Origin: a candidate division WOR-3 bacterium
GTDB taxonomy: Bacteria > Hydrothermota > Tepidihabitantia > Tepidihabitantales > Tepidihabitantaceae
Direction: 5' to 3'
Assembly: GCA_026418295.1 (NCBI GenBank)
Contig: JAOABP010000002.1
Coordinates: forward strand, 26,244-90,243
Length of the DNA stretch: 64,000 nucleotides
Shown: positions 1 to 64,000 of the stretch, one piece after another
How positions within the stretch are numbered: position 1 is the stretch's first letter
Layout of the letters: every line of letters begins with the position of its first letter
Translations under genes and position numbers: made by a program
Notes under the pieces: generated by a model
Seen by the model: only the letters and a program-made list of their open reading frames with translations
What the model was told of the DNA's origin: nothing
Databases searched by the model: none

Positions 1-1
1 A

Positions 2-1309
<1,308 letters not shown>

Positions 1310-1319
1310 GCAGGGAGTA

Positions 1320-1347
1320 TTGACATAACATATAAATCGGGTAGAAT
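1320..1347 (+). promoter_or_regulatory. sigma-70-like promoter (TTGACA-16nt-TAGAAT) upstream of tmRNA
   Basis: TTGACA at 1320-1325 and TAGAAT at 1342-1347. tmRNA 5' end lies about 30 nt downstream, consistent with a processed precursor. Confidence 0.5.
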
Positions 1348-1379
1348 TTGAATTACCTGGTTTCTCTCAGGGCATAGTC

Positions 1380-1732
1380 GGGGGCGAATGGCTTCGACGG
1401 AGTGCCTGAGGGGCTCAGGGGCATAGCGAGGCTCCTCTGTTGCCTCGTTAATACCAACAGAGGAACTACAGCTGCCAACAGCAGCTACGCACTGGCTGCC
1501 TAAAGCGAGGTAGCCCCTGGACCGGCGAGTTTCACCCGGCGCCGGCTCCGGGTCTAACAGGGTGATCAAGACCGAATCTGTGTCTCAGGGGTTCGGTCGG
1601 ATTACTAACTGAGGCTGGTCTGTCCCCGCCTGTCAGTCGGCTAAGGGACAGATGAGATAAAAAGGACTGACTAACTATGTAGAACCTGAGCTCTGAACGC
1701 TTCGGACGCGGGTTCAATTCCCGCCGCCTCCA
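1380..1732 (+). ncRNA. ssrA: tmRNA (SsrA), tag peptide ending ...ANSSYALAA*
   Basis: 5' GGGGGCGAATGGCTTCGACGG and 3' GGACGCGGGTTCAATTCCCGCCGCCTCCA closely match the E. coli ssrA termini. Acceptor stem GGGGGCG/CGCCTCC pairs. In-frame tag reading frame …GCC AAC AGC AGC TAC GCA CTG GCT GCC TAA encodes ANSSYALAA. Confidence 0.93.
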
Positions 1733-1766
1733 TGGCACAAAGAAATGCAGGTTATATAACTTACTG

Positions 1767-3497
1767 ATGGACAGTCATTTATCCCATACTCCAGGCCAGC
1801 GCGGCTACAGCCGGAAACTCGCAGAAGAGTTTTGCGCATTATCCAGACGTATTCTCCGCGAGGCGAATTCAGGTGTTCCCCGGGACGAATTTACGAGAAT
1901 GGTATTGAGTGAGTTTATTGAATTTTCCGGTTGCGATGAGGTGGAAATGAGGGTAAATGAAGGTTCAAGGTATTATCGCGGGGTCTTGAAAACCGGACCG
2001 GATGGAAAATTCCGATTCAGTCTGAAAACAAATGACTGTCCGCAGGCGCAGGAGGCATTTTCAGGGGACGAGTCAGAAGACCAGAACGTCACTAGGATGC
2101 TTCAGAAACTGGCTAGGGGCGATTACGACTCGAAGCAGCCGGGATTCACTGCTAATGGAGCTTTTCTGATTGCCAATTGTGCCACTCCTGTGATGTTTGA
2201 GGGGCGCGCGATAACAGTTCGGAGTGTGTATCAGTCGCTGGCGATTTTGCCGTTTACTATTGCGGATAACAGTCACGGACTCATTATTCTTAAGAGCCGT
2301 CAGCCCGGTTTTTTCCGGGAGCTGGAGGTGGAATTTTATCAGGGTGTAGCTCAGAGTTTAGGGGTAGCATTTGCCGACCGACGCGCACAGGCGGCTTTAC
2401 GGGAGCGGGTAAAGGAACTTACCTGCTTATATGAGCTGGATCAGGTTTTGAGCCGGGAGGAAAAGGATATCGGTGAAATCATGAAGGCGGCGGCAGAAAA
2501 ACTGCCCCCTGCATGGCTGCATTCGGATATCGCCTCTGCCTGTATTGAACTGGATGGCATAAGGTATGAGACTTCCGGCTTTAAGAATGCTGTTCACCGG
2601 CAGTCGGCAGTAATCAGGGTACACGGGGTTCCCCGTGGCAAGGTTGAAGTTGTTTACCGCGAACCCCGGCCGGTGCTGGATGAAGGTCCTTTTCTGAAGG
2701 AGGAGCGAAATCTGATTGAAGCGGTAGCCCGGGAGATCGGGTTGTTTATTGAGCGATGGGAAGCCCGAGAAGAAAAAGCCCGGTTGGAACTGCAGCTGCG
2801 TCACGCTGACCGGCTGGCCACTATTGGCCAGCTGGCAGCAGGGATTGCCCATGAGTTGAACGAACCGTTAGCCAGTATTCTCGGCTTTTCCCAGCTGCTG
2901 CAGAAGATGCCGGGTATGCCCGAGCCGGCATTGAGAGATTTGGATCGAATTGTCAAGGCAGCACTTCATGCTCGGGGGGTTATCAACAAACTGATGTTTT
3001 TTGCCCGACCGCGACCGCCACAGCAGATGTCCATTTCAGTGAATCAGCTTATTACCGAGAGTATGTATTTTGTTCAGAGTCGCTGCGCAAAAGCCGGGGT
3101 GCAGGTTGTATATGATCTTGCGCCTGATTTGCCGGAAATTCAGGCAGATCCGACACAATTGCAGCAGGTAGTAATCAATCTGGCAGTTAATGCCGTTCAG
3201 GCAATGCCTGGGGGCGGGACGCTGACTCTGGCGACAAGAAAAAAAGACGGGTTTATTGCCCTTATTGTCCAGGATACGGGTGTTGGCATGAGTGAAGAGG
3301 TTAAGGCTCAGATTTTTTTGCCCTTTTTTACGACCAAGCCGGTTGGTGAAGGGACCGGGCTCGGGTTGTCGGTTGTCCACGGAATCGTTACCGCTCATGG
3401 CGGTCGAATCAATGTTGAGTCTGCTCCCGGGAAAGGCAGCCGGTTTGAGGTGCTTTTACCTTTGCTTACACCAAAAGAACTTCAGGAGAGGAGATGA
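1767..3497 (+). CDS. cytoplasmic sensor histidine kinase (GAF-like sensor domains + HisKA + HATPase_c)
   Basis: H-box HELNEPLASILGFSQLL. ATPase N/G boxes (NLAVNAVQAM, QDTGVGM, GTGLGLSVVHGIV). No obvious TM segments. 4-nt ATGA overlap with the downstream regulator. Confidence 0.88.
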   Translation: MDSHLSHTPGQRGYSRKLAEEFCALSRRILREANSGVPRDEFTRMVLSEFIEFSGCDEVEMRVNEGSRYYRGVLKTGPDGKFRFSLKTNDCPQAQEAFSGDESEDQNVTRMLQKLARGDYDSKQPGFTANGAFLIANCATPVMFEGRAITVRSVYQSLAILPFTIADNSHGLIILKSRQPGFFRELEVEFYQGVAQSLGVAFADRRAQAALRERVKELTCLYELDQVLSREEKDIGEIMKAAAEKLPPAWLHSDIASACIELDGIRYETSGFKNAVHRQSAVIRVHGVPRGKVEVVYREPRPVLDEGPFLKEERNLIEAVAREIGLFIERWEAREEKARLELQLRHADRLATIGQLAAGIAHELNEPLASILGFSQLLQKMPGMPEPALRDLDRIVKAALHARGVINKLMFFARPRPPQQMSISVNQLITESMYFVQSRCAKAGVQVVYDLAPDLPEIQADPTQLQQVVINLAVNAVQAMPGGGTLTLATRKKDGFIALIVQDTGVGMSEEVKAQIFLPFFTTKPVGEGTGLGLSVVHGIVTAHGGRINVESAPGKGSRFEVLLPLLTPKELQERR

Positions 3498-4837
3498 GAA
3501 GGGATTACGAGGCGGTAATTCTGGTTGTTGATGATAATGCCGAGACGCTCGAAGTGCTGGAGCGTAATCTCAATGCCGCTGGTTATCAGGTGTGGACCGC
3601 CCAGAATGTCACTGATGCCGTAAAACTGCTGCAAAACGAGCACTTTGATGTTGTAATCACTGATATGAAAATGCCAGGAGCGTCGGGATTGGATCTGATA
3701 AAATATGTGCGCGAAAATTTGAACGACACTGAGGTGATGGTAATTACCGGTTATGCAACAGTGGAAAGTGCAGTGCAGGCAGTAAAGATCGGTGCTGAAG
3801 AGTATTTACCAAAGCCATTTACAGATGAGGAACTGTTGAATGCGGTGAAAAGAGTTCTGGAAAAACTCCGGATGCGGCGTGCCGCCGATGCCAGTAAGAT
3901 TACAATTCAGAAGGTTTATCCAGGACTGCTGGGTGAATCACCAGCGATGAAAAAAGTATTCAATGCGATTGAACGGGCAGCGCAGGTATCAGCCACAGTG
4001 CTGATTACCGGAGAGAGCGGTACCGGTAAGGAGCTGGTGGCACGGGCAATCCACTATGCCAGCAAAAGGGCATCAGCACCTTTTGTGCCGGTTAACTGCG
4101 GTGGAATTCCTGAGAGTCTTCTGGAGAGTGAACTGTTCGGCTATGTTAAAGGGGCTTTTACCGGCGCCACTGAGACCCGGGCGGGATTTTTCCAGACTGC
4201 AGAAGGTGGGTCAATATTTCTTGATGAAATCAGTGAGACCAGTCCTTCGATGCAGGTGAAACTGCTGCGGGTTCTTCAGGATAAAGAGGTCAGAATGCTG
4301 GGGGATTCCCGCGTTTACAGAGTGGATGTGAGGGTAATGGCAGCTACTAACAAGGATTTACTGGCATTGGTTCAAAAGGGGGCATTCCGCGAGGATCTGT
4401 TCTTTCGTTTGAATGTGCTGAATATTTCTGTTCCGCCACTCCGGGAAAGAGGGGAAGACATCTTTCTGCTTGCACGCTACTTTCTGGAGAAATTTGCCCG
4501 GGAGATGGGGCGTTCAGTCCCTCATTTCACAGATCAGGCGCTTGACGCATTCCGCCGGTATGAGTGGCCCGGTAATGTCCGGGAGCTGGAGAATCTGATA
4601 CAGCGACTACTGGTGATGGTGGATGGCGATAAGATTGATATTACTGACCTGCCGTCGCATATGCGGTTTTCAGTTGCCGCCAAGATTGATCTGACCCGGA
4701 CCTTAAAGGAAGTAGAGAGTGAATATATCCTGCAGGTGCTCAAGAGCGTTGGTGGAAATTTAACCCGCGCCGCCTCGATTCTTGGGATCGATCGTAAAAC
4801 CCTGAGAAATAAATTAAAGGAAAGCAAACCCGAATAA
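3494..4837 (+). CDS. sigma-54-dependent response regulator (NtrC/AtoC family enhancer-binding protein)
   Basis: Receiver domain (VVDDN…DVVITDMKMPG). AAA+ sigma-54 interaction domain with Walker A GESGTGKE, GAFTGA motif (KGAFTGATE) and FREDLFFRLNV. C-terminal Fis-type HTH. Confidence 0.93.
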   Translation: MRRDYEAVILVVDDNAETLEVLERNLNAAGYQVWTAQNVTDAVKLLQNEHFDVVITDMKMPGASGLDLIKYVRENLNDTEVMVITGYATVESAVQAVKIGAEEYLPKPFTDEELLNAVKRVLEKLRMRRAADASKITIQKVYPGLLGESPAMKKVFNAIERAAQVSATVLITGESGTGKELVARAIHYASKRASAPFVPVNCGGIPESLLESELFGYVKGAFTGATETRAGFFQTAEGGSIFLDEISETSPSMQVKLLRVLQDKEVRMLGDSRVYRVDVRVMAATNKDLLALVQKGAFREDLFFRLNVLNISVPPLRERGEDIFLLARYFLEKFAREMGRSVPHFTDQALDAFRRYEWPGNVRELENLIQRLLVMVDGDKIDITDLPSHMRFSVAAKIDLTRTLKEVESEYILQVLKSVGGNLTRAASILGIDRKTLRNKLKESKPE

Positions 4838-4993
4838 AACTCAGTGGGGATAATTTACCCGCCGGGAATTTTTGCCCCAAGGCTAAATTAAATCACTGCC
4901 CGGTAAAGCCATTCTAAATAAAACATCATTTTGTATCAAGCTGATAAATAACAACTTGCATGATCGATAAATTTCAGAATTTTACAGGTATGC

Positions 4994-5010
4994 CTGGCAT
5001 ACTTCGTGCA
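4994..5010 (+). promoter_or_regulatory. sigma-54 (-24/-12) promoter, TGGCAT-N7-TGCA
   Basis: cTGGCATacttcgTGCAt: GG at 4996-4997 and GC at 5008-5009, with canonical spacing relative to consensus TGGCAC-N5-TTGCW. Sits about 65 nt upstream of RBS AAAGGAGGA and the ATG at 5076. Follows an AT-rich stretch downstream of the EBP gene. Confidence 0.6.
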
Positions 5011-5075
5011 TAATACAAAAGTGCAAGTATGAGCAAACCGATGGAGAAAGGAAAACTTTAAAAAGGAGGAGCAAT

Positions 5076-5423
5076 ATGGCAGTTTCCACAAAGATTGCCA
5101 AAAAGGCAGCAAAAAAAAGCCAGCTAACGGCGCCAAAGTTCAGGAGAGCCGCAGAGGAGATGCAGGGACTGTGTATTACCTGCAATCATGCGGCGGGATG
5201 TGTCTTTCGCAAGCGCAATAAAAAACCGGTTCTGTTCTGTGAGGAGTTTGATTCCAGTGTGCCGACAGTTGAGGAGCAAATTGTGGAAGAATCATATCCT
5301 ACGGTAGAAGAGATGCGCGAATGGGATGAATTCAAAGGGCTATGTGTGAACTGTGAAAATCGTAACGATTGTATGATTCGCAACCGGGATATCGGGGTCT
5401 GGCATTGTGAGGAGTACCGGTAA
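5076..5423 (+). CDS. small Cys-rich protein with duplicated C-x2-C-x4-C-x10-11-C-EE motif and Lys-rich N-terminus (possibly DUF1540-like)
   Basis: Strong SD (AAAGGAGGA) 8 nt upstream of the ATG. Two repeats: GLCITCNHAAGCVFRKRNKKPVLFCEEF and GLCVNCENRNDCMIRNRDIGVWHCEEY. Lies 9 nt upstream of the GDH gene, so probably co-transcribed. Confidence 0.6.
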   Translation: MAVSTKIAKKAAKKSQLTAPKFRRAAEEMQGLCITCNHAAGCVFRKRNKKPVLFCEEFDSSVPTVEEQIVEESYPTVEEMREWDEFKGLCVNCENRNDCMIRNRDIGVWHCEEYR

Positions 5424-5432
5424 GGAGGACTT

Positions 5433-6755
5433 ATGGCAATAAATACCAGAAGTTCAGTCCGGATAAAACCGACATATAAGCAGACTGCTCCGGAGAAGAA
5501 ACGTCGCAGTGTATATGAAGATGTTGTAAGTCAGTTCAATCGTGCGGCAGATATCATGAATCTTGATTCCGGAGTTCGGAAAATACTGGGTACAACTATG
5601 AACGAAGTGGTCGTCCATTTTCCCGTGAAGATGGATGACGGGCGGATTGAAGTTTTCACCGGGTACCGGGTTCAGCACAACAACGCCCTTGGTCCGTTCA
5701 AGGGCGGATTGAGATACCATCCGGCGGTGGATATCGATGAGGTGCGGGCGCTGGCAACCTGGATGACTTGGAAGTCAGCAATTGTCAACATTCCATTCGG
5801 TGGCGCAAAAGGGGGAATCCAGCTGGACCCGACAAATTATTCTGTTGCCGAACTGGAACGGATTACCCGGCGATTCACATATGCGCTAGGCAATACGATT
5901 GGGCCTGATTACGACATACCTGCACCAGATGTCAACACCAATCCTCAAATCATGGCGTGGATTCTTGATACCTATCAGTCGATGATGCCCGCTTTTGAGC
6001 GTCACCGCTGTCTGGGGGTAGTTACTGGTAAGCCGATTGAATCCGGTGGCAGTGTCGGCCGGGACAAAGCGACGGGTCAGGGTGTGGTTTATCTGATTCA
6101 TGAGTGGGCAAAGGATCACAACTTTGACCTCAGCAAGGCAACCTACATCGTTCAGGGGTTTGGCAATGTTGGGTCCTGGTCAGCCCGGTTGATGAAGCCT
6201 CTGGGGGCAAAGTTGATTGCGGTTGAGGATGTTACCGGTGCGATCGCCGATCCGGAGGGAATTGATCCGGAAGATTTAACCCGTTATGTGCTGGAAAACC
6301 GCGGGGTCAAGGGATATCCCAAGGCAAAGCCGATATCTCATATTGAGTTTCTCCGCACGCGGGCTGATATCTTCATTCCTGCAGCTTTGGAGAATCAGAT
6401 TACGGCGGAAACTGCACCACTGCTCAATGTTCGTCTAGTTGCGGAAGGTGCCAACGGACCGACTGATCCGGAGGGGGATGCTATTCTCAATCAGCGGGGT
6501 ATTGATGTGCTTCCCGATATCCTCTGTAACTCCGGTGGTGTGATTGTCAGTTACTTTGAGTGGTTGCAGAATAAGCGGAGCGAATTCTGGGATCTTCAGG
6601 AGGTTGACTGCAAGCTGTACAAGAAGATTGTGGGCGGTTATCAGCGGGTCAAGGAGGCGGTGAGCAAGTACCGCGTTAACTGGCGGACAGCAGCGTATAT
6701 CGTTGCTCTGGCACGACTGGAGAAGGTGTACAAGGAAAGGGGTATTTTCCCGTAA
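5433..6755 (+). CDS. gdh: glutamate dehydrogenase, short (about 420-440 aa) Glu/Leu/Phe/Val dehydrogenase-family type
   Basis: GPFKGGLRYHP, PFGGAKGG, GNVGSW Rossmann, VAEGANGP motifs. N-terminal roughly 25-aa basic extension. Confidence 0.9.
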   Translation: MAINTRSSVRIKPTYKQTAPEKKRRSVYEDVVSQFNRAADIMNLDSGVRKILGTTMNEVVVHFPVKMDDGRIEVFTGYRVQHNNALGPFKGGLRYHPAVDIDEVRALATWMTWKSAIVNIPFGGAKGGIQLDPTNYSVAELERITRRFTYALGNTIGPDYDIPAPDVNTNPQIMAWILDTYQSMMPAFERHRCLGVVTGKPIESGGSVGRDKATGQGVVYLIHEWAKDHNFDLSKATYIVQGFGNVGSWSARLMKPLGAKLIAVEDVTGAIADPEGIDPEDLTRYVLENRGVKGYPKAKPISHIEFLRTRADIFIPAALENQITAETAPLLNVRLVAEGANGPTDPEGDAILNQRGIDVLPDILCNSGGVIVSYFEWLQNKRSEFWDLQEVDCKLYKKIVGGYQRVKEAVSKYRVNWRTAAYIVALARLEKVYKERGIFP

Positions 6756-6782
6756 TATCCTTTTCCGGCATCAGTACAGGAA

Positions 6783-6817
6783 GCGGTGCGTCCGGAATCC
6801 GGACGCACCGCTTTTTG
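6783..6817 (+). terminator. rho-independent terminator (13-bp stem GCGGTGCGTCCGG/CCGGACGCACCGC + TTTTTG)
   Basis: Perfect inverted repeat at 6783-6795 / 6799-6811 followed by a T-tract, immediately after the GDH stop. Confidence 0.8.
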
Positions 6818-6843
6818 AGTTGCGGTTGACTTGCGGTTATAAT
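6815..6843 (+). promoter_or_regulatory. sigma-70-like promoter TTGAGT-17nt-TATAAT
   Basis: -35 at 6815-6820 and perfect -10 at 6838-6843, 17 nt before the GTG start of the M23 peptidase gene. Confidence 0.5.
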
Positions 6844-6859
6844 GGGATAGAAGGATTAA

Positions 6860-7399
6860 GTGCGGTGTTTGTGCCGGTTCGGACGTGCAGTTTTCCTTCT
6901 GATTCTGCTCAGCTGCGCCTCGCTTTACACGACTCAGCCCCGTTACCGCCGGTTCCGACAGACACCGCGTCTGAAACCGGCAGTTCCTTCCCAGCCAACA
7001 CCAGCCAGACATCCGATGGATGCCTACCGGGGCAGGCTTTCCTGGCCCGTGACCGGAACGGTAATTTCCGGATTCGGACTGCAGGTAGACCCGAAATACG
7101 GCACCAAGGTGAAAAATTCCGGGATTGACATCAGCTGTGCGAAGGGCAGTCCGGTCCGGGCGGTCTGGGAAGGTACGGTCTCCTATGCGGATGTGTTCAT
7201 GGGGCAGGGGCTGATGTTGATTCTGGAACATGGCGGCGGTTATTACTCAGTTTACAGCCGGCTGAGCGAGTTCCGGGTCCGGGCAGGCGAAAAGGTGAAG
7301 ACCGGAGCGGTGCTGGGTTTAAGCGGTGAGCTGCTGCATTTTGAATTGCGGATTGGCGGGAAGGCGGTTGACCCGCTGGAATGGCTGGAAAAGAGGTAA
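6860..7399 (+). CDS. M23 family metallopeptidase (peptidoglycan DD-endopeptidase-like) with N-terminal signal/lipoprotein-like segment
   Basis: GTG start. Hydrophobic N-terminus. M23 signature GIDISCAKGSPVRAV…GYYSVYSRL…GAVLGLSGE…LHFELR. Confidence 0.85.
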   Translation: MRCLCRFGRAVFLLILLSCASLYTTQPRYRRFRQTPRLKPAVPSQPTPARHPMDAYRGRLSWPVTGTVISGFGLQVDPKYGTKVKNSGIDISCAKGSPVRAVWEGTVSYADVFMGQGLMLILEHGGGYYSVYSRLSEFRVRAGEKVKTGAVLGLSGELLHFELRIGGKAVDPLEWLEKR

Positions 7400-7401
7400 A
7401 A

Positions 7402-8352
7402 ATGGGGGCGCAGTTTTCCGGTGAAAAAATCATTGATCTGAATTTTTCCCCGCCGGACTGCCTGATCAGCTATCTTGGTGCGGTGACCGCACTCCTGCGT
7501 GCCCGGGGAATCCGGTGTGACCTGACCGATGTTGCGGGCAGGAGCGGTTATGCGTTTATTATCAATATCCATCCGGAACTTTTGCCCACCGGACCGGTGG
7601 CATTTGACTGGGAGGTGCTGATTGAGGGCACACGCGCACTCGGGGTTGAAGTTGAGCTGGTAGCGGTGGCAAGGGGAGACAATGACGAAGCCAATTTTAC
7701 CGAGCTGTTTGAACGGGTGCGCGAGGAAATTGAGGCGGGACGTCCCTGTATTGTCTGGGGTGCGGGCGAAGGACCGCAGTTCGGTCTGGTCAACGGTTAC
7801 CGGCAGGACCGCTATGTTGTTACCGGTGCGAAAGGGAGGAGGGATGAGATCAGCTATGACCAGTTAAAGGCGGTCTGGCGGATTGCAGGTATATTCGCGG
7901 GGGAGCGTTTTGAGCCTGAATGCCGGACTGAGGAGCGGAAGGCGGTGGTGCGGGCGGTGCGACTGCTGCGGGGAACCGTTGCCTGCTTTGATGCGGAGTA
8001 CTTTTCCGGTGTCCGTGCCTTTTCTGCCTGGGGTGATGCGGTGGCGCGGGGCAGGACTGATTATGAGGGGCTGATTTACAATCTGCTCTGCTATTACGAG
8101 CTCCAGCTGCTGGCAGCCGGCTTCTGCGTTCGCTTGGCAAAAAAACATCCGCAGGCAGCACCTTATCTGAAGAATGCGGCGCGGTGCTTTCAGAACTCAT
8201 TTCACAACTTGGAGCAGGCGGGAAAGCTTGCCTCCAGTCCCGCGGAAGTCAGGCAGAATTCGGAACCGATCGCAAAACTGCTGCGGGCGTGCCGGGAGCA
8301 GAATGAGCAGGCGGCAGTCGAGCTGGAGCGGGCTTTCGGGCTGATGGAATAA
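7402..8352 (+). CDS. hypothetical protein, possibly BtrH-N/C39-like papain-fold domain protein
   Basis: ATG 2 nt after the M23 stop, so likely same operon. N-terminal PDCLISYLGAVTALL resembles the catalytic-Cys region of C39/BtrH-like domains. No confident family assignment. Confidence 0.45.
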   Translation: MGAQFSGEKIIDLNFSPPDCLISYLGAVTALLRARGIRCDLTDVAGRSGYAFIINIHPELLPTGPVAFDWEVLIEGTRALGVEVELVAVARGDNDEANFTELFERVREEIEAGRPCIVWGAGEGPQFGLVNGYRQDRYVVTGAKGRRDEISYDQLKAVWRIAGIFAGERFEPECRTEERKAVVRAVRLLRGTVACFDAEYFSGVRAFSAWGDAVARGRTDYEGLIYNLLCYYELQLLAAGFCVRLAKKHPQAAPYLKNAARCFQNSFHNLEQAGKLASSPAEVRQNSEPIAKLLRACREQNEQAAVELERAFGLME

Positions 8353-8380
8353 AAAAGGCGGGTCAAATGACCCGCCTTGT
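8351..8380. terminator. bidirectional rho-independent terminator (GGCGGGTCA-AAT-TGACCCGCC flanked by A-run/T-run)
   Basis: 9-bp perfect stem at 8357-8365 / 8369-8377, between convergent genes. Confidence 0.8.
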
Positions 8381-8395
8381 GATGTTTCTCCTCTT

Positions 8396-11300
8396 TTACC
8401 GGTTCAGCACCGTCTTGACCTTGACTGAGGTTTCCGGAGTTGTGAGCCGGATGAAGTAGATACCGCTGGCAACTCTGCTGCCGTTGTCATCAGTGCCATT
8501 CCAGCTGGCGGTATAGGTGCCCGCCTTCATTCTGCCGTTGACCAGAGTTCGCACAATTCTGCCGCTGGCATCAAATACCCTGAGCTCGGCGCTGCCGTCC
8601 TGAGGAATCTGGTAACGGATTACCGTTGTGCGTCTGAACAGACTGGGAGCAACCGCAAGAATTCTGCCATCCTTGAGCAGGGTTACGCCCAAATCTTCAG
8701 CTATGCCGGTGGGATTGTCGGATGAGAATTTGATCGCATGGCCCGGAACCCAGGGTGAGGCACCGCGGTGATAAGCACCGTCAAACAGCATCTGGATGTA
8801 TTTCGTCTTGGTGTGATCCTGAATTCCGACCGTTGCCGACCTGCCGGCGCGGTTGGCGGTCAGATACTGAATGACAAACTTGGAGTTGCCATCTTCAGCC
8901 GCATAAGTGGTATCATAGAGGATGATTTCAAATTTTTCCCACTCGGAGCTGCTGAAATAGTGGACCGAATCCCATTCAATGATGAACCGGTGGTTGGCGG
9001 CGTCGTGATAATACCAGACGCTGTCACCGTAAGGTGGATAGAGGTCGTCCCAGTTGGCAGCGATCAGCGGTGGCATGTCGGTGTTCGGCAGGGCGGTGTT
9101 GGAATAGTTGGTGGCGGTGGTATAACCCGGTGCAATCCAGCCGTTGGAGCAGATTGAAATCTGGTTATAGGACTGGCCGTAGAAGATGAAGGGACCGAAT
9201 GCGGGTGGCAGACTGATCTGCACGGTCTGGTCATCAGTGAGCGACAGTCTCGTGCCGATGCCGTAGATTTCCACCCATTCAAAGGTCGGATGTTCAGGAT
9301 AAAGGATGTCCACCTCATCGTAAGCCCAGTAGAGTGGCGGTTCGGAGTTGTCCGGAACCGGGTCAACCTGCCGGATTTCGCCGACGATGATTGTGAATAC
9401 GGCGGTGCTGGCATAGCCGTTGTCTGCCGAGATGTAAAGTGTGCAGGGGATCGGGGTTTCGGGCAGGATTGCGCTGGAGGCGTAGACGGTGAAGTGGTCG
9501 GTGCGGTTGGTGGCGTTTTCGCCTGCGGGGATATTGCCGTAGACCGCAGTAGAGTCGGTGACGCTCAAGCGGGAGTCACCCGAGCGCAGAACCGCCCGGA
9601 CATTGTAGGCGTTGCCCAGTCCGGAGTTGCTGAGCGTTATTTCCAGATCCGCGGTTTCGCTCGGGTCCAGTCGGCCGTTGGGCTGGGAGCCCATTGAATC
9701 CTTGACCACATGGTTGACAAAGACGATGCTCGGTGCGCCAACATACAGTGTGAACAGCGATATCCAGGTGGAGTCCAGCGCATCCTTGCAGACCAGTGAG
9801 CAGTTGATCGGATAGCGGTTGGGCAGACCCGAGGCAACGCTCATGCCGAATCCCTGAGCGTTGAATGCGGAGTCATTGCCGGCAATGTTACCGAAGGTCT
9901 TGACCGAATCGGTGACGGTGACACCAGCGGTTGAGGTGCGCAGTCGGGCGGTAACACTGTTAGCGGTCAGACTGCCGTAATTCTTGACCCACATCGGAAT
10001 CCGGAATGATTCGCCCGGGTTGATGATGCTGTCGCCATTACCACCCGGCGGTGCGTCGTTGATGTAGTGGCGGAGATAGGAGACATATCTGCCGGAGGAC
10101 ATTACAACGATGGAATCAAGATAGGGTATATTATTGGCACCGCTGACTGCGAGCTTGAGAAAGCCCGGAGTCAGACAGGAGACGAGCAGGGTTACCTGTC
10201 CGGAGGCGTTGGTCCAGCCGCGGACAAATGTTTCACCCGGTTTCTGGAGTACAACCATCGCCGATTCCACCGGAGCAAAGCCCGGGGTCTGGACGGTAAT
10301 CGTGACCGGAATGTTGTTGCCGATGTTGATGGCACCGGGTTTTGAGACCACCGGCACAAACGGCCGGGCGCGCCAGATCGGTGTTGCCGGCTCGCCGAAC
10401 AGGTTGCGCTCCATAATCTCCATCCGGTATTTCTGGGAATCAAGAATTACCGGCACCCAGTAGTTTCTGCCATAGGAGATCATTTCGCCCTGATAAATCT
10501 TGCGGGCGGTGCGGAATCCCAGAAAGCCGTAGCCGATCGCATAGTTCAGCTTCTCCGCAACATTCACCCAGCCGGACTCGTAGTTCATCATGACACCGAT
10601 GAAGCCGTTGGGTGCGTGGTTGAACATGTTTTCGGCGATGCAGTCGCCATTCGTTGACCCCAGATCCCACTGGCCCACATTACACGAGACCGCGGTGATG
10701 CAGTTGAGCCGGTTGGTATTGGTGAGGTTAATCATCATCTGGCTGGTAACGCTTCCGTTCAGGTCATAAAGGTCCGGTGCGCCGTGAGCAATCACCGAGT
10801 TGAAGGTGTAGCCGGAGTTCAGCGAGTCACAGTAACGCTGGGGTGTGGGCTGGATCTGACCGTTGCCGGAGTAATACATCTTCAGGTCAAACCAGGGCGG
10901 GGTGGGCGAGGCGTTGGCGATCGAGTCGTTGTAATTGTCCGAGAAGGTGACACCGTTGGGCAGAAGGATTTTATTCCACCAGCCGCCGGTTGTATCCGGT
11001 GCGGTCTCGTAGCGGATGATTTTGCTCCGGACATTGGCGATCTCACTGAACTGATTCAGGGTCATCATGCCGACATGGACATCGGCATAGCCGTCAACCG
11101 AGTCGGCAAGCTCGCCGAAGATGTTGTTGTTGTTGCGGTCCCAGGTGCCATCCAGATCGGAGAAATACATATCGGAGAAGAAGTCATAGCCATAGGCGCG
11201 GGCAACCCGGTAGTAGTTTGCCGGATAGTCAGGCCGGGCGATGAAGACGAAGATTGTGCCCCAGGTGGTGTCCGCATCCTTGATGAAGTTGCGCATCTTT

Positions 11301-12118
11301 TCCGCATTGTCCCTACCCGGATAGGTGGCGCAGATGGATTCCAGGATGACAATCTTTGAGCGCCAGCCGAGCCGGGTGCGCCAGTCCCGCAGCCAGACCA
11401 GCGAATCGGCAAACTGCTGGCTGGTCATGATCACATGCTCGTAATTGCCGGGCTCAAGGAACCGGGAACCGAAACTGCCGGTTCGCTTCGGCGGGGCAAA
11501 ACGGTCAACGTCCTCAGGATTGAGCACCAGGTGCTTGACCTGATCGCCGAACATCTTCAACTGCATTTCGGTGTATGCCGGGGTGTGGTGTCTGCCGGTT
11601 TCATAACTGAGCCGGACGGTGATTTCCGAGACGAGATACAGTCTGCCTTCAACCGGATTGTAGCGGACCGGATAGATGAGAAAACTGGCAATCCGGTAAC
11701 CGGACATACTGCCGACATGGGCGAAGCGGGCAGGATTTTCAGGCCAGACTTTGTTCTGGCTGTAGACCGCCGGGTCCGGAGGCACGAACGGTTTCGGCTC
11801 ATAGTTCTTCTTCCAGGGAATCGGATGCTGAGCGGGCAGGACCTTGTAAGTGCCGGGAAGTGCCTCTTCCTTGAAAGATACGATTTCCAGACCGGTGACT
11901 TCGGCGTCTGCCGGAATTGCCACCTGATAGGGCAGGCAGGGCAGGTCCGGTTCGCCCAGATTGCTGATATGGGCGGACATGCCGAAGTCCACGGTGGTAT
12001 AGCCGTCCTGACTGCCGAGCTGGAGCGCAGTTGCCGGATACTCAAAGCTCCGGGTGAAGCTGGCGCCCAGGGCAATGGTCAGGCAGGCAGAGAGCGTCAG
12101 AAATACAAGACGCTTCAC
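8396..12118 (-). CDS. secreted peptidase C25 (gingipain-like) family protein with T9SS C-terminal sorting domain
   Basis: GTG start (VKRLVFLTLSACL… signal peptide) 5 nt after SD AAAGGAGG. The longer ORF-track start at 12193 is probably not used. C25-like catalytic region (…VIAHGAPDLY…ITAVSCNVGQWD…). C-terminal LRVFDASGRIVRTLVNG…GTYTASWNGTDDNGSRVASGIYFIRL…KVKTVLNR matches the T9SS type-A CTD pattern. Confidence 0.8.
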   Translation of the reverse strand: MKRLVFLTLSACLTIALGASFTRSFEYPATALQLGSQDGYTTVDFGMSAHISNLGEPDLPCLPYQVAIPADAEVTGLEIVSFKEEALPGTYKVLPAQHPIPWKKNYEPKPFVPPDPAVYSQNKVWPENPARFAHVGSMSGYRIASFLIYPVRYNPVEGRLYLVSEITVRLSYETGRHHTPAYTEMQLKMFGDQVKHLVLNPEDVDRFAPPKRTGSFGSRFLEPGNYEHVIMTSQQFADSLVWLRDWRTRLGWRSKIVILESICATYPGRDNAEKMRNFIKDADTTWGTIFVFIARPDYPANYYRVARAYGYDFFSDMYFSDLDGTWDRNNNNIFGELADSVDGYADVHVGMMTLNQFSEIANVRSKIIRYETAPDTTGGWWNKILLPNGVTFSDNYNDSIANASPTPPWFDLKMYYSGNGQIQPTPQRYCDSLNSGYTFNSVIAHGAPDLYDLNGSVTSQMMINLTNTNRLNCITAVSCNVGQWDLGSTNGDCIAENMFNHAPNGFIGVMMNYESGWVNVAEKLNYAIGYGFLGFRTARKIYQGEMISYGRNYWVPVILDSQKYRMEIMERNLFGEPATPIWRARPFVPVVSKPGAINIGNNIPVTITVQTPGFAPVESAMVVLQKPGETFVRGWTNASGQVTLLVSCLTPGFLKLAVSGANNIPYLDSIVVMSSGRYVSYLRHYINDAPPGGNGDSIINPGESFRIPMWVKNYGSLTANSVTARLRTSTAGVTVTDSVKTFGNIAGNDSAFNAQGFGMSVASGLPNRYPINCSLVCKDALDSTWISLFTLYVGAPSIVFVNHVVKDSMGSQPNGRLDPSETADLEITLSNSGLGNAYNVRAVLRSGDSRLSVTDSTAVYGNIPAGENATNRTDHFTVYASSAILPETPIPCTLYISADNGYASTAVFTIIVGEIRQVDPVPDNSEPPLYWAYDEVDILYPEHPTFEWVEIYGIGTRLSLTDDQTVQISLPPAFGPFIFYGQSYNQISICSNGWIAPGYTTATNYSNTALPNTDMPPLIAANWDDLYPPYGDSVWYYHDAANHRFIIEWDSVHYFSSSEWEKFEIILYDTTYAAEDGNSKFVIQYLTANRAGRSATVGIQDHTKTKYIQMLFDGAYHRGASPWVPGHAIKFSSDNPTGIAEDLGVTLLKDGRILAVAPSLFRRTTVIRYQIPQDGSAELRVFDASGRIVRTLVNGRMKAGTYTASWNGTDDNGSRVASGIYFIRLTTPETSVKVKTVLNR

Positions 12119-12240
12119 TTGACCTCCTTTTTGCTCTGACAGCGTTTTGTTCTGTGTCATAAAGCAGGCCCGAGCCTGGTCAAACTGACACAATGTAAAA
12201 TTATCACCCGGCAGGCACCGATGTCAACAATTAATTTCAT

Positions 12241-13419
12241 TTGACTGGGCAACTTTTGCCGGCAGAATTATCATTTGTGCGGGAGTTAACACTGGAAAAG
12301 GTGCGCCGGCTGTTTCCAGTGACACGCCGGCGGGTCTATTTCAACCATGCGGGTACCGGTCCCCTGCCTTCAACCGCAGTGCGGGCAATGCACGGTTTCA
12401 TCCGCAAGGCGGTGCAGGAGGGGTGTGTTGCCTACAGTGAGGCGGAGGCGGTGGTGGAAAACACCCGCCTAATGACAGCCCGGCTTCTGGGGGTGAAGCC
12501 GGAAACGGTCGCCTTTGTCAAAAATACCACCAGCGGTATCATCATTGCCATCGGCTCCATTCCCTGGGAGGAGGGGGACAACCTGATCATGATGAAGGAT
12601 GCGTTTCCGGCAAACACCTATCCCTATCAGCTGCTTCTGCCCGGGGTGGAGAAGCGGTTTGTGACCGCACTGGAGCTGACCGAAGGTCCGGAGTGTGTGT
12701 TCCGGCTTGTGGATGAGCGGACCAGAGCGGTGGCGCTCGACTGGGTCCATTTTCTTTCCGGTGCCCGGTTTGACATCAATGCGATCGGTGCCTTCTGTCA
12801 GCAGCACAATATCTTTTTTATTCTGGATGCGATTCAGGGCCTGGGAGCGGTAAATCACAATTTCAGTTCCACCGGTGCCGACTTTGTTGTTGCCGGCGGA
12901 GGCAAATGGCTGCTGGCACCGCAGGGGATCGGAATCCTGTATGTCAATATGAAAAAACTGCCCCGGCTCAAGCCTTTTAATCTTGGCTGGCTTTCTGCCC
13001 ACTGGCAGGAGTTTAACGATATTTTTACCCCCAAACCCCTGAAGAAGACCGCCGCCCGTTTTGAGGAGGGAACAAAGAACTACATCGGCATCTACGGCCT
13101 GGGTGCGGCACTCAAGCTGCTGCTTGATTTCGGACTGGAAAGTGTTGAAGCCCGGGTTCGCCAGCTGACCGGACAGCTGCGGGAACTGCTGAAAGCGGCT
13201 GATTTTGAGATTATGACCCCGGAGGCGGATGAGAAGCGCGCCGGCATCATTACCTGCCGGAAGCCGGACCGGGATATGGCAGCGGTCGGGGCACAGCTGG
13301 AGACCGCAGGTTTTGTCTGTGCGGTCCGGGAGGGCTGGCTCCGGATTTCGCCCCATTTCTACAATACCGGGGAGGAGGTTGAAAGATTTGTCCACCAGCT
13401 TAAAATTGTTGCCCGCTGA
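12241..13419 (+). CDS. aminotransferase class V-fold PLP-dependent enzyme (cysteine desulfurase-like)
   Basis: FNHAGTGPLP, DAIQGLGA, LLAPQGIGILYV motifs. Start ambiguous: TTG at 12241 or GTG at 12277. Confidence 0.75.
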   Translation: MTGQLLPAELSFVRELTLEKVRRLFPVTRRRVYFNHAGTGPLPSTAVRAMHGFIRKAVQEGCVAYSEAEAVVENTRLMTARLLGVKPETVAFVKNTTSGIIIAIGSIPWEEGDNLIMMKDAFPANTYPYQLLLPGVEKRFVTALELTEGPECVFRLVDERTRAVALDWVHFLSGARFDINAIGAFCQQHNIFFILDAIQGLGAVNHNFSSTGADFVVAGGGKWLLAPQGIGILYVNMKKLPRLKPFNLGWLSAHWQEFNDIFTPKPLKKTAARFEEGTKNYIGIYGLGAALKLLLDFGLESVEARVRQLTGQLRELLKAADFEIMTPEADEKRAGIITCRKPDRDMAAVGAQLETAGFVCAVREGWLRISPHFYNTGEEVERFVHQLKIVAR

Positions 13420-13422
13420 TTT

Positions 13423-14079
13423 ATGGATTGGAGAAAAACGGTCGCCCTGATTCTTTCCGGACTGCTGCTCGCACCACCGGTGCAGGCAGCGGGTGATGGT
13501 GGTGCCGGCATTATTGATGAAGGGGGCGGAGAGTTCCGGATTGAGGTGCCGGTGACAATCCCTCAGGACACGGTCCGTCAGGGTCAGCCCAGGATACCGG
13601 CAGACCGGTCCGGACTGTTTGAGGAGTCCGGTGCCGGAATCGGCTATCTCGTGGTTCAGCCGGATGCGGTGCCGGATTCCATCTTCCTTGACGGCCGGCG
13701 GGTGCTGATTGACCGGCAGGACAAACTGCTTGCGGTCCAGCAGGGCAGACATTATCTGAGCCTGTTTGATGTCCGGGATGTTTATCTGGCGTTCCGGGAT
13801 GAGACACCGTCAGTTTTCTGGCAGCGGATTGCACCCGGGCTCCAGGTTGACCGGTATGCCCTGATGTCCAGTTATGAACGGGAGGCGGTCCGGACAGGCA
13901 CAAAATGGGTCAGTGTCCTGCCCGAGGACACAATTGCAGTCCGGCTTTCCCGCCAGGAGGTGGCGCAGACCTACCGGCGTCATGCCGGCACCGCAGCACT
14001 GACCTTTTTCAGTGTAACCGCAGTGATTGCAGCGGCGATGATCGGCAGTGTAATGTTCATTACCATGGACGGTGAATAG
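13423..14079 (+). CDS. hypothetical exported protein with signal peptide and C-terminal TM anchor
   Basis: N-terminal ALILSGLLLAPPVQAAG. C-terminal hydrophobic helix LTFFSVTAVIAAAMIGSVMFI. Confidence 0.5.
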   Translation: MDWRKTVALILSGLLLAPPVQAAGDGGAGIIDEGGGEFRIEVPVTIPQDTVRQGQPRIPADRSGLFEESGAGIGYLVVQPDAVPDSIFLDGRRVLIDRQDKLLAVQQGRHYLSLFDVRDVYLAFRDETPSVFWQRIAPGLQVDRYALMSSYEREAVRTGTKWVSVLPEDTIAVRLSRQEVAQTYRRHAGTAALTFFSVTAVIAAAMIGSVMFITMDGE

Positions 14080-14088
14080 AAAGGGGGC

Positions 14089-15759
14089 TTGATGCCTTCG
14101 GATATGGAGATTGCTCAGAGTATCAGACTTCTCCCCATCTGGGAGATCGCCAAGGGGCTGGGAATTACCGATATGGACCTGATTCTGCCCAACGGGAATT
14201 ACAAGGCGAAACTTTCGGTCCGGCTGCTGGAACAGCTCAAGGACAGGCCGACCGGCAGACTGATTCTGGTCACCGCCATCACTCCGACCAGGTTCGGCGA
14301 GGGCAAGACCACGGTATCCATCGGACTGTCGATGGCACTCAACCGGCTGGGCAAGAAGTCAATTGCGGTGCTGCGTCAGCCTTCGCTCGGACCGGTTTTC
14401 GGGATCAAGGGCGGGGCGGCAGGGGGCGGTTATGCTCAGGTGCTGCCGATGGAGGACATCAACCTGCATTTCACCGGTGATATCCATGCAGTCAGTTCGG
14501 CACACAACCTGCTTTCCGCAATGCTGGACAACTCGCTTCACTTCGGCAACCCGCTCGGGATTGATGAGCGGGAGATCTTCTTTCCCCGGACGATTGACAT
14601 GAATGACCGGGTGATGCGGTCAATGGTGGTCGGGCTGGGCGGCAGGGCGAACGGTCCGGCACGCGAGGACAGCTGTGTCATTACCGCAGCATCTGAGGTG
14701 ATGGCGATTCTGGGGCTGGCGACCGGCAGGGCTGATCTGAAACAGCGGCTTGCCCGGATGCTGGTGGCGCTCAGCTTTGACGACAAGCCGATTACCGCTC
14801 AGGACCTGGGTGCTACCGGTGCGATGGCGGCATTGCTCAAGGATGCGATCAAGCCCAATCTGGTCCAGACGACCGAGAATACGCCTGCCCTGATTCATAC
14901 CGGTCCGTTTGCCAATATCGCCCACGGCACCGCCAGCATCATCGCCACCAATGCATCGCTCCGGCTCTGTGACTGGACAGTGATTGAAGCCGGGTTCGGC
15001 TCGGACCTGGGTGCGGAGAAGTTTGTTGACCTGGTGGCACCGCTGGGCGGATTCAGAATCGACGGCTGTGTGCTGGTTGCCACTCTGCGTGCGCTCAAGC
15101 ATCAGGGCGGGGCGCCCGATGCCCGCAGAGGTATGCTGCGCCATCTCTGGCTCGGGCTGGAGAATCTGCACCGGCACATCGAGAACTGCCGGACCCTGGG
15201 TATGGAGCCGGTGGTGGCGCTCAACCGGTTTGAGGGTGATGCTGATGATGAGCTGAAACTGGTGCTCAAGGCGTGCGAGGAGCAGGGCACAAAGGCGGTT
15301 GTCTGTGCCCCGCACAGCGCGGGTGGCAAGGGGTGTGAGGAGCTGGCACAGGCGGTGCTGGAGCAGGCGGAACAGAAGCCCGGTGCCAACAAGCCGGTCT
15401 ATGACTGGAACAGCCGGGTTGAGGACAAGATTGAGGCAGTGGCAAGAAAAATCTATCATGCGGGACAGGTGGTCTATACCCCGCGCGCCGAGCGCGACCT
15501 GAAGCGGATTTACCAGCTCGGTTATGACAAACTGCCAATCTGCATCGCCAAGACTCCGCTCTCGCTCAGTGACGATCCGGATTGTCTTGGTGCCTGCAGC
15601 GGGTTCAAGATTACCATTTCCGCAATCCACATCCGCGCCGGTGCCGGGTATCTGGTGCCGGTGGCAGGGGAGATGGAGCTTCTGCCCGGACTGGGCAAGA
15701 AGCCCAATGCGCTCAAGATTGACATCATGGATGACGGCAGGATTGTCGGGCTCTCCTGA
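14089..15759 (+). CDS. fhs: formate--tetrahydrofolate ligase
   Basis: Hallmark PTRFGEGKTTVSIGL, plus NIAHG and GFKITISAIHIRAGAGYLVP regions. Length 556 aa. Confidence 0.95.
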   Translation: MMPSDMEIAQSIRLLPIWEIAKGLGITDMDLILPNGNYKAKLSVRLLEQLKDRPTGRLILVTAITPTRFGEGKTTVSIGLSMALNRLGKKSIAVLRQPSLGPVFGIKGGAAGGGYAQVLPMEDINLHFTGDIHAVSSAHNLLSAMLDNSLHFGNPLGIDEREIFFPRTIDMNDRVMRSMVVGLGGRANGPAREDSCVITAASEVMAILGLATGRADLKQRLARMLVALSFDDKPITAQDLGATGAMAALLKDAIKPNLVQTTENTPALIHTGPFANIAHGTASIIATNASLRLCDWTVIEAGFGSDLGAEKFVDLVAPLGGFRIDGCVLVATLRALKHQGGAPDARRGMLRHLWLGLENLHRHIENCRTLGMEPVVALNRFEGDADDELKLVLKACEEQGTKAVVCAPHSAGGKGCEELAQAVLEQAEQKPGANKPVYDWNSRVEDKIEAVARKIYHAGQVVYTPRAERDLKRIYQLGYDKLPICIAKTPLSLSDDPDCLGACSGFKITISAIHIRAGAGYLVPVAGEMELLPGLGKKPNALKIDIMDDGRIVGLS

Positions 15760-15762
15760 AGC

Positions 15763-16098
15763 CTAAGGACCGGCTTCCAGCGTTGTCCGCAGAGCGATCA
15801 GCTCCTTCTTGAGCCAGAGCAGAATTTCCCGCCCGTCTTTTGCCTGCGGGACCTCAACGCTCCGGCTGTTCATCGCCTGCAGTTTCTTCTTTGCTCCCTT
15901 GATTGTCATCTTCTCCCGGTGGAGCAGATGCTGAATCAGCTCCAGTTTCTTTAACTGCTCATCGGAGATGATCCTTCTGCCCGCAGAGTTGCGCTCAAAC
16001 TTGAACTCAAACTCCTTCTCCCAGTAGCGCAGGGTGTATGCCGGCACCCGCAGAATTCTGCAGGCTTCAGACAGGGAATAGAACTTTTTTTCCTTCAT
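15763..16098 (-). CDS. MerR family transcriptional regulator
   Basis: N-terminal HTH YSLSEACRILRVPAYTLRYWEKEF. Confidence 0.75.
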   Translation of the reverse strand: MKEKKFYSLSEACRILRVPAYTLRYWEKEFEFKFERNSAGRRIISDEQLKKLELIQHLLHREKMTIKGAKKKLQAMNSRSVEVPQAKDGREILLWLKKELIALRTTLEAGP

Positions 16099-17093
16099 CA
16101 GTAGAACTCCTTTTTTGTCGGCCTTTTCAGGAGCCGTTCAATGCTGTTTTCCGGCTTTTCGCCCTGATAAAGTATTTTATAAACTTCTTCAGTTATTGGC
16201 AAGTCAATCCGCAGTTTGCGGGCGAGCTCCAGACCGGCGGGGGCGGTCCAGTAGCCCTCAGCAACTCCGCCGAGCTGTTTGAGCGCCGTTTCGGGCGGGA
16301 TGCCCCTGCCGATCGCCATTCCCAGCCGGTGGTTTCTGGACCGCTCGGAAAAGGCGGTAACAATCAGGTCCCCCATGCCTGCCAGTCCGGCAAAGGTCAG
16401 CGGGTTGGCGTTGAGTGCCAGACCCAGCCGGGTGATCTCTGCCAGACCGCGGGTCAAAAGCGCCGATTTGGCATTAATCCCCAGACCGATGCCGTCCGCA
16501 ATGCCGGCAGCGATCGCAATCACATTCTTGAATGCAGCGGCGATCTCCACTCCGACCACATCGGTATGGGAATAGACCCGCAGGTTACGCACGGTAAATG
16601 TGTCCCGGACCAGCCGGGCTGCAGACTCATCCTCACTCACCGCCACGAGCGAGGTCGGGTCACCGTCTGCCACCTCATACGGAATTCCCGGACCGGCAAG
16701 CACCACCACCGGCGGTCCGGGCAGATGCTCCTTCAGCACCACTGAGAACCGTTTCTTCGTTTCCGGGTCAATGCCCTTGGTCACCGAGACAATCACCTGA
16801 CAGAATGAGGACAGCAGTGGTTTTACCCGCTCTGCTGCTGATGCCAGCACCGCGGAAGGGGTGGCGAAGACGGTGATATCGCTCCGGTCAAGCACAATGG
16901 CGGGATCGGAGCTGACGGTGATGGCCTCAGGAACCGGAACCGATTCAGGCAGGTCCGGATGATGCCGGGTTGCCAGCAGACGGGCAAGCGCCTGTCCGTC
17001 CGGCTCATAAAGGGCAACGGTCAGCCCCTTCTCGTAAAGTTTCAGCGCCAGTGCCAGCGCCCAGCGTCCTGCCCCGATGAATCCAGCCTTCAT
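16098..17093 (-). CDS. gpsA: NAD(P)H-dependent glycerol-3-phosphate dehydrogenase
   Basis: MKAGFIGAGRWALALA Rossmann motif, GpsA-length, upstream of plsY as in many bacteria. Confidence 0.9.
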   Translation of the reverse strand: MKAGFIGAGRWALALALKLYEKGLTVALYEPDGQALARLLATRHHPDLPESVPVPEAITVSSDPAIVLDRSDITVFATPSAVLASAAERVKPLLSSFCQVIVSVTKGIDPETKKRFSVVLKEHLPGPPVVVLAGPGIPYEVADGDPTSLVAVSEDESAARLVRDTFTVRNLRVYSHTDVVGVEIAAAFKNVIAIAAGIADGIGLGINAKSALLTRGLAEITRLGLALNANPLTFAGLAGMGDLIVTAFSERSRNHRLGMAIGRGIPPETALKQLGGVAEGYWTAPAGLELARKLRIDLPITEEVYKILYQGEKPENSIERLLKRPTKKEFY

Positions 17094-17095
17094 TT

Positions 17096-17701
17096 CTACC
17101 TCCGGAAGACCTTCAGCCAGAGCCCGAACTTCGGCTCAGTGCCCGCGGTCAGACGGCGGATGTTCGGAATGTGCCGGATGATAATGAGCATACCGGTTAA
17201 CAGTGTAAAGATCAGCAGAGCCCGGTCAAACCGGTAGAAAAGCAGGGTCAGGACCGGCAGACTGAGGGCAAAGGAGATTGAGGAGAGTGAGACAAAGCCG
17301 GAGACAAGCAGCACAAGCAGAAAGACCGCAATTGCGGGCAGAAAGGCGCGGGGACAAAGAACTGCGGTTACGCCGATGGTGGTGGCAACCCCCTTTCCGC
17401 CGTTGAACCCGAGCCAGGGGCAGAAGATGTGGCCAGCAATTGCGCCCAGCCCGACCAGCTCCGGCAGGAGACCGAACCGCTCTGCGAGCAGGACCGGCAC
17501 AATCCCCTTGGCAAGGTCCAGCACCAGCACCGGAACCGCCCAGCCCAGTCCCAGCACCCGCTGGACATTGGTGAAGCCGATGTTGCCCGAGCCGTGCTTG
17601 CGGATGTCAATCCCCTTCAGCCTGCCCGCCAGATAGCCGGCGGGAACCGAGCCGAAGGCAAAGCCGGCAAGAATGGAAATGACAAAAGAAAGGGAATGCA
17701 T
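17096..17701 (-). CDS. plsY: glycerol-3-phosphate acyltransferase PlsY
   Basis: GSVPAGYLAGRLKGIDIRKHGSGNIGFTNVQRVLG. Multi-TM, 201 aa. Confidence 0.93.
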   Translation of the reverse strand: MHSLSFVISILAGFAFGSVPAGYLAGRLKGIDIRKHGSGNIGFTNVQRVLGLGWAVPVLVLDLAKGIVPVLLAERFGLLPELVGLGAIAGHIFCPWLGFNGGKGVATTIGVTAVLCPRAFLPAIAVFLLVLLVSGFVSLSSISFALSLPVLTLLFYRFDRALLIFTLLTGMLIIIRHIPNIRRLTAGTEPKFGLWLKVFRR

Positions 17702-17736
17702 AGCGCTAAATCAAAATAGCGAACCGCGGGTGATTG

Positions 17737-20700
17737 TCAATCTGATGGCAGAAGTTCTGCCTCAACCTGCGGATAGAGCCGGTCAATCTGCCGTTGAATT
17801 TCAACTGTCTTTTTGATGGCGGTTACAATCCCGCAGTAGTGCCGGATTTCCTCGGTGGTCAGCTGTCTGCCGGTGCGGTCCTTGAGCCATTTGGCACACA
17901 CCTGATACCCGCCGATCTGATAGCTCCAGACCTCGGGTGGAACCGGTGCGAAAAATTTGCCGGCGTTGATGAACACCTGCCGGTCCTCATAGCGCACCTT
18001 TTCAATCAGGTTTGTTCCCCTGCCCTGGAACCGGACCGCGGGCGGGTCCAGTTCTGCCGATTTCAGCAGATGCAGGTCAGCGAGCCTTCTGCCCAGCTGT
18101 GCCAGCCGGCGGAAAAGCGGATAACTGCGGGTGAAGGGAATGCGGGGAAAGTCAAACTTGAGAAACTCCGCATATTTCTGCCGGTAGATATCTGAATACA
18201 GCACCGCATAGGTATAATAGAGAATGTCTTCAGGTGCGGGCGAGCGGTTATAGGCACTGCGGAGCCGGTCAAAAATTTCAGGTGCGATGTTCGGCTCCGG
18301 TCTGACCCCGCTCCTTCGCCGGACCGGGAAAAGCTCATCCCTGCCGGTGTCCGGATAGAGGTAAAGGGGGAATAATGATTCACATCCTTTATTGTCAGAG
18401 CGAATAACGCCGTCAGATATCATATGCTCTGTAATAAAAACATAATTGCAAGGATGTGTAGGAAGCATTTGCCTTCTTGTTATTAGCCCCAAATTCTCCT
18501 GCATCATATGCCGCATGACCTCCTCCCGCGGGCGCCAGACTACAGATTTGTGGTAATAAATATATCTCACATCAAATGGTCGATAGAGAATTTTTGTGAA
18601 GTACTTTTCCCAGTTTTCCACCCTCATCAATTCTTGGCGTGCCCTTGAAACCCGCCACATATAATTTTCTGTGAGCTCCAACCCCTTTTTTATAATCGCA
18701 TCCGAGAGGTCTTTATTGAGAAATGTCATTATTCTTGCCTTGAGAGGCTGGAGTTCAAAGTCAATTACAAAGTGGTCACGGGCAGTAACAATACCGGTCA
18801 CATTGACTGGGAAAATTGATGTTACTTGATAGAAACTCTCATACTCTATTTTACCCTTACCCCTCATTGGTACAAACAGGTAATAGGGTTTAACTGGTGC
18901 AACATCTCTCCAACTCGTTTTGTCAATGTCATTCTTCATGAGCCAACCGTACTTTCTATCTCTTGTTCCCCAGATTTCTGAATGGTGAACCCGGCAGGCG
19001 GTTGTGCCGTTACGGTATTTGACCATCAGGGCGATTGCCACTCCCTGCCGGATGTCAAACACATTTTCATCCTTTGAGCCGTCCGGACACCGCTCCTTCT
19101 TCAGGCTGTTGCCGTGCAGGTCCAGGATGTAGATTTCGTTGAAGGTCTTCATCAGCGACTGGCGCATGCCCCGGAAGGTCGGGTTGTCAAGGTAGCTGTG
19201 ATTGGTGATGAAGCCGACCACCCCTTCGCCTGCCTGGCTGATCTTCCACTGGGCAAAGCGGATGAACTTCACATAGTCATCCTGCAGCCAGACTTTTCTT
19301 TCTTTTAAAGGTTCGCCATCGACATGGTAGTAGCTCTGAACCCCGTCCCGGTCCTCCTTGAGGAAGTTGACCATTTCCGGCTTCATATTGGCGGAGATGC
19401 CGGAATAGGGCGGGTTGCCGATGATGACGAGAATCGGCGTTTCCCGCTTGACCCGGACCGCCAGCCGGGACTCGGTTGAGAGCGATGCCATTCCGGGCAG
19501 GCGGGTTTCGGGCAGGGTCTCCATCTCCAGCGTGTTGGTCAGATACAGTTTGACCCGCTCGTCCGGTTTTAACCGGTAGCCCAGCTCCTCAAGCAGAAAC
19601 GCCATCTTCAGGTGTCCCACCGCATAGGGCGCCATCATCAGTTCAAAGGCATAGAAGTTCTCCAGGATGTGCTCGCGGATGAAGTTTTCCTGTGCCCCTT
19701 CGCCATACCGTGCGGTAAACTCCTTGACCGCCAGTTTCGCCGCTTCGGCAAGGAAGGTCAGGGTGCCGGCAGCCGGGTCCAGGACTGTAACCGAGCTGTT
19801 TGCCAGTCCCTCCTGGCGGTTGAACCGGTCCTTGAGAATTTTGTTGACCGAGCGGACGATATAGGAGACCACCGGTTCGGGCGTATAATAGACACCGCGC
19901 CTTTCCCGGGTTTCCGGGTCGTAGACCGCAAGGAAGGTTTCATAGAAGTGGACCACCGGATCACTGCCCCTGCCTTCATGAAAATACTGGTGCAGGATGT
20001 TTTTGACATCGGTAACCGAGAGCACCTCTGCAATGTCGTCAATGATCCATTCCATCGGTTCCGGCAGGTCCTCGAGCGAGATATAGCGGAAGATGTCACG
20101 CAGGATGCCGATTGTGTGCGGGATATTGTCATAGGCAAGCCGGCGGTTGAATTCGCCGGTGGTGCGGGTGCGGGCGGCAAACAGTCCGTAGGTGATGGTC
20201 TGGGCATAAAGGTCGGCAAAGTCTTCCGGGGTGAGGGTGGTGATGAGATACTGCCGGAAGGCTTCGTAAAATCCGGCAAGGGTGCCGGTCTGATCAGCAA
20301 GCTCCTGCTGGAGCTGGCGGGCGATTACCTCATCGCGGAGAAAGCGGGTGCGGCGGGCAAGTTCGCGGGCAAGGGTTTCCGCATCCAGCACGCGGGGCAG
20401 AGAGAAGGCGAAAAACTGTTCGAGCAGGAGGTTGAGTTCTTCCGGCTGTTCCAGTGGTGGCACGAGTCTGAGCCTGTGGGCAGCAAACGGTCTGCCGAGG
20501 AGCGCCTTTTTTACCAGTTTACCTTGGCGGTAGAGCCGGAATTCAAGAAAGTTGGTCAGTATCAGATTGGGGAATGTATCCCGGTAGCGGGTAAACTGTT
20601 CGGACTCTTCAATCCGGTCCAGATTGTCAATTGTTGGCGATTTGGCTTCAATGTAACCGACGATGTGCTGTCTGCCATCCCAGATCCGGAAGTCGGGGTT

Positions 20701-20898
20701 GCCGGCGTCGGTTCCCCTGGGCTGAACGGTGATTTGGATTTTGCTTCTGCCCGATTGAACCGCCCATTCATTGAGCAGTCCGGCAAGAAGCGGATAATAA
20801 CTTTCCTCCCGGGCATCACCGCGGTGAATGAGGGCGCTGATCTCCTTGAGATAGTTCCGGTAGCGGGCAGGTTCCAGCACCTGTTTAGTATTGCCCAA
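17737..20898 (-). CDS. Type IIG/IIL restriction-modification enzyme, MmeI-like fused endonuclease-gamma-class N6-adenine methyltransferase-TRD
   Basis: N-terminal PD-(D/E)xK-like DGRQHIVGYIEAK. MTase motif I VLDPAAGTLTF and motif IV IIGNPPYSG. About 1053 aa single polypeptide. Start codon appears to be TTG (or GTG 6 codons later). Confidence 0.75.
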   Translation of the reverse strand: MGNTKQVLEPARYRNYLKEISALIHRGDAREESYYPLLAGLLNEWAVQSGRSKIQITVQPRGTDAGNPDFRIWDGRQHIVGYIEAKSPTIDNLDRIEESEQFTRYRDTFPNLILTNFLEFRLYRQGKLVKKALLGRPFAAHRLRLVPPLEQPEELNLLLEQFFAFSLPRVLDAETLARELARRTRFLRDEVIARQLQQELADQTGTLAGFYEAFRQYLITTLTPEDFADLYAQTITYGLFAARTRTTGEFNRRLAYDNIPHTIGILRDIFRYISLEDLPEPMEWIIDDIAEVLSVTDVKNILHQYFHEGRGSDPVVHFYETFLAVYDPETRERRGVYYTPEPVVSYIVRSVNKILKDRFNRQEGLANSSVTVLDPAAGTLTFLAEAAKLAVKEFTARYGEGAQENFIREHILENFYAFELMMAPYAVGHLKMAFLLEELGYRLKPDERVKLYLTNTLEMETLPETRLPGMASLSTESRLAVRVKRETPILVIIGNPPYSGISANMKPEMVNFLKEDRDGVQSYYHVDGEPLKERKVWLQDDYVKFIRFAQWKISQAGEGVVGFITNHSYLDNPTFRGMRQSLMKTFNEIYILDLHGNSLKKERCPDGSKDENVFDIRQGVAIALMVKYRNGTTACRVHHSEIWGTRDRKYGWLMKNDIDKTSWRDVAPVKPYYLFVPMRGKGKIEYESFYQVTSIFPVNVTGIVTARDHFVIDFELQPLKARIMTFLNKDLSDAIIKKGLELTENYMWRVSRARQELMRVENWEKYFTKILYRPFDVRYIYYHKSVVWRPREEVMRHMMQENLGLITRRQMLPTHPCNYVFITEHMISDGVIRSDNKGCESLFPLYLYPDTGRDELFPVRRRSGVRPEPNIAPEIFDRLRSAYNRSPAPEDILYYTYAVLYSDIYRQKYAEFLKFDFPRIPFTRSYPLFRRLAQLGRRLADLHLLKSAELDPPAVRFQGRGTNLIEKVRYEDRQVFINAGKFFAPVPPEVWSYQIGGYQVCAKWLKDRTGRQLTTEEIRHYCGIVTAIKKTVEIQRQIDRLYPQVEAELLPSD

Positions 20899-21254
20899 TA
20901 CGGACCGGATGTCAATTTAAGACAACATTTGTTTTTCTCTGACCATAATGCCCCTGTTAAGTTAGAGTCATTTTTTCCCGCCGATTTCACAGCCGGCAGT
21001 GGGGCGGAAATGGCGGTTGCGGTGGAAGTGACGGTTTTGCCGAGGGTTGGCGGGCGAATTGCGTTCGCGGGTGAGGTTTTTCGGGGCTGTACCCCGGGCA
21101 GTTCCCCTCACCGTGTCGGCAGGGAGGATGCCGGCTGGGGATGATGGCGGTGGATTTGCCGTTGTGGCGGTGCGGGTGACACCGGACCGGAGTGCAAGGT
21201 CAGGTTTGACAAGCCGGTCTGGCGTCAATATCCTTATCTGGACAGGCCCGGTCT

Positions 21255-22064
21255 ATGAATCAATTCCAATCTCCACTTGAACCTCAGCCGTTAAGGTTTG
21301 AACCGGATGAGAAACGGCTTGCCCGGCTTGCCCGGTTTCGCCGGATTGTGCTCTGGAGCACGCTGGGGGTGATGGTACTGGCACTGGTGCTGGTGCTTTT
21401 AATGCCGTCAAGGGTAATGGTGATGAGCGGGGAGGTGAAGGCACCACAGGGGTCAGAACCGGTTTCCCAGGCACCGGTCGCCCGTTCCGCCGGTGATAAT
21501 GAGCCGTCAGCGGTGATGCCGGCGCCGGCAGTCAGCCGGGAACCGGCAGGAGAGCCGGTAAGGGCAAATCCGCAGGCTGAGGCAGCGGGTCTGGTGCGGA
21601 CGGTTGATTCCTGTGGAAGCCTGGCACGGGAGCAGTGGATGCGGGCAGGGGTAATGATTACTGCGGTCACGGTCCGGCTGGAGAATGTGCCGGAGATTCT
21701 GAAGCGGATTGGAATTGCCCGGGCGATTGCGGACAGCGCGCAGGCACGGCTTGCGCAGGCTGAGGCAACGCTGGAGCGGTTGAAGGGTCTGCTGCGGGTT
21801 TCCGGGGGCGCAGGGACGCGGATTAATTCCGCCTATGCGGCTGCCCGGGAGTATGTGAGTCTGATAAGCGAGGAGGCGGGTGACCGGCAGGGCTGGCTTG
21901 ACAGTTATGAGCAGGCGATCCGGGCGCTGGGCGATGATGACTCTGCCCAGTTTGAGATCAAGATGAATGTGGCGGGTGCCTATCAGCGGAAGTCGGATGT
22001 CCGGCAGAAGCGGCTTATCCGGGCAGAGGCGGCGTTGCGCTCCGCGGCTGAGGGGCTGAAATGA
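21255..22064 (+). CDS. hypothetical membrane-anchored protein (single N-terminal TM, Ala/Arg-rich helical C-terminal part)
   Basis: IVLWSTLGVMVLALVLVLLMP TM segment. No recognisable domain. Confidence 0.45.
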   Translation: MNQFQSPLEPQPLRFEPDEKRLARLARFRRIVLWSTLGVMVLALVLVLLMPSRVMVMSGEVKAPQGSEPVSQAPVARSAGDNEPSAVMPAPAVSREPAGEPVRANPQAEAAGLVRTVDSCGSLAREQWMRAGVMITAVTVRLENVPEILKRIGIARAIADSAQARLAQAEATLERLKGLLRVSGGAGTRINSAYAAAREYVSLISEEAGDRQGWLDSYEQAIRALGDDDSAQFEIKMNVAGAYQRKSDVRQKRLIRAEAALRSAAEGLK

Positions 22065-22123
22065 TGCGGGCGTTGGAGTTTTCAGGATGTTTGACAATTT
22101 AATCAACGGAGGTATGATGTCCT

Positions 22124-23341
22124 ATGTTTGATTACCGTCTGGTGCCGATTGAACCGAATGACAGAAAGATTGTGCTGGTAATTCTGGACGGGCTGGGCGG
22201 TCTGCCACTGAAGGATAAGACTGAGCTCGAGACCGCCTGGGTGCCGAATCTGGATCAGCTGGCGGTGAAGTCGGCGCTGGGAAAGATGGTGCCGATTGCG
22301 CGCGGGGTGACTCCGGGTTCCGGTGCTGCCCATCTGGCGATCTTCGGTTATGACCCGGTGCAGTATCCGGTTGGCAGAGGGGTGCTGGAGGCGCTGGGGT
22401 GCGGTCTGAATCCCGGTCCGGGGGATCTGTGCGCCCGGGCAAATTTTGCCACCGTGGATGAGAATGGCGTGATTACCGACCGCCGGGCAAAGGAGAACGG
22501 GGAGCGGATGCGGGATCAGGAGTGTGCGGAGCTGTGTGAGCTATTGGAGGAGAAGATTCCCGAGATTGACGGGGTGAAGGTAACGATTGTGCCCGGGAAG
22601 GGGCACCGGTTTGTGGTGATGTTTTCCGGTCCGGGGCTGGCAGACGGTCTGAGCGATTCCGACCCGGGTAAGGAAGGGAAGACACCACTGCCGGTGCAGG
22701 CGCTGAAACCGGAGGCGGAGAGGTCGGCGCAGGTTGCCAACCGGTTTATTGAGCTGGCAGCCGGAGCGCTGAAAGGGCGTAAAAGGGCAAATTATGTGCT
22801 TTTGCGCGGGCTGGCACTGCCACCACGACTGCCCAATTTTCAGGAGCGCTATCAGCTGCGGGCGGCAGCAATCGCCGCCTATCCGATGTACCGGGGTCTG
22901 GCAAGACTGGTGGGGATGCGGGTTCTGCCGTGCGGAGAGACCTGGGAGTCGGAGATTGAGACGCTGGAGAAGAATTATGCCCATTACGATTTTTTCTATA
23001 TCCATTTCAAGGAGTTTGATCAGGCGGGTGAGGATGGAGATTTTGAGCGCAAGGTGGAACTGCTGGAGCAGTTTGATGAGCGGATTGTGCCCCGGCTGGT
23101 GAAGCTGAAGCCGGATGTGCTGTGCATCACCGGCGATCATTCCACTCCCGCAGTGCTCAAGGGACACTCCTGGCACACGGTGCCGTTGCTGATTCATTCA
23201 CCCTGGGTCCGGGTTCATTCCTTTGCTGAGGAGTTCGGAGAGCGGGCGTGTATCCGGGGAAGTCTCGGGCTGATCTTCGGTATTGAGATCATGCCGCTGC
23301 TTATGGCAAACGCCCAGCGGTTCGGGAAGTTCGGGGCTTAG
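22124..23341 (+). CDS. apgM: 2,3-bisphosphoglycerate-independent phosphoglycerate mutase, archaeal-type (ApgM family)
   Basis: IVLVILDGLGG, CITGDHSTPAVLKGHSWHTVPLLI. About 405 aa metalloenzyme-superfamily layout. Confidence 0.82.
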   Translation: MFDYRLVPIEPNDRKIVLVILDGLGGLPLKDKTELETAWVPNLDQLAVKSALGKMVPIARGVTPGSGAAHLAIFGYDPVQYPVGRGVLEALGCGLNPGPGDLCARANFATVDENGVITDRRAKENGERMRDQECAELCELLEEKIPEIDGVKVTIVPGKGHRFVVMFSGPGLADGLSDSDPGKEGKTPLPVQALKPEAERSAQVANRFIELAAGALKGRKRANYVLLRGLALPPRLPNFQERYQLRAAAIAAYPMYRGLARLVGMRVLPCGETWESEIETLEKNYAHYDFFYIHFKEFDQAGEDGDFERKVELLEQFDERIVPRLVKLKPDVLCITGDHSTPAVLKGHSWHTVPLLIHSPWVRVHSFAEEFGERACIRGSLGLIFGIEIMPLLMANAQRFGKFGA

Positions 23342-23343
23342 CG

Positions 23344-23910
23344 TTGAAACACTGGGCGATCATTTCGGTCTGGGACAAGAGCGGTCTGAAGGAACTGGCA
23401 GCGGCGCTGACTGAAGCAGGTCTGGGGATTCTGTCAACCGCGCGGACCGCAGCGGTGCTGCGGGATGCCGGTATTCCGGTTACCGAGATCGCCGAGTGGA
23501 CCGGTGCACCGGAGATCCTGGGAGGCAGGGTCAAGACGCTCCATCCGAAGGTGGCGGCGGGAATTCTCTGCCGGCGCACTGAACCCGGCATCGAGCCGGT
23601 GGATGTGGTGGTGTGCAATCTGTATCCGTTTGCTGAAGGTCTGCGTCAGGGGCTGAAGGTTGAGGAGATGGTGGAGCTGATTGACATTGGCGGGGTGACA
23701 CTCCTGCGTGCCGCAGCCAAGAACTGGGAGTTTGTGACTCCGGTGCCGGCACCGGAATATTATCCGCTGGTGATCGAGGAGCTGAGACAGAACCGGCAGG
23801 TGCGGCGCCAGGTGCGGCTGGAGCTGGCAGGTGCAGCGTTTGAGTTGACAAGTGAGTATGACCGGCTGATCGCCGGCTATCTTAAGCAATTGTTGACAGA
23901 CTGCCGGTAA
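23344..23910 (+). CDS. stand-alone IMP cyclohydrolase (MGS-like) domain protein, PurH N-terminal-domain homolog
   Basis: ALISVWDKSGL…LSTARTAAVLRDAGIPVTEIAEWTGAPEILGGRVKTLHPKV aligns with the PurH IMPCH domain. Only 188 aa; no AICAR transformylase domain follows. Confidence 0.75.
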   Translation: MKHWAIISVWDKSGLKELAAALTEAGLGILSTARTAAVLRDAGIPVTEIAEWTGAPEILGGRVKTLHPKVAAGILCRRTEPGIEPVDVVVCNLYPFAEGLRQGLKVEEMVELIDIGGVTLLRAAAKNWEFVTPVPAPEYYPLVIEELRQNRQVRRQVRLELAGAAFELTSEYDRLIAGYLKQLLTDCR

Positions 23911-23922
23911 ATTTAGTATAAT
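23893..23922 (+). promoter_or_regulatory. consensus sigma-70 promoter TTGACA-18nt-TATAAT for the ribosomal alpha operon
   Basis: TTGACA 23893-23898 (inside the 3' end of the upstream CDS) and TATAAT 23917-23922. RBS AGGAGGA precedes the rpsM GTG at 23983. Confidence 0.6.
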
Positions 23923-23982
23923 TACTGTTGTTTGCTGGATTTTCACTTTTTAGGAAAGTTTAACTGTTTTTCAGGAGGATAA

Positions 23983-24372
23983 GTGGCACGAATTGTTGGT
24001 GTTGATCTGCCGGATGGCAAGAAGGTGCTTTATGCCCTGCCCGCAATCTACGGGATCGGGCTGTCATCGGCAAAGAAGTTGTTAGCCGCCACCGGTATTG
24101 CCCCGGATAAGAAGGTCGGAGAACTTTCCGATGAGGAGCTGGCAAGGCTGCGGCAGGAGATTGAAAGCCGGTTCAAGGTTGAGGGTGAACTCCGGGCAGA
24201 GGTGGCAGCGAATATCAAGCGGCTGATGGAGATCAGCTGTTATCGCGGATTGCGGCACCGGGCGCGCCTGCCGGTGCGCGGTCAGCGGACGAGGACGAAT
24301 GCCCGGACCCGGAAGGGACCGCGCAAGACTTCAGGCGTGATCAAGGTAAAGTCAACTGCACCGAAGGAGTAA
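23983..24372 (+). CDS. rpsM: 30S ribosomal protein S13
   Basis: [36 protein letters not shown] start after AGGAGGA. Confidence 0.95.
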
Positions 24373-24375
24373 GAG

Positions 24376-24750
24376 GTGGCAAGGAAGTCTTCAAGGAAAC
24401 GGGCGTCACCGGTGTGTGTGGCGCATATCAATACCACATTTAATAATACAATTGTAACCATTGCCGAGCCGGACGGTTCGGTGATCTGCTGGTCGTCTGC
24501 CGGCAAGGTCGGGTTCAAGGGTGCGAAGAAGGGGACACCCTATGCTGCCGGTCAGGCGGCAGAGAGCGCCGGCAAGGAGGCAGTGGCACTCGGGGTGCGC
24601 AAGGTTGAGGTTCAGGTGTGCGGACCCGGACCGGGCAGGGAGGCGGCAATCCGCTCACTGCAGAACGCCGGGCTGGACATTGTATCCATCCGTGATGTCA
24701 CCCCGATTCCCCATAACGGATGCCGGCCGCCGAAGCAGCGCCGGGTGTGA
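24376..24750 (+). CDS. rpsK: 30S ribosomal protein S11
   Basis: [49 protein letters not shown]. Confidence 0.95.
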
Positions 24751-24797
24751 GGTTTAATTGACTGTCAGGTGGAAAGGATTATAATCACAAACAGGTT

Positions 24798-25412
24798 ATG
24801 GCAAGAGATATAGGACCTAAATGCAAGCGCTGTCGCCGGGCAAGGGAGAAGCTGTTCCTGCGCGGCAACAAGTGTATTTCCGACAGCTGTGTGCTGATGA
24901 AACGCGGTGAGGAGACTGAGAGTGCGGCACGACGCCGGATTTCTGCCTATGCGATTCAGCTGCGGGAGAAGCAGAAGCTGCGGATGATGTACGGAATTCT
25001 GGAGACTCAGTTCCGGAACTATTTTGAGCGGGCAGCAAAGAGCCCGAATACCGCCGCCGCACTGCTGACCCTGCTTGAGACCAGGCTGGATAATGTGGTT
25101 TTCCGGCTGGGGTTTGCCGATTCCCGGGCTCAGGCACGGCAGCTGGTGCGCCACGGTCACATTACCGTTGACGGCCGGCGGGTAGACATTCCTTCCTATC
25201 AGGTGCGACCCGGTCAGGTGATTGCCGTCGGCAGTGAAAAGGGAAGGAAGCTGGTGAGTGCGATTGTCGCCGCCAAGGAACCCGGAGTGGTTCCCTGGCT
25301 GAGCGCAAATCATCAGCAGCTGACCGGACAGGTTCTCAGACTGCCGAATCAGGAGGATTTGAAGGATGTTCCTTGTAATATGCAGTTAATCGTGGAGTTT
25401 TATTCAAAATGA
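24798..25412 (+). CDS. rpsD: 30S ribosomal protein S4 (zinc-ribbon type)
   Basis: MARDIGPKCKRCRR…LRGNKCISDSC N-terminal Cys4. S4 domain GHITVDGRRVDIPSYQV. Confidence 0.95.
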   Translation: MARDIGPKCKRCRRAREKLFLRGNKCISDSCVLMKRGEETESAARRRISAYAIQLREKQKLRMMYGILETQFRNYFERAAKSPNTAAALLTLLETRLDNVVFRLGFADSRAQARQLVRHGHITVDGRRVDIPSYQVRPGQVIAVGSEKGRKLVSAIVAAKEPGVVPWLSANHQQLTGQVLRLPNQEDLKDVPCNMQLIVEFYSK

Positions 25413-26452
25413 GACTGAAACCTTTTATCATGCCAGAGAAGTATGAACTGGAAGCTGCTACCGCTTCCGACAGTTACGGGAAATTTATCATTGCGCCGCT
25501 GGAACGGGGCTGGGGGACAACGATCGGAAATGCGCTGCGCCGGGCACTGCTTTCTTCAGTCCAGGGAGCAGCCGTTGTCGAGGTGCGGATTGACGGGGTG
25601 TCGCATGAGTTTACCACTATTGATGATGTGGTGGAGGATGTGCCGGAGATTATTCTGAATATCAAGAAGCTCCGGTTCCGGCTCTGGTCCGAAACTCCGA
25701 AGCTGTGCCATCTCTATGCAAAAGGGAAACGGGAATACTATGCCCGGGATATGACCGTGCCACCGGAGCTGGTGGTTGCCAATCCGGACCAGAAAATCCT
25801 GACGATTGCCGACAGCCGGAAGTCGCTGACGATTGAGATGGTGGTGGAGAATGGCCGGGGTTATGTCCGGGCGGAACGGTTGAAGCGGGGAAGGACCGCA
25901 CCCGAGGGCACGATCTTTCTTGACGCCTTCTTTTCGCCCGTGAAACGGGTGAATTACTGGGTGGAGAGTATGCGGGTCGGGGACCGGACCGATTTTGAAC
26001 GGGTGGTATGCGAGGTCTGGACCGATGCCACGGTGACTCCGGAGGAGGCGCTGATTCAGTCAGCAACAATTCTGAGGAATCACATGGCGGCGCTGATCCC
26101 GCAGGAGAAGGAGCCGGAGTTCATTCAGGAGGAGAAGGTTCTGAAAGACCAGGACCGGCTGGCAGAACTGCTGGCAATGGATATCGATGAGCTGGAGCTG
26201 TCCAACCGGGCGCTCAACTGTCTGAAGCGGGGCAGATCGAAGCGGACCGGCGAGCGGATTTCAATCCAGACCGTCGCTGATCTGGTACAGAAGAGTGAAC
26301 GGGAAATCATGGAAATCGAGAATTTCGGCCGGAAGTCACTTGAGGAGCTGAAGAAGGTTCTCGAGGATCTGGGGTTGACGCTGGGAATGGACATATCCGG
26401 GATCCCCGTCCGGACACCAACCGAGGAGAATGAAGAAAAAGAGCAGGAGTAA
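25409..26452 (+). CDS. rpoA: DNA-directed RNA polymerase subunit alpha
   Basis: N-terminal domain FIIAPLERGWGTTIGNALRRALLSS. C-terminal domain ELELSNRALNCLKRGR. 4-nt overlap with rpsD. Confidence 0.95.
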   Translation: MRLKPFIMPEKYELEAATASDSYGKFIIAPLERGWGTTIGNALRRALLSSVQGAAVVEVRIDGVSHEFTTIDDVVEDVPEIILNIKKLRFRLWSETPKLCHLYAKGKREYYARDMTVPPELVVANPDQKILTIADSRKSLTIEMVVENGRGYVRAERLKRGRTAPEGTIFLDAFFSPVKRVNYWVESMRVGDRTDFERVVCEVWTDATVTPEEALIQSATILRNHMAALIPQEKEPEFIQEEKVLKDQDRLAELLAMDIDELELSNRALNCLKRGRSKRTGERISIQTVADLVQKSEREIMEIENFGRKSLEELKKVLEDLGLTLGMDISGIPVRTPTEENEEKEQE

Positions 26453-26463
26453 AAGGAGCGGCT

Positions 26464-26928
26464 GTGCGACACGGTGATCGAGTGAAAAAACTGGGCAGAA
26501 AATATGAGCACCGGCGGGCGCTGATGCGGAATCTGATTGCCGCCCTGATCCGGTATGAGCGGATCCGGACTACTGTGGCGAAGGCGAAGGAGGCACGCCG
26601 CCACGCCGAACGGCTGGTCCGGTTTGCGATTTCCGGTACACTGGCAGACCGGCGACAGGTGGCAAGAATGGTTTCAGAACCGGCGCTGGTGCGCAAGCTG
26701 TTTAATGAGATTGCACCACGGCTGGCTGACCGCCAGGGCGGATATACGCGGATTCACCGGCTTGGATACCGTCCGGGCGATTCCGCCGAGATGGCGTATC
26801 TTGAGTTTGTTGTGCGTTCTGAAAAGCCGGCTGCGGAGGAGAAGGAAAAGAAACAGCCGAAGAAGCAGAGGGAGACAAAAGCAAAGGGAGTTTCGAAGAA
26901 ACCGGCAAAGAAGCAGGGGTCAGCATAA
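26464..26928 (+). CDS. rplQ: 50S ribosomal protein L17 with Lys-rich C-terminal extension
   Basis: MRHGDRVKKLGRKYEHRRALMRNLIAALIRYERIRTTVAKAKE. Confidence 0.93.
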   Translation: MRHGDRVKKLGRKYEHRRALMRNLIAALIRYERIRTTVAKAKEARRHAERLVRFAISGTLADRRQVARMVSEPALVRKLFNEIAPRLADRQGGYTRIHRLGYRPGDSAEMAYLEFVVRSEKPAAEEKEKKQPKKQRETKAKGVSKKPAKKQGSA

Positions 26929-26942
26929 GCCGGGCTGGGTGA

Positions 26943-27310
26943 TGCAGCGCAAACTGCTGAAGTCAAAAATTCAGGGGCTGAGGATTACCGGCAAGGAACT
27001 GTATTACGAAGGCAGTCTGCAGGTAGATGCAGCCCTGCTGGAAGCTGCCGGAATTGTTCCCGGTGAGATGGTTCAGGTTGTTAACATAAATAACGGGGAA
27101 CGGTTTGAAACCTATGTGATTCCGGCTGGCGCCGGTTCGGGTGTGTGCTGTCTCAAGGGAGCCGCTGCCCGGCTGGGTGAGGTTGGTGATCAGGTAATTG
27201 TGATGAGTATGGCTTATGTTGACGAGAGTGAACTCAGCCGGCACCGGATCGTCCGGGTAAAGGTTGACGAGAACAACCGGATCGTTAAAGAGGAAGCTGA
27301 TGGCAAATAA
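26943..27310 (+). CDS. panD: aspartate 1-decarboxylase
   Basis: MQRKLLKSKIQGLRITGKELYYEGSLQVDAALLEAAGIVPGEMVQVVNINNGERFETYVI… aligns with PanD, including the self-processing region around the conserved Gly-Ser in KGAAARLG. The ORF-track 251-aa version is an upstream out-of-frame extension into rplQ. Confidence 0.85.
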
Positions 27311-27782
27311 GGGGAATTGCGCTCCCCTGATTTGCTTGATTGACCAGTATTATCCCATTATAATTTTTCTTATAATTACTTTCCTTTTTCCGGTTCCGGC
27401 ATGCCGGCCTCCATCGGCAAAGGCGGAACTTGAAGTTCCCAAGGTGAAGCTGGAGGTGCTGAATGGTGCGGGAGTACACCGGCTGGGACGGGCAGTGGAA
27501 CGGGAGCTGCTCGCCCGGGGGTTTGATGTCTATCGGGTAGGTGATATTGACAGCAGTTATGAACAGACGATGGTGGTGGATCTCCGGGATCCACAAGGGA
27601 TGAACGCCCAAGCCATTGCTGCGGCGCTGGCGGTACGGAGAAAGCTTTTCTGGTTTTATCAACCGGAGGTGAAACATCCGCTCGTCCGGGTTGCGGTTGA
27701 CTCCGGCAGTTTTTATGAGGTGCGGTTGATTCTCGGCCGGGATTACCGGCAGTTTTTTCCTCAGGCAATGGTTTTATACTGA
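27300..27782 (+). CDS. LytR_C (LytR/CpsA/Psr C-terminal) domain protein with N-terminal TM
   Basis: LEVLNGAGVHRLGRAVERELLARGFDVYRVGDID…YEQTMV pattern. ATG overlaps the panD stop (ATGGCAAATAA). Confidence 0.65.
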   Translation: MANKGNCAPLICLIDQYYPIIIFLIITFLFPVPACRPPSAKAELEVPKVKLEVLNGAGVHRLGRAVERELLARGFDVYRVGDIDSSYEQTMVVDLRDPQGMNAQAIAAALAVRRKLFWFYQPEVKHPLVRVAVDSGSFYEVRLILGRDYRQFFPQAMVLY

Positions 27783-28141
27783 TGGCAGATTCAATGAAAT
27801 TTGCCGAGCGGCTGGCAAGGCTGATTGACCGGAAACTGGGGGAGGATATTCTGATTCTGGATCTCCGGGCGGCATCAGCGCTGGCAGATTTTTTTGTGAT
27901 CACGACCGCAAATTCTACTGTTCATGCCCAGGCGATCGCCCAGGCGCTGCTGGAAAAGAGCAAAAGCCGCGGTTTTGCCCCTCCGCATCATGTGGAAGGA
28001 ATGGATTCGGCACAGTGGATTCTGATTGATTATCTTGATGTGATTGTACATATATTTCTGGGGGAAGTGCGTGAATTTTACGGGCTGGAACGGCTATGGG
28101 GGGATGTGCCGCAGAAGAGGCTGGATAACCGGAAAAGATAG
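27782..28141 (+). CDS. rsfS: ribosome silencing factor RsfS (Iojap family)
   Basis: DFFVITTANSTVHAQAIAQAL…WILIDYLDVIVHIF…FYGLERLW. Confidence 0.9.
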   Translation: MADSMKFAERLARLIDRKLGEDILILDLRAASALADFFVITTANSTVHAQAIAQALLEKSKSRGFAPPHHVEGMDSAQWILIDYLDVIVHIFLGEVREFYGLERLWGDVPQKRLDNRKR

Positions 28142-28180
28142 GCCTGGAGATATGAGCTGGAGTTTCAAAGGAGGTGTGAT

Positions 28181-28639
28181 TTGAATCTAACATCATTGTT
28201 ACGGGCGGACCGGATTAATCTGGATCTGAAGAGTAAAAGGAAACCGGAGGTGCTGCGGGAGCTGGTGCTGATGATCCGCAGTGGTGACACCGCGGAACAG
28301 CTGCTGCAGACTTTGCAGAAGCGTGAAGAGCTGGGGTCAACCGGGATCGGCAAGGGGATTGCCATTCCCCACGGCAGGTCGCTTTTGCTGGATAAACTGG
28401 AGATTGCGGTTGGCAGGTCAACAAAGGGGGTGGAGTTTGATGCAATTGACAAAAAGCCGGTTCATCTCTTCTTTCTGGTAATGGCGCCACCGCAGGACCC
28501 CGGCAACCAGTATCTCATTACTCTGGGCAGGATTGCCCTCGTGTGTCAGGAGCTGACGAAACGCAGGCAGCTGTTTGATCCGCAGACTCCGGAGGAGTTC
28601 ATAGAACTGGTGCGCAGTCTTGAGGAGAAGGTGAAATGA
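28181..28639 (+). CDS. ptsN: PTS EIIA(Ntr)-type nitrogen regulatory protein
   Basis: PTS EIIA type-2 fold signature: GIGKGIAIPHGRS (phospho-His region), VHLFFLVMAPP. Confidence 0.8.
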   Translation: MNLTSLLRADRINLDLKSKRKPEVLRELVLMIRSGDTAEQLLQTLQKREELGSTGIGKGIAIPHGRSLLLDKLEIAVGRSTKGVEFDAIDKKPVHLFFLVMAPPQDPGNQYLITLGRIALVCQELTKRRQLFDPQTPEEFIELVRSLEEKVK

Positions 28640-28986
28640 ACCCCAAGATCGAGGCGCTGCGATCGCTCGAGGAGTTCGATCACATTCTGCGGGATATTGA
28701 AAGTGATAAGTATCCGGATGACAGTTTCAAGGGGTTGAAGGCATCAGAGCAGTTTATCAAGATTGCCGAAAAGGAGCGGGCAAAGCTCACCAGAAAGATT
28801 GACCCGAAGGTGCTGGCGCAGTATGAGCGGATCATGAAACGGTACGGTGGCCGGGTAGTAGTGCAGGTGATTAAGGAGTTCTGCGGGGGATGTTATATCC
28901 GGCTTCCCTCGGAGCTGGTGGTCAGGTGCCGGACAGAGCTGGTCACCTGTCCCAACTGCGGACGGTTTCTGTACTGGGTTAAGTAA
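28636..28986 (+). CDS. zinc-ribbon domain protein (COG1579-like, short form)
   Basis: C-terminal CGGCYIRLP…CPNCGRFLYWVK zinc ribbon preceded by a coiled-coil region. Confidence 0.6.
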   Translation: MNPKIEALRSLEEFDHILRDIESDKYPDDSFKGLKASEQFIKIAEKERAKLTRKIDPKVLAQYERIMKRYGGRVVVQVIKEFCGGCYIRLPSELVVRCRTELVTCPNCGRFLYWVK

Positions 28987-29005
28987 TAACTGCTATCACA
29001 GCTGA

Positions 29006-29782
29006 GTGGTACATTTTCTTCTGTTAGTCGGTATCAACGCATTTGATTTTCTCCTGCTCAGCGGAACTGCCAGCGGTATTGGTGCGGGCACCGGGGTAGC
29101 AGACTGGCAGCAGGCACTGATATACAATCCGGCACAGACGATGCCTTCTGAGAGGGCAGGACTGAGTATAGTCTATGCCTGTCCTTACGGAGTGCCGGGG
29201 TTGAACTGTGTGCGGGTGGGTGCCGGATTCGCTATCAACCGTATAAATCTGAATGTCGGGATGCAGTTTCTGGGAATTGATGGGTATGGAGAGTATGACC
29301 TGGGGGTGGGGCTCGGGCTGGCGATAACAGGAGAAGTGATCACCGGATTTGCGGTCCACGGACTGCTGGTGAGGATGCCGACTGCAGGATGGTTGTTTGT
29401 GCCCGCTTTTGACGGGGGGATTTCATGGTCAATATCCAAGTTCCGTCTGGGAACGGCAGTTCAGAATTTCAACCGGCCCAGGTTTGATAATGGCGATGAG
29501 GTGCAACCCCGGCTGCGCGCCGGGGTTGCCTGGGAGCCGGTGGAACCGCTGCTGCTGGCGGTAGATTTTGGAAAACAGGGTGAAAGCGAGCGGTTACTGG
29601 CGGGGATTGAAATCCGTATTTTTCCCGAATTAAAGGTGCGAGCCGGTATGGAAACCGCACCCTGGTGTATCCGTGCCGGGTTCGGGCTGAAAGTCAAGCG
29701 TTTTGGGGTGGATTACGGGTATCACTACCTGTCGGAGCTGGGGGGAACGCATATTATCGGTGTTAACTACACGTGGAATTAA
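29006..29782 (+). CDS. hypothetical protein, putative outer-membrane beta-barrel
   Basis: Alternating hydrophobic Gly/aromatic-rich strands. C-terminal …IIGVNYTWN. No recognisable family. Confidence 0.4.
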   Translation: MVHFLLLVGINAFDFLLLSGTASGIGAGTGVADWQQALIYNPAQTMPSERAGLSIVYACPYGVPGLNCVRVGAGFAINRINLNVGMQFLGIDGYGEYDLGVGLGLAITGEVITGFAVHGLLVRMPTAGWLFVPAFDGGISWSISKFRLGTAVQNFNRPRFDNGDEVQPRLRAGVAWEPVEPLLLAVDFGKQGESERLLAGIEIRIFPELKVRAGMETAPWCIRAGFGLKVKRFGVDYGYHYLSELGGTHIIGVNYTWN

Positions 29783-31332
29783 TTCTGCTCCTTGTGTGCT
29801 GGGGAATTGTTTCTCAGGAACTGATTCCGGACTGGCCTGTTACTCCAGATGATGATGAAATCTATGAGCTGGTTGAAGACAGTATCGCCGGTGTTGAAAA
29901 ACTGCCGGGCGCGGGGTTGCATAATTACCGTGCAGTCTGGCGTCTGAAGACGGAATCACCTGCGGAAGTACCGTTGTCACTGGGCAGTTTTCTGCGGCTG
30001 CAACTGCAGCGGGAAAATTGTGCCGGGGTTGTTGTCATGGAAAAGGATCCCGGTGAAGCCGGCTGGGCCGATTTCTGGGGTGCTGGCTTGACATTCAGAC
30101 ATAGCCGGTGGCGTTTTACTGCCGGTGATTATATTCTGCACTTTGGCCGGGGACTGATTCTGGCTGGACCCGGGGTTCGTTCCGGTTTCGCTCAGCTGGA
30201 GACGCTCCGTAATGATGTCCTTGCCCGGTCAGCCCAGGAGAATCGTAATTGGCGCGGGCTCAGAGTTGATTACCACACTGGAGGACGGGTTTTATTTACA
30301 TTTGCCGGCAGTTACAGCCGGCGCGATGCTCAACTGAATCCGGATGGCACGGTTGCTAAACTGTTGTTTTCCGGTTATCACCGGGATTCGGCGGCTGTTG
30401 CCGCAAAGGGGAGTATCGGTCAGTTGTTAACCGGGATAATTCTGCAGCTGAAATTGAGTGATGTCTGTCGGGCAGGAGTGGCGGTGAACAGCACCCGTTA
30501 TGACCGGATGCTGGTATCAGAGGATAGTTTTTATTCATTTTCCGGACAGAATCTGGCCGCAGGCAGTGTCTTTTGTGCGCTCGGCAGCTCCCGGCGCGGC
30601 GGCGAGATTGAGTTTGCCCGTTCCATTCCCGGCGGATTTGCCGGTGCCGTCCGGGTCAATCTCTCCGAGCAGGGCTGGAATGTGGTGCTTAACGGCCTTT
30701 TAACCGGTGAGCGGTTTTTCTCACCGGCAGGACGCAGCCCCGTACTGACAAACCGGAAGGCGAGAGGTCAGCTTACCGGCCGCCTGGGCTGGAAAAACAG
30801 AGGTCTGACTCTGCAGGTGGGCGGGAATACCTATTATGACTATCTGATGGATTCGATTCCTGCCCGGCTTGAGATTGCTGCGGGATACGAGTTCGGGAGA
30901 TTTGGATTTGATATTAAAACCGCGAGAAAGTTCCGTCAGGAACAGGAACGCTTCCGTGAGACCCGCATTGAGCTGAGGTTGGAGATGCGTCAACTTGGGG
31001 TGTCTGTATACGGTGGTGATGCATATCATGATAATTCAGTTTCCTCCGCCCGCGTCGCCGGTATCAACCTGAAATTGAAGCTGAACCCGGTGGATCTGCG
31101 ACTTGCCGGTGCAATTGGTTCAGTTCGTGGCACTGGAATTGCATTTGGAGTTCCTGATCCCGGTGTGACATACACAGAGGCAAGTTATAATTTTCGTTCC
31201 TCTGCAACGAGGCTTGCACTGGCGGCGGGAATAAAGCTGGGCAGAACGGTGAGGCTGGCAATCAAGTTGGGAATGACACATTACCGATGCTGGGATCAGG
31301 ATTGGGCAATGCAGCTGGAATTACTGAATTAG
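29773..31332 (+). CDS. hypothetical protein, putative outer-membrane beta-barrel/secreted
   Basis: Overlaps the previous CDS by 10 nt. Long Gly/Arg/aromatic-rich amphipathic pattern. No recognisable family. Confidence 0.4.
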   Translation: MELILLLVCWGIVSQELIPDWPVTPDDDEIYELVEDSIAGVEKLPGAGLHNYRAVWRLKTESPAEVPLSLGSFLRLQLQRENCAGVVVMEKDPGEAGWADFWGAGLTFRHSRWRFTAGDYILHFGRGLILAGPGVRSGFAQLETLRNDVLARSAQENRNWRGLRVDYHTGGRVLFTFAGSYSRRDAQLNPDGTVAKLLFSGYHRDSAAVAAKGSIGQLLTGIILQLKLSDVCRAGVAVNSTRYDRMLVSEDSFYSFSGQNLAAGSVFCALGSSRRGGEIEFARSIPGGFAGAVRVNLSEQGWNVVLNGLLTGERFFSPAGRSPVLTNRKARGQLTGRLGWKNRGLTLQVGGNTYYDYLMDSIPARLEIAAGYEFGRFGFDIKTARKFRQEQERFRETRIELRLEMRQLGVSVYGGDAYHDNSVSSARVAGINLKLKLNPVDLRLAGAIGSVRGTGIAFGVPDPGVTYTEASYNFRSSATRLALAAGIKLGRTVRLAIKLGMTHYRCWDQDWAMQLELLN

Positions 31333-31333
31333 G

Positions 31334-32170
31334 ATGCTGGATTATCATATTCATCCCGATTTTTCCCCTGATGCACAGGGCAGTATCGAGCAGTTCTGCA
31401 GGCGAGCGGTAGCGATCGGGATGCAGGAAATCTGTTTTACCACTCATTATGAGCCGGACCCTGTAAGGGCAGGGATCGAGCGGGTCATTGTTCAGGGTAA
31501 TCCGGTGGCGGTTGATTCTGACTGGCCCGAACGCTACCTGGAGGAGATTGAACGGTGTCGCCGGCGGTTTCCAGAGTTGACAATTGTCTCGGGCGTAGAG
31601 GTTGGCTATGAACTGGGACTGGAGGGGAAAATTGCCAATTTTCTCAGCCGCTACCGGTTTGATTTTGTCCTGGGGGCAGTACACTGTCTCGATCATGTTG
31701 CGATTACATCGCGGAAGGAACTTGATGATTTCCAGAGTCATTTGAAACCCCTGGGTGCCGGATATCTTGCCCGGCGCTATTTTGAATATGTCCGGGCAGC
31801 TGCCGGTTCCCGATTGTTTGACTGCCTGGCACATCTTGATATCTGGAGAAAATATATCAGTTCCGGGATCGGCGCTGAATTTGAACCTGCGATTCAACCG
31901 TGGATCACTCCGATGCTGGAAACGATTGTCCGGAGCGGTGTGGGGCTGGAAATTAACACCTCAGCATTGCGGCGGGGAGATCGTGAACCTTATCCGGCAG
32001 CGGCGATTGTGTTGCAAGCAGTAAAGCTGGGAGTCCGGGTATTTACCATTGGTTCGGACGCGCACCGTCCGCAGGAGCTGGGCGAGGGCATAGACTGCGC
32101 TTATCAGCTGCTGAAACGTTTCGGAATGAAGCCAGCACGGTTTCGTGACCGGCGGCCAATTTGTGGTTAG
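31334..32170 (+). CDS. histidinol-phosphatase family PHP-domain protein
   Basis: MLDYHIHPDFSPDA…CFTTHYE…AHLD…GSDAHRP metal-binding His/Asp pattern of the PHP (HisJ/HisK) family. Confidence 0.75.
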   Translation: MLDYHIHPDFSPDAQGSIEQFCRRAVAIGMQEICFTTHYEPDPVRAGIERVIVQGNPVAVDSDWPERYLEEIERCRRRFPELTIVSGVEVGYELGLEGKIANFLSRYRFDFVLGAVHCLDHVAITSRKELDDFQSHLKPLGAGYLARRYFEYVRAAAGSRLFDCLAHLDIWRKYISSGIGAEFEPAIQPWITPMLETIVRSGVGLEINTSALRRGDREPYPAAAIVLQAVKLGVRVFTIGSDAHRPQELGEGIDCAYQLLKRFGMKPARFRDRRPICG

Positions 32171-32240
32171 TTAATCGATTTTGATCTTGCTCGGTATGAC
32201 ATCCGGCTTGATTTGAAGGTGGTGCAGCCTAAAATTTAGT

Positions 32241-33320
32241 ATGCGCCGGGGTGTTGTTGATCTGCCGCTACATTCTGGCCACGCTCCGGGCTGGCTGTTT
32301 GAGCGCATGAAACGGCTGGTGCGCAGCGTGGCGGAGGTGATCGTATTTGAGTTCGGGACGCTTGAGCTTCTGCGTCGCCTTTCTGATCCGGTGTGGTTTC
32401 AGAGTCTGGGATGTGTAGCCGGTTTTGACTGGCATTCGAGTGGATTGACAACAACGGTGTGTGGCGCACTGAAGGAGGGGATCCGAGGAATGGAGCGGGA
32501 GCTGGGAATATTTGTCTGCGGCGGCAAGGGGCGGGCATCACGCCGGACCCCGGAGGAGATCGAGTTTTTTGCTGAGCAGTTCAGCCTCGATGGTGATAAA
32601 CTGATTCAGACCAGCCGACTGGTAGCCAAGGTTGACAGCAGTGCCCTGCAGGACGGGTTTCAGATTTACCATCATCTTTTTATCGGGACAATTAATGGAA
32701 ATTGGGCGGTGATCCAGCAGGGAATGAATGAGGTAACGGGCTGGGCACGACGCTACCACTGGTTTTCAGAAGGAATGGAAAGTTTTGTCGTCGAACCTCA
32801 TACCGGCATTGCCGGACCCGCCGGTGGCACGGTGCTAAATCTGACCGCACGCGAGGCAGAATCTGCCCGGGAAACAGCGACGTTTATTGCCCGGCAATTT
32901 CCCGCCAAGACGATTAAAGAATTCACGCAGATAAGACTGCCAGCCCAGCATCCAGTTTCGATCCAGGATATTTCGCCCAATTATCTTAAAAAGGTGCTGA
33001 TAAAAACTTACGAACAACCTCCGGCCGATTTTGCCTCACTCCTGCTGGTTCCGGGTGTGGGTCCGAAGACCGTCCGGGCGCTGGCACTGGTTGCCGATGT
33101 GATTTACGGTGCACCGCTTTCCTTCCGGGATCCGGTAACCTATACCTTTGCTCACGGTGGTAAGGATGGTTATCCCTATCCTGTGAACCGGAGTGAATAT
33201 GATCGGTCTCTTTCATTTCTGGAGAAGGGAATAAAGGAAGCACGAATCGGGCGCCGGGAAAAGCTGGAGGCACTGCAAAGGCTGGAGCGGTGGTCAAGGA
33301 TGCTGGTGAAGACGATATGA
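32241..33320 (+). CDS. hypothetical protein (DUF763-like)
   Basis: No catalytic motif recognised. Family assignment tentative, from recollection of the N-terminal VDLPLHSGHAPGWLFERM… pattern. Confidence 0.4.
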   Translation: MRRGVVDLPLHSGHAPGWLFERMKRLVRSVAEVIVFEFGTLELLRRLSDPVWFQSLGCVAGFDWHSSGLTTTVCGALKEGIRGMERELGIFVCGGKGRASRRTPEEIEFFAEQFSLDGDKLIQTSRLVAKVDSSALQDGFQIYHHLFIGTINGNWAVIQQGMNEVTGWARRYHWFSEGMESFVVEPHTGIAGPAGGTVLNLTAREAESARETATFIARQFPAKTIKEFTQIRLPAQHPVSIQDISPNYLKKVLIKTYEQPPADFASLLLVPGVGPKTVRALALVADVIYGAPLSFRDPVTYTFAHGGKDGYPYPVNRSEYDRSLSFLEKGIKEARIGRREKLEALQRLERWSRMLVKTI

Positions 33321-34261
33321 AGGGGGTTCGAAAGCTTTTTCCGGAGGAGTTCTGCCGCCGGTATGAACAGTTTATACCCGATTTCGATCTGTTTCTGGAG
33401 GCGATGCTTACACCATTACCCAAGGTTTTCCGTATCAACACACTTAAGGCGGAACCGGAGGAGGTGATGCCATTACTCGCAGAACTTGATCCTGAGCCCC
33501 TGTCTTACCTGCGGTTTGCATACACGGTCAAGAATGGCCGAGGTTTGGGGAGACAGCTGGCGCATTTTCTGGGTTTGATTTACATTCAGGAAGCGGCATC
33601 AATGATTCCACCGGTGGTTCTTGATCCTCAGCCCGGGGACAAGGTCCTGGATCTGGCAGCTGCTCCGGGATCAAAGACCACACAGATGGCGGCGTTGATG
33701 AGGAATCGGGGACTGATTATTGCCAATGATCTCTCTCTTGAACGGCTTCGGGGGCTGATTGGAAACGTTGACCGTATGGGCTGCCTTAATGTTGTGGTCT
33801 GTCGGGCGGACGGAATTGTACTCGGCCGGAAGCTTGCCGCCAGTTGCGACCGTGTACTGGTAGATGCACCATGTTCGTCTGAAGGAACAATCAGAAAGAC
33901 CGAGGAGGCTCTGCGACGCTGGTCGGTACGCGGGATTGCAAATTTCAGCCGGGTACAGAAAGGGTTGATTTGTGCTGGCTATCAGGCCTTGAGACCCGGC
34001 GGCCAGATGGTCTATTCGACCTGCACAATCGCACCGGAGGAAAATGAAGCGGTAGTTGCCTATCTGCTGAAGAGATTTCCCGAAGCCGAAATTCTGCCAG
34101 TAGAGCTGGATAATTTCGTCATGAGACCGGCATTGACAGAATGGGAGGGAGACACTTTTCCATCGGCAATAAGACGGTGTCGCCGGATTCTCCCTCAGGA
34201 TAATAATACCGAGGCGTTCTTCGTTGCGTTAATCAGAAAACCTGATGATGTCACCAGTTGA
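33317..34261 (+). CDS. RsmB/NOP2/Sun-family RNA (cytosine-C5) methyltransferase
   Basis: SAM motif LDLAAAPGSKT. Catalytic DAPCSSEGT and TCT(I) Cys motifs. ATGA overlap with the upstream gene. Confidence 0.85.
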   Translation: MKGVRKLFPEEFCRRYEQFIPDFDLFLEAMLTPLPKVFRINTLKAEPEEVMPLLAELDPEPLSYLRFAYTVKNGRGLGRQLAHFLGLIYIQEAASMIPPVVLDPQPGDKVLDLAAAPGSKTTQMAALMRNRGLIIANDLSLERLRGLIGNVDRMGCLNVVVCRADGIVLGRKLAASCDRVLVDAPCSSEGTIRKTEEALRRWSVRGIANFSRVQKGLICAGYQALRPGGQMVYSTCTIAPEENEAVVAYLLKRFPEAEILPVELDNFVMRPALTEWEGDTFPSAIRRCRRILPQDNNTEAFFVALIRKPDDVTS

Positions 34262-34658
34262 GTTTCTGCGCAACCGGTTCGGTCTTCCGGAAGAATGGCT
34301 CCAGGGGCTTGAAACCATTACGGAGCAGGCAACAGTTTTCATCGGGACACCGGAAGTAATCAGGTTTAACGCAGTGAAGCCGCTGCGGCGGGGTCTGCGT
34401 CTGTGCCGGATTTTCCCGCATTCCATCAAGCCAACAACATTTGCGATGCAGCTTCTCGGCCGGGAAGCGACTGCCAACCAGATCGAAGTTGACGAACAAC
34501 AGGCAAAACAGCTGATCAATGGCGGAACTGTAGAGATCGCTGCCGATGTGGAAAACGGTTTTGTGCTCATCAGCTGGCGCAGTTTTATCATCGGTGTCGG
34601 TATCTACAAGCGGCCGGTGCTGAAATCCTGTATCCCCAGATTCAGACCGGTGGACTGA
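34245..34658 (+). CDS. hypothetical protein; possibly the detached C-terminal domain of an RsmF-type methyltransferase
   Basis: Overlaps the methyltransferase CDS by 17 nt in another frame. No independent motif. Confidence 0.4.
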   Translation: MMSPVEFLRNRFGLPEEWLQGLETITEQATVFIGTPEVIRFNAVKPLRRGLRLCRIFPHSIKPTTFAMQLLGREATANQIEVDEQQAKQLINGGTVEIAADVENGFVLISWRSFIIGVGIYKRPVLKSCIPRFRPVD

Positions 34659-35229
34659 GCCAGTTGCCCTGGCGCAGAAGTTCATAAAGCATGACCGCAG
34701 CAGCAGTGGCAACATTGAGTGAGTTCTTAAAGCCGAACACCGGTATTTCTACTAATTCGTCGCAGAGCTGCAGCGCCGCCTGAGACACGCCAAGCGCTTC
34801 ATTGCCCAGGACGACTGCTACTGGAAAATAATAGGTTACTGCATAGTACGGTTTGGCACCGACAACGGTTTCCAGCCCGATGATCTGTACTTGCTTTAGT
34901 TTCAATTCGTGCAGTGCGTCCGTGATGGAATCATAGTGGCAGGTGGGAACGGTGTTAGTGGTCCCCAGTGCGGTTTGCGCCAGCTTCCGATGCGGCGGAT
35001 GGGCAGTGTAACCACAGGTAATTACCATCTGGGCGCGGGTGGCATCTGCAAGTCGGAAAATAGCTCCGACATTAAAGGCGCTGCGGAGATTATCAAGAAC
35101 AATGTAAACCGGGTGGCGGGGTAAACGCAGAAACTCTTCCTGAGGCAGATTGGAATCCCGGGAGCGAACTTCGTAGAATGTTTCGATTCCGTCGGGGGCA
35201 GGCAGATGTTTGGGGTGTTTATGTTTCAC
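34642..35229 (-). CDS. TrmH/SpoU-family RNA 2'-O-methyltransferase
   Basis: VLDNLRSAFNVGAIFRLADA…VVLGNEALGVS…NSLNVATAAAVMLYE. Confidence 0.85.
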   Translation of the reverse strand: MKHKHPKHLPAPDGIETFYEVRSRDSNLPQEEFLRLPRHPVYIVLDNLRSAFNVGAIFRLADATRAQMVITCGYTAHPPHRKLAQTALGTTNTVPTCHYDSITDALHELKLKQVQIIGLETVVGAKPYYAVTYYFPVAVVLGNEALGVSQAALQLCDELVEIPVFGFKNSLNVATAAAVMLYELLRQGNWLSPPV

Positions 35230-35848
35230 TGGCGGTTTCCTTCTTCATTTGTTCGTTAACAGCTCTGATGCGTTCGAAAGCTGTGCGCAGAGTTTTCCCT
35301 GAGGCAATAGCACCATGACCGCACCAGATGACTACGCGGGCGTATCGGAATGCCTTAGCGGTGGCACGGGCAAGTTCTCTTGAACCGGCAGGAAAGAAGG
35401 GAATTGCGGATACTGCGAGCGTGCGCTGCCGTTTTAAAACCGAAATCACTGCGTCAGGAGTATGTTCAAGAGAAAATCGGATTATCGTTCCGGGGTGGGA
35501 ATGGAGTATCCATTTTTCCTGAGGGCGATACCGAGCGATAATCCGCTGGGAGAGAATGTGAGCGCAGATTTCTTCAGTGGGCAGCGCATCTGCGGGTTTG
35601 ACGGTGAAACGGCAGCCAGTGTGGGCGGGATAGACAAGACAAAGATAGGGGAGAGGATTGTGGTAAATCTGTTTCATACGAGCACCAGAAATTTTGGTCA
35701 GTAACATTTGTCCCAGACGCAGCGAAAAATTGCCGGCATGAGATGGCGCCCATTTCAGGCGGTGAAGCAGACCGGCAACTTCTGATATCTGCCGGATAGC
35801 AGAAAGATTAATACTCCCATTAATCAGATGATTGACTAAATTCACCAA
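35219..35848 (-). CDS. class II aldolase/adducin-family protein
   Basis: WAPSHAGNFSLR, metal-binding His pattern HSHP…HGAIASG. Confidence 0.65.
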   Translation of the reverse strand: MVNLVNHLINGSINLSAIRQISEVAGLLHRLKWAPSHAGNFSLRLGQMLLTKISGARMKQIYHNPLPYLCLVYPAHTGCRFTVKPADALPTEEICAHILSQRIIARYRPQEKWILHSHPGTIIRFSLEHTPDAVISVLKRQRTLAVSAIPFFPAGSRELARATAKAFRYARVVIWCGHGAIASGKTLRTAFERIRAVNEQMKKETASET

Positions 35849-35938
35849 TTAATATGATGTTAAATTTTTAAGGCAGATGGTCAAGATTGAATGCCGGCAC
35901 GGCGTTGACTTGAAATGGTCAGACGTTAGTTTCTTGAT

Positions 35939-37009
35939 ATGCGCGTGCTGATAACTGCGGGGGAAAAATCAGGGTTTGTGCTCGCAGATCTGCTCAGCAA
36001 AAAAATCAGAGATATAAGCAGTGAGATTGAAATTTGCTATCTTGATCTTACTGATGTAGCCGGTGATGCCTTTGGATTCACTCCCAAGATACTGCCGAAA
36101 TTGCTTCAGGGGCGAAGGTTGCTTAAGCGTTTGCTCTCTTCTGCCCTTAATTGCCAGCCGGATCTGGCAGTGCTGATTTCCATGCCGACTGTTAATTTGC
36201 ATTTAGGGAAGAAATTGCGGGCAACAGGGCTAACGACAGTTTTTATCGCGCCACCGCAATGCTGGGCTTGGGGTGAATGGCGGGTGAGATTGCTGAAGCA
36301 GGCTGCAGATCAGGTAATATGTTTATTCAGTTTTGAAGAACATTTTTTCCGGCAGGCTGGTATACGAGCAGTTTATTTCGGTTATCCGTTCTACGACGCG
36401 TTGCAGTTGGAGATGAGCAGAAGGGAGGTGTATGAAATGCTGGGGATTCCGGAAGACGAAGAATATATCGTTTTACTGCCGGGAACAAGAAAGGATGAAA
36501 TAGATTTTCATCAACTGCTCTTTATCCGCGTATTTCAGCATTTACAAATGAGACATCCGAGGCTTCATGGTGTCATTGTTGGGGGTAAGGAAAGCGTATT
36601 GCCACCGGGTGTAGTGCAGGTCGGATTGCAACACCGTTATGATGTCTTTTCTTGGGCACGGGCAGCACTGACAGTATCGGGGACAGTCACAGCAGAACTG
36701 GCGATTCTGGGAATTCCGATGGTGGTGTCTTATCACCTGGAGCCGGTGAGCAGGTTTCTCGTCCGGATTTTCGTCCGAACCCCCTATTTTGCACTGCCCA
36801 ATATCATTGCAGGGGAGGCAGCTGTTCCGGAGTATCTTAACCCGGATCAGAAACAGTTGATCAGTCAGATTTCTAGACTGCTTGATGAATGCGATTATCG
36901 TCAGACAGTAATTGCAAAGCTGGGGGCAGTCAGAAGGAAACTTGAACCTGCAGGTGCTACCGAGCAGATCGCCCGGCTGATTGTCGGTCTGCTATCGGGG
37001 AAATCCTGA
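35939..37009 (+). CDS. lpxB: lipid-A-disaccharide synthase
   Basis: MRVLITAGEKSG N-terminus. LLPGTRKDEI (LLPGSR-like motif). ALPNIIAGEAAVPEYL near the C-terminus. Confidence 0.85.
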   Translation: MRVLITAGEKSGFVLADLLSKKIRDISSEIEICYLDLTDVAGDAFGFTPKILPKLLQGRRLLKRLLSSALNCQPDLAVLISMPTVNLHLGKKLRATGLTTVFIAPPQCWAWGEWRVRLLKQAADQVICLFSFEEHFFRQAGIRAVYFGYPFYDALQLEMSRREVYEMLGIPEDEEYIVLLPGTRKDEIDFHQLLFIRVFQHLQMRHPRLHGVIVGGKESVLPPGVVQVGLQHRYDVFSWARAALTVSGTVTAELAILGIPMVVSYHLEPVSRFLVRIFVRTPYFALPNIIAGEAAVPEYLNPDQKQLISQISRLLDECDYRQTVIAKLGAVRRKLEPAGATEQIARLIVGLLSGKS

Positions 37010-37045
37010 GGAGTTGTTTGACATTACTTTGGTTATCAGTAGTTA

Positions 37046-37924
37046 TTGTGTGTTATGCTCAAGCACATTGTTAAATCAATGCGTCCGAAGCAGTGGGTTA
37101 AGAACCTGCTGGTTTTTGCGGCGCTGATCTTTTCTGAAAATCTGCTTGCCTGGGATAAGTTGGTGCGGACCGCAGCTGCCTTTATATTCTTCTGTCTTGT
37201 ATCTGGTGCAGTCTATGTCATTAATGATGTTGTTGACCGGGAAAACGACCGTACTCATCCCAAGAAGCGACTCCGGCCAATCGCTGCCGGAGAATTGCCA
37301 GTTCTGCCCGCACTGGTGGCGGCGGTGCTGGCGGTTGGAGCCGGTATCGGGGGAGGTTTTTACCTGAATTGGCGGTTCGGGCTGGTGATTGCTATTTATT
37401 TTTTACTACAGCTGGGATACTCATTCGTACTCAAGAAAATTGTAGTGCTGGATGTGATGGTGGTGGCAGCCGGGTTTGCCTTGCGGGCAATTTCTGGTAC
37501 TTATGTGATTGCAGTTCAGATTTCTCCCTGGCTTTTTGTCTGTACTATTCTCCTTGCTCTTTTTCTGGCCCTTGCCAAGAGACGGCACGAACTGCTCTTT
37601 CTTGAAGGCGGAGGAATTTCCCACCGCAGTGTGCTGGGCAAGTATTCCGAGACGCTTTTGGATCAGATGATTGCCGTGGCAACTTCAGCCACGGTAATTA
37701 CCTACTGTCTTTATACCATTGCACCCGAAACCGTGCACAAATTCGGAACACACAATTTGATTCTGACAATGCCATTTGTGCTCTATGGAATTTACCGGTA
37801 CCTGTATCTGGTTTACCGGCGGGAAGAAGGAGGGGCACCGGAGAAGGTGCTTTTTACCGATCTGCCACTGATCATTGATGTGTTTTTGTGGATGATAAGT
37901 GTGGTGCTGATCCTTTATTTCTGA
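37046..37924 (+). CDS. UbiA-superfamily prenyltransferase, decaprenyl-phosphate phosphoribosyltransferase (DPPR synthase)-like
   Basis: MRPKQWVKNLLV…YVINDVVDRENDRTHPKKRLRPIAAG…LAKRRHEL aligns motif-for-motif with Rv3806c-type enzymes. Multi-TM. Confidence 0.8.
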   Translation: MCVMLKHIVKSMRPKQWVKNLLVFAALIFSENLLAWDKLVRTAAAFIFFCLVSGAVYVINDVVDRENDRTHPKKRLRPIAAGELPVLPALVAAVLAVGAGIGGGFYLNWRFGLVIAIYFLLQLGYSFVLKKIVVLDVMVVAAGFALRAISGTYVIAVQISPWLFVCTILLALFLALAKRRHELLFLEGGGISHRSVLGKYSETLLDQMIAVATSATVITYCLYTIAPETVHKFGTHNLILTMPFVLYGIYRYLYLVYRREEGGAPEKVLFTDLPLIIDVFLWMISVVLILYF

Positions 37925-40202
37925 ACCGGGGAAAAATAAATAAAATTGCAGACACTGCCAGCAGAGTCACGATGCTGATGAAGAGTCCGATGTTGAGCAG
38001 TTGCCGGTCGTAATAAAGGATAACTGTATGAGTTCCGGCAGGAAGAGCCAATGCGCGCAGGCAGTAATCTGCTCGGAGGATTTCTGCCGGACGACCGTCA
38101 ATGGTTGCGCGCCAGTCCGGATAGAATATTTCGGATATCATCAACAGAGTCGCCCGTTTGAGTTCCCCGTGGAGCATCATCTTTTCCGGCTGACGCTGAA
38201 CAATTGTGATTGAACCGGCGGGTAAACTGTCTGGTTCAGGCAGCGGTTCAGGAGTCTTTTCCAGTACAGCAATTCGCCGGTAATCAAAATCCGGTTCGCT
38301 GAGTCTGGTCAGAATTTCGCGGCGGTCTTTTACAACTACAAAGGTATCGGTCAGCCAGACACGGGGAAGGGCATCAGGATTCCGGACTAATCCGGTGGAA
38401 CGGTTGACCGAGTCTACCATTATCTGATACCGGACATTGAGCAGGTTGTTCTTACGCTGCTGGGGTATGTCAAAGGTTACATAGTCAATGAGTTTCAATG
38501 GTGTGTATCCTTCCAGCAGTTCCAGTTGCCAGAGCAGGCCTTCGTTGCGTTGCAGGACCATATACTGTCCCACCCGGGCGTTGATCCGGAAGGGGTAAGT
38601 GCGGGATTCCTGAACAAGCTGGTCGATGAATGGACGTCGGGGATAGAACTCTTCCGGTCCTACCGAGCTCTGATTAAACCTGTGTCCGAACTGGTAAAGG
38701 TCAAGAAAGCTCACCACGAGCAGAATGGCGGCAAAGCCACTGCTTTTTCCCCGGTTGCGGAGTGTCAGCCAGCTGAAGAAAAGCGCTGCTGTGACGAGAA
38801 GAACAAATAATAGTGACTGCTTGAGGGCGTTGCTGAAGATAGATGTTTCATTCAGTGCCGGAAATATCCGGTTAAAGGCGCCGGCTAATAGTGCAAGGTT
38901 GAAGACAATCGCGTACGCCAGCAGACCGAAACCCGGTATCAGCAGCCGTTTAACCGGCAGTTTTGAATTCAGAAGCACATCGATTCCCTGTCCGGCAAAG
39001 AAGGCAAAGGCGATGGTAAAGAGATTTATGAACCGTGCCGGTATTCGAAAGCGGTTGAAGCCGGGCAGGAGTTCGAAAGTCAACCGATAAAACGGGGTGT
39101 ATTTCCCGAGTGCCAACAGCAGGGCGACCAATGCCAGCAGGGCGAAGTGCCAGCGAAGCCGGTGTTTACTGAAGGCAATACCGATAATGCCCAGAAAGAA
39201 GGGGATAATTCCGAAATAAACAGCGGTTTCCCAGTAGCTGTAGGCAGCGGGATTGCCCCAGAATTCTACAGTATCAGTGCCGCTGCCGGTAATACTTCCG
39301 AAGAATTTGGGTATGAATATTGTGATCAAAAATGACGGCGACAGGGACAGTTCGGCTGATTCTGCATAGGTCATCAGCTCTCGCACTGTAAAGGAGGAAA
39401 ACCGGTATGAGGGAAGATAGGCGCAGGCGGCAAGGGCAAAGCCGGTGAGAATGCTCAGGAGGAACAGCGGCAGGTGAGTGGTGAGAATAAGCCGGCGTTC
39501 AGCACGCCAGCTGGAGATAATGTGAAGCAGAAATAAAAATCCCAGGGCGTATACCATATGTAATGTCATCTGGGGATGCCCGGCAAGATTGGCGATGCCG
39601 AGAAGCATTCCGCCCACCAGTGCATCTCGGATGTGCCGTGAGCTGAGCGTCCGGTAAAAGAACAGCAGAATCAGGGGAAACCAGGCAAAGGTGCTGATCA
39701 GAGTCAGATGGATGATATGCATAATCATGAAGCCGGAAAAGGCAAAGGTCATTCCGCTGATGAGACCGGCAAGTGGTGATGCCCGGAGTTCCCGCATCAG
39801 GAGATAAAATCCGACTCCTCCGAGCAGGATGTGTAAAATACATTTGAATTCCACGATCCAGAAGACCAGCCGCTGACTGCTGGTGGAAAGAAATGCCAGC
39901 AGCCAGTTCAGGGGGTAGAATACCTGGGTCTGAATATCGGCAAGAAACGGCATTCCGCCGAACATATACGGGTTCCAGACCGGGATTGTCAACTGGCGCA
40001 GCTGGTTGAAGAGGAAGTAGTGAAATGGGTAATACTGATAAAGAATATCCTCCCAGAAAAAACTTCTGCCATTAAGAGTGTTCCAGAAATAGACCAAGAC
40101 CGCAAGGCTGAGTACCAGATGGGGTAATAATTTCCGGATCAAACCGGCGTTTTTGACCGGAATTGGTGGTCGGACCGGAGGTCTGCGGCTCCGGCGTTTC
40201 AT
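37872..40202 (-). CDS. YfhO-family integral membrane protein (GT-C-like putative glycosyltransferase)
   Basis: N-terminal FFWEDILYQYYPF…PVWNPYMFGGMPF. More than 12 predicted TM helices plus a large C-terminal extracytoplasmic domain. Convergent 53-nt overlap with the UbiA gene. Confidence 0.65.
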   Translation of the reverse strand: MKRRSRRPPVRPPIPVKNAGLIRKLLPHLVLSLAVLVYFWNTLNGRSFFWEDILYQYYPFHYFLFNQLRQLTIPVWNPYMFGGMPFLADIQTQVFYPLNWLLAFLSTSSQRLVFWIVEFKCILHILLGGVGFYLLMRELRASPLAGLISGMTFAFSGFMIMHIIHLTLISTFAWFPLILLFFYRTLSSRHIRDALVGGMLLGIANLAGHPQMTLHMVYALGFLFLLHIISSWRAERRLILTTHLPLFLLSILTGFALAACAYLPSYRFSSFTVRELMTYAESAELSLSPSFLITIFIPKFFGSITGSGTDTVEFWGNPAAYSYWETAVYFGIIPFFLGIIGIAFSKHRLRWHFALLALVALLLALGKYTPFYRLTFELLPGFNRFRIPARFINLFTIAFAFFAGQGIDVLLNSKLPVKRLLIPGFGLLAYAIVFNLALLAGAFNRIFPALNETSIFSNALKQSLLFVLLVTAALFFSWLTLRNRGKSSGFAAILLVVSFLDLYQFGHRFNQSSVGPEEFYPRRPFIDQLVQESRTYPFRINARVGQYMVLQRNEGLLWQLELLEGYTPLKLIDYVTFDIPQQRKNNLLNVRYQIMVDSVNRSTGLVRNPDALPRVWLTDTFVVVKDRREILTRLSEPDFDYRRIAVLEKTPEPLPEPDSLPAGSITIVQRQPEKMMLHGELKRATLLMISEIFYPDWRATIDGRPAEILRADYCLRALALPAGTHTVILYYDRQLLNIGLFISIVTLLAVSAILFIFPRFRNKGSAPHLSSTKTHQ

Positions 40203-41308
40203 TGCTGGATAACCGGACGGGCAGGTGTATATTGCTGCAGCTGTCTTTTGCCCCGGGCGGCTTTCTCTCCAAATGGACCCTGGCGAATTACTGCCAGTTC
40301 CCGCCGGGCATCACGGATAATCGCCTCAGCTTCCGGGTTAGCTTCTTTACCTTTAAGAGACAGAAAGGCATGAGCACCAGCAATTCTGCCTTCTAAAATT
40401 GCGGTCGATGCTTCTTCAATTCCGCTGACATCACCGGCGACATAGACTCCGGGGACACTGGTCTGCAGGTTTTCATCATGCCAGGCAACCAAGCCTCCCA
40501 GTTCCGGAATATACACAAGATAACAGTCGATTTGAGATAACAATTCTATCAATGGGGAGAGTCCTACTGCCAGACAGATAGTATCGACCTTCAGTTTTCT
40601 CTCCGACCCTTTTATCGGACGGAATTTCCGGTTCACTCTGCAGATAACCGCACCGGTTACATATTCTTTCCCCAGTGCAGCTTTGATCGTGTGGGAGGTC
40701 AGGATTGGCACCCCGCAGCGGCGGAGTTTAGCAGCATGGACGTGGTAGCCGCCGATATAGGGGAGCGCTTCAACAACTGCGGCAACTTCCACATCCGCCT
40801 GAAGCAGCTGATAGGAAACAATCAGGCCGATATTACCCGAACCAATCATCAGTACCCTTTTGCCCGGTCTGATGCCATAAACATTCATCAGCGTCTGAAC
40901 CGCACCCGCACCGTAAACGCCCGGAAGATCATTGTTTTCAAACAGAACGTTATTTTCATAGGCACCGGTCGCAATAATCAGCCGGTCATAGGTAAGTTTG
41001 GTAAACTGCTGACTGCTGGCGAGGCCGAGGATGTTCGGCTGAAAATGGCCGATCACAGTGGTGTTGAGGACAATCTCGGCGCCGGTTTTGCGCAGTTCCT
41101 GTTCGAGAATGGCAGCGATATCAACTCCTCTGGTTCCACAGTAATGTGTTCGGGAACCGAAGAATTTGTGGGTTTGTTTGATCAGCTGGCCACCAAGCCG
41201 GGGGTTGTCGTCAATTACGGTTACCTGCGCGCCGAGCCGGGCAGCAACAATTCCTGCTGACAGCCCGGCCGGTCCGCCGCCCACAATTGCAATTTCCGTG
41301 TGTTTCAC
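40199..41308 (-). CDS. FAD/NAD(P)-binding pyridine nucleotide-disulfide-family oxidoreductase
   Basis: Two dinucleotide-binding motifs (IAIVGGGPAGLSAGIVAA and VLMIGSGNIGLIVSYQL). Likely GTG start after a GGAGG, just downstream of the 2Fe-2S gene stop. Confidence 0.7.
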   Translation of the reverse strand: MKHTEIAIVGGGPAGLSAGIVAARLGAQVTVIDDNPRLGGQLIKQTHKFFGSRTHYCGTRGVDIAAILEQELRKTGAEIVLNTTVIGHFQPNILGLASSQQFTKLTYDRLIIATGAYENNVLFENNDLPGVYGAGAVQTLMNVYGIRPGKRVLMIGSGNIGLIVSYQLLQADVEVAAVVEALPYIGGYHVHAAKLRRCGVPILTSHTIKAALGKEYVTGAVICRVNRKFRPIKGSERKLKVDTICLAVGLSPLIELLSQIDCYLVYIPELGGLVAWHDENLQTSVPGVYVAGDVSGIEEASTAILEGRIAGAHAFLSLKGKEANPEAEAIIRDARRELAVIRQGPFGEKAARGKRQLQQYTPARPVIQQ

Positions 41309-41318
41309 TCTGCCTCCT

Positions 41319-41651
41319 TTACAGTTTTCCCCGGCCGTGCTGACGCTCAACCCGGACCCCTTCCCGGAGCGGTTCCATACACACCATGGTATTCGGTACT
41401 CCATCCACCACCATCAGACAGGAGGAGCACTTGCCGACTGCGCAGAAAAATCCGCGGGCACGCTTATGCTTTTCGGTATAACGAAAAACCTTGACACCAT
41501 TGGCAACCAGTGCGGCTGCAATCGTTTCTCCAAGGTAGCCCTGCATCGGCTTGCCTTCAAAATAAAAAGTAACCTTCTTCCCCCGATTAAAGGTTAATAT
41601 CGGGTGATTGGTAATTCTGGTCTCTTTAGGTTCAGAGGTTTTCCTGGACAT
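41319..41651 (-). CDS. (2Fe-2S)-binding protein (sarcosine-oxidase-alpha N-terminal-like)
   Basis: KKVTFYFEGKPMQGYLGETIAAALVANGVKVF…GFFCAVGKCSSCLMVVDGVPNTMVC. Confidence 0.7.
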   Translation of the reverse strand: MSRKTSEPKETRITNHPILTFNRGKKVTFYFEGKPMQGYLGETIAAALVANGVKVFRYTEKHKRARGFFCAVGKCSSCLMVVDGVPNTMVCMEPLREGVRVERQHGRGKL

Positions 41652-42411
41652 AGTTGACCGCATTCTCAAATATGACAATTCCATCCGGTTTTGTCAAATT
41701 TTCCCGATGCCAGCGGGGATGGTGTTCCCGTCTGGTATAGCGTTCGGGATGGGGCATCAGGCCGAAGATTCTGCCAGTGGGATCACAGATGCCGGCAATA
41801 CCTTCGACTGATCCGTTGGGATTATCAGGATAGCCTGCCCGTTCGCCCCGGGCATTGACATAGCGGAGGACTATCTGTCCGCGGGCATTGAGCTGCCGGA
41901 GAGTCTCCGGCGTATCAACAATAAACTTGCCTTCGCTGTGGGCAACCGGCAGGTACACGATCTCAGGCAGGTTGCGGGTGAAAACGCAGGGTGTCGTTTC
42001 AGTTCTCAGATAAACCCAGCGATCTTCATAACGGGCGGAGTCATTGGTATCAAGGGTCACCCGCTGTGGTTCAAACGGCTTTTCCAGTGCCGGCAAGAGT
42101 CCGCTTTTAACCAGCACCTGGAAACCGTTGCAGATACCGAGGATCAGCTTGCCCTCGGCAAGAAACCGCTCGATTTCTTCTGACAGATTATGTTTGATTT
42201 CATTTGCCAGCACCCGGCCGGAGGCAATATAGTCGCCATAAGAAAATCCGCCGGGGATTACAAAAATCTGATAGTTACGGAGCAGGGCCGGTTTTTTCTT
42301 CAGCCGGTTAATGTGGACCGTTTCCGGACAGGCTCCGGCAAGTTCAAAGGCATAGGCGGTTTCTTCGTCGCAGTTGATGCCGGCGGCAAAGAGCACGCAC
42401 ACCCGGATCAT
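41632..42411 (-). CDS. purQ: phosphoribosylformylglycinamidine synthase subunit PurQ (glutamine amidotransferase)
   Basis: GINCDEET…PGGFSYGDY…GICNGFQVL…HGEG…GLMPHPER aligns with PurQ. Confidence 0.85.
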   Translation of the reverse strand: MIRVCVLFAAGINCDEETAYAFELAGACPETVHINRLKKKPALLRNYQIFVIPGGFSYGDYIASGRVLANEIKHNLSEEIERFLAEGKLILGICNGFQVLVKSGLLPALEKPFEPQRVTLDTNDSARYEDRWVYLRTETTPCVFTRNLPEIVYLPVAHSEGKFIVDTPETLRQLNARGQIVLRYVNARGERAGYPDNPNGSVEGIAGICDPTGRIFGLMPHPERYTRREHHPRWHRENLTKPDGIVIFENAVNYVQENL

Positions 42412-42512
42412 ATTTTTAAAGAATAACCGGTTCCAAGCGAGTGTCAATTGTGGAAAAACGTCCCTGTATCAGGGCGAGCTTGATTGCGCCCGGGTATCGG
42501 TTAAAACATTAA

Positions 42513-43106
42513 GTGGCAAGAAATCTGTTCTGGCTTTTGATATTTGCCGGGTGCGCCGCTGTAATTGAACCAGGTGATGGTCGTGCAGGTTCATATCTTC
42601 GGGGTGGCGTTAATGTCGAGCGATTTGTCGAGGGTTTTGGGCAGAGACGTCCCTCACGGCTGCTGGGACTTTTTACCAGCGAACCCGGAATCGAGATCGC
42701 CGGGTTGGGTGTGGTGGCTCAGGGCCGGGCTGAAATCGGCGATTTTCTGGCTTACGGGCAGGCAGTGCAATCCCGGCTGAAACTGCTTGAGCTGCAGACG
42801 GAAGCGGATTCAGTCTTCTGCCGGCTCGAGGAGAGAAACATCTGGCTTGAGCTGCTGGGCTGCAGTCCACTGCAGTATCAGGCGGTTTTTCTGCTGGAAG
42901 ATGGCAAGATTAACCGCGTGCGCATCCGGCTGGAACCGGCAAGCCGGGCTGAGCTCATCGGCAAGGGGCTGCAGTTTTTTAACTGGCTCAAACATCAGGA
43001 ACCCCAATTGCTTGTTCAGCTGATGCCGGACGGCAGGTTCCAGTTCACCCCTGAGAACGGCAGCAGGCTTCTGGAGCTGATTCGCAGCTGGCAGAGGCAG
43101 AATTGA
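42513..43106 (+). CDS. hypothetical lipoprotein, NTF2/SnoaL-like fold suspected
   Basis: Signal peptide with Cys ([10 protein letters not shown]). No motif-level assignment. Confidence 0.4.
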
Positions 43107-43147
43107 CATTAATCATTAAAAAGGTATTTTACAGAAAAGGAGGCAGA

Positions 43148-44005
43148 TTGGATAATAAAAAGGTTGGTGTGATTGGTGCCGGAACAATGGGGTCCGGCAT
43201 TGCCCAGGTTTTTGCTCAGAACGGTTACGAGGTGATTCTGGTGGATGTGGAACAGCGGCTGATTGATAATGGACTGGCAGCGATTAAAAAATTCCTGGAC
43301 AAACTGGTGGAAAAGGGAAAGATTGATTCCCAGAGCGCACAGGAGACCATAAGGCGCATTACTCCGAATCTGGATCTGGCGGCATGCTCGGACTGCGGAC
43401 TGGTGGTTGAAGCGGTTACCGAGAATGTGGCGGTGAAGAAAGATATCTTTGCCCGGCTGGATAAACTCTGCAGTCCGGATTCGATTCTAGCAACGAATAC
43501 TTCCACCATTTCGGTCACCCTGCTGGGGGCAGCAACCAGAAGACCGGAGAAAGTAGCAGGAATGCATTTTATGAACCCGGTGCCACTGATGCCGCTGGTG
43601 GAGGTGGTGCGGGGTCTTGCGACTGCAGATGCGGTTATTGAGGAAATTGTTGCCCGGTCCAAGGAACTGGGGAAGACACCGGTGGTGGTTAACGATTCGC
43701 CCGGTTTTGTCTCCAACCGGGTGCTGATGCCGATGATTAATGAGGCAATTTTCTGTCTGGAGACTGGGGTAGCGGACCGGGAGGCGATCGACACAGTGAT
43801 GAAACTGGGGATGAATCATCCGATGGGTCCGCTGGCGCTGGCAGATCTGATCGGTCTGGATGTGGTGCTGGCGATTCTGGAGGTGCTGTATCAGGACCTG
43901 GGGGACCCGAAATACCGTCCCTGTCCGCTGCTGCGCCGGATGGTGGCTGCCGGCTATCTGGGACGCAAGACCGGCAGAGGGTTTTATGATTATTCCCGGA
44001 AATAG
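43148..44005 (+). CDS. hbd: 3-hydroxybutyryl-CoA dehydrogenase
   Basis: [29 protein letters not shown]-terminal 3HCDH domain. Likely TTG start after AAAAGGAGG. Confidence 0.88.
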
Positions 44006-44025
44006 CCGTTCCTGTTAGGTAGACA

Positions 44026-45396
44026 GTGGCAACCGTTCCCGCAAGGAAAATCCTGACCGTTTCTCAGGTAAATGCACTCGTTGCCGGGATGCTTGATGAG
44101 TATTTTTCCGATCTCTGGATTACCGGCGAGGTCTCAAATCTGAACTATCATTCCAGCGGGCATATCTATTTTAAACTGAAGGATGAGGGGGCACAGATTG
44201 ATGCCGCCTGCTTCAGGAGTTCAGCTCAGAAGCTGAAATTCCGGCTTGAGGACGGGATGCAGGTTGTTGCCCATGGCCGGCTGGAAATTTATGTTCCATC
44301 AGGCAGATACCAGATTATTCTTGATACGATTGAACCCCGGGGTATTGGTGCGCTCCAGCAGGCGTTTGAACAGCTCAAGCGGAAACTGGAAAAGGAAGGG
44401 CTGTTTGACCCCGAACGCAAACGTCCTCTGCCCAAACTGCCGCGGGTGATCGGGATTATCACTTCCCCTTCCGGTGCGGCGATCCGGGATATGCTCAAGA
44501 CGCTGCGTCTGCACCGGGCGCACTGCCGCGTCCTTCTTTATCCGGTCCAGGTTCAAGGGGAGGGTGCTGCCGAACAGATTGCGCGCGCCCTTGCCGGGCT
44601 CAACCGGCGGGATGATGTGGAGGTAATAATTCTGGGCCGGGGTGGCGGTTCAATTGAGGACCTCTGGCCCTTTAATGAGGAAATTGTCGCCCGGGCGATC
44701 GCTGCCTCGCGAATTCCGGTGGTTACCGGTATTGGCCATGAAGTAGACTACACGATTGCGGACTTTGTTGCCGATTACCGGGCAGCAACTCCGACCGCCG
44801 CTGCTCAGAAAGTGGCACAGGGCTGGCAGGAGCTGGAGCAGCGGTTTGAACAGACAGAAAAGGAACTGGTAATGACTATTCAGGATCTGCTGTTTCATCT
44901 TGAGCAGCGGATTGACGAACTCAGCCGGCACCGGGCATTTGAGCAGGTGGTGCGCCGGGTCCGGGAGTTTCATCATCATGCCGAGATCCTGCAGGCGGAG
45001 ATGAGAGACGTCTTCCGCCGGCTGATCAGTGTTCGGAATGAAACCCTCAACCGGCTGAGGGAACGGCTCAGTCATCAGAATCCGGCAGTGAAAATCCGGC
45101 AGGGCATGATTCAGCTGAACGGACTGAAGACCGGATTGCAGCAGGCGATTACCGGCACCGTCACAGGTTTGAGCACCCGGCTGGCGCGTCTTGCCGGCGC
45201 ACTTGACGCTTTGAGTCCGCTTGCCATTCTCGCACGGGGCTATGCGTTGTGTTTCAGCGCGGATGGGACATTAATCAAGAAGATTAATCAGGTGGAACCT
45301 GGAGAAGAGATGCTGGTCCTGCTCAGTGACGGCAGGTTGAAGTGCGGGGTGCAGGAAAAAATCCCGGGAGGAGAAAATGGGAAACAAGAACAGTGA
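44026..45396 (+). CDS. xseA: exodeoxyribonuclease VII large subunit
   Basis: OB-fold N-terminus LTVSQVNALVAGML…WITGEVSNLNYHSSGHIYFKLKD, then catalytic and coiled-coil regions. Confidence 0.92.
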   Translation: MATVPARKILTVSQVNALVAGMLDEYFSDLWITGEVSNLNYHSSGHIYFKLKDEGAQIDAACFRSSAQKLKFRLEDGMQVVAHGRLEIYVPSGRYQIILDTIEPRGIGALQQAFEQLKRKLEKEGLFDPERKRPLPKLPRVIGIITSPSGAAIRDMLKTLRLHRAHCRVLLYPVQVQGEGAAEQIARALAGLNRRDDVEVIILGRGGGSIEDLWPFNEEIVARAIAASRIPVVTGIGHEVDYTIADFVADYRAATPTAAAQKVAQGWQELEQRFEQTEKELVMTIQDLLFHLEQRIDELSRHRAFEQVVRRVREFHHHAEILQAEMRDVFRRLISVRNETLNRLRERLSHQNPAVKIRQGMIQLNGLKTGLQQAITGTVTGLSTRLARLAGALDALSPLAILARGYALCFSADGTLIKKINQVEPGEEMLVLLSDGRLKCGVQEKIPGGENGKQEQ

Positions 45397-45625
45397 GGAA
45401 AAAATTGATTTTGAGCAGGCGCTTGCCGAGCTGGAGAAGATAGTCAAGCAACTGGAGAATGGCAGTCTGCCGCTTGAGCAGTCGCTGGCGCTGTTTGAAC
45501 GCGGGGTGAAGCTGGCGCGGCAGTGTCGGGAAAAACTGCAGGCGGCAGAGCTCAAGATTAATAAGCTGATTGAGGAACGGGAAGGGGAGCTGAACGAGGA
45601 GCCATTTTCCGAAGAACCGGATTAG
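45377..45625 (+). CDS. xseB: exodeoxyribonuclease VII small subunit
   Basis: FEQALAELEKIVKQLENGSLPLEQSLALFERGVKLARQCREKL. Confidence 0.92.
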   Translation: MGNKNSEEKIDFEQALAELEKIVKQLENGSLPLEQSLALFERGVKLARQCREKLQAAELKINKLIEEREGELNEEPFSEEPD

Positions 45626-45789
45626 AACTCGCTCATATCGTAGCCCAGAATCTTGGATTTCTTGAACTCGGCAACCTTGTTGCCCTTGTCATCATAGAGG
45701 ACATAATTCTCGCCCTCTTCCACAATCTTTTCGGCGATGATGTTCACACGAAAAACAGGATTGGAATCCAGATAGATGTGAAAGGTCAT
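45622..45789 (-). CDS. unannotated small ORF (55 aa) MTFHIYLDSNPVFRVNIIAEKIVEEGENYVLYDDKGNKVAEFKKSKILGYDMSEF
   Basis: Below the 60-aa cutoff of the supplied track; found by manual reverse-strand translation. ATG start; stop overlaps the xseB stop convergently by 4 nt. Confidence 0.35.
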   Translation of the reverse strand: MTFHIYLDSNPVFRVNIIAEKIVEEGENYVLYDDKGNKVAEFKKSKILGYDMSEF

Positions 45790-46309
45790 AAACCAGCCCC
45801 TTTCTTTTTTGTATGAGCATACCTTTTCACAGGCTGGCTGTCAACAACGTCCCCTTAGCCAAAATTCCTATTTACCGGTCCGGTTATTCCAAAGCATTCC
45901 GGATGGAGAGCGGTAATGGGGGAAAGCCGCGGGGAAACCTGATGGAGAGAGGAGCCATGTCATCGAACGGCAGTCCGGACTCAGTAATAAACTTGAGTGT
46001 GACTCCGGACTGCCAATGGTGATTTGTGGCGGGTCATATGACCCAGGTCGGTGAAAAAGCCAGCCTTTTAATTACTCCGGATGAACCCCCAATATGCCAG
46101 TTTGTGCATTGGTATTATATAATTGCAATAAATTCATATAGATAAATTTAATTGTTACAATATTTATATGTGCAGATTTGTACACATATTCCGTTCCTGA
46201 GTCAGTTCAGATTTTCCGTTTGCAGGAGATATTTGGCGATTGCAGGACAAGTTATTGTGTATTTGGTTCTGGCTGATGGGTGAACACTATTCCAGCCTTG
46301 AATTTTCGT

Positions 46310-46338
46310 TTGACAAAATGCATACCTGAGTGTATAAT
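46310..46338 (+). promoter_or_regulatory. near-perfect sigma-70 promoter TTGACA-17nt-TGtTATAAT (extended -10)
   Basis: TTGACA 46310-46315 and TATAAT 46333-46338. RBS AGGGAGGGAG, then ATG at 46387. Confidence 0.6.
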
Positions 46339-46386
46339 TATATATATAGGGAAGGAATTCCTGTTTAGGAAGGGAGGGAGCTAGTT

Positions 46387-47136
46387 ATGGAGGATATTAG
46401 AAAACTGATTCAAAATCTGCGGGATAAAAACCCGTGTGTACGTAGCGGCGCAGCGTGGGCGCTGGGCGCGACGAAGGACAGTTGTGCGGTTGAACCGCTG
46501 ATTGAGGCGCTCAAGGATGCTCACTGGGATGTGCGGCGCGGTGCAGCGATGGCGTTGGGGATGCTTAAGGATGCGCGGGCGGTCGATGCCCTGATTGCTG
46601 CTTTGAAGGATGAGGACTGGGATGTGCGCTGGAGTGCGGCATGGGCACTGGGTGCGATCAAGGATGCCCGTGCGGTTGAACCGCTGATTGAGGCGCTTAA
46701 GGATGAGCATGCCTGGGTACGCTGTTATGCAGCTGAGGCGCTGGGAAAGATCGGTGATGCGCGGGCGGTGGATGCGCTGATTAACGCACTGCAGGATGAA
46801 GATGCTGCAGTCCGGCGGAGTGCTGCGTGGGCACTTGGATCGCTTAAGGATATCCGGGCGGTAGAGTCACTGATTGGAGTCCTGCGGGATGAGGATCCGG
46901 ATGCCCGGGAGCGGGCGGCGTGGGCGCTGGTGAAACTCGGTTCACGGATTGTTGAGATGCTGATGACCGCAATGCGGCACAGTGATCCGACGGTGCGTCA
47001 GAGCGCTGCCTATGTACTGCGGGCGGTAAAGGACGCCAATTCCTTTGAATCGTTGATGAGTGCACTGCGGGATAACGATTCTGAACTCCGCGACCGGATC
47101 GCTGAGGCGCTGAATGCCATTGCCCAGATCAGGTAG
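46387..47136 (+). CDS. HEAT (PBS-lyase-type) repeat protein
   Basis: Seven or more tandem roughly 31-aa repeats of the form [33 protein letters not shown]. Confidence 0.85.
46423..46990 (+). repeat. in-frame tandem 93-bp DNA repeats (HEAT repeat units)
   Basis: Recurrent GATGCGCGGGCGGT(C/G)GATGC(C/G)CTGATT…AAGGATGAGGACTGGGATGTGCG blocks with 93-nt periodicity. Confidence 0.7.
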
Positions 47137-47211
47137 CAGTTTCCGGATTCGAGTGAAGATATTGCTAAGATAAGCTGAGTGAGCCGGAGGAAGGTCCGGG
47201 AGCGAACCGGG

Positions 47212-48036
47212 TCACTCTTTAAGTCCGGCACGTGCCTGAGACTGGATGATCTGTTTCTGGGCGATAAAGAAAAGGATAACGAGCGGAATGATGGAGAGTG
47301 TAGTCGCTGCCATCAACAGGGTATAGTTAGTGGACTGCTCACGGGAGAAGTATGCCAGTCCCACCTGCAGGGGACGGATGTGATCGGAGTTGGTAACGAT
47401 CAGGGGCCAGAAGAAGGAATTCCAGCTGGAGATGACATTGAAGACGATGATCGTGGCAATTGGCGCCCGACACAACGGGATGACAATCCGGAGGAGAGTT
47501 TGAAGGGTGGAAAGGCCGTCAATTCTGGCGGCGTCAAACAGGTCCTGTGGCAGCTGACGGATGTGCTGGCGCAGGAGAAAAATGGAGAAGATATTGACAA
47601 TCCAGGGCACGATCATTGCCGCATAGGTGTCAATCCAGCCGAGCCGGTAGAGGATCATATAAGAGGGGACAAGGTAGACCGGCAGCGGAATCATCATCAG
47701 GGCGAGCAGGAGCATAAACAGGACTTCCCGCCCCGGAAAACGGAGCCGGGCGAAGGCGTAGGCTGCCGGGATGCCGGTGAAGAGGATGCCCGCAACCGAC
47801 AGCAGGGTGATGAGCACAGTGTTGCCCAGATAGCGCCACAGTGGAATCTGGCGGAATACCTCGAGATAGTTACTGAACTGCCACTTTGCCGGTATCCAGG
47901 TAGGCGGAAAGAGCAACGCCTCAAGCGGGGTCTTGAGTGAGGTGACGACCATCCAGTAAAAGGGCAGGAGCATAGAGACACTGCCCATAATCAGCAGGAG
48001 ATGGACCGGCAGGTTGCGGACGGTTCTTTTAGCCAT
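47212..48036 (-). CDS. carbohydrate ABC transporter permease (MalG/UgpE-like)
   Basis: Six TM helices. EAA-loop region DAARIDGLSTLQTLLRIVIPL. Confidence 0.85.
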   Translation of the reverse strand: MAKRTVRNLPVHLLLIMGSVSMLLPFYWMVVTSLKTPLEALLFPPTWIPAKWQFSNYLEVFRQIPLWRYLGNTVLITLLSVAGILFTGIPAAYAFARLRFPGREVLFMLLLALMMIPLPVYLVPSYMILYRLGWIDTYAAMIVPWIVNIFSIFLLRQHIRQLPQDLFDAARIDGLSTLQTLLRIVIPLCRAPIATIIVFNVISSWNSFFWPLIVTNSDHIRPLQVGLAYFSREQSTNYTLLMAATTLSIIPLVILFFIAQKQIIQSQARAGLKE

Positions 48037-48982
48037 AATGCACCTTTTTCTCCAGAACCAGCCGCTGGAGGATGGTCAGGCAAAGGATAATGAGGAAGGC
48101 AATAAAGGCAATTGCAGCACCGTAACCGAGGCGCCAGAGTTCAAAGGCATTCTCATAGAAATAATACATCACCACTTTGGTAGTGCCCAGTGGTCCGCCC
48201 GGCGGTGGTCCGGTCATAATCCAGACTTGGGCGAAGGTCTCAAAGGCGGCAATTGAGCTCATAATCAGAACATAGTAGGTCGTCGGTGAGAGCAGAGGCC
48301 AGGTGATTTTCCAGAAGGTTTTAAACCGGGATGCGCCGTCAATCCTTGCCGCCTCATAATAGGTCTTAGGAATGTTCTGCAGACCGGCAAGGAAGAGGAC
48401 GATGTTGTAGCCGAGCGCCTTCCAGATGCCCATCAGGACAAGCGAGATCAGGGCAATTGACGGACCGCGCAGGGCATAAGGAAGATTGTTGCCGTGACTG
48501 CCCAGAATCAGCTGGAAGATACCCCGCGGGTCCTGAAGCCAGCGGATACCGGTGATGTCAGCGAGGGAAAGAAAGTAATTGAAGACGCCACGTTCCGGAT
48601 GAAGGAGCCATTTCCAGACAACAGATACAGCAACAATGGAGGTGACCACCGGCAAGTAATAGATGGTCCGGTAGACACTCAAGCCGCGGATGCGCTGATT
48701 GAGCAGCAGGGCGATAAAGAGGGAGAAAAATATTGTTACCGGGACTTCAAAAATGATATACCAGCCGGTGTTCAGGAGTGATTTGTAAAACATCGGGTCT
48801 TTGAGGACTTCAAGATAATTTCCCAGGCCGACAAAGGAACGGGGACCAGCCATACCCCAGTCATACAGACTCATCCGGACTGACAGCAGAATCGGAATTA
48901 TGCGAAAGGCGATGAGAATGAGGAGTGCCGGCAGGAGCAACAGAATGGCATTAATTGCTTCACGGACAGGTCGGGATGGCAT
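48029..48982 (-). CDS. carbohydrate ABC transporter permease (MalF/UgpA-like)
   Basis: EAARIDGASRFKTFWKITWPLL EAA motif. Multi-TM. 8-nt overlap with the downstream permease. Confidence 0.85.
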   Translation of the reverse strand: MPSRPVREAINAILLLLPALLILIAFRIIPILLSVRMSLYDWGMAGPRSFVGLGNYLEVLKDPMFYKSLLNTGWYIIFEVPVTIFFSLFIALLLNQRIRGLSVYRTIYYLPVVTSIVAVSVVWKWLLHPERGVFNYFLSLADITGIRWLQDPRGIFQLILGSHGNNLPYALRGPSIALISLVLMGIWKALGYNIVLFLAGLQNIPKTYYEAARIDGASRFKTFWKITWPLLSPTTYYVLIMSSIAAFETFAQVWIMTGPPPGGPLGTTKVVMYYFYENAFELWRLGYGAAIAFIAFLIILCLTILQRLVLEKKVHYG

Positions 48983-49090
48983 TTTTTACCTATTATAAAC
49001 AGTGCACCGGATGAGTCAAATCCACCTCAAAAGCCAGATTTGACTGCAAGCCAGCCGGGCATAATCTATATCTTATCCAGGAGGAACACG

Positions 49091-49666
49091 ATGAGCAGGA
49101 AACTGATACCCGTAATAATATTGAGTGTCATTTTACTAACCGGCTGTGGAGGACCGAAGTCAACTACCTCCAGTCAGCAGAGTGTATCTGTGACTGAAGA
49201 TAGCCCGGTGCTTGTAATCACCAGTCCTTATTTTGCTGATAGAGAGACGATTCCCAGGAAGTTTACCGGCGATGGCGAGGATGTATCGCCCGAACTGCGC
49301 TGGGATAATGTGCCTTCCGGAACCAGAAGTTTTGCATTAATCTGTTCTGACCCGGATGCGCCGCTGGGCACATTCATTCACTGGGTGATTTATGACCTGC
49401 CCGCAGATGTCCGGCACCTGCCTGAGGGAATGCCGAAAACGGGTGTGCTGGATAATGGCGCCCGGCAGGGGGTTAACGGGTTCAGACAACTGGGGTATAA
49501 CGGACCCAAACCGCCACCCGGCAGGCCGCACCGGTATATTTTCCGGCTTTACGCACTGGATACCATTTTCGGTGCCGAACCGGGAATATCTGCCGGCAGA
49601 CTTGCCGGAATGATGGAGAATCATATTCTTGCAACTGCCGAATTGACAGGAATTTATGGAAAGTAG
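49091..49666 (+). CDS. YbhB/YbcL-family phosphatidylethanolamine-binding protein (PEBP), lipoprotein
   Basis: Signal peptide IILSVILLTGCGG. DPDAP…HW, GYNGPKPPPGRPHRY, FRLYALD PEBP motifs. Confidence 0.85.
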   Translation: MSRKLIPVIILSVILLTGCGGPKSTTSSQQSVSVTEDSPVLVITSPYFADRETIPRKFTGDGEDVSPELRWDNVPSGTRSFALICSDPDAPLGTFIHWVIYDLPADVRHLPEGMPKTGVLDNGARQGVNGFRQLGYNGPKPPPGRPHRYIFRLYALDTIFGAEPGISAGRLAGMMENHILATAELTGIYGK

Positions 49667-50189
49667 TTATAAAGAAAAATATCCCCAGCTTGCCGAGCTG
49701 GACCGGGATTTTTTGATTTCAATCCTTGAGGATGCGGCAAAGAACTGGCTGGCGCATGACGGGTTGTGGTTTCAGGGAGTGGAGCGCAGGTTCGGCATGG
49801 AAACTGCGATTGAGATTGATGCCGAGGCGTGGCGGCAGTTTACCGTGATTGAGGCAAGGCGGATTATGGAGCGGCACGGTATTGCGCCGGGAAGCGGAAT
49901 TTCCGGACTTGCGCGGGCTCTGGGTTTCCGGCTCTATGCCTTTATCAACCGGCAGGAGATCACCGAGCAGACCCAGAACCGGCTGGTGTTTACGATGAAG
50001 GAGTGCCGGGTGCAGGCGGCGCGCAAGCGCAAGGGGCTTGATGACTTTCCCTGCAAAACTGTGGGTCTGGTTGAATATGAGTGGTTTGCCAGAACGGTTG
50101 ATGAGCGGATACAGACCCGTTGTCTTTTCTGCCCGCCGGACCGGCATCCGGATGATGCCTGGTGTTCCTGGGAGTTTGTGATTAAATGA
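49656..50189 (+). CDS. hypothetical protein (possibly ATC-hydrolase/DUF-type cytosolic protein)
   Basis: WLAHDGLWFQGVERRFGMETAIEID region. Family assignment is recollection only. Confidence 0.4.
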   Translation: MESSYKEKYPQLAELDRDFLISILEDAAKNWLAHDGLWFQGVERRFGMETAIEIDAEAWRQFTVIEARRIMERHGIAPGSGISGLARALGFRLYAFINRQEITEQTQNRLVFTMKECRVQAARKRKGLDDFPCKTVGLVEYEWFARTVDERIQTRCLFCPPDRHPDDAWCSWEFVIK

Positions 50190-50899
50190 GTCGAGCGTCA
50201 GAAACCGGTTCCTCCAGACGCTACACGATGCGGGATGTGCCGGCAGCGGAGCGTCCCCGGGAACGGCTGGTGCGCTATGGTGCGGACAAGCTTTCCGGTG
50301 AGGAGCTCCTTGCGGTCTTAATCAGCCGGGGAACATCCGGAGTGCCGGTGCGGGAGATTGCCCATGAGCTTTTGGTGCGTTTCGGCTCGGTGGCGCGGAT
50401 TGCAGAGGCAAGTATTGAGGAGCTGAAGCAGGTGCCGGGTATCGGTCTGGCAAAAGCCTGTCAGCTCAAGGCGGCGTTTGAGCTGGCCCGTCGCTACCTC
50501 GAAAGTCAGGTTCCGGAGCAGAGACAAGAGCTGACCTCACCGGAGGCGGTGGTAAAACTCCTTCTGCCGCGCCTGATTGAGAAGAAAAAGGAGTGTTTCT
50601 TTACCGTGCTGCTTGATGCCCGGAACCGGCACATAAGGACCGAACAGGTTTCAGTCGGCAGTCTGGACACCACCCTTGCCCATCCGCGCGAGGTTTTTGA
50701 TGCGGCGGTCCATGACCATGCACCGGCGGTAATTCTGGTGCACAATCACCCCTCCGGAGACCCGACACCGTCAGAGGAGGATATCAGACTGACGAGACGG
50801 CTGGTTGAGGCGGGCAAGCTCCTGGGAATCAGGGTACAGGATCACATCATAATTGCCGGCAGTTCCTATTACAGCTTCCGCAGTCACGGACTGCTGTAG
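50186..50899 (+). CDS. radC: RadC-family JAB/MPN domain protein
   Basis: HhH N-terminus (ELLAVLI…G, VPGIGLAKACQLKAAFEL). JAMM motif HNHPSGDPTPSEEDIRLT. Confidence 0.9.
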   Translation: MSRASETGSSRRYTMRDVPAAERPRERLVRYGADKLSGEELLAVLISRGTSGVPVREIAHELLVRFGSVARIAEASIEELKQVPGIGLAKACQLKAAFELARRYLESQVPEQRQELTSPEAVVKLLLPRLIEKKKECFFTVLLDARNRHIRTEQVSVGSLDTTLAHPREVFDAAVHDHAPAVILVHNHPSGDPTPSEEDIRLTRRLVEAGKLLGIRVQDHIIIAGSSYYSFRSHGLL

Positions 50900-50909
50900 G
50901 TCTCAGGCT

Positions 50910-51134
50910 TCAGACCTCTTCAGGTGGGGGCCAGACCGCCATGCAGGCAGGGTTGGCGCAGCGCAGGGTTTCTGCCCGGCAGGCTTTGAGACAGCGGGGG
51001 CAGGAGGCGCTGCTGACTCTGCCATCCGGTTCCAGATATGCCTCTTCCTCCCAGTTGTAATTGCACTTTTCACAGAAGTAGCCGGCAAGGGTTTCTTTAC
51101 GGTTGCAGGAGGGACAGCGACAGCGATTGCTCAT
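50910..51134 (-). CDS. small Cys-rich zinc-ribbon protein (74 aa, 11 Cys)
   Basis: CPSCNRK…CEKCNYNW…CPRCLKAC…CANPAC pattern of four CxxC pairs. Confidence 0.45.
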   Translation of the reverse strand: MSNRCRCPSCNRKETLAGYFCEKCNYNWEEEAYLEPDGRVSSASCPRCLKACRAETLRCANPACMAVWPPPEEV

Positions 51135-51215
51135 AGCTTAAATATAGTCAGCATGAATTCCGCTGTCAACTCCTGAACCGCTTGCCTTTTGCTACCGGCA
51201 GGTTAAACTGAAGAT

Positions 51216-52076
51216 GTGGTTGCGCTGATTACCGGGGTCAAGGGTTTGCTGGGTACTTATTTGTCTTTTTTTCTCAGGGCTGAAGGTGTCAGAGTTACCG
51301 GCTGGGATCTGCCGGAGCATGATATTACCCGGATTGAGGAGTGTATTAACGCCATCCACGAGGAAAATCCGGAGGTGATTTTCCATCTTGCCGCCTGGAC
51401 CGATGTTGACGGCTGTGAGGCGGAGCCGGCGCGGGCGCTGGCGGTAAATTTTCAGGGGACCTGGGCGGTGGCGCTCGGTGCGGCGGAAACTGGGTGTAAA
51501 CTTGTGTATTTGTCAACCGATTATGTTTTTGATGGCAGGAAGCGGAAACCCTACCGGGAGAGCGACAGGCCCAATCCGCTTTCGGTCTACGGCAGAAGCA
51601 AATACCTGGGTGAACAGGTGGTGATGAAGAACTGCCGGCGTTATTTTATTGTCCGGACGAGCCGGCTTTTCGGCCGACACGGCAGAAATTTTGTCAATAC
51701 GATTCTCAGCCGGGCAAAGGTGGATGGTGAGCTCCGGGTGGTCAATGATCAGACCGGTTCGCCGACTTATGCGAAAGATCTGTGTCTGCCACTGGTGCGG
51801 CTTGTTCGCTCCGAACATTACGGCATCTATCATCTGACCAATTCCGGTCAGTGTACCTGGTTTGAGTTTGCCCGGGAGATTGTCAGGCTTGCCGGCTTGA
51901 ACTGCAAGGTCATACCGATTACGACCGCCGAAAGCGGACGCCGGGCACCGAGGCCCGCATATTCGGTGCTGGACAATCATCATTACCGGCGCCGGTTCGG
52001 TTTGGAGTTGAGACCCTGGCAGGAGGCATTAAGGAGTTATCTTGATGAGATACAGGCAGCCGAAACTGGCGGTTGA
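51216..52076 (+). CDS. rfbD: dTDP-4-dehydrorhamnose reductase
   Basis: GTG start. LITGVKGLLG Rossmann motif; HLAAWTDVD; LVYLSTDYVFDG; RTSRLFG. All RmlD hallmarks. Confidence 0.85.
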   Translation: MVALITGVKGLLGTYLSFFLRAEGVRVTGWDLPEHDITRIEECINAIHEENPEVIFHLAAWTDVDGCEAEPARALAVNFQGTWAVALGAAETGCKLVYLSTDYVFDGRKRKPYRESDRPNPLSVYGRSKYLGEQVVMKNCRRYFIVRTSRLFGRHGRNFVNTILSRAKVDGELRVVNDQTGSPTYAKDLCLPLVRLVRSEHYGIYHLTNSGQCTWFEFAREIVRLAGLNCKVIPITTAESGRRAPRPAYSVLDNHHYRRRFGLELRPWQEALRSYLDEIQAAETGG

Positions 52077-52461
52077 CTGCATAATCCGGCTCCGGGACCG
52101 GGTGGTGCTGATTTACCGGCGGAATGAGCCGAAGGGCTGGGCACTGCCGGGCGGATTTGTGAACTACGGCGAGACGGTGGAGGAGGCGGTGGTGCGGGAG
52201 ATCCGGGAGGAAACCGGTCTGGAGCTGGATAATCTCCAGCAGTTTCATGTCTATTCGGATCCGAAGCGCGACCCACGGTGGCACTGTGTTTCGGTGGTTT
52301 TTACCGCCGAGGGCAGAGGAGAACCGCGTGCCGGGGATGATGCAGGCAGAATCATGCTGGTGGAGCTGGACCGACTGGATGAGGTTAATTTAGTTTTTGA
52401 TCACCGGCAGATTCTTGAGGACTACCGCGGGCAGTGCGGTGCTAATCCGGATAGGCGTTAA
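52045..52461 (+). CDS. NUDIX hydrolase
   Basis: Nudix box GWALPGGFVNYGETVEEAVVREIREETGL. Overlaps the rfbD 3' end by about 32 nt. Confidence 0.85.
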   Translation: MRYRQPKLAVDCIIRLRDRVVLIYRRNEPKGWALPGGFVNYGETVEEAVVREIREETGLELDNLQQFHVYSDPKRDPRWHCVSVVFTAEGRGEPRAGDDAGRIMLVELDRLDEVNLVFDHRQILEDYRGQCGANPDRR

Positions 52462-54256
52462 GCTGCTTTGCCCATTTGTTGAGCTGCTGGCGCCGGGTGT
52501 TATCATCTTCGGGCAAAACCAGCGGCCGGCCGCGGGCGTCAATTATCACTCCGGATAATCCGCCTTCCACTTCCGCTTCAACGGTCTTGCCCGAGCCGGC
52601 GCCGGCATCAAATCCCCGCTCCGGAGTGATCACCGCCTTTGCCTTTTCACCTACCGGGAGGGGCAGGCATTGAATGTCACCGAAGTTAACCTTTGCCTCA
52701 AATGTTTCTCCATTATTCTTGATTATCCTGACATGAACACAGGTTTTGCCTTCCTTGCCCTGGCCCGCCGGTGAGATGCTCGTGCCAAGGTGAATCAGAC
52801 AGTCCTTTTCAAAGACTTCCTGTGCTGCCTCCGGATGGACTTCAGTCAGCACCCCGAGATGAGGCATCATGAAGATGGAGTCTACGGTGAGCCGGGTGAC
52901 TCCTTCGGGTTGAAATGCGTCCAAAAGCATCATTGCCGCCTGTGCCCGGCGCGGGGCATGGGAGAGCGCACCGCCGGAACCGACGATCAGTGCCAGTTCC
53001 ATCATATTGACCAGTGTTTCTCCGGTGCGTGCCTGCGCAAAGGCGTCGGAGATGGTCCGCTCCTGCTGGACACCCTTGAGTCCGACTGCCATCGATTTGT
53101 GATGTTGAAGTGCAAGGCGCAGGGCTTCACGGGCAATTGCCTGCTCCAGCTTCAGGTCCTCCAAAGTTGAAGGTATAGTAGTAGGCCGGATCATCTTGTT
53201 GCGAATCCGGTTCCGGACTTCGCTTGTCGGGATGTCGAGCGGCAGCCAGCGGATGATGTTCTTTTCACCGGCTTCAGCCAGCACATTGGAGACGGAATAG
53301 GACATGCCGAGATTGGCGGAGACGGTGCGGTTGAAAATGCCCTGAAATACGCTGAATACATCGGTGGTGGCACCGCCGATGTCCACCCCCAGGACCGCAA
53401 TCCCCTGACTTTTGCCGATATTTTCAATCAGGAGTCCGACCGCACCGGGTGTGGGCATGATCGGGACATCGGTCCATTCCATCAGTTTCCGGTAGCCGGG
53501 TGCGTGTGCCATCACATGTTCCATGAACAGGTCATGGATCTTATGCCGTGCCGGTCCGAGATTTTCCCGCTCAAGCACGGGCCGGATGTTTTCAACAATT
53601 ACCAGACTGGTTTTATCCTTCAGTGTCTTCAGAACCAGTTCCCGGGCGTCCTTGTTGCCGGCATAGATGACCGGCAGGTTGTAGCCAATACCGAAACGGG
53701 GTTTGGGATCGGCCGCGGCGATCAGTTCAGCCAGTTCTACAACATGGGAAACGGTGCCGCCATCAACCCCGCCGGAGAGCAGAATCATGTCCGGCCGCAG
53801 GGTCCGGATCCGTTCGATCTTTTCGTGAGGAAGCCGGCCGTCGTTGGAGGCGATGACATCCATGACGATGGCGCCGGCACCCAGCGCTGCCCGGGCCGCA
53901 CTTTCTCCGGTCATCGTGAGTACGACCCCGGCAACCATCATCTGCAAGCCGCCACCGGCCGAGGAGGTGGAAATGTAGATGTCAGTTCCTTCTTTTTCAC
54001 TTGCCTTGGGTTTGTAGATGCCTTCGCCTTTGACCAGTTTAACCCCGGAAAGTTCTTCCACCTCCATCACCGAGTTAAGCACACCTTTGGTTACATCCTC
54101 AAACGGGGCTTCAACTGTCGTCGGTGCTTCACCCCGGACGATCAGCCGGTATTCACTGCCCCGTTTCTCAATCAGAATTGCCTTGGTGGTAGTGGAGCCA
54201 CAGTCGGTGGCAAGGATACGGGTAATCTTTTCTTTATCAAACTTTGGTTTGTCCAT
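52442..54256 (-). CDS. GlmL/MutL-family (glutamate-mutase-accessory-like, ASKHA-fold) protein, about 605 aa with C-terminal extension
   Basis: N-terminal ILATDCGSTTTKAIL and central VLGVDIGGATTDVFSV sugar-kinase/Hsp70-fold phosphate motifs, as in GlmL/MutL-like proteins. Convergent 20-nt overlap with the NUDIX gene. Confidence 0.55.
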   Translation of the reverse strand: MDKPKFDKEKITRILATDCGSTTTKAILIEKRGSEYRLIVRGEAPTTVEAPFEDVTKGVLNSVMEVEELSGVKLVKGEGIYKPKASEKEGTDIYISTSSAGGGLQMMVAGVVLTMTGESAARAALGAGAIVMDVIASNDGRLPHEKIERIRTLRPDMILLSGGVDGGTVSHVVELAELIAAADPKPRFGIGYNLPVIYAGNKDARELVLKTLKDKTSLVIVENIRPVLERENLGPARHKIHDLFMEHVMAHAPGYRKLMEWTDVPIMPTPGAVGLLIENIGKSQGIAVLGVDIGGATTDVFSVFQGIFNRTVSANLGMSYSVSNVLAEAGEKNIIRWLPLDIPTSEVRNRIRNKMIRPTTIPSTLEDLKLEQAIAREALRLALQHHKSMAVGLKGVQQERTISDAFAQARTGETLVNMMELALIVGSGGALSHAPRRAQAAMMLLDAFQPEGVTRLTVDSIFMMPHLGVLTEVHPEAAQEVFEKDCLIHLGTSISPAGQGKEGKTCVHVRIIKNNGETFEAKVNFGDIQCLPLPVGEKAKAVITPERGFDAGAGSGKTVEAEVEGGLSGVIIDARGRPLVLPEDDNTRRQQLNKWAKQLNAYPD

Positions 54257-54563
54257 TTTCACCCTCACTTTCGGTTTTAGGCCCTCGGCGCTCCTCTTCC
54301 AGCTGTTCAATCGTCTGAATCAGAATTTCAATGTTAGCGCGGTCCTCTAACAGGGCGGCAATCTCATCATACTGGTGGAAGGGAAAAAGCGCCATGATGA
54401 TTGGCTGGAAAAAAACCATCAGCTGGGAGCCGACAAAGGAGAGCGGTTTGGTTGATTCCAGCAGAACAATCGCTACCGGCGTAAGCCGGAGCTCGACCGT
54501 CTTGCGGGCGATTCGGGTCAGAATCTCGGTCTTGCGTTCGGGGGTAATATCAGAGGCAAACAT
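54237..54563 (-). CDS. hypothetical protein (108 aa)
   Basis: ORF tightly packed between gcvPB (1-nt gap) and the GlmL-like gene (20-nt overlap). No motif recognised. Confidence 0.4.
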   Translation of the reverse strand: MFASDITPERKTEILTRIARKTVELRLTPVAIVLLESTKPLSFVGSQLMVFFQPIIMALFPFHQYDEIAALLEDRANIEILIQTIEQLEEERRGPKTESEGENGQTKV

Positions 54564-56009
54564 CTATTCCTGATAGTTGACATCCAGCAATCTTGACGCC
54601 CGTGCTTCATCAAGCCGGCGCACCGGAGTAGAGTGGGGAGCATTATGGAGGATTTCCGGTTGCGTTCGGGCTTCCTCGGCGATCTGCTTCATTGCCTGGA
54701 CGAATTCATCGAGCGATTCCTTTGATTCAGTTTCAGTTGGTTCGATCATCAGCGCCTCCGGTACGATCAACGGAAAGTAGACAGTGGGTGCATGCAGGCC
54801 GAAGTCAAGCAGCCGTTTTGCCACATCCAGCGTCCGGACGCCGTGCTGTTTGAGGTTGTTGCCAGAAAAGACCACTTCATGCAGGGACCGCCGGGCGTAG
54901 GGAAGTTCGTAAATTCCTTCCAGTTCACGGCGGATGTAATTGGCGTTGAGCACCGCACATTCGGCGACCCGCTTCAAACCATCGGCACCGAGCATACGGA
55001 TGTAGGTGTAGGCGCGGACCAGAACCAAAAACTGGCCTAGGGAACCCAGAACTCTGCCGATGGAATCAGGACGGTCATATTCCAGCCTGTACCCATTTTC
55101 GCCTTTGACAATTACCGGGCGGGGCAGAAATGGCTCCAGGTGTTTTTTGACCGCAACCGGTCCGGCACCGGGTCCGCCACCACCGTGCGGTGTGGAGAAG
55201 GTCTTGTGAAGGTTGATGTGCATCAGATCAAAGCCCGCATCAGCCGGGCGATGAATTCCCAGGTAGGCATTGAGGTTGGCACCATCAAGGTAGACGAGTG
55301 CACCCTGCTCGTGCATGATTTCGCAGATCCGTTTGATCTCCGACTCAAACAGCCCGAGGGTGTTGGGATTGGTGACCATCAGGCAGGCAACGGAGTTGTT
55401 GCAGGTACGCATCAGCTCCTGCGGGTCAATCAGTCCCTGGTCAGTGGATTTGATCTGGACTGCCTGGAATCCGGAAAGCACTACTGAAGCGGGGTTAGTA
55501 CCGTGGGCCGAGTCGGGTACAAGCACGAGATTACGGTTCTCACCCTTCTTTTCAAAATACCTGCGCACCATCATGATGCCGGTAAGTTCACCGTGGGCAC
55601 CGGCAGCAGGCTGCAGGGTTACAGCATCAAATCCGGTAATCTCCTTCAGAAATTCTCCGAGTTCAAACATCAGCTGGAGTGCACCCTGGATCAGCGTTTC
55701 CGGTCCGTAGGGATGAAGGCTGGTAAAGCCGGGTAACCTGCAGGTCAGTTCATTGACCTTTGGATTGTATTTCATCGTGCAGGAGCCCAGCGGATAGAAA
55801 CCTTTATCTACATGGTGGTTCAGCGTGGAGAGCCGGGTGAAATGGCGGATGATGTCAATTTCCGACAATTCCGGGAGGCGATTATCAGCCCGGACCATAT
55901 TAGAACCGAAAACGGCAGCCGGGTCAACTGCAGGAACATCAAGTTCCGGCAGAGACCAGGCACGTCTGCCAGGGCAGGAAAGTTCAAAGAGTGATTTTTC
56001 CGGTTTCAT
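54564..56009 (-). CDS. gcvPB: glycine dehydrogenase (aminomethyl-transferring) subunit 2
   Basis: PLP-lysine region [22 protein letters not shown]. About 480 aa. Confidence 0.93.
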
Positions 56010-56203
56010 TTTTTCCTCATACTGGTGATCAGCCGGTCGATCGACCGGTCATAGGTTCTTTCTGCTTCCGGGGGAAAGAAGCAGCCGGGGATTTCTCCGT
56101 GCTGGCGGTGATAAGCCACACATTCACAGCAGCGTCCTTTCCGGGCGCACGGTTCATAGGTGCAGGTGCAGTTGTTGCGGTTTGCCTTCAGGTTACATTC
56201 CAT
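56006..56203 (-). CDS. Cys-rich micro-protein (65 aa) embedded between gcvPA and gcvPB
   Basis: [43 protein letters not shown]…; ATG start verified on minus strand (cat 56201-56203). Overlaps the gcvPA stop by 11 nt and the gcvPB start by 4 nt. The ORF-track 120-aa version is an upstream extension into gcvPA. Confidence 0.5.
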
Positions 56204-57548
56204 AGTTGCTCCTGAACTGTTTGATGAATGATAGATACTGATTAAGCTCCTGACGGGTGCGTCTTTCCGTGACCGCAACGAGCAGCCGGTTCTGCCACTG
56301 CGGGTTGAACTGTCCGAGATCAACGCCAGGCAGAATCCCCTGCTGGACCCCGGCGGCGATAATTTCACCTGCCGGGACTGGGGTTTCTACGACAAATTCC
56401 TTGAAGCAGGGGGCAGAGGTGGGCAGCTTAAAGCCCGGAATTTCTGCAATAGCAGTGGCAAGATATGTTGCCTTTGCCAGACACTGCCGGGCAACCTCTT
56501 TGATTCCTTCTTTGCCCATCCAGGCAAGATAAACGGTGGCAGCCAGTGCACACAGCGCCTGATTGGTGCAGATATTGGAGGTGGCACGTTCACGCCGGAT
56601 ATGCTGTTCCCGGGTCTGAAGCGCCAGCACATAGCCGGTCCTGCCTTCAACATCAACTGTACGGGCGGCAATCCTGCCAGGCATATGACGGATGTATTTC
56701 TTTTTGGCAGTCAGAATTCCGAGATAGGGTCCGCCCAGGGAAAGGGGAATGCCCAGTCCCTGACCTTCTGCAACCGCAATGTCGGCATCATAGGCGCCGG
56801 GTGGTTGAAGGATACCAAGAGATATGGGATCAACGGCAACGATAAGCAGTCCACCAGCTTCGTGAGTCAGCCGGCCAATTTCCTGAACTGGTTCCAGCGC
56901 ACCGAAGAAATTCGGATGCTGAATGATTACTGCCGCGGTATCGGTGTTGAGCAGTTTCTGCAGTCTATCGAGATCAGTGAGCAGGTTTTTGTCCGGAATG
57001 GCGACAATCGGGACATTCAAGCCATGGGCATAGGTGGCAATTACCTCACGATAGACCGGATTAACGGTCGCACTGACGAGCACCTGAGAGCGACCGGTAA
57101 TGTCCCGTGCCATGTGAACTGTCTCTGCCAAGGCGGAGGCGCAGTCATACATGGAGGCGTTGGCAACCTCCATTTCAAACAACCGGCAGACAAGGGACTG
57201 GAATTCATAGATTGACTGGAGTGTCCCCTGACTGACTTCAGCCTGATAAGGAGTATATGCGGTATAGAATTCCGACCGGGAGATGATCGTATCAATAAGT
57301 GCCGGCCGGTAGTGGTCATAGGCACCTGCCCCGGCAAAGCAGATCAGTTGGTCAGTGCCGGCGTTGAGGCGGGCGAGGCGACTGAGCTCGCTGATTACTT
57401 CGGGTTCGGAAAGAGGTCGGGGAAGGTTGAACCGGTGCCGGTATTTGAGTTCTTCCGGGATGGTATCAAAAAGTTCGTCAATGTTTTTTACGCCGATGCG
57501 GTCGAGCATCTGGCGAATATCTTCCGGAGTATGAGGCGCGTAATTCAA
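56193..57548 (-). CDS. gcvPA: glycine dehydrogenase (aminomethyl-transferring) subunit 1
   Basis: [34 protein letters not shown]. About 450 aa. Confidence 0.93.
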
Positions 57549-57952
57549 TGATGCTCCGATCTTTTTACCAGTTCGGCGTAGGCGGTATGGTCCAGCAGGC
57601 TGTTAATCTCTTCCGGGTGGGAGATTTTAATTCGGCAGAGCCAGCCCTGACCATAGGGGTCCCGGTTGACCATTGCCGGCGCCTCGCCTTCTGCCTTGTG
57701 GATTTGAGTATTTACTTCGATCACCTCTCCCGAGAGTGGGGCGTAGATATCCGATGTTGCCTTGACCGCCTCGATAAAACCGATCGGATCGTTCTGTTTG
57801 ACCGTTTTGCCAAGTGCGGTGATCTCCACATAGACAACATCGGAAAGTTCGTGCTGAGCGAAATCGGTGATTCCCACAGTGGCAATGTCGCCTTCAATTC
57901 TTGCCCACTCGTGGGTTTTTGTATATTTCAGATCCTCAGGAATTTGTGCCAT
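57545..57952 (-). CDS. gcvH: glycine cleavage system H protein
   Basis: YTKTHEWARIEGDIATVGITDFAQHELSDVVYVE…EAVKATSDIYAPLSGEV (lipoyl-Lys). Confidence 0.93.
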   Translation of the reverse strand: MAQIPEDLKYTKTHEWARIEGDIATVGITDFAQHELSDVVYVEITALGKTVKQNDPIGFIEAVKATSDIYAPLSGEVIEVNTQIHKAEGEAPAMVNRDPYGQGWLCRIKISHPEEINSLLDHTAYAELVKRSEHH

Positions 57953-57963
57953 TTATATCCTCC

Positions 57964-59061
57964 TTATTTCTTCCTTGAGCCGGACTTGTAAAATGGTGGG
58001 GGGACTACAACCGCTCTTGCACGGTGGTTGCGGATTTCTATCGTCAACTCGGTCCCGGATGATGAAAACCGGCGCTGGACATAGGCAAGGGCGATTCCCT
58101 TGTTCAGCGAAGGGGACATCGTGCCTGAGGTCGTGATGCCAATCTGATTGTCATCGGCAAAGACCGGCAGGCGGGGACGGGGAATTGCCTTTTCCAGCAT
58201 CTCCAGGCAGACGAGACGGCGTGCCGGTTTTTCCTGTGCTACCTGCTTTAATACTTCAGACCCAATAAATCCGCCCGGTTTATCCAGCTTAACGACGAAG
58301 CCGAGTCCGGCTTCGAGCGGGTTGGTGGTCTGGTCAATGTCATTGCCGTAGAGGCAGTATTTCATTTCCAGCCGCAGGGTGTCACGGGCACCAAGCCCGA
58401 TCGGTTCAATTTCAAACTCCCTGCCGGCTTCCATCAGCGCATCCCAGACCGCAAGAGCGCTTTGCGCGGGAATATAGAGTTCAAATCCATCTTCTCCGGT
58501 ATAGCCGGTCCTGGAGATGAGGCAGTCAATACCAGCAATTTTGCCCTCGGTTGCCCAGTAGAACCCTACAGGTGCAAGATCAATTGAGCAGATTTTCTGC
58601 AGGCAGGGCTCGGCTTTGGGGCCCTGAATCGCCAGCTGTGCTACTGCATCGGTAATGTTTTCAATCCGGACATCGCCGTTGCGGTGCTCAAGCAGCCATT
58701 GGGTATCCTTTTCATTATTGGCGCCGTTGACTACGAGTAGATAGTGATCTGGCAGGCGGTAAACTACCAGGTCATCGACAATTCCACCGTCAGGATAACA
58801 CATGACTGAATACTGTGCCTGATATACCGCCAATGTTGATGCATCGTTAGTGGTCATATGATTGATAAACCGGAGTGCATCGTTTCCCGAAATGCGGATT
58901 CTGCCCATATGAGAAACATCAAATACTCCTACTTTCGTGCGCACGTGGTGATGTTCGGGGATTATGCCCTTAAATTGAACTGGTAGATGATAGCCCGCAA
59001 ACTCGATGATTTTGCCGCCGGCACTCAGATGACGCGGATAGAATGGAGTCTGTTTTATCAT
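57964..59061 (-). CDS. gcvT: glycine cleavage system aminomethyltransferase T
   Basis: KQTPFYPRHLSAGGKIIEFAGYHLPVQF; 365 aa. Confidence 0.93.
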   Translation of the reverse strand: MIKQTPFYPRHLSAGGKIIEFAGYHLPVQFKGIIPEHHHVRTKVGVFDVSHMGRIRISGNDALRFINHMTTNDASTLAVYQAQYSVMCYPDGGIVDDLVVYRLPDHYLLVVNGANNEKDTQWLLEHRNGDVRIENITDAVAQLAIQGPKAEPCLQKICSIDLAPVGFYWATEGKIAGIDCLISRTGYTGEDGFELYIPAQSALAVWDALMEAGREFEIEPIGLGARDTLRLEMKYCLYGNDIDQTTNPLEAGLGFVVKLDKPGGFIGSEVLKQVAQEKPARRLVCLEMLEKAIPRPRLPVFADDNQIGITTSGTMSPSLNKGIALAYVQRRFSSSGTELTIEIRNHRARAVVVPPPFYKSGSRKK

Positions 59062-59145
59062 GGACAGATATCTTAATTATAATGGTCAGAAAAGTCAAGA
59101 AAATGCAATTTGACACCAGCCGCAGAAACAATAAGATAAAAGAAC

Positions 59146-60378
59146 TTGATGCTGCTTTTGATAATCCAGCTCCTCGTGAGTCAGGTTGGGAGAGGAGAAA
59201 TTCGGGCAGTATATTTTGCCGCCGACAGTCTGGGAAGAAGACTTGTGGACTTTCTTGACGGTGCGACTGCTTCAGTTGACTACTGCTTTTACAACTCCTC
59301 CCGTAGTGATGTCGTTGAGGCGCTGATTCGGGCGCACGACCGCGGGGTCCGGGTACGGGTGATTACCGACAACAGCCGGATGGACGATGAATGGGTGGCA
59401 CGGTTGCGGAATGCCGATATTCCGGTCTGGTCAGATGCCGGATTTCCGGGGGAAACTTATTATATGCACAACAAGTTTGCTGTCCGCGATCTGGCTGATG
59501 ATGACAGCCTGAATGATCTGCTGTGGACCGGTTCCTATAATCCCAATCAGGATGAACTTAATGCCGATTTTGCAATTGAAATTGCTCATTCCGGCATTGC
59601 CCGGGCATATCTTGATGAATTCAATCAGATGTGGGGTTCATCAGGCGGTCTGCCAGTCCGGGACAGCGCCCGGTTTCACAGCCGGAAGCAGGATGTTTTG
59701 ACCGTCCACCGTTTTCTCATTGAAGATTGTCCGGTATATGTCTATTTTGCACCTCAGGACCGGGTGGTTGATTCCATCACCGCCTGGCTCCGACAGGCGC
59801 GCCAGGAGATCTTTTTTGTCATCTTTTCCTTTACCTATCAGCCACTGGGGACGGTGATGATTGAACGCCGGCAGAATGGGATTACGGTCCTAGGCGTCAT
59901 TGACAAATCCGGGGCAAATGACCCTGCTTCTCAGTATCCGGTGCTCAAGAGCAGCGGTATCCCGGTACTGATTGATTCCGTACCGTTCGGCAGTAAGGTG
60001 CTGCATGAAAAGATCGTTGTCCTTGATCGCTCAAAGGTGATTGCCGGTTCTGCAAACTGGTCCAACAATGCCAATTTCAACAATGACGAGAATGTGCTTT
60101 TCATTTTCAGCTCAAATGTCGCCAAGCGGTTCTATCCCGAGCTCGTAGCCCGGTATCGGGAAAGTGGAGGGTCACTGCCTCCGGGGATCAGGGAAGGAGA
60201 TAAAGAAAGACCGGTGATTCGGTTCCGGCGGGCAAGGAGCAGATTCCGTTCTGCCCTTGGAGACGTTATTTATGATTCTGCAGGCAGAAGAATTGCGCCG
60301 GGGGGGATCATGACTTCCGGTTTGTATTTTCAGCTGGCACCGGATAGTGGTAGTTTCCGGCTTGTCTTTCTACATTAG
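59146..60378 (+). CDS. phospholipase D-family protein with two HKD motifs
   Basis: YYMHNKFAVRD (HxK 1) and LHEKIVVLDRSKVIAGSANWSNNA (HxK…N 2). Start codon uncertain: the ATG at 59146 gives no signal peptide; a GTG near 59179 is an alternative. Confidence 0.7.
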   Translation: MMLLLIIQLLVSQVGRGEIRAVYFAADSLGRRLVDFLDGATASVDYCFYNSSRSDVVEALIRAHDRGVRVRVITDNSRMDDEWVARLRNADIPVWSDAGFPGETYYMHNKFAVRDLADDDSLNDLLWTGSYNPNQDELNADFAIEIAHSGIARAYLDEFNQMWGSSGGLPVRDSARFHSRKQDVLTVHRFLIEDCPVYVYFAPQDRVVDSITAWLRQARQEIFFVIFSFTYQPLGTVMIERRQNGITVLGVIDKSGANDPASQYPVLKSSGIPVLIDSVPFGSKVLHEKIVVLDRSKVIAGSANWSNNANFNNDENVLFIFSSNVAKRFYPELVARYRESGGSLPPGIREGDKERPVIRFRRARSRFRSALGDVIYDSAGRRIAPGGIMTSGLYFQLAPDSGSFRLVFLH

Positions 60379-60480
60379 AGTTTGTTAATATTCCGAACAA
60401 TTTTTCTGCTAAAACTGCCCCGGCAGGACATAGAAAAACATGGTAAACACTGGAACCGAAATGAATGGAGCAAATTAAAT

Positions 60481-60508
60481 TTGACTTCTCTGCACCCGGA
60501 TATATAAT
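60481..60508 (+). promoter_or_regulatory. sigma-70-like promoter TTGACT-16nt-TATAAT
   Basis: TTGACT 60481-60486; TATAAT 60503-60508; RBS AAGGAG; GTG at 60577. Confidence 0.5.
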
Positions 60509-60576
60509 TAACATCAATCTAAATTACGATGGCTCGGTCAAAGTCACCAAGTTTTATAACCAAAAAGGAGTTCAAG

Positions 60577-62841
60577 GTGAGAAATGTCCGTTATTTGATC
60601 ATTACTGTCGTACTGCTTTCGGCGTTAATTTTTTTCGCCCCGGCAGTACAGGCACGGCAGATGATTGTCCGGGTTGATGTGCCGGACTATCCCACGCTTT
60701 ATCAGCATATTCCCTTTAAGGGAAGTTCAATTGAAATTGCCGGTGCACAGCCCGGCAAGTCTTATGACCTGCTGGTGGACGAAAGTGATCTGCCGCTGGT
60801 GCTCAATTCCGGACTTAAGGCTGAGATTGTAGTGCCGGACTTGGAGGCACAGAAGCAGGAAGCGGCGGCGTTTGGATTTTACTGTTCTTACGATTCGCTC
60901 TTATCGATTATGCGCAACTGGGCAGCAAGCTATCCTTCAATCTGTCGGCTGGAGTCAATCGGTCAGACCTATCAGGGACGCTGGATTTACGGAGTCAAAA
61001 TTTCGGATAATGTGAATCTGGATGAGGAGGAGCCCGAGGTGCTGCTGGAGGCGATGCATCATTCCCGGGAATGGGCGACACCTCAGGCGGCAAGGTATTT
61101 TGCCGATACGATACTGCGCAACTACACAACCAACCCAGCTTTTCAGAATTTTGTTGACAATCACGAACTCTGGGTTTTCCCGATTATAAATGTTGACGGT
61201 TATGTCTATGACTATCCCAGTCAGCGCAGCTGGCGCAAGAACCGTCAGCCCTACGGTTCGGCTATCGGTTGCGACCCGAATCGCGATTATAATGGTGCCT
61301 GCAACGGTTCCAGAATGGCAGACTGGGGGGCGCTCGTTCCGGGGTCACGATCTTCTCACCTACCTTCGGATGAAACATTCATGGGCGGATATGGTGCCTG
61401 GGGTTATGAGGTGAATGCCTTGTGTAACTTCTTTAAACAGCGGACATTCTTGGCAGATATTTCTCTGCATTCATATTCTGAACTGGTGCTCTGGCCCTAT
61501 GGAAATGGCGAGACACCACCTGACAACAATACATTTGTCAGTCTTGGTCAGAGGATGGCACAGCAGATGCAGAAGCTCTCCGGAGGAACTTATACCCCCG
61601 AGCCTTCAAGTGAGCTTTACCCGACTGCCGGCGGCTCAATCGATTGGATGTATGGCTGGGCACGGCATATCGGTGGCTTTCCCTGTCTTTCCTATGTTTT
61701 TGAGATTGGTACGACTTTTTATCAGAATGTAAGTCAGCTGGATGCAATTCAGCGCGAAGTGTTCAAGGGCATCTGGTATCTCTTTAACCGTGCGGATTCA
61801 ATTGGTGAGGTGCTGGAAGGTGTGGTACCTAGGCCGATTCTGGCAGTGATGGATTCAAGTCTTACCGGCACATTTACTGTGCACTGGTCTCCGATCCGGC
61901 CTGAGCATAATCATCCGGAGAAGTGGGAGCTGGAGGAGCTGAGCGGTTTGAGTGTGGTAACCGAGGATTTTGAGTCCGGTTCTGCCCGCTGGGTTCTGCA
62001 AGGTGCTTCACTGTCATCCACACAGAAGCATGCCGGTAGTTACAGTGTGTCACTCGGGACGGGAAACAACATTTCCAACTATGCGATGACCGCTGATCCT
62101 TATCCGGTTCAACCCGGTGACAGTCTGATTTACTGGATCTGGTATAATACCGAAGCAAACTATGATGTTGTGGTGACCGAAGTGTCGCTGGAAGGCAAGG
62201 AGTGGATTCAGCTGCATAACCGTTACGACGGCAATTCCGGGGGGTGGCTACGTAAGGCTTATTCACTTGATCCATGGGCAGGAAAATCGGTCTACATCCG
62301 ATTTCGGTATATGACGGATGATAATACATTGGGCAGCGGGGTGTATGTTGATGATGTTTATCCGGTGCCGTCATTTGCCAGTCGCCGGCTGGTTGCCAGT
62401 AATATTACCGACACGATGTATGAGGTTACGGTTGCTGAACCCGGTCAATACTGGTATCGGGTACGGGGTTATAATTCCACTTGGGGCTGGGGTGATTATG
62501 GACCGCTGGAGGATATCATTGTTACCGGAAGCGGAGTTGCCGAGCAGCCAAAGGTAAAGCGATATCGGACCGATCTGAGTCTCCTCGGTCCCAATCCTGC
62601 TTCCGGTGCCGGCATCCGGATTCAATACTCACTTGCTCACAGCGGTAATGCTGAGCTGGCAGTTTTCGATGCTACGGGCAGGGCGGTGCGCAGGCTGATA
62701 TCGGGCGTGGTGCCCGCAGGGGAGTATCAGATTAACTGGGATGGAGCTGATAGTCAGGGGAAGAGACTACCAGCCGGCGTCTATTTCTGCCGTCTGATTG
62801 CTGACGAGACAAGAACCGGACGGATTGTTCTCAACCGCTGA
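60577..62841 (+). CDS. secreted M14 zinc carboxypeptidase with T9SS C-terminal sorting domain
   Basis: GTG start after AAGGAG. Signal peptide YLIITVVLLSALIFFAPAVQA. M14 zinc-binding HSREWAT and downstream His. C-terminal AELAVFDATGRAVRRLISG…YQINWDGADSQGKRLPAGVYFCRL…GRIVLNR T9SS CTD. Confidence 0.82.
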   Translation: MRNVRYLIITVVLLSALIFFAPAVQARQMIVRVDVPDYPTLYQHIPFKGSSIEIAGAQPGKSYDLLVDESDLPLVLNSGLKAEIVVPDLEAQKQEAAAFGFYCSYDSLLSIMRNWAASYPSICRLESIGQTYQGRWIYGVKISDNVNLDEEEPEVLLEAMHHSREWATPQAARYFADTILRNYTTNPAFQNFVDNHELWVFPIINVDGYVYDYPSQRSWRKNRQPYGSAIGCDPNRDYNGACNGSRMADWGALVPGSRSSHLPSDETFMGGYGAWGYEVNALCNFFKQRTFLADISLHSYSELVLWPYGNGETPPDNNTFVSLGQRMAQQMQKLSGGTYTPEPSSELYPTAGGSIDWMYGWARHIGGFPCLSYVFEIGTTFYQNVSQLDAIQREVFKGIWYLFNRADSIGEVLEGVVPRPILAVMDSSLTGTFTVHWSPIRPEHNHPEKWELEELSGLSVVTEDFESGSARWVLQGASLSSTQKHAGSYSVSLGTGNNISNYAMTADPYPVQPGDSLIYWIWYNTEANYDVVVTEVSLEGKEWIQLHNRYDGNSGGWLRKAYSLDPWAGKSVYIRFRYMTDDNTLGSGVYVDDVYPVPSFASRRLVASNITDTMYEVTVAEPGQYWYRVRGYNSTWGWGDYGPLEDIIVTGSGVAEQPKVKRYRTDLSLLGPNPASGAGIRIQYSLAHSGNAELAVFDATGRAVRRLISGVVPAGEYQINWDGADSQGKRLPAGVYFCRLIADETRTGRIVLNR

Positions 62842-62859
62842 CAGGCTTGCAGCAGAAGA

Positions 62860-63612
62860 TTAGGGGTGCTGATTTTGGTCAGCACCCCTTTTTGAAGTTA
62901 CCAAGCTTTTTGAGGGGAGATATTGGAATTTGAGATTATGAATTCCCCAGAAGAGATTGGTTTTGATCCGGTGGTCCTGCCGACTGAGCCGGTTGAGGAA
63001 ACGGCGAACCAAAAGTCGGTGGCTTTTTTGCTGGTAGGGGCATTGGTTACGGACCGGTCTGATGCCGGCGCTTTTCAGGCGGGAGCGAATCATCTCTTCA
63101 GTGAAGTAATAGAGGGGGCGAATGATGGTCAGGGCACCGTTAAAAAGCGGTTGGACCGGAATGATGGTGCTGGCAGAGGCGGTAAAAAGCAGATTCAAGA
63201 GAAAGGTCTCATTCACATCCTCCAGATGGTGTCCGAGTGCAACCTTTGTGCAACCAAGTTTTGCTGCAGTCTGAAACAGCGCTTTGCGCCGTTCCCGGGC
63301 ACAGAAGAAGCAGGACTCCGAGTGTGTCTGCCGGAGTTTCTGGGGCACATCAATTTGTTTAATTATGCAGCTAAGTCCAAGTCTAGTGCAGATTTTTTCG
63401 ATTCTTTCAGTTTTCCACTCCGGAAAGCCGGGGTGGATGTGAACCGGTAGGAGTTGCCAGTTCAACTGCTGGCGGCGATTGTAATTTACAAGTGTCAGCA
63501 GCAGACACAGGCTGTCTGCCCCTCCAGAAACTCCAATGACCACCCGTTCATTTTCTTTGAGCAGCTGATTGGGGGGCAGAGCCCGGCGCAGGAGCCGTTC
63601 TGCTGGTTTCAA
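62860..63612 (-). CDS. PP-loop ATPase, TtcA-like tRNA 2-thiocytidine synthetase family
   Basis: PP-loop VVIGVSGGADSLCLL; CFFCARERRKAL (TtcA-type CxxC); second Cys pair later. Start apparently TTG, overlapping the upstream stop (TTGA). Confidence 0.7.
   Translation of the reverse strand: MKPAERLLRRALPPNQLLKENERVVIGVSGGADSLCLLLTLVNYNRRQQLNWQLLPVHIHPGFPEWKTERIEKICTRLGLSCIIKQIDVPQKLRQTHSESCFFCARERRKALFQTAAKLGCTKVALGHHLEDVNETFLLNLLFTASASTIIPVQPLFNGALTIIRPLYYFTEEMIRSRLKSAGIRPVRNQCPYQQKSHRLLVRRFLNRLSRQDHRIKTNLFWGIHNLKFQYLPSKSLVTSKRGADQNQHP
62863..62896. terminator. rho-independent terminator GGGGTGCTGA-TTTTGG-TCAGCACCCC + TTTTT
   Basis: 10-bp perfect stem at 62863-62872 / 62879-62888 with a T-run. 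Lies downstream of the M14 gene and within the last codons of the convergent TtcA-like ORF. Confidence 0.7.
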
Positions 63613-64000
63613 CTTTGGGTGTCGGAATTTTTGCGCCTTGGGAGAACTATTTCCGGAAACTGGCGGAGCTGTTCCCAGAAAAGTTCCTCAATTTGCTTTA
63701 GCCGTTCCGGCGTGCGGGCTTCAAACCTGAGCACGAGAATCGGTTGAGTATTGGAGGCACGCACCAGACCCCAGCCGTCGTCAAAAACTACCCGAGCACC
63801 ATCAATGTCAATTACCTGATAGTTCTTTCGGAAATGATCCTGTAATTTTTTGACTATGTGAAATTTGAGCTGGTCGGCATCCGGGCTCGTAATCCGGACC
63901 CGGATTTCCGGAGTGGCACAGTAGTAAGGGATTTCTGCGGTCAGCTGGGAAAGGGATTTGCCTGTGGTATCAAGGATCTGAAGGAGACGGAGGGAGGCGA
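63609..64000 (-). CDS. phosphoglucosamine mutase/phosphomannomutase-family protein, C-terminal 129 aa only (N-terminus beyond window end)
   Basis: Manual reverse translation: …GARVVFDDGWGLVRASNTQPILVLRFEARTPERLKQIEELF…, the characteristic alpha-D-phosphohexomutase C-terminal domain. Confidence 0.8.
   Translation of the reverse strand, partial: ASLRLLQILDTTGKSLSQLTAEIPYYCATPEIRVRITSPDADQLKFHIVKKLQDHFRKNYQVIDIDGARVVFDDGWGLVRASNTQPILVLRFEARTPERLKQIEELFWEQLRQFPEIVLPRRKNSDTQS

What the first reader, a model, noticed from the sequence alone, without database searches (positions are those of the whole stretch)
1767..6755. Self-contained sigma-54 nitrogen module: GAF-kinase + NtrC-type activator, a -24/-12 promoter, a duplicated Cys-motif micro-protein and a second GDH
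A cytoplasmic GAF histidine kinase and a GAFTGA-containing enhancer-binding protein are translationally coupled (ATGA). About 160 nt downstream of the activator gene, an AT-rich tract ends in a well-spaced sigma-54 element (TGGCAT-N7-TGCA, 4995-5010). It is followed by a strong SD, a 115-aa Cys-rich protein, and 9 nt later a short-type glutamate dehydrogenase. The natural reading is a two-component, sigma-54-driven GDH operon. Its first cistron is an uncharacterised metal-binding protein with a histone-like Lys-rich tail, a combination I do not recognise as described. The module sits directly after a different NADP-GDH (gdhA) and tmRNA, so the cell has two structurally distinct GDHs side by side.
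Basis: partly seen in the sequence, partly recalled or inferred. Interest (0 to 1): 0.62.

Follow-up and report, generated by a model that had tools for sequence, protein, structure and literature searches.

The report
Sigma-54 glutamate dehydrogenase operon, unknown Cys-protein
A sensor kinase and its sigma-54 activator switch on a two-gene operon (an uncharacterised double four-cysteine mini-protein plus a glutamate dehydrogenase), and the same cassette, mini-protein always included, recurs in more than a dozen lineages of mostly uncultured bacteria, so the regulation is ordinary but the mini-protein is an unstudied, testable component of glutamate metabolism.

Summary
The window comes from a candidate division WOR-3 genome. 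It carries a kinase (1767-3497), a GAFTGA activator (3494-4837, ATGA overlap), a GG-N10-GC sigma-54 element (4995-5010), a 115-aa protein with eight cysteines (5076-5423), a glutamate dehydrogenase (5433-6755) and a strong terminator.

The sigma-54 site alone ranks only 8th in the window. Comparison with relatives makes it convincing. In 78 related loci the best site upstream of the small gene has a median score of 15 bits, against 3.7 in controls.

It is a 33-nt tandem palindrome (4846-4878), unique in the 64 kb and present in 65 of 65 related intergenic regions. A metagenome scan with that DNA motif alone returned 48 loci, all of them this cassette.

The small protein has no Pfam or NCBIfam model and no match to a solved structure. 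The family nevertheless holds at least 1,875 clusters. It is always next to a glutamate dehydrogenase or a NuoEF/GltB-like complex, sometimes fused to one, and sometimes it is the only regulated gene.

Its chemistry and the kinase's signal remain unknown. This is a new variant of a known kind.

The parts
1..1309 (+). gdhA-type NADP glutamate dehydrogenase, truncated at the 5' end by the window edge. It is a neighbour and not part of the regulated operon.
   Evidence: ELFV_dehydrog and ELFV_dehydrog_N domains. NF006929 scores 727 bits against a cut-off of 536. The reading frame is open to base 2. It is 33% identical to the regulated dehydrogenase. No enhancer motif occurs elsewhere in the window.
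1380..1735 (+). tmRNA (ssrA), a neighbour. The kinase gene starts 31 nt after it.
   Evidence: Rfam RF00023, 181 bits. ARAGORN finds the tag peptide ANSSYALAA.
1767..3497 (+). Cytoplasmic sensor histidine kinase. It has two weak GAF-like sensor domains followed by HisKA and HATPase_c.
   Evidence: Pfam. No transmembrane segment. The second sensor domain (ERVKELTCLY...PFLKEER) is conserved in all phyla sampled; the first is missing in short Planctomycetota homologues. The kinase lies upstream of the activator in most related loci.
3494..4837 (+). Response regulator and sigma-54 enhancer-binding protein (REC + AAA+ with GAFTGA + Fis-type HTH). Its start overlaps the kinase stop (ATGA).
   Evidence: Pfam. 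GAFTGA at 4151. Orthologues 57-79% identical lie directly upstream of the small gene in 70 of 79 genome loci. It scores below the NtrC and AtoC equivalog cut-offs.
4846..4878 (.). Candidate enhancer (UAS): two adjacent 15-bp palindromes, GGGGATAATTTACCC-GCC-GGGAATTTTTGCCCC.
   Evidence: The family consensus is GGGGAAnTTCTCCCC-Ann-GGTnCAnnnnTCCCC, 34 bits, found in 65 of 65 related intergenic regions. The window copy scores 26.7/28.6 bits and the next best site in 64 kb scores 9.0. It is present even where no activator gene is adjacent. A metagenome scan with this pattern alone gave 48 of 48 loci in this cassette. The region does not fold as a terminator hairpin (z = -1.6).
4879..4994 (.). AT-rich spacer between the enhancer and the promoter.
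   Evidence: 32% G+C against 54% for the window. No exact IHF consensus was found. A role in DNA bending is inferred.
4995..5010 (+). Sigma-54 -24/-12 promoter element TGGCAT-N5-GTGCA. The predicted start site is near 5020.
   Evidence: The sequence. PWM score 12.3 bits. GG-N10-GC is conserved in all close and distant relatives. The median best score upstream of the small gene is 15.0 bits against 3.7 in controls, and 86% of loci exceed the control 95th percentile. No sigma-70-like site on the + strand between 4837 and 5076.
5076..5423 (+). 115-aa small protein. It has a basic N-terminal tail, then two homologous four-cysteine modules (GLC-x2-C-x5-C-x11/12-CEE[FY]) joined by an acidic linker.
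   Evidence: ORF and ribosome-binding site. No Pfam or NCBIfam hit. 25 close clusters. 1,875 representative clusters at E <= 1e-3. All eight cysteines are invariant in the 111-sequence alignment. Internal duplication at hhalign 98.3%. AlphaFold pLDDT of 57 and 62. No PDB match by sequence or fold.
5433..6755 (+). Glutamate dehydrogenase of the Thermotoga/Thermococcus/RocG class, 9 nt after the small gene.
   Evidence: Pfam. Best NCBIfam match is GdhA_Arch at 475 bits, below its cut-off of 750. The nearest solved structure is T. maritima GDH 1B26 (455 bits); B. subtilis RocG 3K92 scores 346 bits. The sequence contains GPFKGGLRYH.
6777..6816 (+). Intrinsic terminator that closes the operon.
   Evidence: A 19-bp stem followed by a U-tract; free energy -36 kcal/mol, z = -9.3, none of 200 shuffles as stable. 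A sigma-70-like TTGAGT-17-TATAAT site follows at 6815-6843 for the next gene.

Best explanation
This is a dedicated two-component, sigma-54-dependent switch for the glutamate/2-oxoglutarate node.

**Proposed sequence of events**
1. The soluble kinase senses a cytoplasmic signal through its GAF-like domains. The signal is unknown.
2. The kinase phosphorylates the receiver domain of the activator.
3. The activator assembles on the tandem palindromes at 4846-4878.
4. It loops across the AT-rich spacer and uses ATP, through its GAFTGA loop, to open the sigma-54 promoter at 4995-5010.
5. One transcript starting near 5020 encodes the small double four-cysteine protein and the glutamate dehydrogenase. 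It stops at the hairpin at 6777-6816.

**Shown by sequence and comparison**
- The parts and their order.
- Their conservation across many lineages.
- The uniqueness of the enhancer in the window.

**Inferred**
- Phosphotransfer, DNA binding, looping and the start site.
- The role of the small protein, as follows.

The small protein is the one constant product of the system. The enzyme next to it varies: three classes of glutamate dehydrogenase, or a NuoE/NuoF/GltB-like complex.

My best guess (about 40%) is that it is a metal-binding (Fe-S or zinc) accessory. It would bind these oxidoreductases and tune them, possibly in response to redox state.

Whether the module serves ammonium assimilation, glutamate breakdown or redox balancing is not resolved.
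For: **Gene content**.

**Promoter**
- GG-N10-GC is kept in every related locus despite divergent flanks.
- The upstream regions of 78 loci score far above same-locus controls.
- The loci without a site directly upstream include those where a dehydrogenase gene precedes the small gene.

**Enhancer**
- A 34-bit motif is present in 65 of 65 intergenic regions and is unique in the window.
- It is present upstream of the small gene even without an adjacent activator gene.
- A motif-only metagenome scan recovered only this cassette. The small gene was next in 40 of 41 loci with enough downstream sequence.

**Activator**: orthologues are 57-79% identical across lineages.

**Operon bounds**: no + strand sigma-70-like site upstream, a 9-nt intercistronic gap, and a terminator with z = -9.3.

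**Genes after the small gene in 79 genome loci** (domains)
- NuoE/NuoF(+/-GltD)/Fer2/GltB-like complex: 46.
- Short-type glutamate dehydrogenase: 25, plus 2 behind an unknown gene.
- gdhA-type: 3.
- Large NAD-type: 2.

**Small protein acting on the enzymes**
- One Cys4 module is fused to the N-terminus of the NuoE-like subunit in four loci.
- It is fused to a glutamate dehydrogenase in one locus.
- In one lineage a three-module version is the only gene of the sigma-54 unit. It is followed by a terminator-like hairpin seen in the sequence (not folded) and a convergent dehydrogenase gene.
- Contigs with two regulated operons carry a copy at the head of each.
Against: - No transcript, binding or activity data exist for any member.
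- rpoN was not found in the 64-kb window, and the rest of the genome could not be read.
- By PWM alone the window's promoter is unremarkable (rank 8). Its -12 region is GTGCA rather than TTGCA.
- The small protein's fold could not be predicted (pLDDT 57 and 62), so metal binding rests on the cysteine pattern.
- The resemblance to Fe-S proteins with CxxCx5C (WhiB, RseC) is sub-threshold.
- The partner enzymes are structurally unrelated, which makes one shared binding mode hard to picture.
- The dehydrogenase fusion is a single metagenome contig.
- One locus (L015) has a sensory-hydrogenase-type cluster instead of a glutamate enzyme. One paralogue in L052 precedes a 494-aa protein with no known domain.
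Confidence: 0.65

Rival explanations
1. The small protein is a feedback modulator of its own signalling pair. It would work in the manner of PspA on PspF: made from the activated promoter, it binds the kinase or the activator and damps or sharpens the response.
For: It co-occurs with the kinase, activator and enhancer in nearly all loci. It is the first cistron of each regulated operon. Within-genome copies in L052 are recent duplicates that travel with the enhancer-promoter unit rather than with one enzyme type.
Against: In one lineage it is the only product of the sigma-54 unit. A system whose sole output is its own feedback regulator makes little sense. The Cys4 module is fused to enzyme subunits, and no fusion to the kinase or activator was seen.
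Confidence: 0.2
2. The small protein is a zinc-finger nucleic-acid-binding protein. Its basic tail contacts DNA or RNA, so it would be a second-tier regulator rather than an enzyme partner.
For: Basic N-terminal tails are common in the family: 8 Lys/Arg in the first 28 residues in the window, and net charge of +3 or more in 48% of members. Lys/Pro/Ala-rich tails occur in the three-module forms. Weak zinc-finger Pfam matches exist: zf-A20 in 11 members and Zn_ribbon_16 in 7.
Against: The tail is absent in many members of about 91-97 aa and is not conserved in sequence. All Pfam matches are below threshold. The enzyme fusions are not expected for a DNA-binding factor.
Confidence: 0.1
3. The small protein is an Fe-S electron carrier or assembly factor for the NuoE/NuoF/GltB-like complexes. 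In dehydrogenase-only operons such as the window's it would be a leftover.
For: It precedes the NuoE-like gene in 46 of 79 loci. One module is fused to the NuoE-like subunit in four loci. The C-x2-C-x5-C spacing is shared with the Fe-S protein WhiB (my own knowledge; weak Pfam hits).
Against: It is equally conserved, with all eight cysteines, where the only partner is an NAD(P)-dependent dehydrogenase that needs no electron carrier. It also occurs as a monocistronic unit.
Confidence: 0.1
4. The module is an Ntr-type nitrogen-status system. The kinase reads 2-oxoglutarate or glutamine and turns on ammonium assimilation into glutamate.
For: All regulated enzymes interconvert 2-oxoglutarate plus ammonium and glutamate, including complexes with glutamate-synthase-like domains. 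GAF domains can bind 2-oxoglutarate, as in NifA (my own knowledge). RpoN-dependent glutamate dehydrogenase is reported in Geobacter (PMC2725144).
Against: The activator and kinase score below the NtrC and NtrB equivalog cut-offs. The enhancer occurs only in front of these operons, so this is a local circuit and not a global one. The regulated dehydrogenase belongs to the class that includes the catabolic, sigma-54-dependent RocG (PMC10404663). In L011/L012 two amino-acid permease genes lie next to the module.
Confidence: 0.3
5. The -24/-12 match is chance. The small gene and the dehydrogenase would then be transcribed by read-through from the activator gene or from an unrecognised sigma-70 promoter.
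For: The site ranks only 8th in the window by PWM. No terminator was detected between the activator gene and the small gene.
Against: GG-N10-GC is conserved at the same place in nearly all relatives while the flanks diverge. An enhancer-like motif lies upstream of it. No + strand sigma-70-like site was found there. The adjacent gene encodes a GAFTGA activator.
Confidence: 0.03

Closest known systems
Bacillus subtilis RocR / SigL (sigma-54) control of rocG, the catabolic glutamate dehydrogenase
   Same: A sigma-54 promoter and a dedicated enhancer-binding protein drive a glutamate dehydrogenase gene (PMC10404663). The window's regulated enzyme belongs to the same dehydrogenase class as RocG (3K92, 346 bits).
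   Different: As I recall, RocR has no receiver domain and is activated directly by an effector. Here a kinase plus a receiver-domain activator is used. The enhancer lies upstream, next to the activator gene. A small Cys-rich protein is co-transcribed. As far as I know, the roc system has no counterpart of it.
NtrB/NtrC and AtoS/AtoC-type two-component sigma-54 systems
   Same: The domain architecture of both proteins is the same: HisKA/HATPase_c kinase, and REC-AAA+-Fis HTH activator with GAFTGA. Tandem dimer sites lie about 130 nt upstream of a -24/-12 promoter.
   Different: The scores are below the curated cut-offs: NtrC 441.6 against 558.6, AtoC 442 against 714, AtoS 232.8 against 646. 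The sensor is a GAF-like pair with no PAS domain. The palindrome differs (GGGGA-N5-TCCCC). The target set appears to be one or two local operons.
RpoN-dependent glutamate dehydrogenase and glutamate synthase genes of Geobacter sulfurreducens
   Same: Sigma-54 controls both routes to glutamate (PMC2725144). This parallels the dehydrogenase or glutamate-synthase-like partners seen here.
   Different: The passages of that paper that I read (term searches only) describe no dedicated kinase/activator pair, enhancer motif or small Cys-rich first cistron. I could not test whether Geobacter carries this cassette.
WhiB-like and RseC-type proteins (C-x2-C-x5-C cysteine motif)
   Same: They are small proteins with the same C-x2-C-x5-C spacing plus a fourth cysteine. 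In WhiB these bind a 4Fe-4S cluster and serve redox-responsive regulation (my own knowledge). Weak Pfam hits: RseC_MucC in 16 and Whib in 7 of 111 members.
   Different: All hits are below threshold (best E = 0.018 and 0.055). The order of the fourth cysteine differs. The module is duplicated and ends in CEE[FY]. The genomic context is different. This is a lead, not family membership.
Small protein regulators of central nitrogen or carbon enzymes (GarA/OdhI, cyanobacterial IF7/IF17, CP12)
   Same: These are short, partly disordered proteins that bind and tune glutamate- or NAD(P)H-linked enzymes. CP12 does so through redox-active cysteine pairs (my own knowledge). This matches the proposed role.
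   Different: There is no sequence relationship. The comparison is functional analogy only and was not tested here.

Membership tests
Sigma-54-dependent promoter | GG and GC doublets exactly one helical turn apart (TGGCAC-N5-TTGCW), upstream of and oriented towards the gene | tested here: met
   TGGCAT-ACTTC-GTGCA at 4995-5010, 66 nt before the ATG. PWM score 12.3 bits.
Sigma-54-dependent promoter | Conservation of the element in orthologous regions beyond chance | tested here: met
   Median best score 15.0 bits against 3.7 in controls. 86% of 78 loci exceed the control 95th percentile. GG and GC are invariant in the 70 sites scoring above 8 bits.
Sigma-54-dependent promoter | rpoN present in the genome, and the transcript start dependent on it | not testable with these tools
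   No RpoN-box ORF in the 64-kb window. The rest of the 827-kb contig could not be read, and no expression data exist.
Bacterial enhancer-binding protein (response-regulator class) | Receiver domain, AAA+ sigma-54 interaction domain with GAFTGA, and a C-terminal Fis-type HTH | tested here: met
   Response_reg 102.8 bits, Sigma54_activat 233.6 bits, HTH_8 52.2 bits. GAFTGA at 4151.
NtrC (nitrogen regulation protein NR(I)) equivalog | Score above the curated cut-off of TIGR01818 or NF008176 | tested here: not met
   441.6 bits against a cut-off of 558.6, and 364.1 against 620. AtoC also fails at 442 against 714.
Enhancer (UAS) for an NtrC-class activator | Paired palindromic sites about 100-200 bp upstream of the promoter, conserved with the activator | tested here: met
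   The 33-nt tandem palindrome at 4846-4878 lies 117 nt before the promoter element. It is found in 65 of 65 loci and is unique in the window. A motif-only scan returned only this cassette. Binding itself was not tested.
Two-component histidine kinase | HisKA phospho-acceptor domain and HATPase_c catalytic domain | tested here: met
   HisKA 44.4 bits and HATPase_c 91.6 bits. The H-box AHELNEPL is conserved.
GAF-domain sensor | Pfam GAF or GAF_2 match above the gathering score | tested here: inconclusive
   GAF_2 scores 16.5-17.3 bits against a cut-off of 28.6 in the first sensor domain. A homologue's second domain gave only E = 0.03. One database relative is named 'GAF domain-containing protein'.
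Glutamate dehydrogenase (ELFV family) | ELFV_dehydrog_N and ELFV_dehydrog domains, and closest relatives that are glutamate-specific enzymes | tested here: met
   193 and 239 bits. All top PDB relatives are glutamate dehydrogenases. GPFKGGLRYH is present in the sequence. Cofactor preference was not determined.
   No Pfam family at E <= 0.01 for the window protein. Among 111 relatives there are only sub-threshold zinc-finger hits, and DUF1540 is not among the 25 most frequent families listed.
WhiB-like Fe-S proteins | Pfam Whib match, and four cysteines binding a 4Fe-4S cluster | tested here: not met
   Whib matched 7 of 111 members at a best E of 0.018, below threshold. Cluster binding cannot be tested here.
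B. subtilis RocR-rocG system | An activator without a receiver domain, controlled directly by an effector (as I recall the RocR literature), with a monocistronic rocG target | tested here: not met
   The activator has a receiver domain and a cognate kinase. The target is bicistronic, with the small protein first.

The most novel reading that the evidence does not exclude
The double four-cysteine protein founds a new class of small Fe-S (or thiol/zinc) redox-switch proteins. It would be the true output of this sigma-54 system. By docking onto glutamate dehydrogenases and NuoE-like subunits, it would couple the cell's redox or iron-sulfur status to flux through the glutamate/2-oxoglutarate node. 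That would be a CP12- or GarA-like layer of control spread across more than a dozen, mostly uncultured, anaerobic lineages.
Probability: 0.3. Interest if true: 0.75.

Novelty: new variant of a known kind. Interest (0 to 1): 0.55.

Why it matters
Glutamate dehydrogenase sits where carbon, nitrogen and reducing power meet. In WOR-3, Zixibacteria, anaerobic Planctomycetota, Ignavibacteria and similar sediment lineages almost nothing is known about how it is controlled.

This work defines a complete regulatory unit that can be scanned for and used to annotate hundreds of genomes:
- the sensor kinase and its activator;
- a 33-nt enhancer motif;
- the sigma-54 promoter.

It also singles out a widespread protein family with no curated model (at least 1,875 clusters at 50% identity). 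That family's genomic behaviour points to a direct role at this metabolic node. The supporting observations are that it is always present, is sometimes the only regulated gene, and is sometimes fused to the enzymes.

Every step is testable with standard biochemistry. A side result is the alternative partner operon, NuoE/NuoF-GltD/ferredoxin-like/GltB-like. It looks like a glutamate-synthase-type complex, and my literature searches found no description of it.

Tried and rejected
**Structure and family searches for the small protein**
- Structure prediction gave pLDDT 57 with 25 sequences and 62 with 111 sequences. That is too poor to interpret.
- Foldseek against the PDB gave no match.
- A profile search of PDB sequences gave only a chance transferrin hit at E = 0.48.
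- Pfam and NCBIfam gave nothing for the small protein.
- Scanning all 111 relatives gave only sub-threshold, motif-driven hits to RseC_MucC, zf-A20 and Whib. I treat these as leads only.

**Promoter and enhancer**
- A PWM scan of the window alone cannot establish the promoter. It ranks 8th.
- The idea that the conserved GGGGA...TCCCC element is a terminator hairpin for the activator gene was rejected. Its folding z-score is -1.6 and it is conserved as sequence, not just as pairing.
- No IHF consensus was found in the spacer.

**Interpretations dropped**
- I first thought the regulon was a general 'NAD(P)H redox' set, because of NuoEF-type partners and one hydrogenase-type cluster. I narrowed this after finding GltB-like genes at the end of those operons and a dehydrogenase in all other loci.
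- The idea that the family is specific to WOR-3 was overturned by the profile and genome scans.

**Other searches that added little**
- A search for the kinase's second sensor domain returned mostly fragments and no named family.
- Cluster look-ups gave only 'hypothetical protein'.
- Literature searches found no description of the small protein, the enhancer motif or the cassette.
- rpoN could not be located because only 64 kb of the genome is available.

Full report
**1. What is in the window**

The region holds, all on the + strand:
- the 3' part of a gdhA-type NADP glutamate dehydrogenase, which runs off the window edge;
- a tmRNA at 1380-1735;
- a 576-aa histidine kinase at 1767-3497;
- a 447-aa response-regulator-type sigma-54 activator at 3494-4837 that overlaps the kinase stop by ATGA;
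- a 238-nt intergenic region;
- a 115-aa ORF at 5076-5423;
- 9 nt later, a 440-aa glutamate dehydrogenase at 5433-6755.

The kinase has HisKA and HATPase_c domains and no hydrophobic segment. Its GAF similarity is sub-threshold. The activator has receiver, AAA+ (GAFTGA at 4151) and Fis-type HTH domains. It scores below the curated NtrC and AtoC cut-offs.

The exact small protein is on record as a hypothetical protein of a candidate division WOR-3 MAG.

**2. The promoter**

TGGCATACTTCGTGCA at 4995-5010 has canonical GG-N10-GC spacing.

With a coarse PWM it scores 12.3 bits, only 8th in the window. All seven better sites lie inside ORFs.

The case rests on comparison. Every related locus fetched through the small protein keeps GG-N10-GC about 60-100 nt before the small gene, while the surrounding sequence diverges.

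In 78 loci from a scan of species-representative genomes, the best site in the 300 nt upstream has a median of 15.0 bits. Same-locus control segments have a median of 3.7. 86% of loci exceed the control 95th percentile. The low scorers include loci in which a dehydrogenase gene precedes the small gene, so the promoter lies further upstream.

No sigma-70-like site lies on the + strand between 4837 and 5076.

**3.

Immediately after the activator's stop codon lies GGGGATAATTTACCC-GCC-GGGAATTTTTGCCCC (4846-4878), two adjacent 15-bp palindromes.

An iteratively built matrix has the consensus GGGGAAnTTCTCCCC-Ann-GGTnCAnnnnTCCCC and 34 bits of information. It finds a site in 65 of 65 activator-to-small-gene intergenic regions. 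In the window it scores 26.7/28.6 bits, and the next best site in 64 kb scores 9.0.

The motif also sits about 300 nt upstream of the small gene in loci with no adjacent activator gene. The region does not fold better than shuffled sequence (z = -1.6), so it is a DNA site and not a terminator.

As an independent test I scanned the metagenome collection with the DNA pattern alone. All 48 hits lie in this cassette. In 40 of the 41 with enough downstream sequence, the next feature is the small gene.

The spacer between enhancer and promoter is 32% G+C, against 54% for the window.

**4. Operon bounds**

After the dehydrogenase there is a 19-bp hairpin plus U-tract (-36 kcal/mol, z = -9.3). A sigma-70-like promoter for the next gene follows. 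The unit is therefore enhancer, sigma-54 promoter, small gene, dehydrogenase, terminator.

**5. The small protein**

- It has no Pfam or NCBIfam model. It has no PDB relative by sequence or fold. Its predicted structures are poor (pLDDT 57 and 62).
- It is not a WOR-3 oddity. A profile search of 1.84 billion representatives finds 1,875 clusters at E <= 1e-3, of which 1,257 are at <= 1e-10.
- At least 567 species genomes encode a relative. By record title the lineages are WOR-3, Zixibacteria, Planctomycetota, Ignavibacteria, Desulfobacterota, Myxococcales, Verrucomicrobiota, Aminicenantes, Latescibacterota, Bacteroidales, Fibrobacterota and Omnitrophota.
- Every name on record is 'hypothetical'.
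- The anatomy is a variable, often basic tail followed by two homologous modules, GLC-x2-C-x5-C-x11/12-CEE[FY], joined by an acidic linker. All eight cysteines are invariant. The duplication is significant (hhalign 98.3%, E = 1.6e-14).
- Versions with three modules exist.
- Weak, sub-threshold Pfam hits to RseC_MucC and Whib reflect the shared C-x2-C-x5-C spacing. This suggests, but does not show, an Fe-S site.

**6. What travels with it**

The activator orthologue is 57-79% identical to the window's. It lies directly upstream in 70 of 79 genome loci, and four of the rest lack upstream sequence.

Downstream of the small gene the 79 loci carry (domains):

| Partner after the small gene | Loci |
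|---|---|
| NuoE-like / NuoF (often fused to a GltD-like domain) / 2Fe-2S+4Fe-4S protein / GltB-like gene set | 46 |
| Short-type glutamate dehydrogenase | 25 |
| Short-type dehydrogenase behind an unknown 409-aa gene | 2 |
| gdhA-type dehydrogenase | 3 |
| Large NAD-type dehydrogenase | 2 |
| Contig ends too soon | 1 |

The constant part is kinase, activator, enhancer, promoter and small protein. The variable part is always an enzyme of the glutamate/2-oxoglutarate couple. One exception is a sensory-hydrogenase-type cluster in L015.

Three further observations bear on the small protein's role:
- Single Cys4 modules are fused to the N-terminus of the NuoE-like subunit in four loci, and to a glutamate dehydrogenase in one.
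- In one lineage a three-module protein is the only gene of the sigma-54 unit. It is followed by a terminator-like hairpin seen in the sequence (not folded) and a convergent dehydrogenase gene.
- Contigs with two regulated operons have a copy at the head of each.

**7. Mechanism**

Shown: the parts, their order and their co-conservation.

Inferred from the established behaviour of NtrC-class systems:
1. The kinase autophosphorylates on its H-box histidine in response to a cytoplasmic ligand.
2. It transfers the phosphate to the receiver aspartate.
3. The activator oligomerises on the tandem palindromes and contacts sigma-54 polymerase at 4995-5010 by DNA looping.
4. ATP hydrolysis opens the promoter.

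For the small protein I favour a metal-binding accessory that acts on the neighbouring oxidoreductases (about 40%). The reasons are the fusions and the monocistronic units. The rivals are a feedback modulator of the signalling pair (about 20%), a nucleic-acid-binding zinc finger (about 10%) and an electron carrier (about 10%).

The physiological signal is open. My rough, overlapping estimates are:
- nitrogen or 2-oxoglutarate status (about 30-40%);
- amino-acid catabolism (about 30%). The regulated enzyme is in the RocG class, and permease genes adjoin the module in L011/L012;
- redox balancing (about 30%).

**8. Comparison with what is known**

Sigma-54 control of glutamate dehydrogenase has precedents:
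- B. subtilis RocR/SigL/rocG (PMC10404663);
- Bacillota in general (PMC12316311);
- Geobacter (PMC2725144).

The two regulatory proteins are standard in architecture but are not NtrBC or AtoSC by curated cut-offs.

My searches found no description of this orthologous kinase/activator pair, of its highly conserved enhancer, or of the obligatory small Cys4-repeat protein. I therefore rate the finding a new variant of a known kind, of moderate interest. The regulation is textbook. The small protein family and the cross-phylum cassette are new and testable.

**9. Limits**

- There are no expression, binding or metal data.
- rpoN was not verified for this genome.
- Gene calls in related loci are my own ORF and tblastn calls.
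- The PWM frequencies are approximate and recalled from the literature.
- The dehydrogenase fusion rests on one metagenome contig.

Noticed in passing
L043:6296-11062; L074:3157-8074; L052:6285-12285 (related loci, not the window): In 46 of 79 related loci the small gene heads an operon instead of a plain dehydrogenase. The operon encodes a NuoE-like protein, a NuoF-like protein often fused to a GltD-like NADPH domain, a 2Fe-2S/4Fe-4S protein and a GltB-like protein in which Pfam matched only the Glu_synthase region. It looks like a glutamate-synthase-type complex built on a NuoEF (Bfu/Nfn-like) core. I found no description of it in my literature searches.
   Followed up: partly
L124:4329-6915; L110:1331-3790; L135:3096-5183: A three-module version of about 225 aa, with a Lys/Pro/Ala-rich tail, is the only gene of the sigma-54 unit. 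A GC-rich hairpin follows it, then a convergently oriented glutamate dehydrogenase gene.
   Followed up: partly
L015:1-6327: This is one relative of the cassette in which the small gene is followed by a sensory [FeFe]-hydrogenase-type cluster, not a glutamate enzyme. The cluster has NuoE-like, DRTGG, HATPase_c_2, Fe_hyd_lg_C+FeS, PHP and HATPase_c genes.
   Followed up: partly
L052:3361-5637: A second enhancer plus a small-protein paralogue precedes a 494-aa protein with no Pfam match. This may be a further, unknown member of the regulon.
   Followed up: no
window 1320-1767: The kinase gene starts only 31 nt after the tmRNA. The scan found no sigma-70-like promoter or terminator between them. 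The only strong sigma-70-like site nearby (TTGACA-16-TAGAAT, 1320-1347) is upstream of the tmRNA. The kinase/activator genes may therefore be read through from ssrA.
   Followed up: no
window 31128-31143 (+): The best sigma-54 PWM match in the window (TGGCACTGGAATTGCA, 18 bits) lies inside the 3' end of a 519-aa ORF with no Pfam match. It is about 200 nt before a PHP-domain gene (31334-32170). No activator gene or enhancer motif is nearby.
   Followed up: partly
window 1-64000; L002, L004, L007 positions 1-3240: The + strand has a strong excess of G over C (30.4% against 23.6%). In syntenic relatives dnaN lies just upstream of the gdhA-type gene. The window probably starts close to the replication origin, on the leading strand.
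   Followed up: no
window 7381-8352 (+) and 6860-7399 (+): A 323-aa ORF with no Pfam match overlaps the end of an M23 peptidase gene by 19 nt. The pair is conserved downstream of the operon in close relatives (L001).
   Followed up: no
L073:6283-7512; L087:6265-7494: In a second WOR-3 lineage, a 409-aa protein with no Pfam match sits between the small gene and a shorter dehydrogenase-like gene of about 404 aa. A GltD-like gene lies upstream of the kinase.
   Followed up: no
window 2364-2771 (kinase residues 200-335): The conserved second sensor domain (ERVKELTCLY...PFLKEER) has no Pfam model. It also turns up in short stand-alone proteins and in proteins with AraC-type or GGDEF domains, including one labelled Bathyarchaeota.
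   Followed up: partly

Follow-up and report, generated by a model that had tools for sequence, protein, structure and literature searches.

The small gene and its surroundings

The window analysed here, a stretch of 64,000 nucleotides from a candidate division WOR-3 bacterium, harbours a short gene between the genes for a two-component system and a glutamate dehydrogenase (GDH), all read in the same direction. The features of the locus are the following (positions in the window, + for the forward strand):

1767..3497, +: sensor histidine kinase, 576 aa, from its Pfam domains
3494..4837, +: NtrC-type sigma-54 enhancer-binding response regulator (the activator), 447 aa, with Pfam REC, AAA+ Sigma54_activat and HTH_8
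4995..5010, +: predicted sigma-54 promoter TGGCATACTTCGTGCA, with GG at -24 and GC at -12, its first base 81 nt ahead of the ATG
5064..5069, +: AGGAGG, Shine-Dalgarno sequence for the small ORF, separated from its ATG by 6 nt, with GGAGG kept in orthologues
5076..5423, +: 115-aa two-module Cys4 protein, ATG start, stop codon included
5076..5165, +: basic N-terminal tail, residues 1-30, variable and clade-specific
5166..5249, +: module 1, residues 31-58, GLC-x2-C-x5-C-x12-C-EEF
5250..5333, +: acidic and Pro-rich linker, residues 59-86, variable
5334..5417, +: module 2, residues 87-114, KGLC-x-NC-x-NR-x2-C-x7-GVWHCEEY, the best-conserved part
5433..6755, +: glutamate dehydrogenase of the Thermotoga/Thermus/Pyrococcus type, 440 aa, from Pfam and synteny

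The 115-aa reading frame at 5076-5423 of the original prediction is borne out by its ATG, a strong Shine-Dalgarno sequence, the existence of homologues and a dN/dS of ~0.11 (against a 78%-identical orthologue), which indicates purifying selection; the small ORF is a coding gene under selection, and its cysteine feature lies well outside what chance would produce. A scan of the leader and small-ORF region against Rfam gave no RNA family match. The gdh gene starts 9 nt past the stop of the small ORF, with a separate AAGGAGG in front of it at 5422-5428, and the best PDB matches of its product are 1B26/2TMG (E 1e-135). The kinase is cytoplasmic; its match to GAF is weak, and its sensor domain, marked by the signature ERVKELTCLY...GPFLxEE, is unannotated and precedes HisKA and HATPase_c.

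Two homologous cysteine modules in a large family

The cysteines of the small protein are arranged as C33-x2-C36-x5-C42-x12-C55-EEF in module 1 and as C90-x2-C93-x5-C99-x11-C111-EEY in module 2. Both half-sites quoted in the original prediction are thus present, but the x4 and x10-11 spacings ascribed to them have to be corrected to x5/x12 and x5/x11, the spacings (5,12) and (5,11) being those of 261 relatives, among which each of the eight cysteines is kept at 98-100%. Module 2 is close to invariant, with G88, W109 and C111 at 100%, Y114 at 98%, E113 at 96% and H110 at 95%. The proposed internal duplication of a Cys4 site was confirmed by a profile-profile comparison of the two modules with hhalign (probability 98.8%, E 1e-16), and the two Cys4 halves are homologous. 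Relatives hold either two or three modules joined by variable linkers, an architecture that would suit docking or sensing units. On the other hand, the Lys/Ala-rich N-terminal tail does exist in the 115-aa protein (8 K/R versus 2 D/E in residues 1-32) but is no family trait, as the net charge of the tail is at least +3 in only 41% of the relatives, and 0 or lower in 42%. A nucleic-acid-binding tail as a defining feature is not upheld, the basic tail being specific to the WOR-3 clade.

An exhaustive search at E<=1e-3 recovered 1,875 representatives (~1,900 clusters at 50% identity), a separate search gave 25 clusters of close homologues, and 544 family loci were found in a genome collection of GTDB species representatives. 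The proteins are 90-115 aa long, and every homologue found is of MAG or metagenome origin and labelled 'hypothetical', with no cultured carrier of a family gene among the matches listed. The family occurs in many, mostly uncultured bacterial phyla and typically in anaerobes, and its conservation beside gdh was confirmed. Sequence searches of Pfam, NCBIfam and the PDB yielded no significant match, whether the query was the single protein or a profile of 121 sequences, and full-text searches of the literature found neither the family nor the cassette described. AlphaFold2 produced no confident fold for the 115-aa protein (pLDDT 57 with 25 sequences and 60 with 121), its models have almost no secondary structure and were treated as untrustworthy, and a Foldseek comparison of the model with the PDB gave no match. 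All together, these data describe a large family of eight-cysteine, putatively metal-binding proteins that has neither name nor annotation.

Two known families deserve a closer comparison. Proteins of the DUF1540 type (PF07561) are also small and Cys-rich, with a repeated motif and a function that is not known, but the earlier assignment to them has been abandoned: no Pfam family, this model included, matches the 115-aa protein at E<=1, and PF07561 is not among the best 25 of 48 families for 121 relatives. Among the sub-threshold Pfam matches, the WhiB-like (Wbl) family, PF02467, comes up most often, in 27 of the 121 members (best E 0.012; 15.1 bits for P0237 against a gathering score of 23.6 bits). 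Wbl proteins carry a [4Fe-4S] cluster and bind region 4 of the principal sigma factor, and they are similarly small (~80-120 aa), with a C-x2-C-x5-C triad followed by G[VI]W some 7-11 residues later. When 13 Wbl sequences from actinobacterial plasmids, on which the Wbl cysteine pattern was also checked, were used as the hhalign reference, module 2 aligned to the Wbl core CxxCx5C...GVWGG with a probability of 18% (E 1.3e-3), and module 1 reached just 0.8%; a candidate counterpart of the Wbl G[VI]WGG is the GG[VI]WHC of module 2 (W 100%, H 95%), which module 1 lacks. However, the Wbl pattern is C-X(14-22)-C-X2-C-X5-C with its first cysteine in an N-terminal helix, and the modules do not follow it, because their fourth cysteine comes after the GVW, whereas that of Wbl lies ~28 residues N-terminal. 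Moreover, the N-terminal helix and the C-terminal basic region of Wbl are absent here, the module is duplicated or triplicated, none of the relatives with a named taxon is actinobacterial, unlike Wbl, and the context is one of sigma-54 and enzymes instead of binding to a sigma-70-type factor. Given the sub-threshold scores, membership in the WhiB family was rejected, and the resemblance is one of motif only.

A conserved sigma-54 cassette with glutamate enzymes

The promoter match in the 64-kb window is by itself not significant (21 matches with at most 2 mismatches versus 23.7 expected), and the promoter was called because of its conservation across loci. Across 13 orthologous loci, hardly any intergenic column is invariant other than its GG and GC and the closing TG of the start codon, and matches of at least 9/11 were found upstream of the small gene in 60 of 90 and in 41 of 47 loci, versus ~0.04 expected per equivalent stretch. 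The recurrence of the promoter and its invariant GG/GC uphold the idea that the small gene is the first of a sigma-54 transcript running into gdh: as in other sigma-54 operons, a -24/-12 element is conserved in orthologues and a cognate AAA+ enhancer-binding protein is encoded next to it. A homologue of this activator lies directly upstream of the small gene, on the same strand, in 78 of the 82 loci with enough upstream sequence, usually preceded by the kinase as well. Near-full-length kinase homologues (residues ~40-540 or more) upstream of the activator were found at 49 family loci, with Cys220 invariant in all of them.

Regarding the enzymes, a census of 128 genes revealed that the genes following the small one are nearly always those of a GDH or of a NuoE-type operon. 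Operons of the NuoE/NuoF-GltD/Fe-S/GltB-like kind follow about half of the family members, in the order NuoE - NuoF(::GltD) - 2Fe2S/4Fe4S protein - GltB-like, and nearly half are followed by GDH only; the GDHs are of three types, which include the small hexameric enzyme in one or two copies and the ~1,000-aa Bac_GDH. A division of the small proteins into GDH-specific and NuoE-specific subfamilies was considered and discarded, as the two groups are interleaved and paralogous small proteins within one genome group together, though nearest neighbours mostly share the type. This lack of sorting by enzyme suggests a function that is generic to both contexts.

A pattern search with the kinase sensor domain alone, which gave 571 metagenome loci, provided an independent starting point, from which the order activator, module gene and enzyme was recovered in 43 of 49 loci. 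At four inspected loci of this survey (L106, L108, L165 and L176), the kinase-activator pair is followed by unrelated genes, with neither a small gene nor an enzyme directly downstream, which indicates that the small gene travels with the enzyme operon. Conversely, L046, L049, L070 and L088 have the small gene and a NuoE operon without an adjacent activator. A further locus (L167) keeps kinase, activator and a NuoE-like gene without the small gene, so the small protein would not be strictly indispensable.

Fusions of the modules to enzymes

At 11 diverged metagenome loci, the GDH carries a lone module 2, joined in frame to its N-terminus; these loci have no stand-alone small gene and show near-consensus sigma-54 promoters. 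In the other type of operon, fusions to the NuoE-like subunit involve module 1 at the N-terminal end (L034 and L074) or module 2 at the C-terminal end (L052 and L065). The fusion partners are enzymes, never DNA-binding domains, and their recurrence argues for an enzyme-bound accessory or adaptor rather than for a free-standing DNA or RNA binder. As for the conserved ~130-aa CxxC-rich C-terminal extension of the NuoE-like subunit, a kinship with the module was dismissed, since the signal came from module-fused sequences only.

Proposed role and alternatives

Our preferred reading, which we hold tentatively and with somewhat less than half confidence, is that the small protein acts as an accessory, adaptor or sensor subunit of glutamate enzymes, and that it is a putative metal-cluster protein. 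The regulatory or sensing role of the original prediction stays plausible in this form, modified by the GDH and NuoE-like fusions into that of an enzyme-bound accessory or adaptor. The product would be a small cytoplasmic metalloprotein, each Cys4 module of which probably holds a single metal centre; our first guess is a [4Fe-4S]-type cluster, with zinc as the alternative, both the binding and the nature of the metal being predictions. The recurrent sub-threshold matches of the C-x2-C-x5-C ... G[VI]W motif to WhiB, a [4Fe-4S] family, count in favour of this reading. The adjacent histidine kinase and NtrC-type activator would switch on the operon, with the small gene in the promoter-proximal position, and the enzyme encoded after it would be a glutamate/2-oxoglutarate oxidoreductase, here GDH, elsewhere the large type of GDH or an iron-sulfur flavoenzyme of the NuoE/NuoF-GltD/GltB-like kind. 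The C-terminal module would then dock on the enzyme, presumably at a ~1:1 stoichiometry, and the metal or redox state of the small protein would modulate the enzyme, feed back to the kinase-activator pair, or do both, in the manner of a 'trigger enzyme'. Such a feedback link from the small protein to the two-component system may exist, as the synteny suggests. To our knowledge, GDH needs no metal cofactor, and any effect of the module on this enzyme is speculation; furthermore, one docking surface for all partners is an uneasy assumption, because the small GDH, the large GDH and the NuoE-like subunit are unrelated or only distantly related.

A partial parallel is offered by Bacillus subtilis, where the catabolic GDH gene rocG is transcribed from a sigma-54 promoter with SigL and the dedicated activator RocR, and where RocG is a trigger enzyme towards GltC, so that a GDH is physically coupled to the transcription control of glutamate synthase. 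That system differs from the present one in having no small Cys protein and an activator that is not a response regulator, as well as in its organisms and partners. A bolder version of our proposal, which we regard as unlikely, would see here a new class of small iron-sulfur signal-transduction proteins, namely redox-sensitive adaptors that sit on glutamate-oxidising or -forming enzymes, GDH or a Bfu/Nfn-like glutamate synthase, and link the catalysis or redox status of these with a sigma-54 two-component system dedicated to them. If true, this would be a hitherto unrecognised circuit governing the balance of glutamate, nitrogen and redox, extending across many mostly uncultured phyla. Carbon, nitrogen and redox metabolism meet at GDH and glutamate synthase, and the cassette would bear on the control of these enzymes in uncultured lineages such as WOR-3, Zixibacteria, anaerobic Planctomycetota, Ignavibacteria, KSB1 and Desulfobacterota. 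In any case, hundreds of species share a conserved cassette in which a kinase whose sensor domain is unannotated and a sigma-54 activator are accompanied by a Cys-repeat protein and an enzyme, and the Cys-repeat protein is its component without annotation anywhere; the family could serve as a regulon marker in metagenomes, may be a new case of metal-cluster coupling between enzymes and transcription, and makes, with its small product, an easily tested target with a predicted metal binding and named candidate partners.

Among the alternatives, the one that survives best, although it is about as doubtful as that bolder version, is feedback regulation alone: being made first from the induced operon, the protein would bind either the kinase or the activator so as to dampen or adjust the signalling, with no action on the enzyme. 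The kinase and the activator are indeed the sole constant protein neighbours, while the enzymes vary and the small proteins do not co-diversify with them, and the small gene lies nearest the promoter, as do pspA and zraP. PspA-PspF, ZraP-ZraSR and GlnK (glnK-amtB) are all cases in which a promoter-proximal accessory gene of a sigma-54 system acts back on the regulators, and PspA, ZraP and GlnK share with our protein a small non-enzymatic product and the first place in a sigma-54 operon beside the activator gene. Nevertheless, they show no kinship with it in sequence or fold, are not Cys-rich and, as far as we know, are not fused to catalytic subunits. A conceptual precedent for cluster-dependent kinase feedback is FixT of Caulobacter crescentus, an Fe-S-binding single receiver domain that is a feedback inhibitor of the FixL kinase (PMC7078487), and which is likewise small, two-component-induced and endowed with a 4-Cys Fe-S site. 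FixT has a receiver-domain fold, is not homologous to the modules and has no reported enzyme fusion, and the feedback that is established for it would be a conjecture here. A pure feedback regulator also leaves unexplained the in-frame single-module fusions to GDH and to the NuoE-like subunit, and the gene follows the enzymes and not the regulators, as indicated by the four kinase-activator pairs that precede unrelated genes and by the four NuoE operons that keep the small gene without an adjacent activator.

The protein could also serve as an electron carrier of low potential, a new ferredoxin-like type with two clusters that is dedicated to the NuoEF (Bfu/Nfn-like) glutamate-synthase-like complexes, which we consider still less probable than a feedback regulator. 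These complexes need a ferredoxin-type partner, and the two Cys4 sites, the origin of all the relatives found from MAGs or metagenomes, the Fe-S-rich operons preceded by about half of the family and the modules fused to the NuoE-like subunit would agree with such a carrier. However, nearly half of the family, our window included, precedes GDH only, an enzyme that transfers hydride directly to NAD(P)+ and for which we know of no site for an Fe-S partner, and module 2 occurs fused to GDH itself. Two or three modules on long variable linkers are, moreover, unlike a fixed electron wire. The 2x[4Fe-4S] ferredoxins, the HiPIPs and the PF04060 'FeS' family are also small proteins with four-Cys cluster sites, but their spacings are others (CxxCxxCxxxCP, C-x2-C-x16-C-x13-C and C-x2-C-x4-C-x16-C, respectively). 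The modules lack the CxxCxxCxxxCP motif, none of these three families is among the best 25 of 48 families for the 121 relatives, and the matches listed include no canonical 4Fe-4S ferredoxin family, their one Fe-S-related entry being a single weak NADH_4Fe-4S match (E 0.0092).

Lower again, and in our judgement distinctly improbable, comes a structural Zn-binding mini-subunit or assembly factor, in which Cys4-Zn knobs would serve to stabilise the enzymes or make them oligomerise, with no sensing at all, in which case the interest of the family would be just that of a new DUF. In aspartate transcarbamoylase, the Zn domain of the regulatory chain contacts the catalytic chain, and four cysteines within 23 residues are typical of Zn sites; the enzyme fusions are compatible with this role, and Zn_ribbon_16 appears as a sub-threshold Pfam match in 19 of the 121 members (best E 0.005). 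What such a knob would not explain is its presence on unrelated enzymes and its tight tie to a single sigma-54 regulon. In addition, each module has a single CxxC and two lone cysteines, unlike the usual two-knuckle Zn ribbons and the treble clefs. Finally, a nucleic-acid-binding or Wbl-like transcription factor, which would regulate gene expression directly by binding DNA, RNA or a sigma factor with its Cys modules and basic tail, is the least credible of the explanations and very improbable, in spite of the basic tail of the WOR-3 clade and the motif resemblance to Wbl proteins, which bind the sigma factor through their Fe-S region, because the tail is missing or non-basic in most of the family, the similarity to Wbl is sub-threshold in both Pfam and hhalign, the fourth cysteine is placed differently, the PDB profile search returned no Wbl structure, and the modules are fused to enzymes only.

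An unannotated family of duplicated Cys4 proteins

The small protein encoded in the window lies outside every described family and serves as type member of an unannotated one, large and of wide phylogenetic range, tied to a conserved glutamate-metabolism regulon of uncultured bacteria. Its ORF was exactly placed in the original prediction (ATG at 5076, stop at 5421-5423, 115 aa), with a Shine-Dalgarno AGGAGG 6 nt 5′ of the ATG, and comparison with a 78%-identical orthologue (pN 0.106, pS 0.54, dN/dS of about 0.11) identifies it as a protein-coding gene under purifying selection. Both of the half-sites initially described are found in the protein, with their Cys spacing miscounted:

module 1 (N-terminal, x5/x12): C33-x2-C36-x5-C42-x12-C55-EEF
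module 2 (C-terminal, x5/x11): C90-x2-C93-x5-C99-x11-C111-EEY

These two spacings predominate among 261 relatives, and the profiles of the two modules match each other with an hhalign probability of 98.8% (E 1e-16), so that the suspected internal duplication of the Cys4 site is real.

An initial homologue search gave 25 clusters, from MAGs or metagenomes throughout, those with names being 'candidate division WOR-3'. A profile search of 1.84 billion representatives returned 1,875 proteins at E<=1e-3, of which 1,257 reach E<=1e-10; almost all measure 90-130 aa. A word-indexed search gave 1,654 proteins, none with a Pfam domain and all named 'hypothetical protein' at the source, save for one clearly mis-assigned label. 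The relatives are encoded at 544 loci (one genome per GTDB species), in taxa that include WOR-3, Zixibacteria, Planctomycetota/Phycisphaerae, Ignavibacteria, Desulfobacterota/Syntrophales, Verrucomicrobiota, Aminicenantes, Latescibacterota, Omnitrophota, Fibrobacterota and KSB1; the 80 loci listed among them are all of MAG origin, and every relative found derives from MAGs or metagenomes. Each of the eight Cys is 98-100% conserved, and module 2 is near-invariant (K-G-L-C-x-N-C-x-x-R-x-x-C-x7-G-[VI]-W-H-C-E-E-Y), ending at the C-terminus or one residue short of it, while the tail at the N-terminus and the linker between the modules vary. Some members (P0029, P0036, P0041, P0068, P0096 and P0108) contain three modules separated by long acidic linkers, the Cys4 module behaving like a repeatable bead.

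Sequence and profile searches of Pfam, NCBIfam and PDB gave nothing significant for the small protein. AlphaFold2 models (pLDDT 57 and 60) show almost no secondary structure and found no match with Foldseek; such a poor predicted fold is compatible with folding only around a metal centre, but gives no evidence for a metal. When 121 members were scanned individually against Pfam, WhiB was the commonest sub-threshold family (27 members, best E 0.012), with a putative Zn ribbon second (19 members). The tentative assignment made at first, DUF1540, is absent among the 25 families listed for these members and is not retained. In a comparison with 13 Wbl sequences from actinobacterial plasmids, the Wbl CxxCx5C...GVWGG core lines up with module 2 at a pairwise E of 1.3e-3, but the hhalign probability is just 18%. 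FNR and endonuclease III/MutY likewise bind their clusters through a C-x2-C-x5-C triad, which offers a lead, though no proof, towards a [4Fe-4S] site in the modules.

A conserved sigma-54 operon

The gene stands in the following arrangement:

1767-3497, histidine kinase, cytoplasmic, 576 aa
3494-4837, sigma-54 activator, REC-AAA+-HTH_8, 447 aa
4995-5010, sigma-54 promoter TGGCATACTTCGTGCA, GG and GC in -24/-12 register
5076-5423, small two-module gene
5433-6755, glutamate dehydrogenase (GDH)

Judged within the window alone the promoter match has no significance; its support is drawn from conservation and recurrence in other loci. In 13 orthologous, otherwise unalignable intergenic regions, the invariant columns (the last two start-codon bases excluded) all fall within -24 GGxA / -12 GC, and the Shine-Dalgarno GGAGG is largely kept. 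Matches at 9 or more of 11 consensus positions, with GG and GC fixed, occur in the 500 nt upstream at 60 of the 90 loci that were found with the small protein as seed (background 0.045 per 500 nt) and at 41 of the 47 found independently with the kinase (background 0.035 per 450 nt). The GDH starts 9 nt past the small-ORF stop and has a ribosome-binding site of its own; on the + strand nothing resembling a terminator was seen between the two, and an Rfam scan of the leader found no known RNA element. The predicted position of the small gene as the first of a sigma-54 transcript is thus sustained.

Among the 89 related loci plus the window, 82 had enough upstream sequence, and 78 of these carry the activator immediately upstream, in the same orientation. 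Ahead of the activator there is usually a kinase with full-length homology that takes in the sensor region (E 1e-110 to 1e-250); short kinases, including those of Planctomycetota/Phycisphaerae-labelled loci, lack the first ~200 residues. The sensor domain (kinase residues ~200-345 in the kinase alignment, signature ERVKELTCLY...LPPAW.YP...RG.VEV.Y...EGPFL.EE) has one invariant Cys and matches no Pfam family. Its seed ER[VI]KELTC, which provides a test of synteny independent of the small protein, recovered at least 571 confirmed loci in metagenome contigs. The order kinase, activator, Cys-module gene, enzyme is found in 43 of the 49 loci kept, each reaching at least 2.2 kb past the kinase; the loci of each scan are its 80 best scorers rather than a random sample, with simple ORF calls as genes. 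Five (L106, L108, L109, L165 and L176) lack both the small gene and GDH/NuoE downstream, the activator being followed by unrelated genes in the four inspected (all except L109), and one (L167) has a NuoE-like gene right after the activator and no small gene. On the other hand, four operons with the small gene and NuoE have no adjacent activator and retain sigma-54 matches of 8-10/11. Kinase-activator loci without the enzyme thus also lack the small gene, and activator-less NuoE operons keep it, which indicates that it travels with the regulated enzyme operon. In L049, a small-gene and NuoE operon without the kinase-activator pair, a divergent 134-aa gene adjoins (4865-5269, -), whose N-terminus (MQISKKAEYSLHAM...) looks by eye like that of an Rrf2/IscR-type regulator.

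Downstream enzymes and module fusions

In a census of 128 two-module genes, GDH follows in one or two copies in 43 (short contigs counted), a large Bac_GDH-type enzyme in 2 more, a four-gene NuoE/NuoF set in about 71, and GDH and then this set in 4, so that the proposed linkage to gdh holds. The regulated GDH of the window is nearest to the Thermotoga, Thermus and Pyrococcus enzymes. The four-gene set (L053, 6284-12255; L047, 6339-11412; ~70 further loci) comprises:

gene 1, NuoE-like, 283 aa, with a CxxC-rich C-terminal extension
gene 2, NuoF fused to a GltD-like domain (~1,065 aa) or plain NuoF (616 aa)
gene 3, 2Fe-2S/4Fe-4S protein, 225 aa
gene 4, glutamate-synthase FMN-domain protein, 380-550 aa, matching only part of the Pfam Glu_synthase FMN model

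This operon resembles one for a Bfu/NfnABC-type complex joined to a glutamate-synthase module; a survey of the Bfu family never mentions glutamate (PMC9304861). One distant family member precedes a NuoE-like gene and a sensory-[FeFe]-hydrogenase-like cluster. Among the small proteins no subfamilies specific to one enzyme are seen, and the two paralogues of one operon (L065) are near neighbours in sequence. What unites the regulon is glutamate/2-oxoglutarate interconversion coupled to NAD(P)H or iron-sulfur chemistry.

The single most informative result is the fusion of modules to these enzymes. The GDH N-terminus carries one copy of module 2 (KGLCxxCx5CxxPKPExG[VI]WRCE[EHY][FY]), joined in frame, in 11 metagenome loci:

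L127, 9603-11096
L151, 5979-7472
L104, 9885-11531
L174, 9726-11285
L134, L139, L148, L152, L160, L161 and L163

A Cys-free EWKLLY motif occupies the module 1 position, in the form (S/T)K(E/D)WK(L/M)LY.QHGRPGLEE in most of the eight compared (L127, L151, L104, L160, L139, L134, L148 and L174) and as a shorter core in L174. These loci have no stand-alone small gene, and near-perfect sigma-54 promoters lie upstream of the fusions. In four other loci the module is fused to the NuoE-like subunit, as module 1 at the N-terminus (L034, L074) or module 2 at the C-terminus (L052, L065). Coming from diverged sequences and different samples, the fusions are not assembly accidents and, by Rosetta-stone logic, imply that the module acts together with the enzymes.

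Possible roles of the module

Three features call for a joint explanation: the small gene heads a sigma-54 operon under one conserved kinase-activator pair, the downstream enzymes are of three unrelated or distant types with only the substrate pair in common, and these enzymes are found with single modules fused to them. All three would be covered by a metal-cluster accessory or adaptor module, a tentative reading that falls somewhat short of probable and in which the identity of the metal, the docking and the regulatory effect are presumed. The module would dock on the enzyme, sense or transmit its redox or occupancy state, modulate its activity and possibly report to the kinase or activator, by analogy with trigger enzymes; the Fe-S feedback inhibitor FixT offers a parallel (PMC7078487). 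A pure feedback regulator of the two-component system, which is unlikely, accounts for the operon placement and the differing enzymes and leaves the fusions unexplained. A pure enzyme subunit or electron carrier accounts for the fusions and partly for the placement, but the three enzyme types are hard to fit and GDH has no redox cofactor; a dedicated electron carrier is less likely still than pure feedback. A structural Zn knob is improbable, and nucleic-acid or sigma binding even more so; the basic tail once taken as nucleic-acid-binding is a WOR-3 feature, a net charge of at least +3 being found in only 41% of family members. The original prediction therefore stands in its duplication, sigma-54 placement and gdh linkage, and not in its DUF1540 and nucleic-acid-binding proposals. 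More broadly, the protein would belong with the small, Cys-rich, predicted metal-binding proteins that serve two-component and sigma-54 operons as accessories or regulators.

Neighbouring features

26-1309 (+), second GDH, E. coli GdhA / NADP-specific type (PDB 4FCC, E 7e-168)
1380-1735 (+), tmRNA gene (ssrA), tag peptide ANSSYALAA (Rfam RF00023, 181 bits)
6860-7399 (+), M23-peptidase-like gene
8396-12193 (-), 1,265-aa gene
31128-31143 (+), perfect sigma-54 consensus TGGCACTGGAATTGCA

The second GDH is probably truncated at its 5′ end by the edge of the window, its orthologues having 453 aa. It lies just upstream of the kinase, so that two different GDH isozymes flank the cassette; L002, L003, L004 and L010 also have this GdhA-type gene, ~3.8 kb ahead of the small gene. 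The ssrA gene sits between this GDH and the kinase. Downstream of the cassette, the M23-like gene and the 1,265-aa gene, whose orthologue is annotated with Propeptide_C25, Peptidase_C25 (gingipain-like) and FlgD_ig domains (L001 and L003), are conserved in WOR-3 loci and seem unrelated to it. The TGGCACTGGAATTGCA site, inside ORF 29773-31332 and ~190 nt upstream of ORF 31334-32170, could be an internal promoter or a chance match.

What the first reader, a model, noticed from the sequence alone, without database searches (positions are those of the whole stretch)
17737..20898. Solitary MmeI-like Type IIG/IIL restriction-modification gene inserted between plsY and a hypothetical gene
A single roughly 1050-aa polypeptide has an N-terminal PD-(D/E)xK nuclease signature, gamma-class MTase motifs (DPAAGTLTF, NPPY) and a long C-terminal region, the self-sufficient architecture of MmeI-family enzymes. 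Its neighbours (gpsA-plsY on one side, apgM on the other) are core genes and there is no separate methylase or specificity gene. It therefore looks like a minimal one-gene defence insertion. The start codon seems to be TTG with a TTGACA hexamer only about 20 nt upstream, hinting at a very short or leaderless 5' end.
Basis: partly seen in the sequence, partly recalled or inferred. Interest (0 to 1): 0.58.

Follow-up and report, generated by a model that had tools for sequence, protein, structure and literature searches.

The report
Single-gene DrdV-like restriction-modification enzyme
This is an intact one-gene restriction-modification enzyme of a large, already known family (nearest solved relative DrdV, not MmeI), inserted upstream of plsY in an uncultured WOR-3-like bacterium; its DNA-recognition segment has been swapped compared with a close relative.

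Summary
The ORF is real: 17737-20898 on the minus strand, 1053 aa.

It is a stand-alone Type IIG/IIL enzyme combining nuclease, methyltransferase and target-recognition domain (TRD). It is not MmeI-family by sequence. Pfam finds Type_ISP_C (5e-85), and MmeI_Mtase scores below its cut-off. The best solved relative by sequence and predicted fold is DrdV (7LO5), followed by the ATP-dependent Type ISP enzymes LlaBIII and LlaGI. There is no ATPase domain.

The motif E31...P68-D69...E84-x-K86 is invariant in diverse homologues. An N-terminus-only profile hits only DrdV's N-terminal region.

Related genomes confirm an insertion. Five WOR-3-like relatives lack the gene upstream of plsY, and two of them keep the hypothetical gene and apgM beside plsY. 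The insertion is not recent: a close relative (L003) has the gene at the same site with host-like synonymous divergence.

Only about 660 nt (18289-18948, the TRD core) is non-orthologous and low in GC. Two sub-modules of this segment reassort across the family.

The likely start is GTG 20880, not TTG 20898. It lies 6 nt after a conserved TTGACA-N17-AATACT promoter, so the mRNA is probably leaderless, which appears common in this window.

Verdict: an ordinary new member of a known kind.

The parts
17737..20880 (-). Restriction-modification gene with revised coordinates: GTG start at 20880, stop TGA at 17739-17737, 1047 aa. The maximal ORF from TTG 20898 gives 1053 aa; residue numbers in this report count from that TTG.
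20887..20915 (-). Promoter-like site TTGACA (20915-20910), 17-nt spacer, AATACT (20892-20887). GTG 20880 begins 6 nt after the -10, which implies a leaderless mRNA. This 40-nt block is almost perfectly conserved in L003 while the sequence upstream of it is not.
20494..20811 (-). N-terminal PD-(D/E)xK endonuclease domain (aa ~30-135). Catalytic motif E31, P68-D69 (20692-20697) and E84-A-K86 (20641-20649).
   Evidence: The motif is invariant in 119 close and 22 diverse homologues. An N-terminus-only profile hits DrdV residues 5-211 at E 5e-5, the only significant PDB match. The AF2 secondary structure is alpha-beta-beta-beta-alpha-beta.
19960..20451 (-). Helical connector (aa ~150-313).
   Evidence: All-helical in the AF2 model. 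Matches the two PADLOC Type IIG profiles and aligns to the DrdV connector.
18949..19959 (-). Gamma-class N6-adenine methyltransferase domain (aa ~314-650). Motif I DPAAGTLTF at 19753-19779; motif IV NPPY at 19405-19416.
18289..18948 (-). Variable TRD cassette (aa 651-870; TRD core plus three-helix 'jaw'). Module A is aa 651-800 (18499-18948) and module B is aa 801-870 (18289-18498). The cassette is low in GC and not orthologous to the allele in the close relative L003.
   Evidence: Subdomain assignment is by alignment to LlaBIII and PMC4872093.
17740..18288 (-). Conserved C-terminal part of the TRD (aa 871-1053; 'guide'-like subdomain of Type_ISP_C).
17713..17740 (-). plsY promoter TTGACA-N16-TATTTT. 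The RM stop codon TGA (17739-17737) lies inside its -35 hexamer. This marks the plsY-side edge of the insertion.
   Evidence: TTGACAAT...TAT(T/C/G)TT is conserved upstream of plsY in L003, L004, L007, L008 and L009
17096..17701 (-). plsY, a core flanking gene and not part of the system.
21255..22064 (+). 269-aa hypothetical gene, the flank on the other side. It is conserved next to apgM in the RM-less relatives L005 and L006, so it is not a partner of the enzyme.

Best explanation
The gene encodes a stand-alone, ATP-independent Type IIL (a subtype of IIG) restriction-modification enzyme of the DrdV-like family. One chain carries four parts:
- an N-terminal PD-(D/E)xK endonuclease;
- a helical connector;
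- a gamma-class SAM-dependent N6-adenine methyltransferase;
- a C-terminal Type ISP-type TRD made of core, jaw and guide subdomains.

By analogy with DrdV, the following is inferred rather than shown. The MTase-TRD clamp reads a short asymmetric site and methylates one adenine on one strand of host DNA. On unmodified foreign DNA, several site-bound molecules assemble, and the nuclease domains, acting in trans, cut both strands at a fixed short distance from the site.

The gene was inserted just upstream of the plsY promoter in an ancestor of this WOR-3-like lineage and has been inherited vertically since. The exception is a TRD cassette of about 660 nt (18289-18948), which was replaced by recombination. 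Closely related strains should therefore differ in recognition sequence.

The gene is probably transcribed from its own TTGACA-N17-AATACT promoter as a leaderless mRNA starting at GTG 20880.
For: Domains and family:
- Pfam Type_ISP_C 5e-85 at aa 694-1033, plus N6_Mtase.
- PADLOC REase_MTase_IIG PDLC03610, 874 bits.
- PDB by sequence: only DrdV, LlaBIII and LlaGI.
- AF2 model (pLDDT 72.9): DrdV E 1.7e-36 with an alignment of about 1130 columns, LlaBIII 5e-30, PglX 1.6e-8, MmeI 3e-7.

Nuclease:
- E31, PD68-69 and ExK84-86 are invariant.
- The N-terminal profile matches DrdV residues 5-211 at E 5e-5.
- The N-terminal 314 aa alone matches two Type IIG PADLOC families.
- The module occurs at the N-terminus of proteins of roughly 1000-1100 aa in 2269 cluster representatives.

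Solitary: no conserved partner gene in this locus or in four other genomes.

Insertion: the gene is present upstream of plsY in the window, L003 and L004 and absent in L005-L009. L005 and L006 have the hypothetical gene, about 670 bp, then plsY.

Functional constraint and vertical descent: dN/dS is 0.145 (aa 1-650) and 0.23 (aa 851-1053). dS is 0.39-0.41, against 0.18-0.34 for the neighbouring genes.

Cassette swap: aa 651-850 are 30-50% identical to L003, against 84-98% for most flanking 50-aa blocks. Synonymous sites there are saturated (pS 0.77) and GC is 0.39-0.45 against 0.50-0.64.

Promoter and start.

Mechanism of DrdV: bioRxiv 10.1101/2021.01.06.425610.
Against: - No activity, recognition site or methylation motif is known for this protein or, as far as these tools show, for any member of its ~60%-identity group.
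- Similarity to DrdV is distant (about 21% identity in the fold alignment). Cut distance and oligomeric mechanism are extrapolations.
- The N-terminal 314 aa of the single sequence has no significant PDB or Pfam hit on its own. Homology to the DrdV nuclease appears only with a profile, at a modest E of 5e-5.
- Motif I reads GTL rather than the GxG seen in DrdV and LlaBIII. It is invariant in the family, so it is presumably functional, but this is untested.
- The promoter and leaderless start rest on a sigma-70 consensus that has not been validated for WOR-3.
Confidence: 0.85

Rival explanations
1. It is a member of the MmeI family proper: MmeI-type N-terminal, helical, MTase, TRD and C-terminal domains, cutting 20/18 from the site.
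For: The overall architecture and class are the same: a single chain with N-terminal nuclease, gamma-class MTase and C-terminal TRD. There is a weak MmeI_Mtase hit (17.2 bits), and MmeI appears in the fold search at E 3e-7.
Against: MmeI_Mtase is below its 27-bit cut-off, and no MmeI_N, MmeI_hel, MmeI_TRD or MmeI_C hit appears. MmeI and BpuSI are absent from sequence and profile searches of the PDB. DrdV is better by about 29 orders of magnitude in the fold search. The C-terminal domain is Type_ISP_C.
Confidence: 0.04
2. It is mainly a DNA methyltransferase, acting as an orphan or epigenetic regulator or as a BREX PglX-like enzyme, with a nuclease domain that is vestigial or serves another role.
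For: It is stably inherited beside core genes with host-like divergence. PglX/BrxX and the orphan MTase CamA appear as distant structural relatives. There is a weak MADS MAD2 hit.
Against: The nuclease catalytic residues are invariant across thousands of relatives, and the N-terminal region is under purifying selection. No BREX or MADS partner genes are present. The PADLOC best hits are Type IIG REase-MTase profiles covering the full length. Rapid TRD exchange is typical of defence enzymes.
Confidence: 0.07
3. It is a Type ISP enzyme, or a truncated remnant of one that has lost its ATPase motor and is no longer a working restriction enzyme.
For: The MTase-TRD is clearly homologous to LlaBIII and LlaGI. 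Source databases often label homologues 'type ISP' or 'predicted helicase'.
Against: There is no helicase or ATPase domain. The 310 aa before the MTase form a nuclease plus helical connector shared with DrdV. The N-terminal module defines a large family of about 1000-1100-aa proteins with this architecture. No Mrr_cat hit is found, and the gene is under purifying selection.
Confidence: 0.03

Closest known systems
DrdV (Deinococcus wulumuqiensis Type IIL RM enzyme; PDB 7LO5/7LVV)
   Same: Single chain of about 1030-1050 aa in the same order: PD...ExK nuclease, helical connector, gamma-class N6A MTase, Type ISP-like TRD. No ATPase. It is the best PDB match by sequence (3.5e-48; 8.4e-70 with a profile) and by fold (1.7e-36, alignment of about 1130 columns). 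The N-terminal profile hits only DrdV.
   Different: Only about 21% identity in the fold alignment. Motif I is DPAAGTLTF here and DPATGTGTF in DrdV. The recognition site, cut distance and oligomerisation are unknown here. The window protein belongs to a separate, very large and tightly conserved subfamily (core median identity 77%) that best matches PADLOC PDLC03610.
[quoted passage not shown]
   Same: Homologous MTase-TRD unit, including the Type_ISP_C domain with core, three-helix jaw and guide subdomains. The variable TRD contrasts with a conserved guide, as described in PMC4872093.
   Different: There is no SF2 ATPase motor and no Mrr-type nuclease, and the protein is about 500 aa shorter. 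It therefore cannot use the translocation-collision mechanism.
MmeI family (Type IIL; PDB 5HR4) and BpuSI (Type IIG; 3S1S)
   Same: Same functional class and domain order. Host protection by single-strand methylation is expected.
   Different: No MmeI Pfam domain passes its cut-off. These are only remote structural matches (E 3e-7 and 4e-7) and are not found by sequence.
BREX PglX/BrxX methyltransferase
   Same: Distantly related gamma-class MTase-TRD fold (E 1.6e-8).
   Different: PglX has no PD-(D/E)xK nuclease and works with brxA/B/C, pglZ and brxL. None of these is nearby, and no PglX profile appears among the PADLOC hits.

Membership tests
DrdV-like Type IIL (Type IIG) single-chain RM enzymes | N-terminal PD-(D/E)xK endonuclease domain on the same chain | tested here: met
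   E31, P68-D69 and E84-x-K86 are invariant in 119 close and 22 diverse homologues. The N-terminal profile hits DrdV residues 5-211 at E 5e-5. The AF2 secondary structure is alpha-beta-beta-beta-alpha-beta.
DrdV-like Type IIL (Type IIG) single-chain RM enzymes | Gamma-class N6-adenine MTase, with motif I before motif IV and the TRD C-terminal | tested here: met
   DPAAGTLTF at aa 374-382 and NPPY at aa 495-498, both invariant. Pfam N6_Mtase 3e-07.
DrdV-like Type IIL (Type IIG) single-chain RM enzymes | C-terminal TRD homologous to that of DrdV and the Type ISP enzymes | tested here: met
   PF18135 Type_ISP_C 5e-85 covering profile positions 1-338 of 342. DrdV, LlaBIII and LlaGI are the only PDB sequence hits. 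Fold search E 1.7e-36.
DrdV-like Type IIL (Type IIG) single-chain RM enzymes | No ATPase/translocase domain and no separate M or S subunit gene | tested here: met
   1047-1053 aa, fully accounted for by nuclease, connector, MTase and TRD. Neighbours are plsY and a hypothetical gene that is conserved in RM-less relatives. No conserved partner in four other genomes.
DrdV-like Type IIL (Type IIG) single-chain RM enzymes | Methylates one strand of an asymmetric site and cleaves at a fixed distance from it | not testable with these tools
   Needs a methylome or biochemistry. REBASE is not available here.
MmeI family | MmeI-type domains (Pfam MmeI_N, MmeI_hel, MmeI_Mtase, MmeI_TRD, MmeI_C) | tested here: not met
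   Only MmeI_Mtase appears, at 17.2 bits against a 27-bit cut-off; none of the others does. MmeI is absent from the PDB sequence hits.
Type ISP RM enzymes | SF2 helicase-like ATPase between nuclease and MTase, plus an Mrr-type nuclease | tested here: not met
   No helicase, ATPase or Mrr_cat hit. The LlaBIII alignment starts at its residue 845, after the motor.
BREX (PglX) | MTase without a nuclease, encoded within a brx/pgl gene cluster | tested here: not met
   A nuclease domain is present. No BREX genes lie within +/-10 kb. PADLOC lists no PglX profile.

The most novel reading that the evidence does not exclude
The family may work as a natural combinatorial-specificity system. Two TRD sub-modules, aa ~651-800 (core N-terminal half plus jaw) and aa ~801-870 (core loops), are bracketed by near-invariant motifs: HSEIWG, GIVTARD, ILYRPFD, VMRHMxxENLGL and FPLYLYP. 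The modules appear to circulate as low-GC cassettes across phyla and recombine independently. This would re-programme the recognition sequence of a resident, vertically inherited gene without replacing it. The window carries a module pair not seen in any of its 119 closest homologues. If module type could be mapped to recognised bases, specificities could be predicted and designed.
Probability: 0.4. Interest if true: 0.4.

Novelty: new member of a known kind. Interest (0 to 1): 0.22.

Why it matters
The finding matters mainly for annotation. It shows that a very abundant group of ~1050-aa proteins, which source databases label 'predicted helicase', 'type ISP' or 'DNA methyltransferase', are DrdV-like single-chain Type IIL enzymes with an intact nuclease.

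The window and L003 also form a clean natural example of a specificity switch. The two genes are otherwise orthologous and differ only in a roughly 660-nt TRD cassette. That pairing could be used to test which TRD modules read which bases, and it marks strain-level differences in phage or DNA-uptake barriers within an uncultured WOR-3-like lineage.

Nothing here challenges current understanding of restriction-modification systems.

Tried and rejected
1. The first AF2 run with 17 sequences gave pLDDT 48.6 and was discarded. The rerun with 119 sequences gave 72.9.
2. The N-terminal 314 aa as a single sequence found nothing significant in Pfam or the PDB. A 22-sequence profile of diverse N-termini was needed.
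3. I looked for a structured RNA or riboswitch in the 356-nt intergenic region. There was no Rfam hit at E<=1, and fold z-scores were -0.65 and -1.04.
4. I looked for scars of a mobile element around the gene. No flanking direct or inverted repeats beyond chance-size matches were found, no tRNA, and no integrase or transposase among the neighbours.
5. No intrinsic terminator lies between the RM gene and plsY, so read-through into plsY cannot be excluded. plsY does have its own conserved promoter.
6. I considered whether the 86-aa ORF that JGI called at 20968-21228(-) is a partner gene. It was called in only one of two identical assemblies, is only 56% identical to L003, and its conservation pattern is not codon-like. 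I rejected it as a gene.
7. I tested whether the L004 copy is a strict ortholog. This is unresolved. It is 75% identical in the core to the window, which is compatible with GpsA at 74%. Its nearest relative, at 93%, sits in an unrelated genome.
8. I asked whether the low GC of the TRD marks a recent import into the window only. It does not: L003 and L004 show the same dip, so it is a property of TRD cassettes in this family.
Full report
**Observation**

The minus-strand ORF 17737..20898 (1053 aa from the first TTG) exists.

The flanking genes are as stated. On one side are plsY (17096-17701, TIGR00023 3e-48) and gpsA (16098-17093). On the other are a 269-aa protein with no family hit (21255-22064) and apgM (22124-23341).

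The ORF is a real gene. The identical protein is in JGI metagenome contigs, and more than 8000 database proteins match it, typically about 60% identical over 98% of its length.

The organism is an uncultured bacterium. Its nearest genome relatives include a 'candidate division WOR-3' MAG (GpsA 66%).

**What the protein is**

Pfam finds Type_ISP_C (PF18135, 5e-85, aa 694-1033) and N6_Mtase. MmeI_Mtase scores 17.2 bits against a 27-bit cut-off, and no other MmeI domain appears. PADLOC's best match is the Type IIG REase-MTase profile PDLC03610 (874 bits), and a second Type IIG profile aligns over aa 13-1009.

Against all PDB sequences only three proteins match, with either the single sequence or a 119-sequence profile:
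- DrdV (7LO5/7LVV): aligned over aa 16-786 and 885-946; 8.4e-70 with the profile.
- LlaBIII.
- LlaGI.

The two Type ISP enzymes align only from their MTase onward, that is, after their ATPase motors.

An AlphaFold model built on 119 homologues (pLDDT 72.9) gives these fold-search matches:

| Target | E-value |
|---|---|
| DrdV (alignment of about 1130 columns) | 1.7e-36 |
| LlaBIII | 5e-30 |
| CamA | 7e-9 |
| BrxX/PglX | 1.6e-8 |
| MmeI | 3e-7 |
| BpuSI | 4e-7 |

DrdV is described as a 1029-residue single-chain Type IIL enzyme with an N-terminal nuclease, helical connector, MTase and C-terminal TRD. Its MTase and TRD are 'highly similar' to those of LlaGI and LlaBIII (bioRxiv 10.1101/2021.01.06.425610). 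The window protein has that architecture.

**The nuclease domain**

- The N-terminal 314 aa alone has no significant Pfam or PDB hit. The N-terminal part of the DrdV alignment therefore cannot be taken at face value.
- The same 314 aa independently match two PADLOC Type IIG families (2e-52 and 3e-27).
- In a search of 1.84 billion cluster representatives the module is found in 2269 proteins. Almost always it lies at residues ~3-300 of proteins of about 1000-1100 aa, or of fragments of them.
- In an alignment of 22 diverse N-termini (31-60% identical), E31, P68, D69, G81, E84 and K86 are invariant.
- A profile of that alignment hits exactly one PDB chain significantly: DrdV residues 5-211, at E 5e-5. 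The PD and ExK motifs are in register.
- The predicted secondary structure around the motif is the alpha-beta-beta-beta-alpha-beta core typical of PD-(D/E)xK nucleases.

The nuclease signature is therefore conserved and homologous to that of a characterised restriction enzyme.

**Solitary gene**

No methylase, specificity or BREX-type gene lies within 10 kb. The 269-aa neighbour is conserved beside apgM in relatives that lack the enzyme, so it is not a partner.

Four homologues in other genomes sit among unrelated housekeeping genes with no shared neighbour. One of them lies next to an independent SacI-like Type II system.

**Insertion test**

- L003: neighbours 89-99% identical. The gene is at the same place, 79% identical.
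- L004: GpsA 74%. The gene is at the same place, 66% identical, and cut by the contig end.
- L005 and L006: GpsA 66%. These keep S13, MGS, apgM and the hypothetical gene next to plsY, gpsA, merR and FTHFS. Only about 670 bp with no RM homolog lies between the hypothetical gene and plsY.
- L007, L008 and L009: these also lack the gene upstream of plsY.

The plsY promoter (TTGACAAT...TATTTT) is conserved in loci with and without the gene. In the window the RM stop codon TGA lies inside its -35 hexamer, which places one edge of the insertion.

No repeats, tRNA or recombinase mark the insertion.

**Age and selection**

Between the window and L003 the RM core has dS 0.41 and dN/dS 0.145 (aa 1-650), and dS 0.39 and dN/dS 0.23 (aa 851-1053). 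The neighbouring genes have dS 0.18-0.34.

The gene has therefore been inherited vertically under purifying selection since these lineages split. It is an old, maintained insertion, not a fresh one.

Orthology of the L004 copy is unresolved. Its core is 75% identical to the window, about the same as GpsA. It is 93% identical to P0003, which lies in an unrelated genome and context. This shows that the family still moves between lineages.

**TRD cassette exchange**

DNA identity between the window and L003 is 0.77-0.98 across most of about 9 kb, with two exceptions: 18271-19020 (0.49-0.67) and part of the upstream intergenic region.

Within the protein, aa 651-850 are 30-50% identical, while most flanking 50-aa blocks are 84-98% identical (the two terminal blocks are 72-74%). 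Synonymous sites in that stretch are saturated (pS 0.77). GC falls to 0.39-0.45 (GC3 0.36-0.56), against 0.50-0.64 elsewhere in the gene. Breakpoints lie near aa 631-650 and aa 870.

The segment is itself mosaic:
- aa 651-800 is closest (64-67%) to P0018, P0019, P0007 and the L004 allele.
- aa 801-860 is closest (78-83%) to a different set: P0014, P0021, P0046 and P0103.

Across the 119 closest homologues, median pairwise identity differs sharply by region:

| Region | Median pairwise identity |
|---|---|
| Core (aa 158-640) | 0.77 |
| Module A (aa 651-790) | 0.49 |
| Module B (aa 806-842) | 0.21 |

The similarity matrices of these regions are almost uncorrelated (Spearman 0.06-0.17).

Clustering gives 13 A types and 33 B types in 62 combinations. 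There are 46 cases in which two A types and two B types occur in all four pairings, which indicates recombination between the modules. The window's pair is unique among the 119.

By alignment to LlaBIII and the subdomain limits in PMC4872093, module A covers the first part of the TRD core and the three-helix jaw (helices 716-727, 733-739 and 750-758 in the model). Module B covers later core strands and loops. The conserved C-terminus corresponds to the guide. That mapping is an inference.

The low-GC dip is also present in the L003 and L004 alleles. It is therefore a property of the circulating cassettes, not proof of which strain changed.

**Start codon and promoter**

A consensus scan finds TTGACA (20915-20910), a 17-nt spacer and AATACT (20892-20887). 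The TTG at 20898 lies inside the spacer and so would not be transcribed from this promoter.

In-frame GTG 20880 begins 6 nt after the -10. In L003 this codon is ATG. The 40-nt block from TTGACA to the start differs at a single base apart from that G/A in the start codon, while the sequence upstream diverges. Homologues begin 'ML...', in register with V7-L8.

The likely product is therefore 1047 aa, translated from a leaderless mRNA.

This geometry is not special to the RM gene. Eight of the 16 strongest promoter-like sites in the window have the start codon 5-12 nt after the -10, including apgM and plsY. All of this is inferred from consensus matching and conservation, not from mapped transcripts.

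**Mechanism**

The following is shown by sequence and model:
- the domain composition;
- intact catalytic motifs;
- absence of a motor domain;
- absence of partner genes;
- purifying selection;
- cassette exchange.

The following is inferred from DrdV, MmeI and the Type ISP structures:
- The MTase-TRD clamp recognises a short asymmetric site and flips and methylates one adenine on one strand.
- On unmodified DNA carrying several sites, bound molecules assemble.
- The N-terminal nucleases, acting in trans, cut at a fixed distance from the site.

The recognition sequence and cut distance cannot be predicted here.

**Comparison and novelty**

By every test I could run, the protein belongs with DrdV-like Type IIL enzymes. 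It fails the sequence tests for the MmeI family, Type ISP (no ATPase, no Mrr nuclease) and BREX PglX.

It is a new, uncharacterised member of a very large known kind. TRD variability and modularity are already described for Type ISP, MmeI-family and Type I enzymes. The two-module reassortment seen here is a tidy example rather than a new principle.

Interest is low to modest.

Noticed in passing
window 21065-21254: The non-coding block between the RM gene and the 269-aa gene is >=90% identical to L003, while the adjacent 20930-21065 is only ~50-65% identical. It includes a TTGACA-N17-TATCCT promoter for the 269-aa gene (21206-21234) plus about 140 nt more. There is no Rfam hit and the fold z-scores are not significant. 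JGI called an 86-aa ORF here (20968-21228, minus strand) in one assembly only; it is probably not coding.
   Followed up: partly
window, e.g. starts at 12193(-), 17701(-), 20880(-), 22124(+), 24798(+), 42411(-), 48982(-), 59146(+): Eight of the 16 strongest sigma-70-like promoter matches in the window have the start codon only 5-12 nt after the -10 hexamer. This suggests that leaderless or near-leaderless mRNAs are common in this WOR-3-like organism.
   Followed up: partly
window 17713-17740: The RM stop codon TGA (17739-17737) is embedded in the -35 hexamer TTGACA of the plsY promoter. That promoter is conserved in relatives with and without the RM gene. No terminator separates the two genes.
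   Followed up: yes
L004:14-2710 versus L021:6001-9168: The RM allele upstream of plsY in L004 is 93% (core) or 89% (full length) identical to P0003. P0003 lies in an unrelated genome, between an archease gene and an unannotated 206-aa gene. This is evidence of recent transfer of the gene family between lineages.
   Followed up: partly
L025:9305-11502: One homologue (P0113) sits immediately next to an N6_N4_Mtase plus SacI-like endonuclease pair, forming a small restriction-modification cluster.
   Followed up: no
window 1380-1735: A tmRNA gene (Rfam RF00023, 181 bits) is the only Rfam family reaching its gathering score in the window.
   Followed up: no
L005:8730-9390 and L006:8705-9390: The 'empty site' between the hypothetical gene and plsY is about 670 bp of AT-rich non-coding DNA. 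Several blocks appear shared between the two genomes, for example CCCC(T/C)GGAACGACCCA and AATATGTTAACCAA. Its nature was not examined.
   Followed up: no
window 19753-19779 (aa 374-382): MTase motif I reads DPAAGTLTF. The second glycine of the usual GxG (DrdV and LlaBIII have GTGTF) is replaced by leucine. The substitution is invariant in 17 and at least 90% conserved in 119 homologues, so it is family-specific. Its consequence for SAM binding is unknown.
   Followed up: no
window ~8396-12193(-) (L001:18739-22503): A large protein of about 1250-1265 aa with Peptidase_C25 (gingipain-like) propeptide and catalytic domains plus FlgD_ig lies a few kb from the locus. It also has a leaderless-type promoter geometry.
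   Followed up: no
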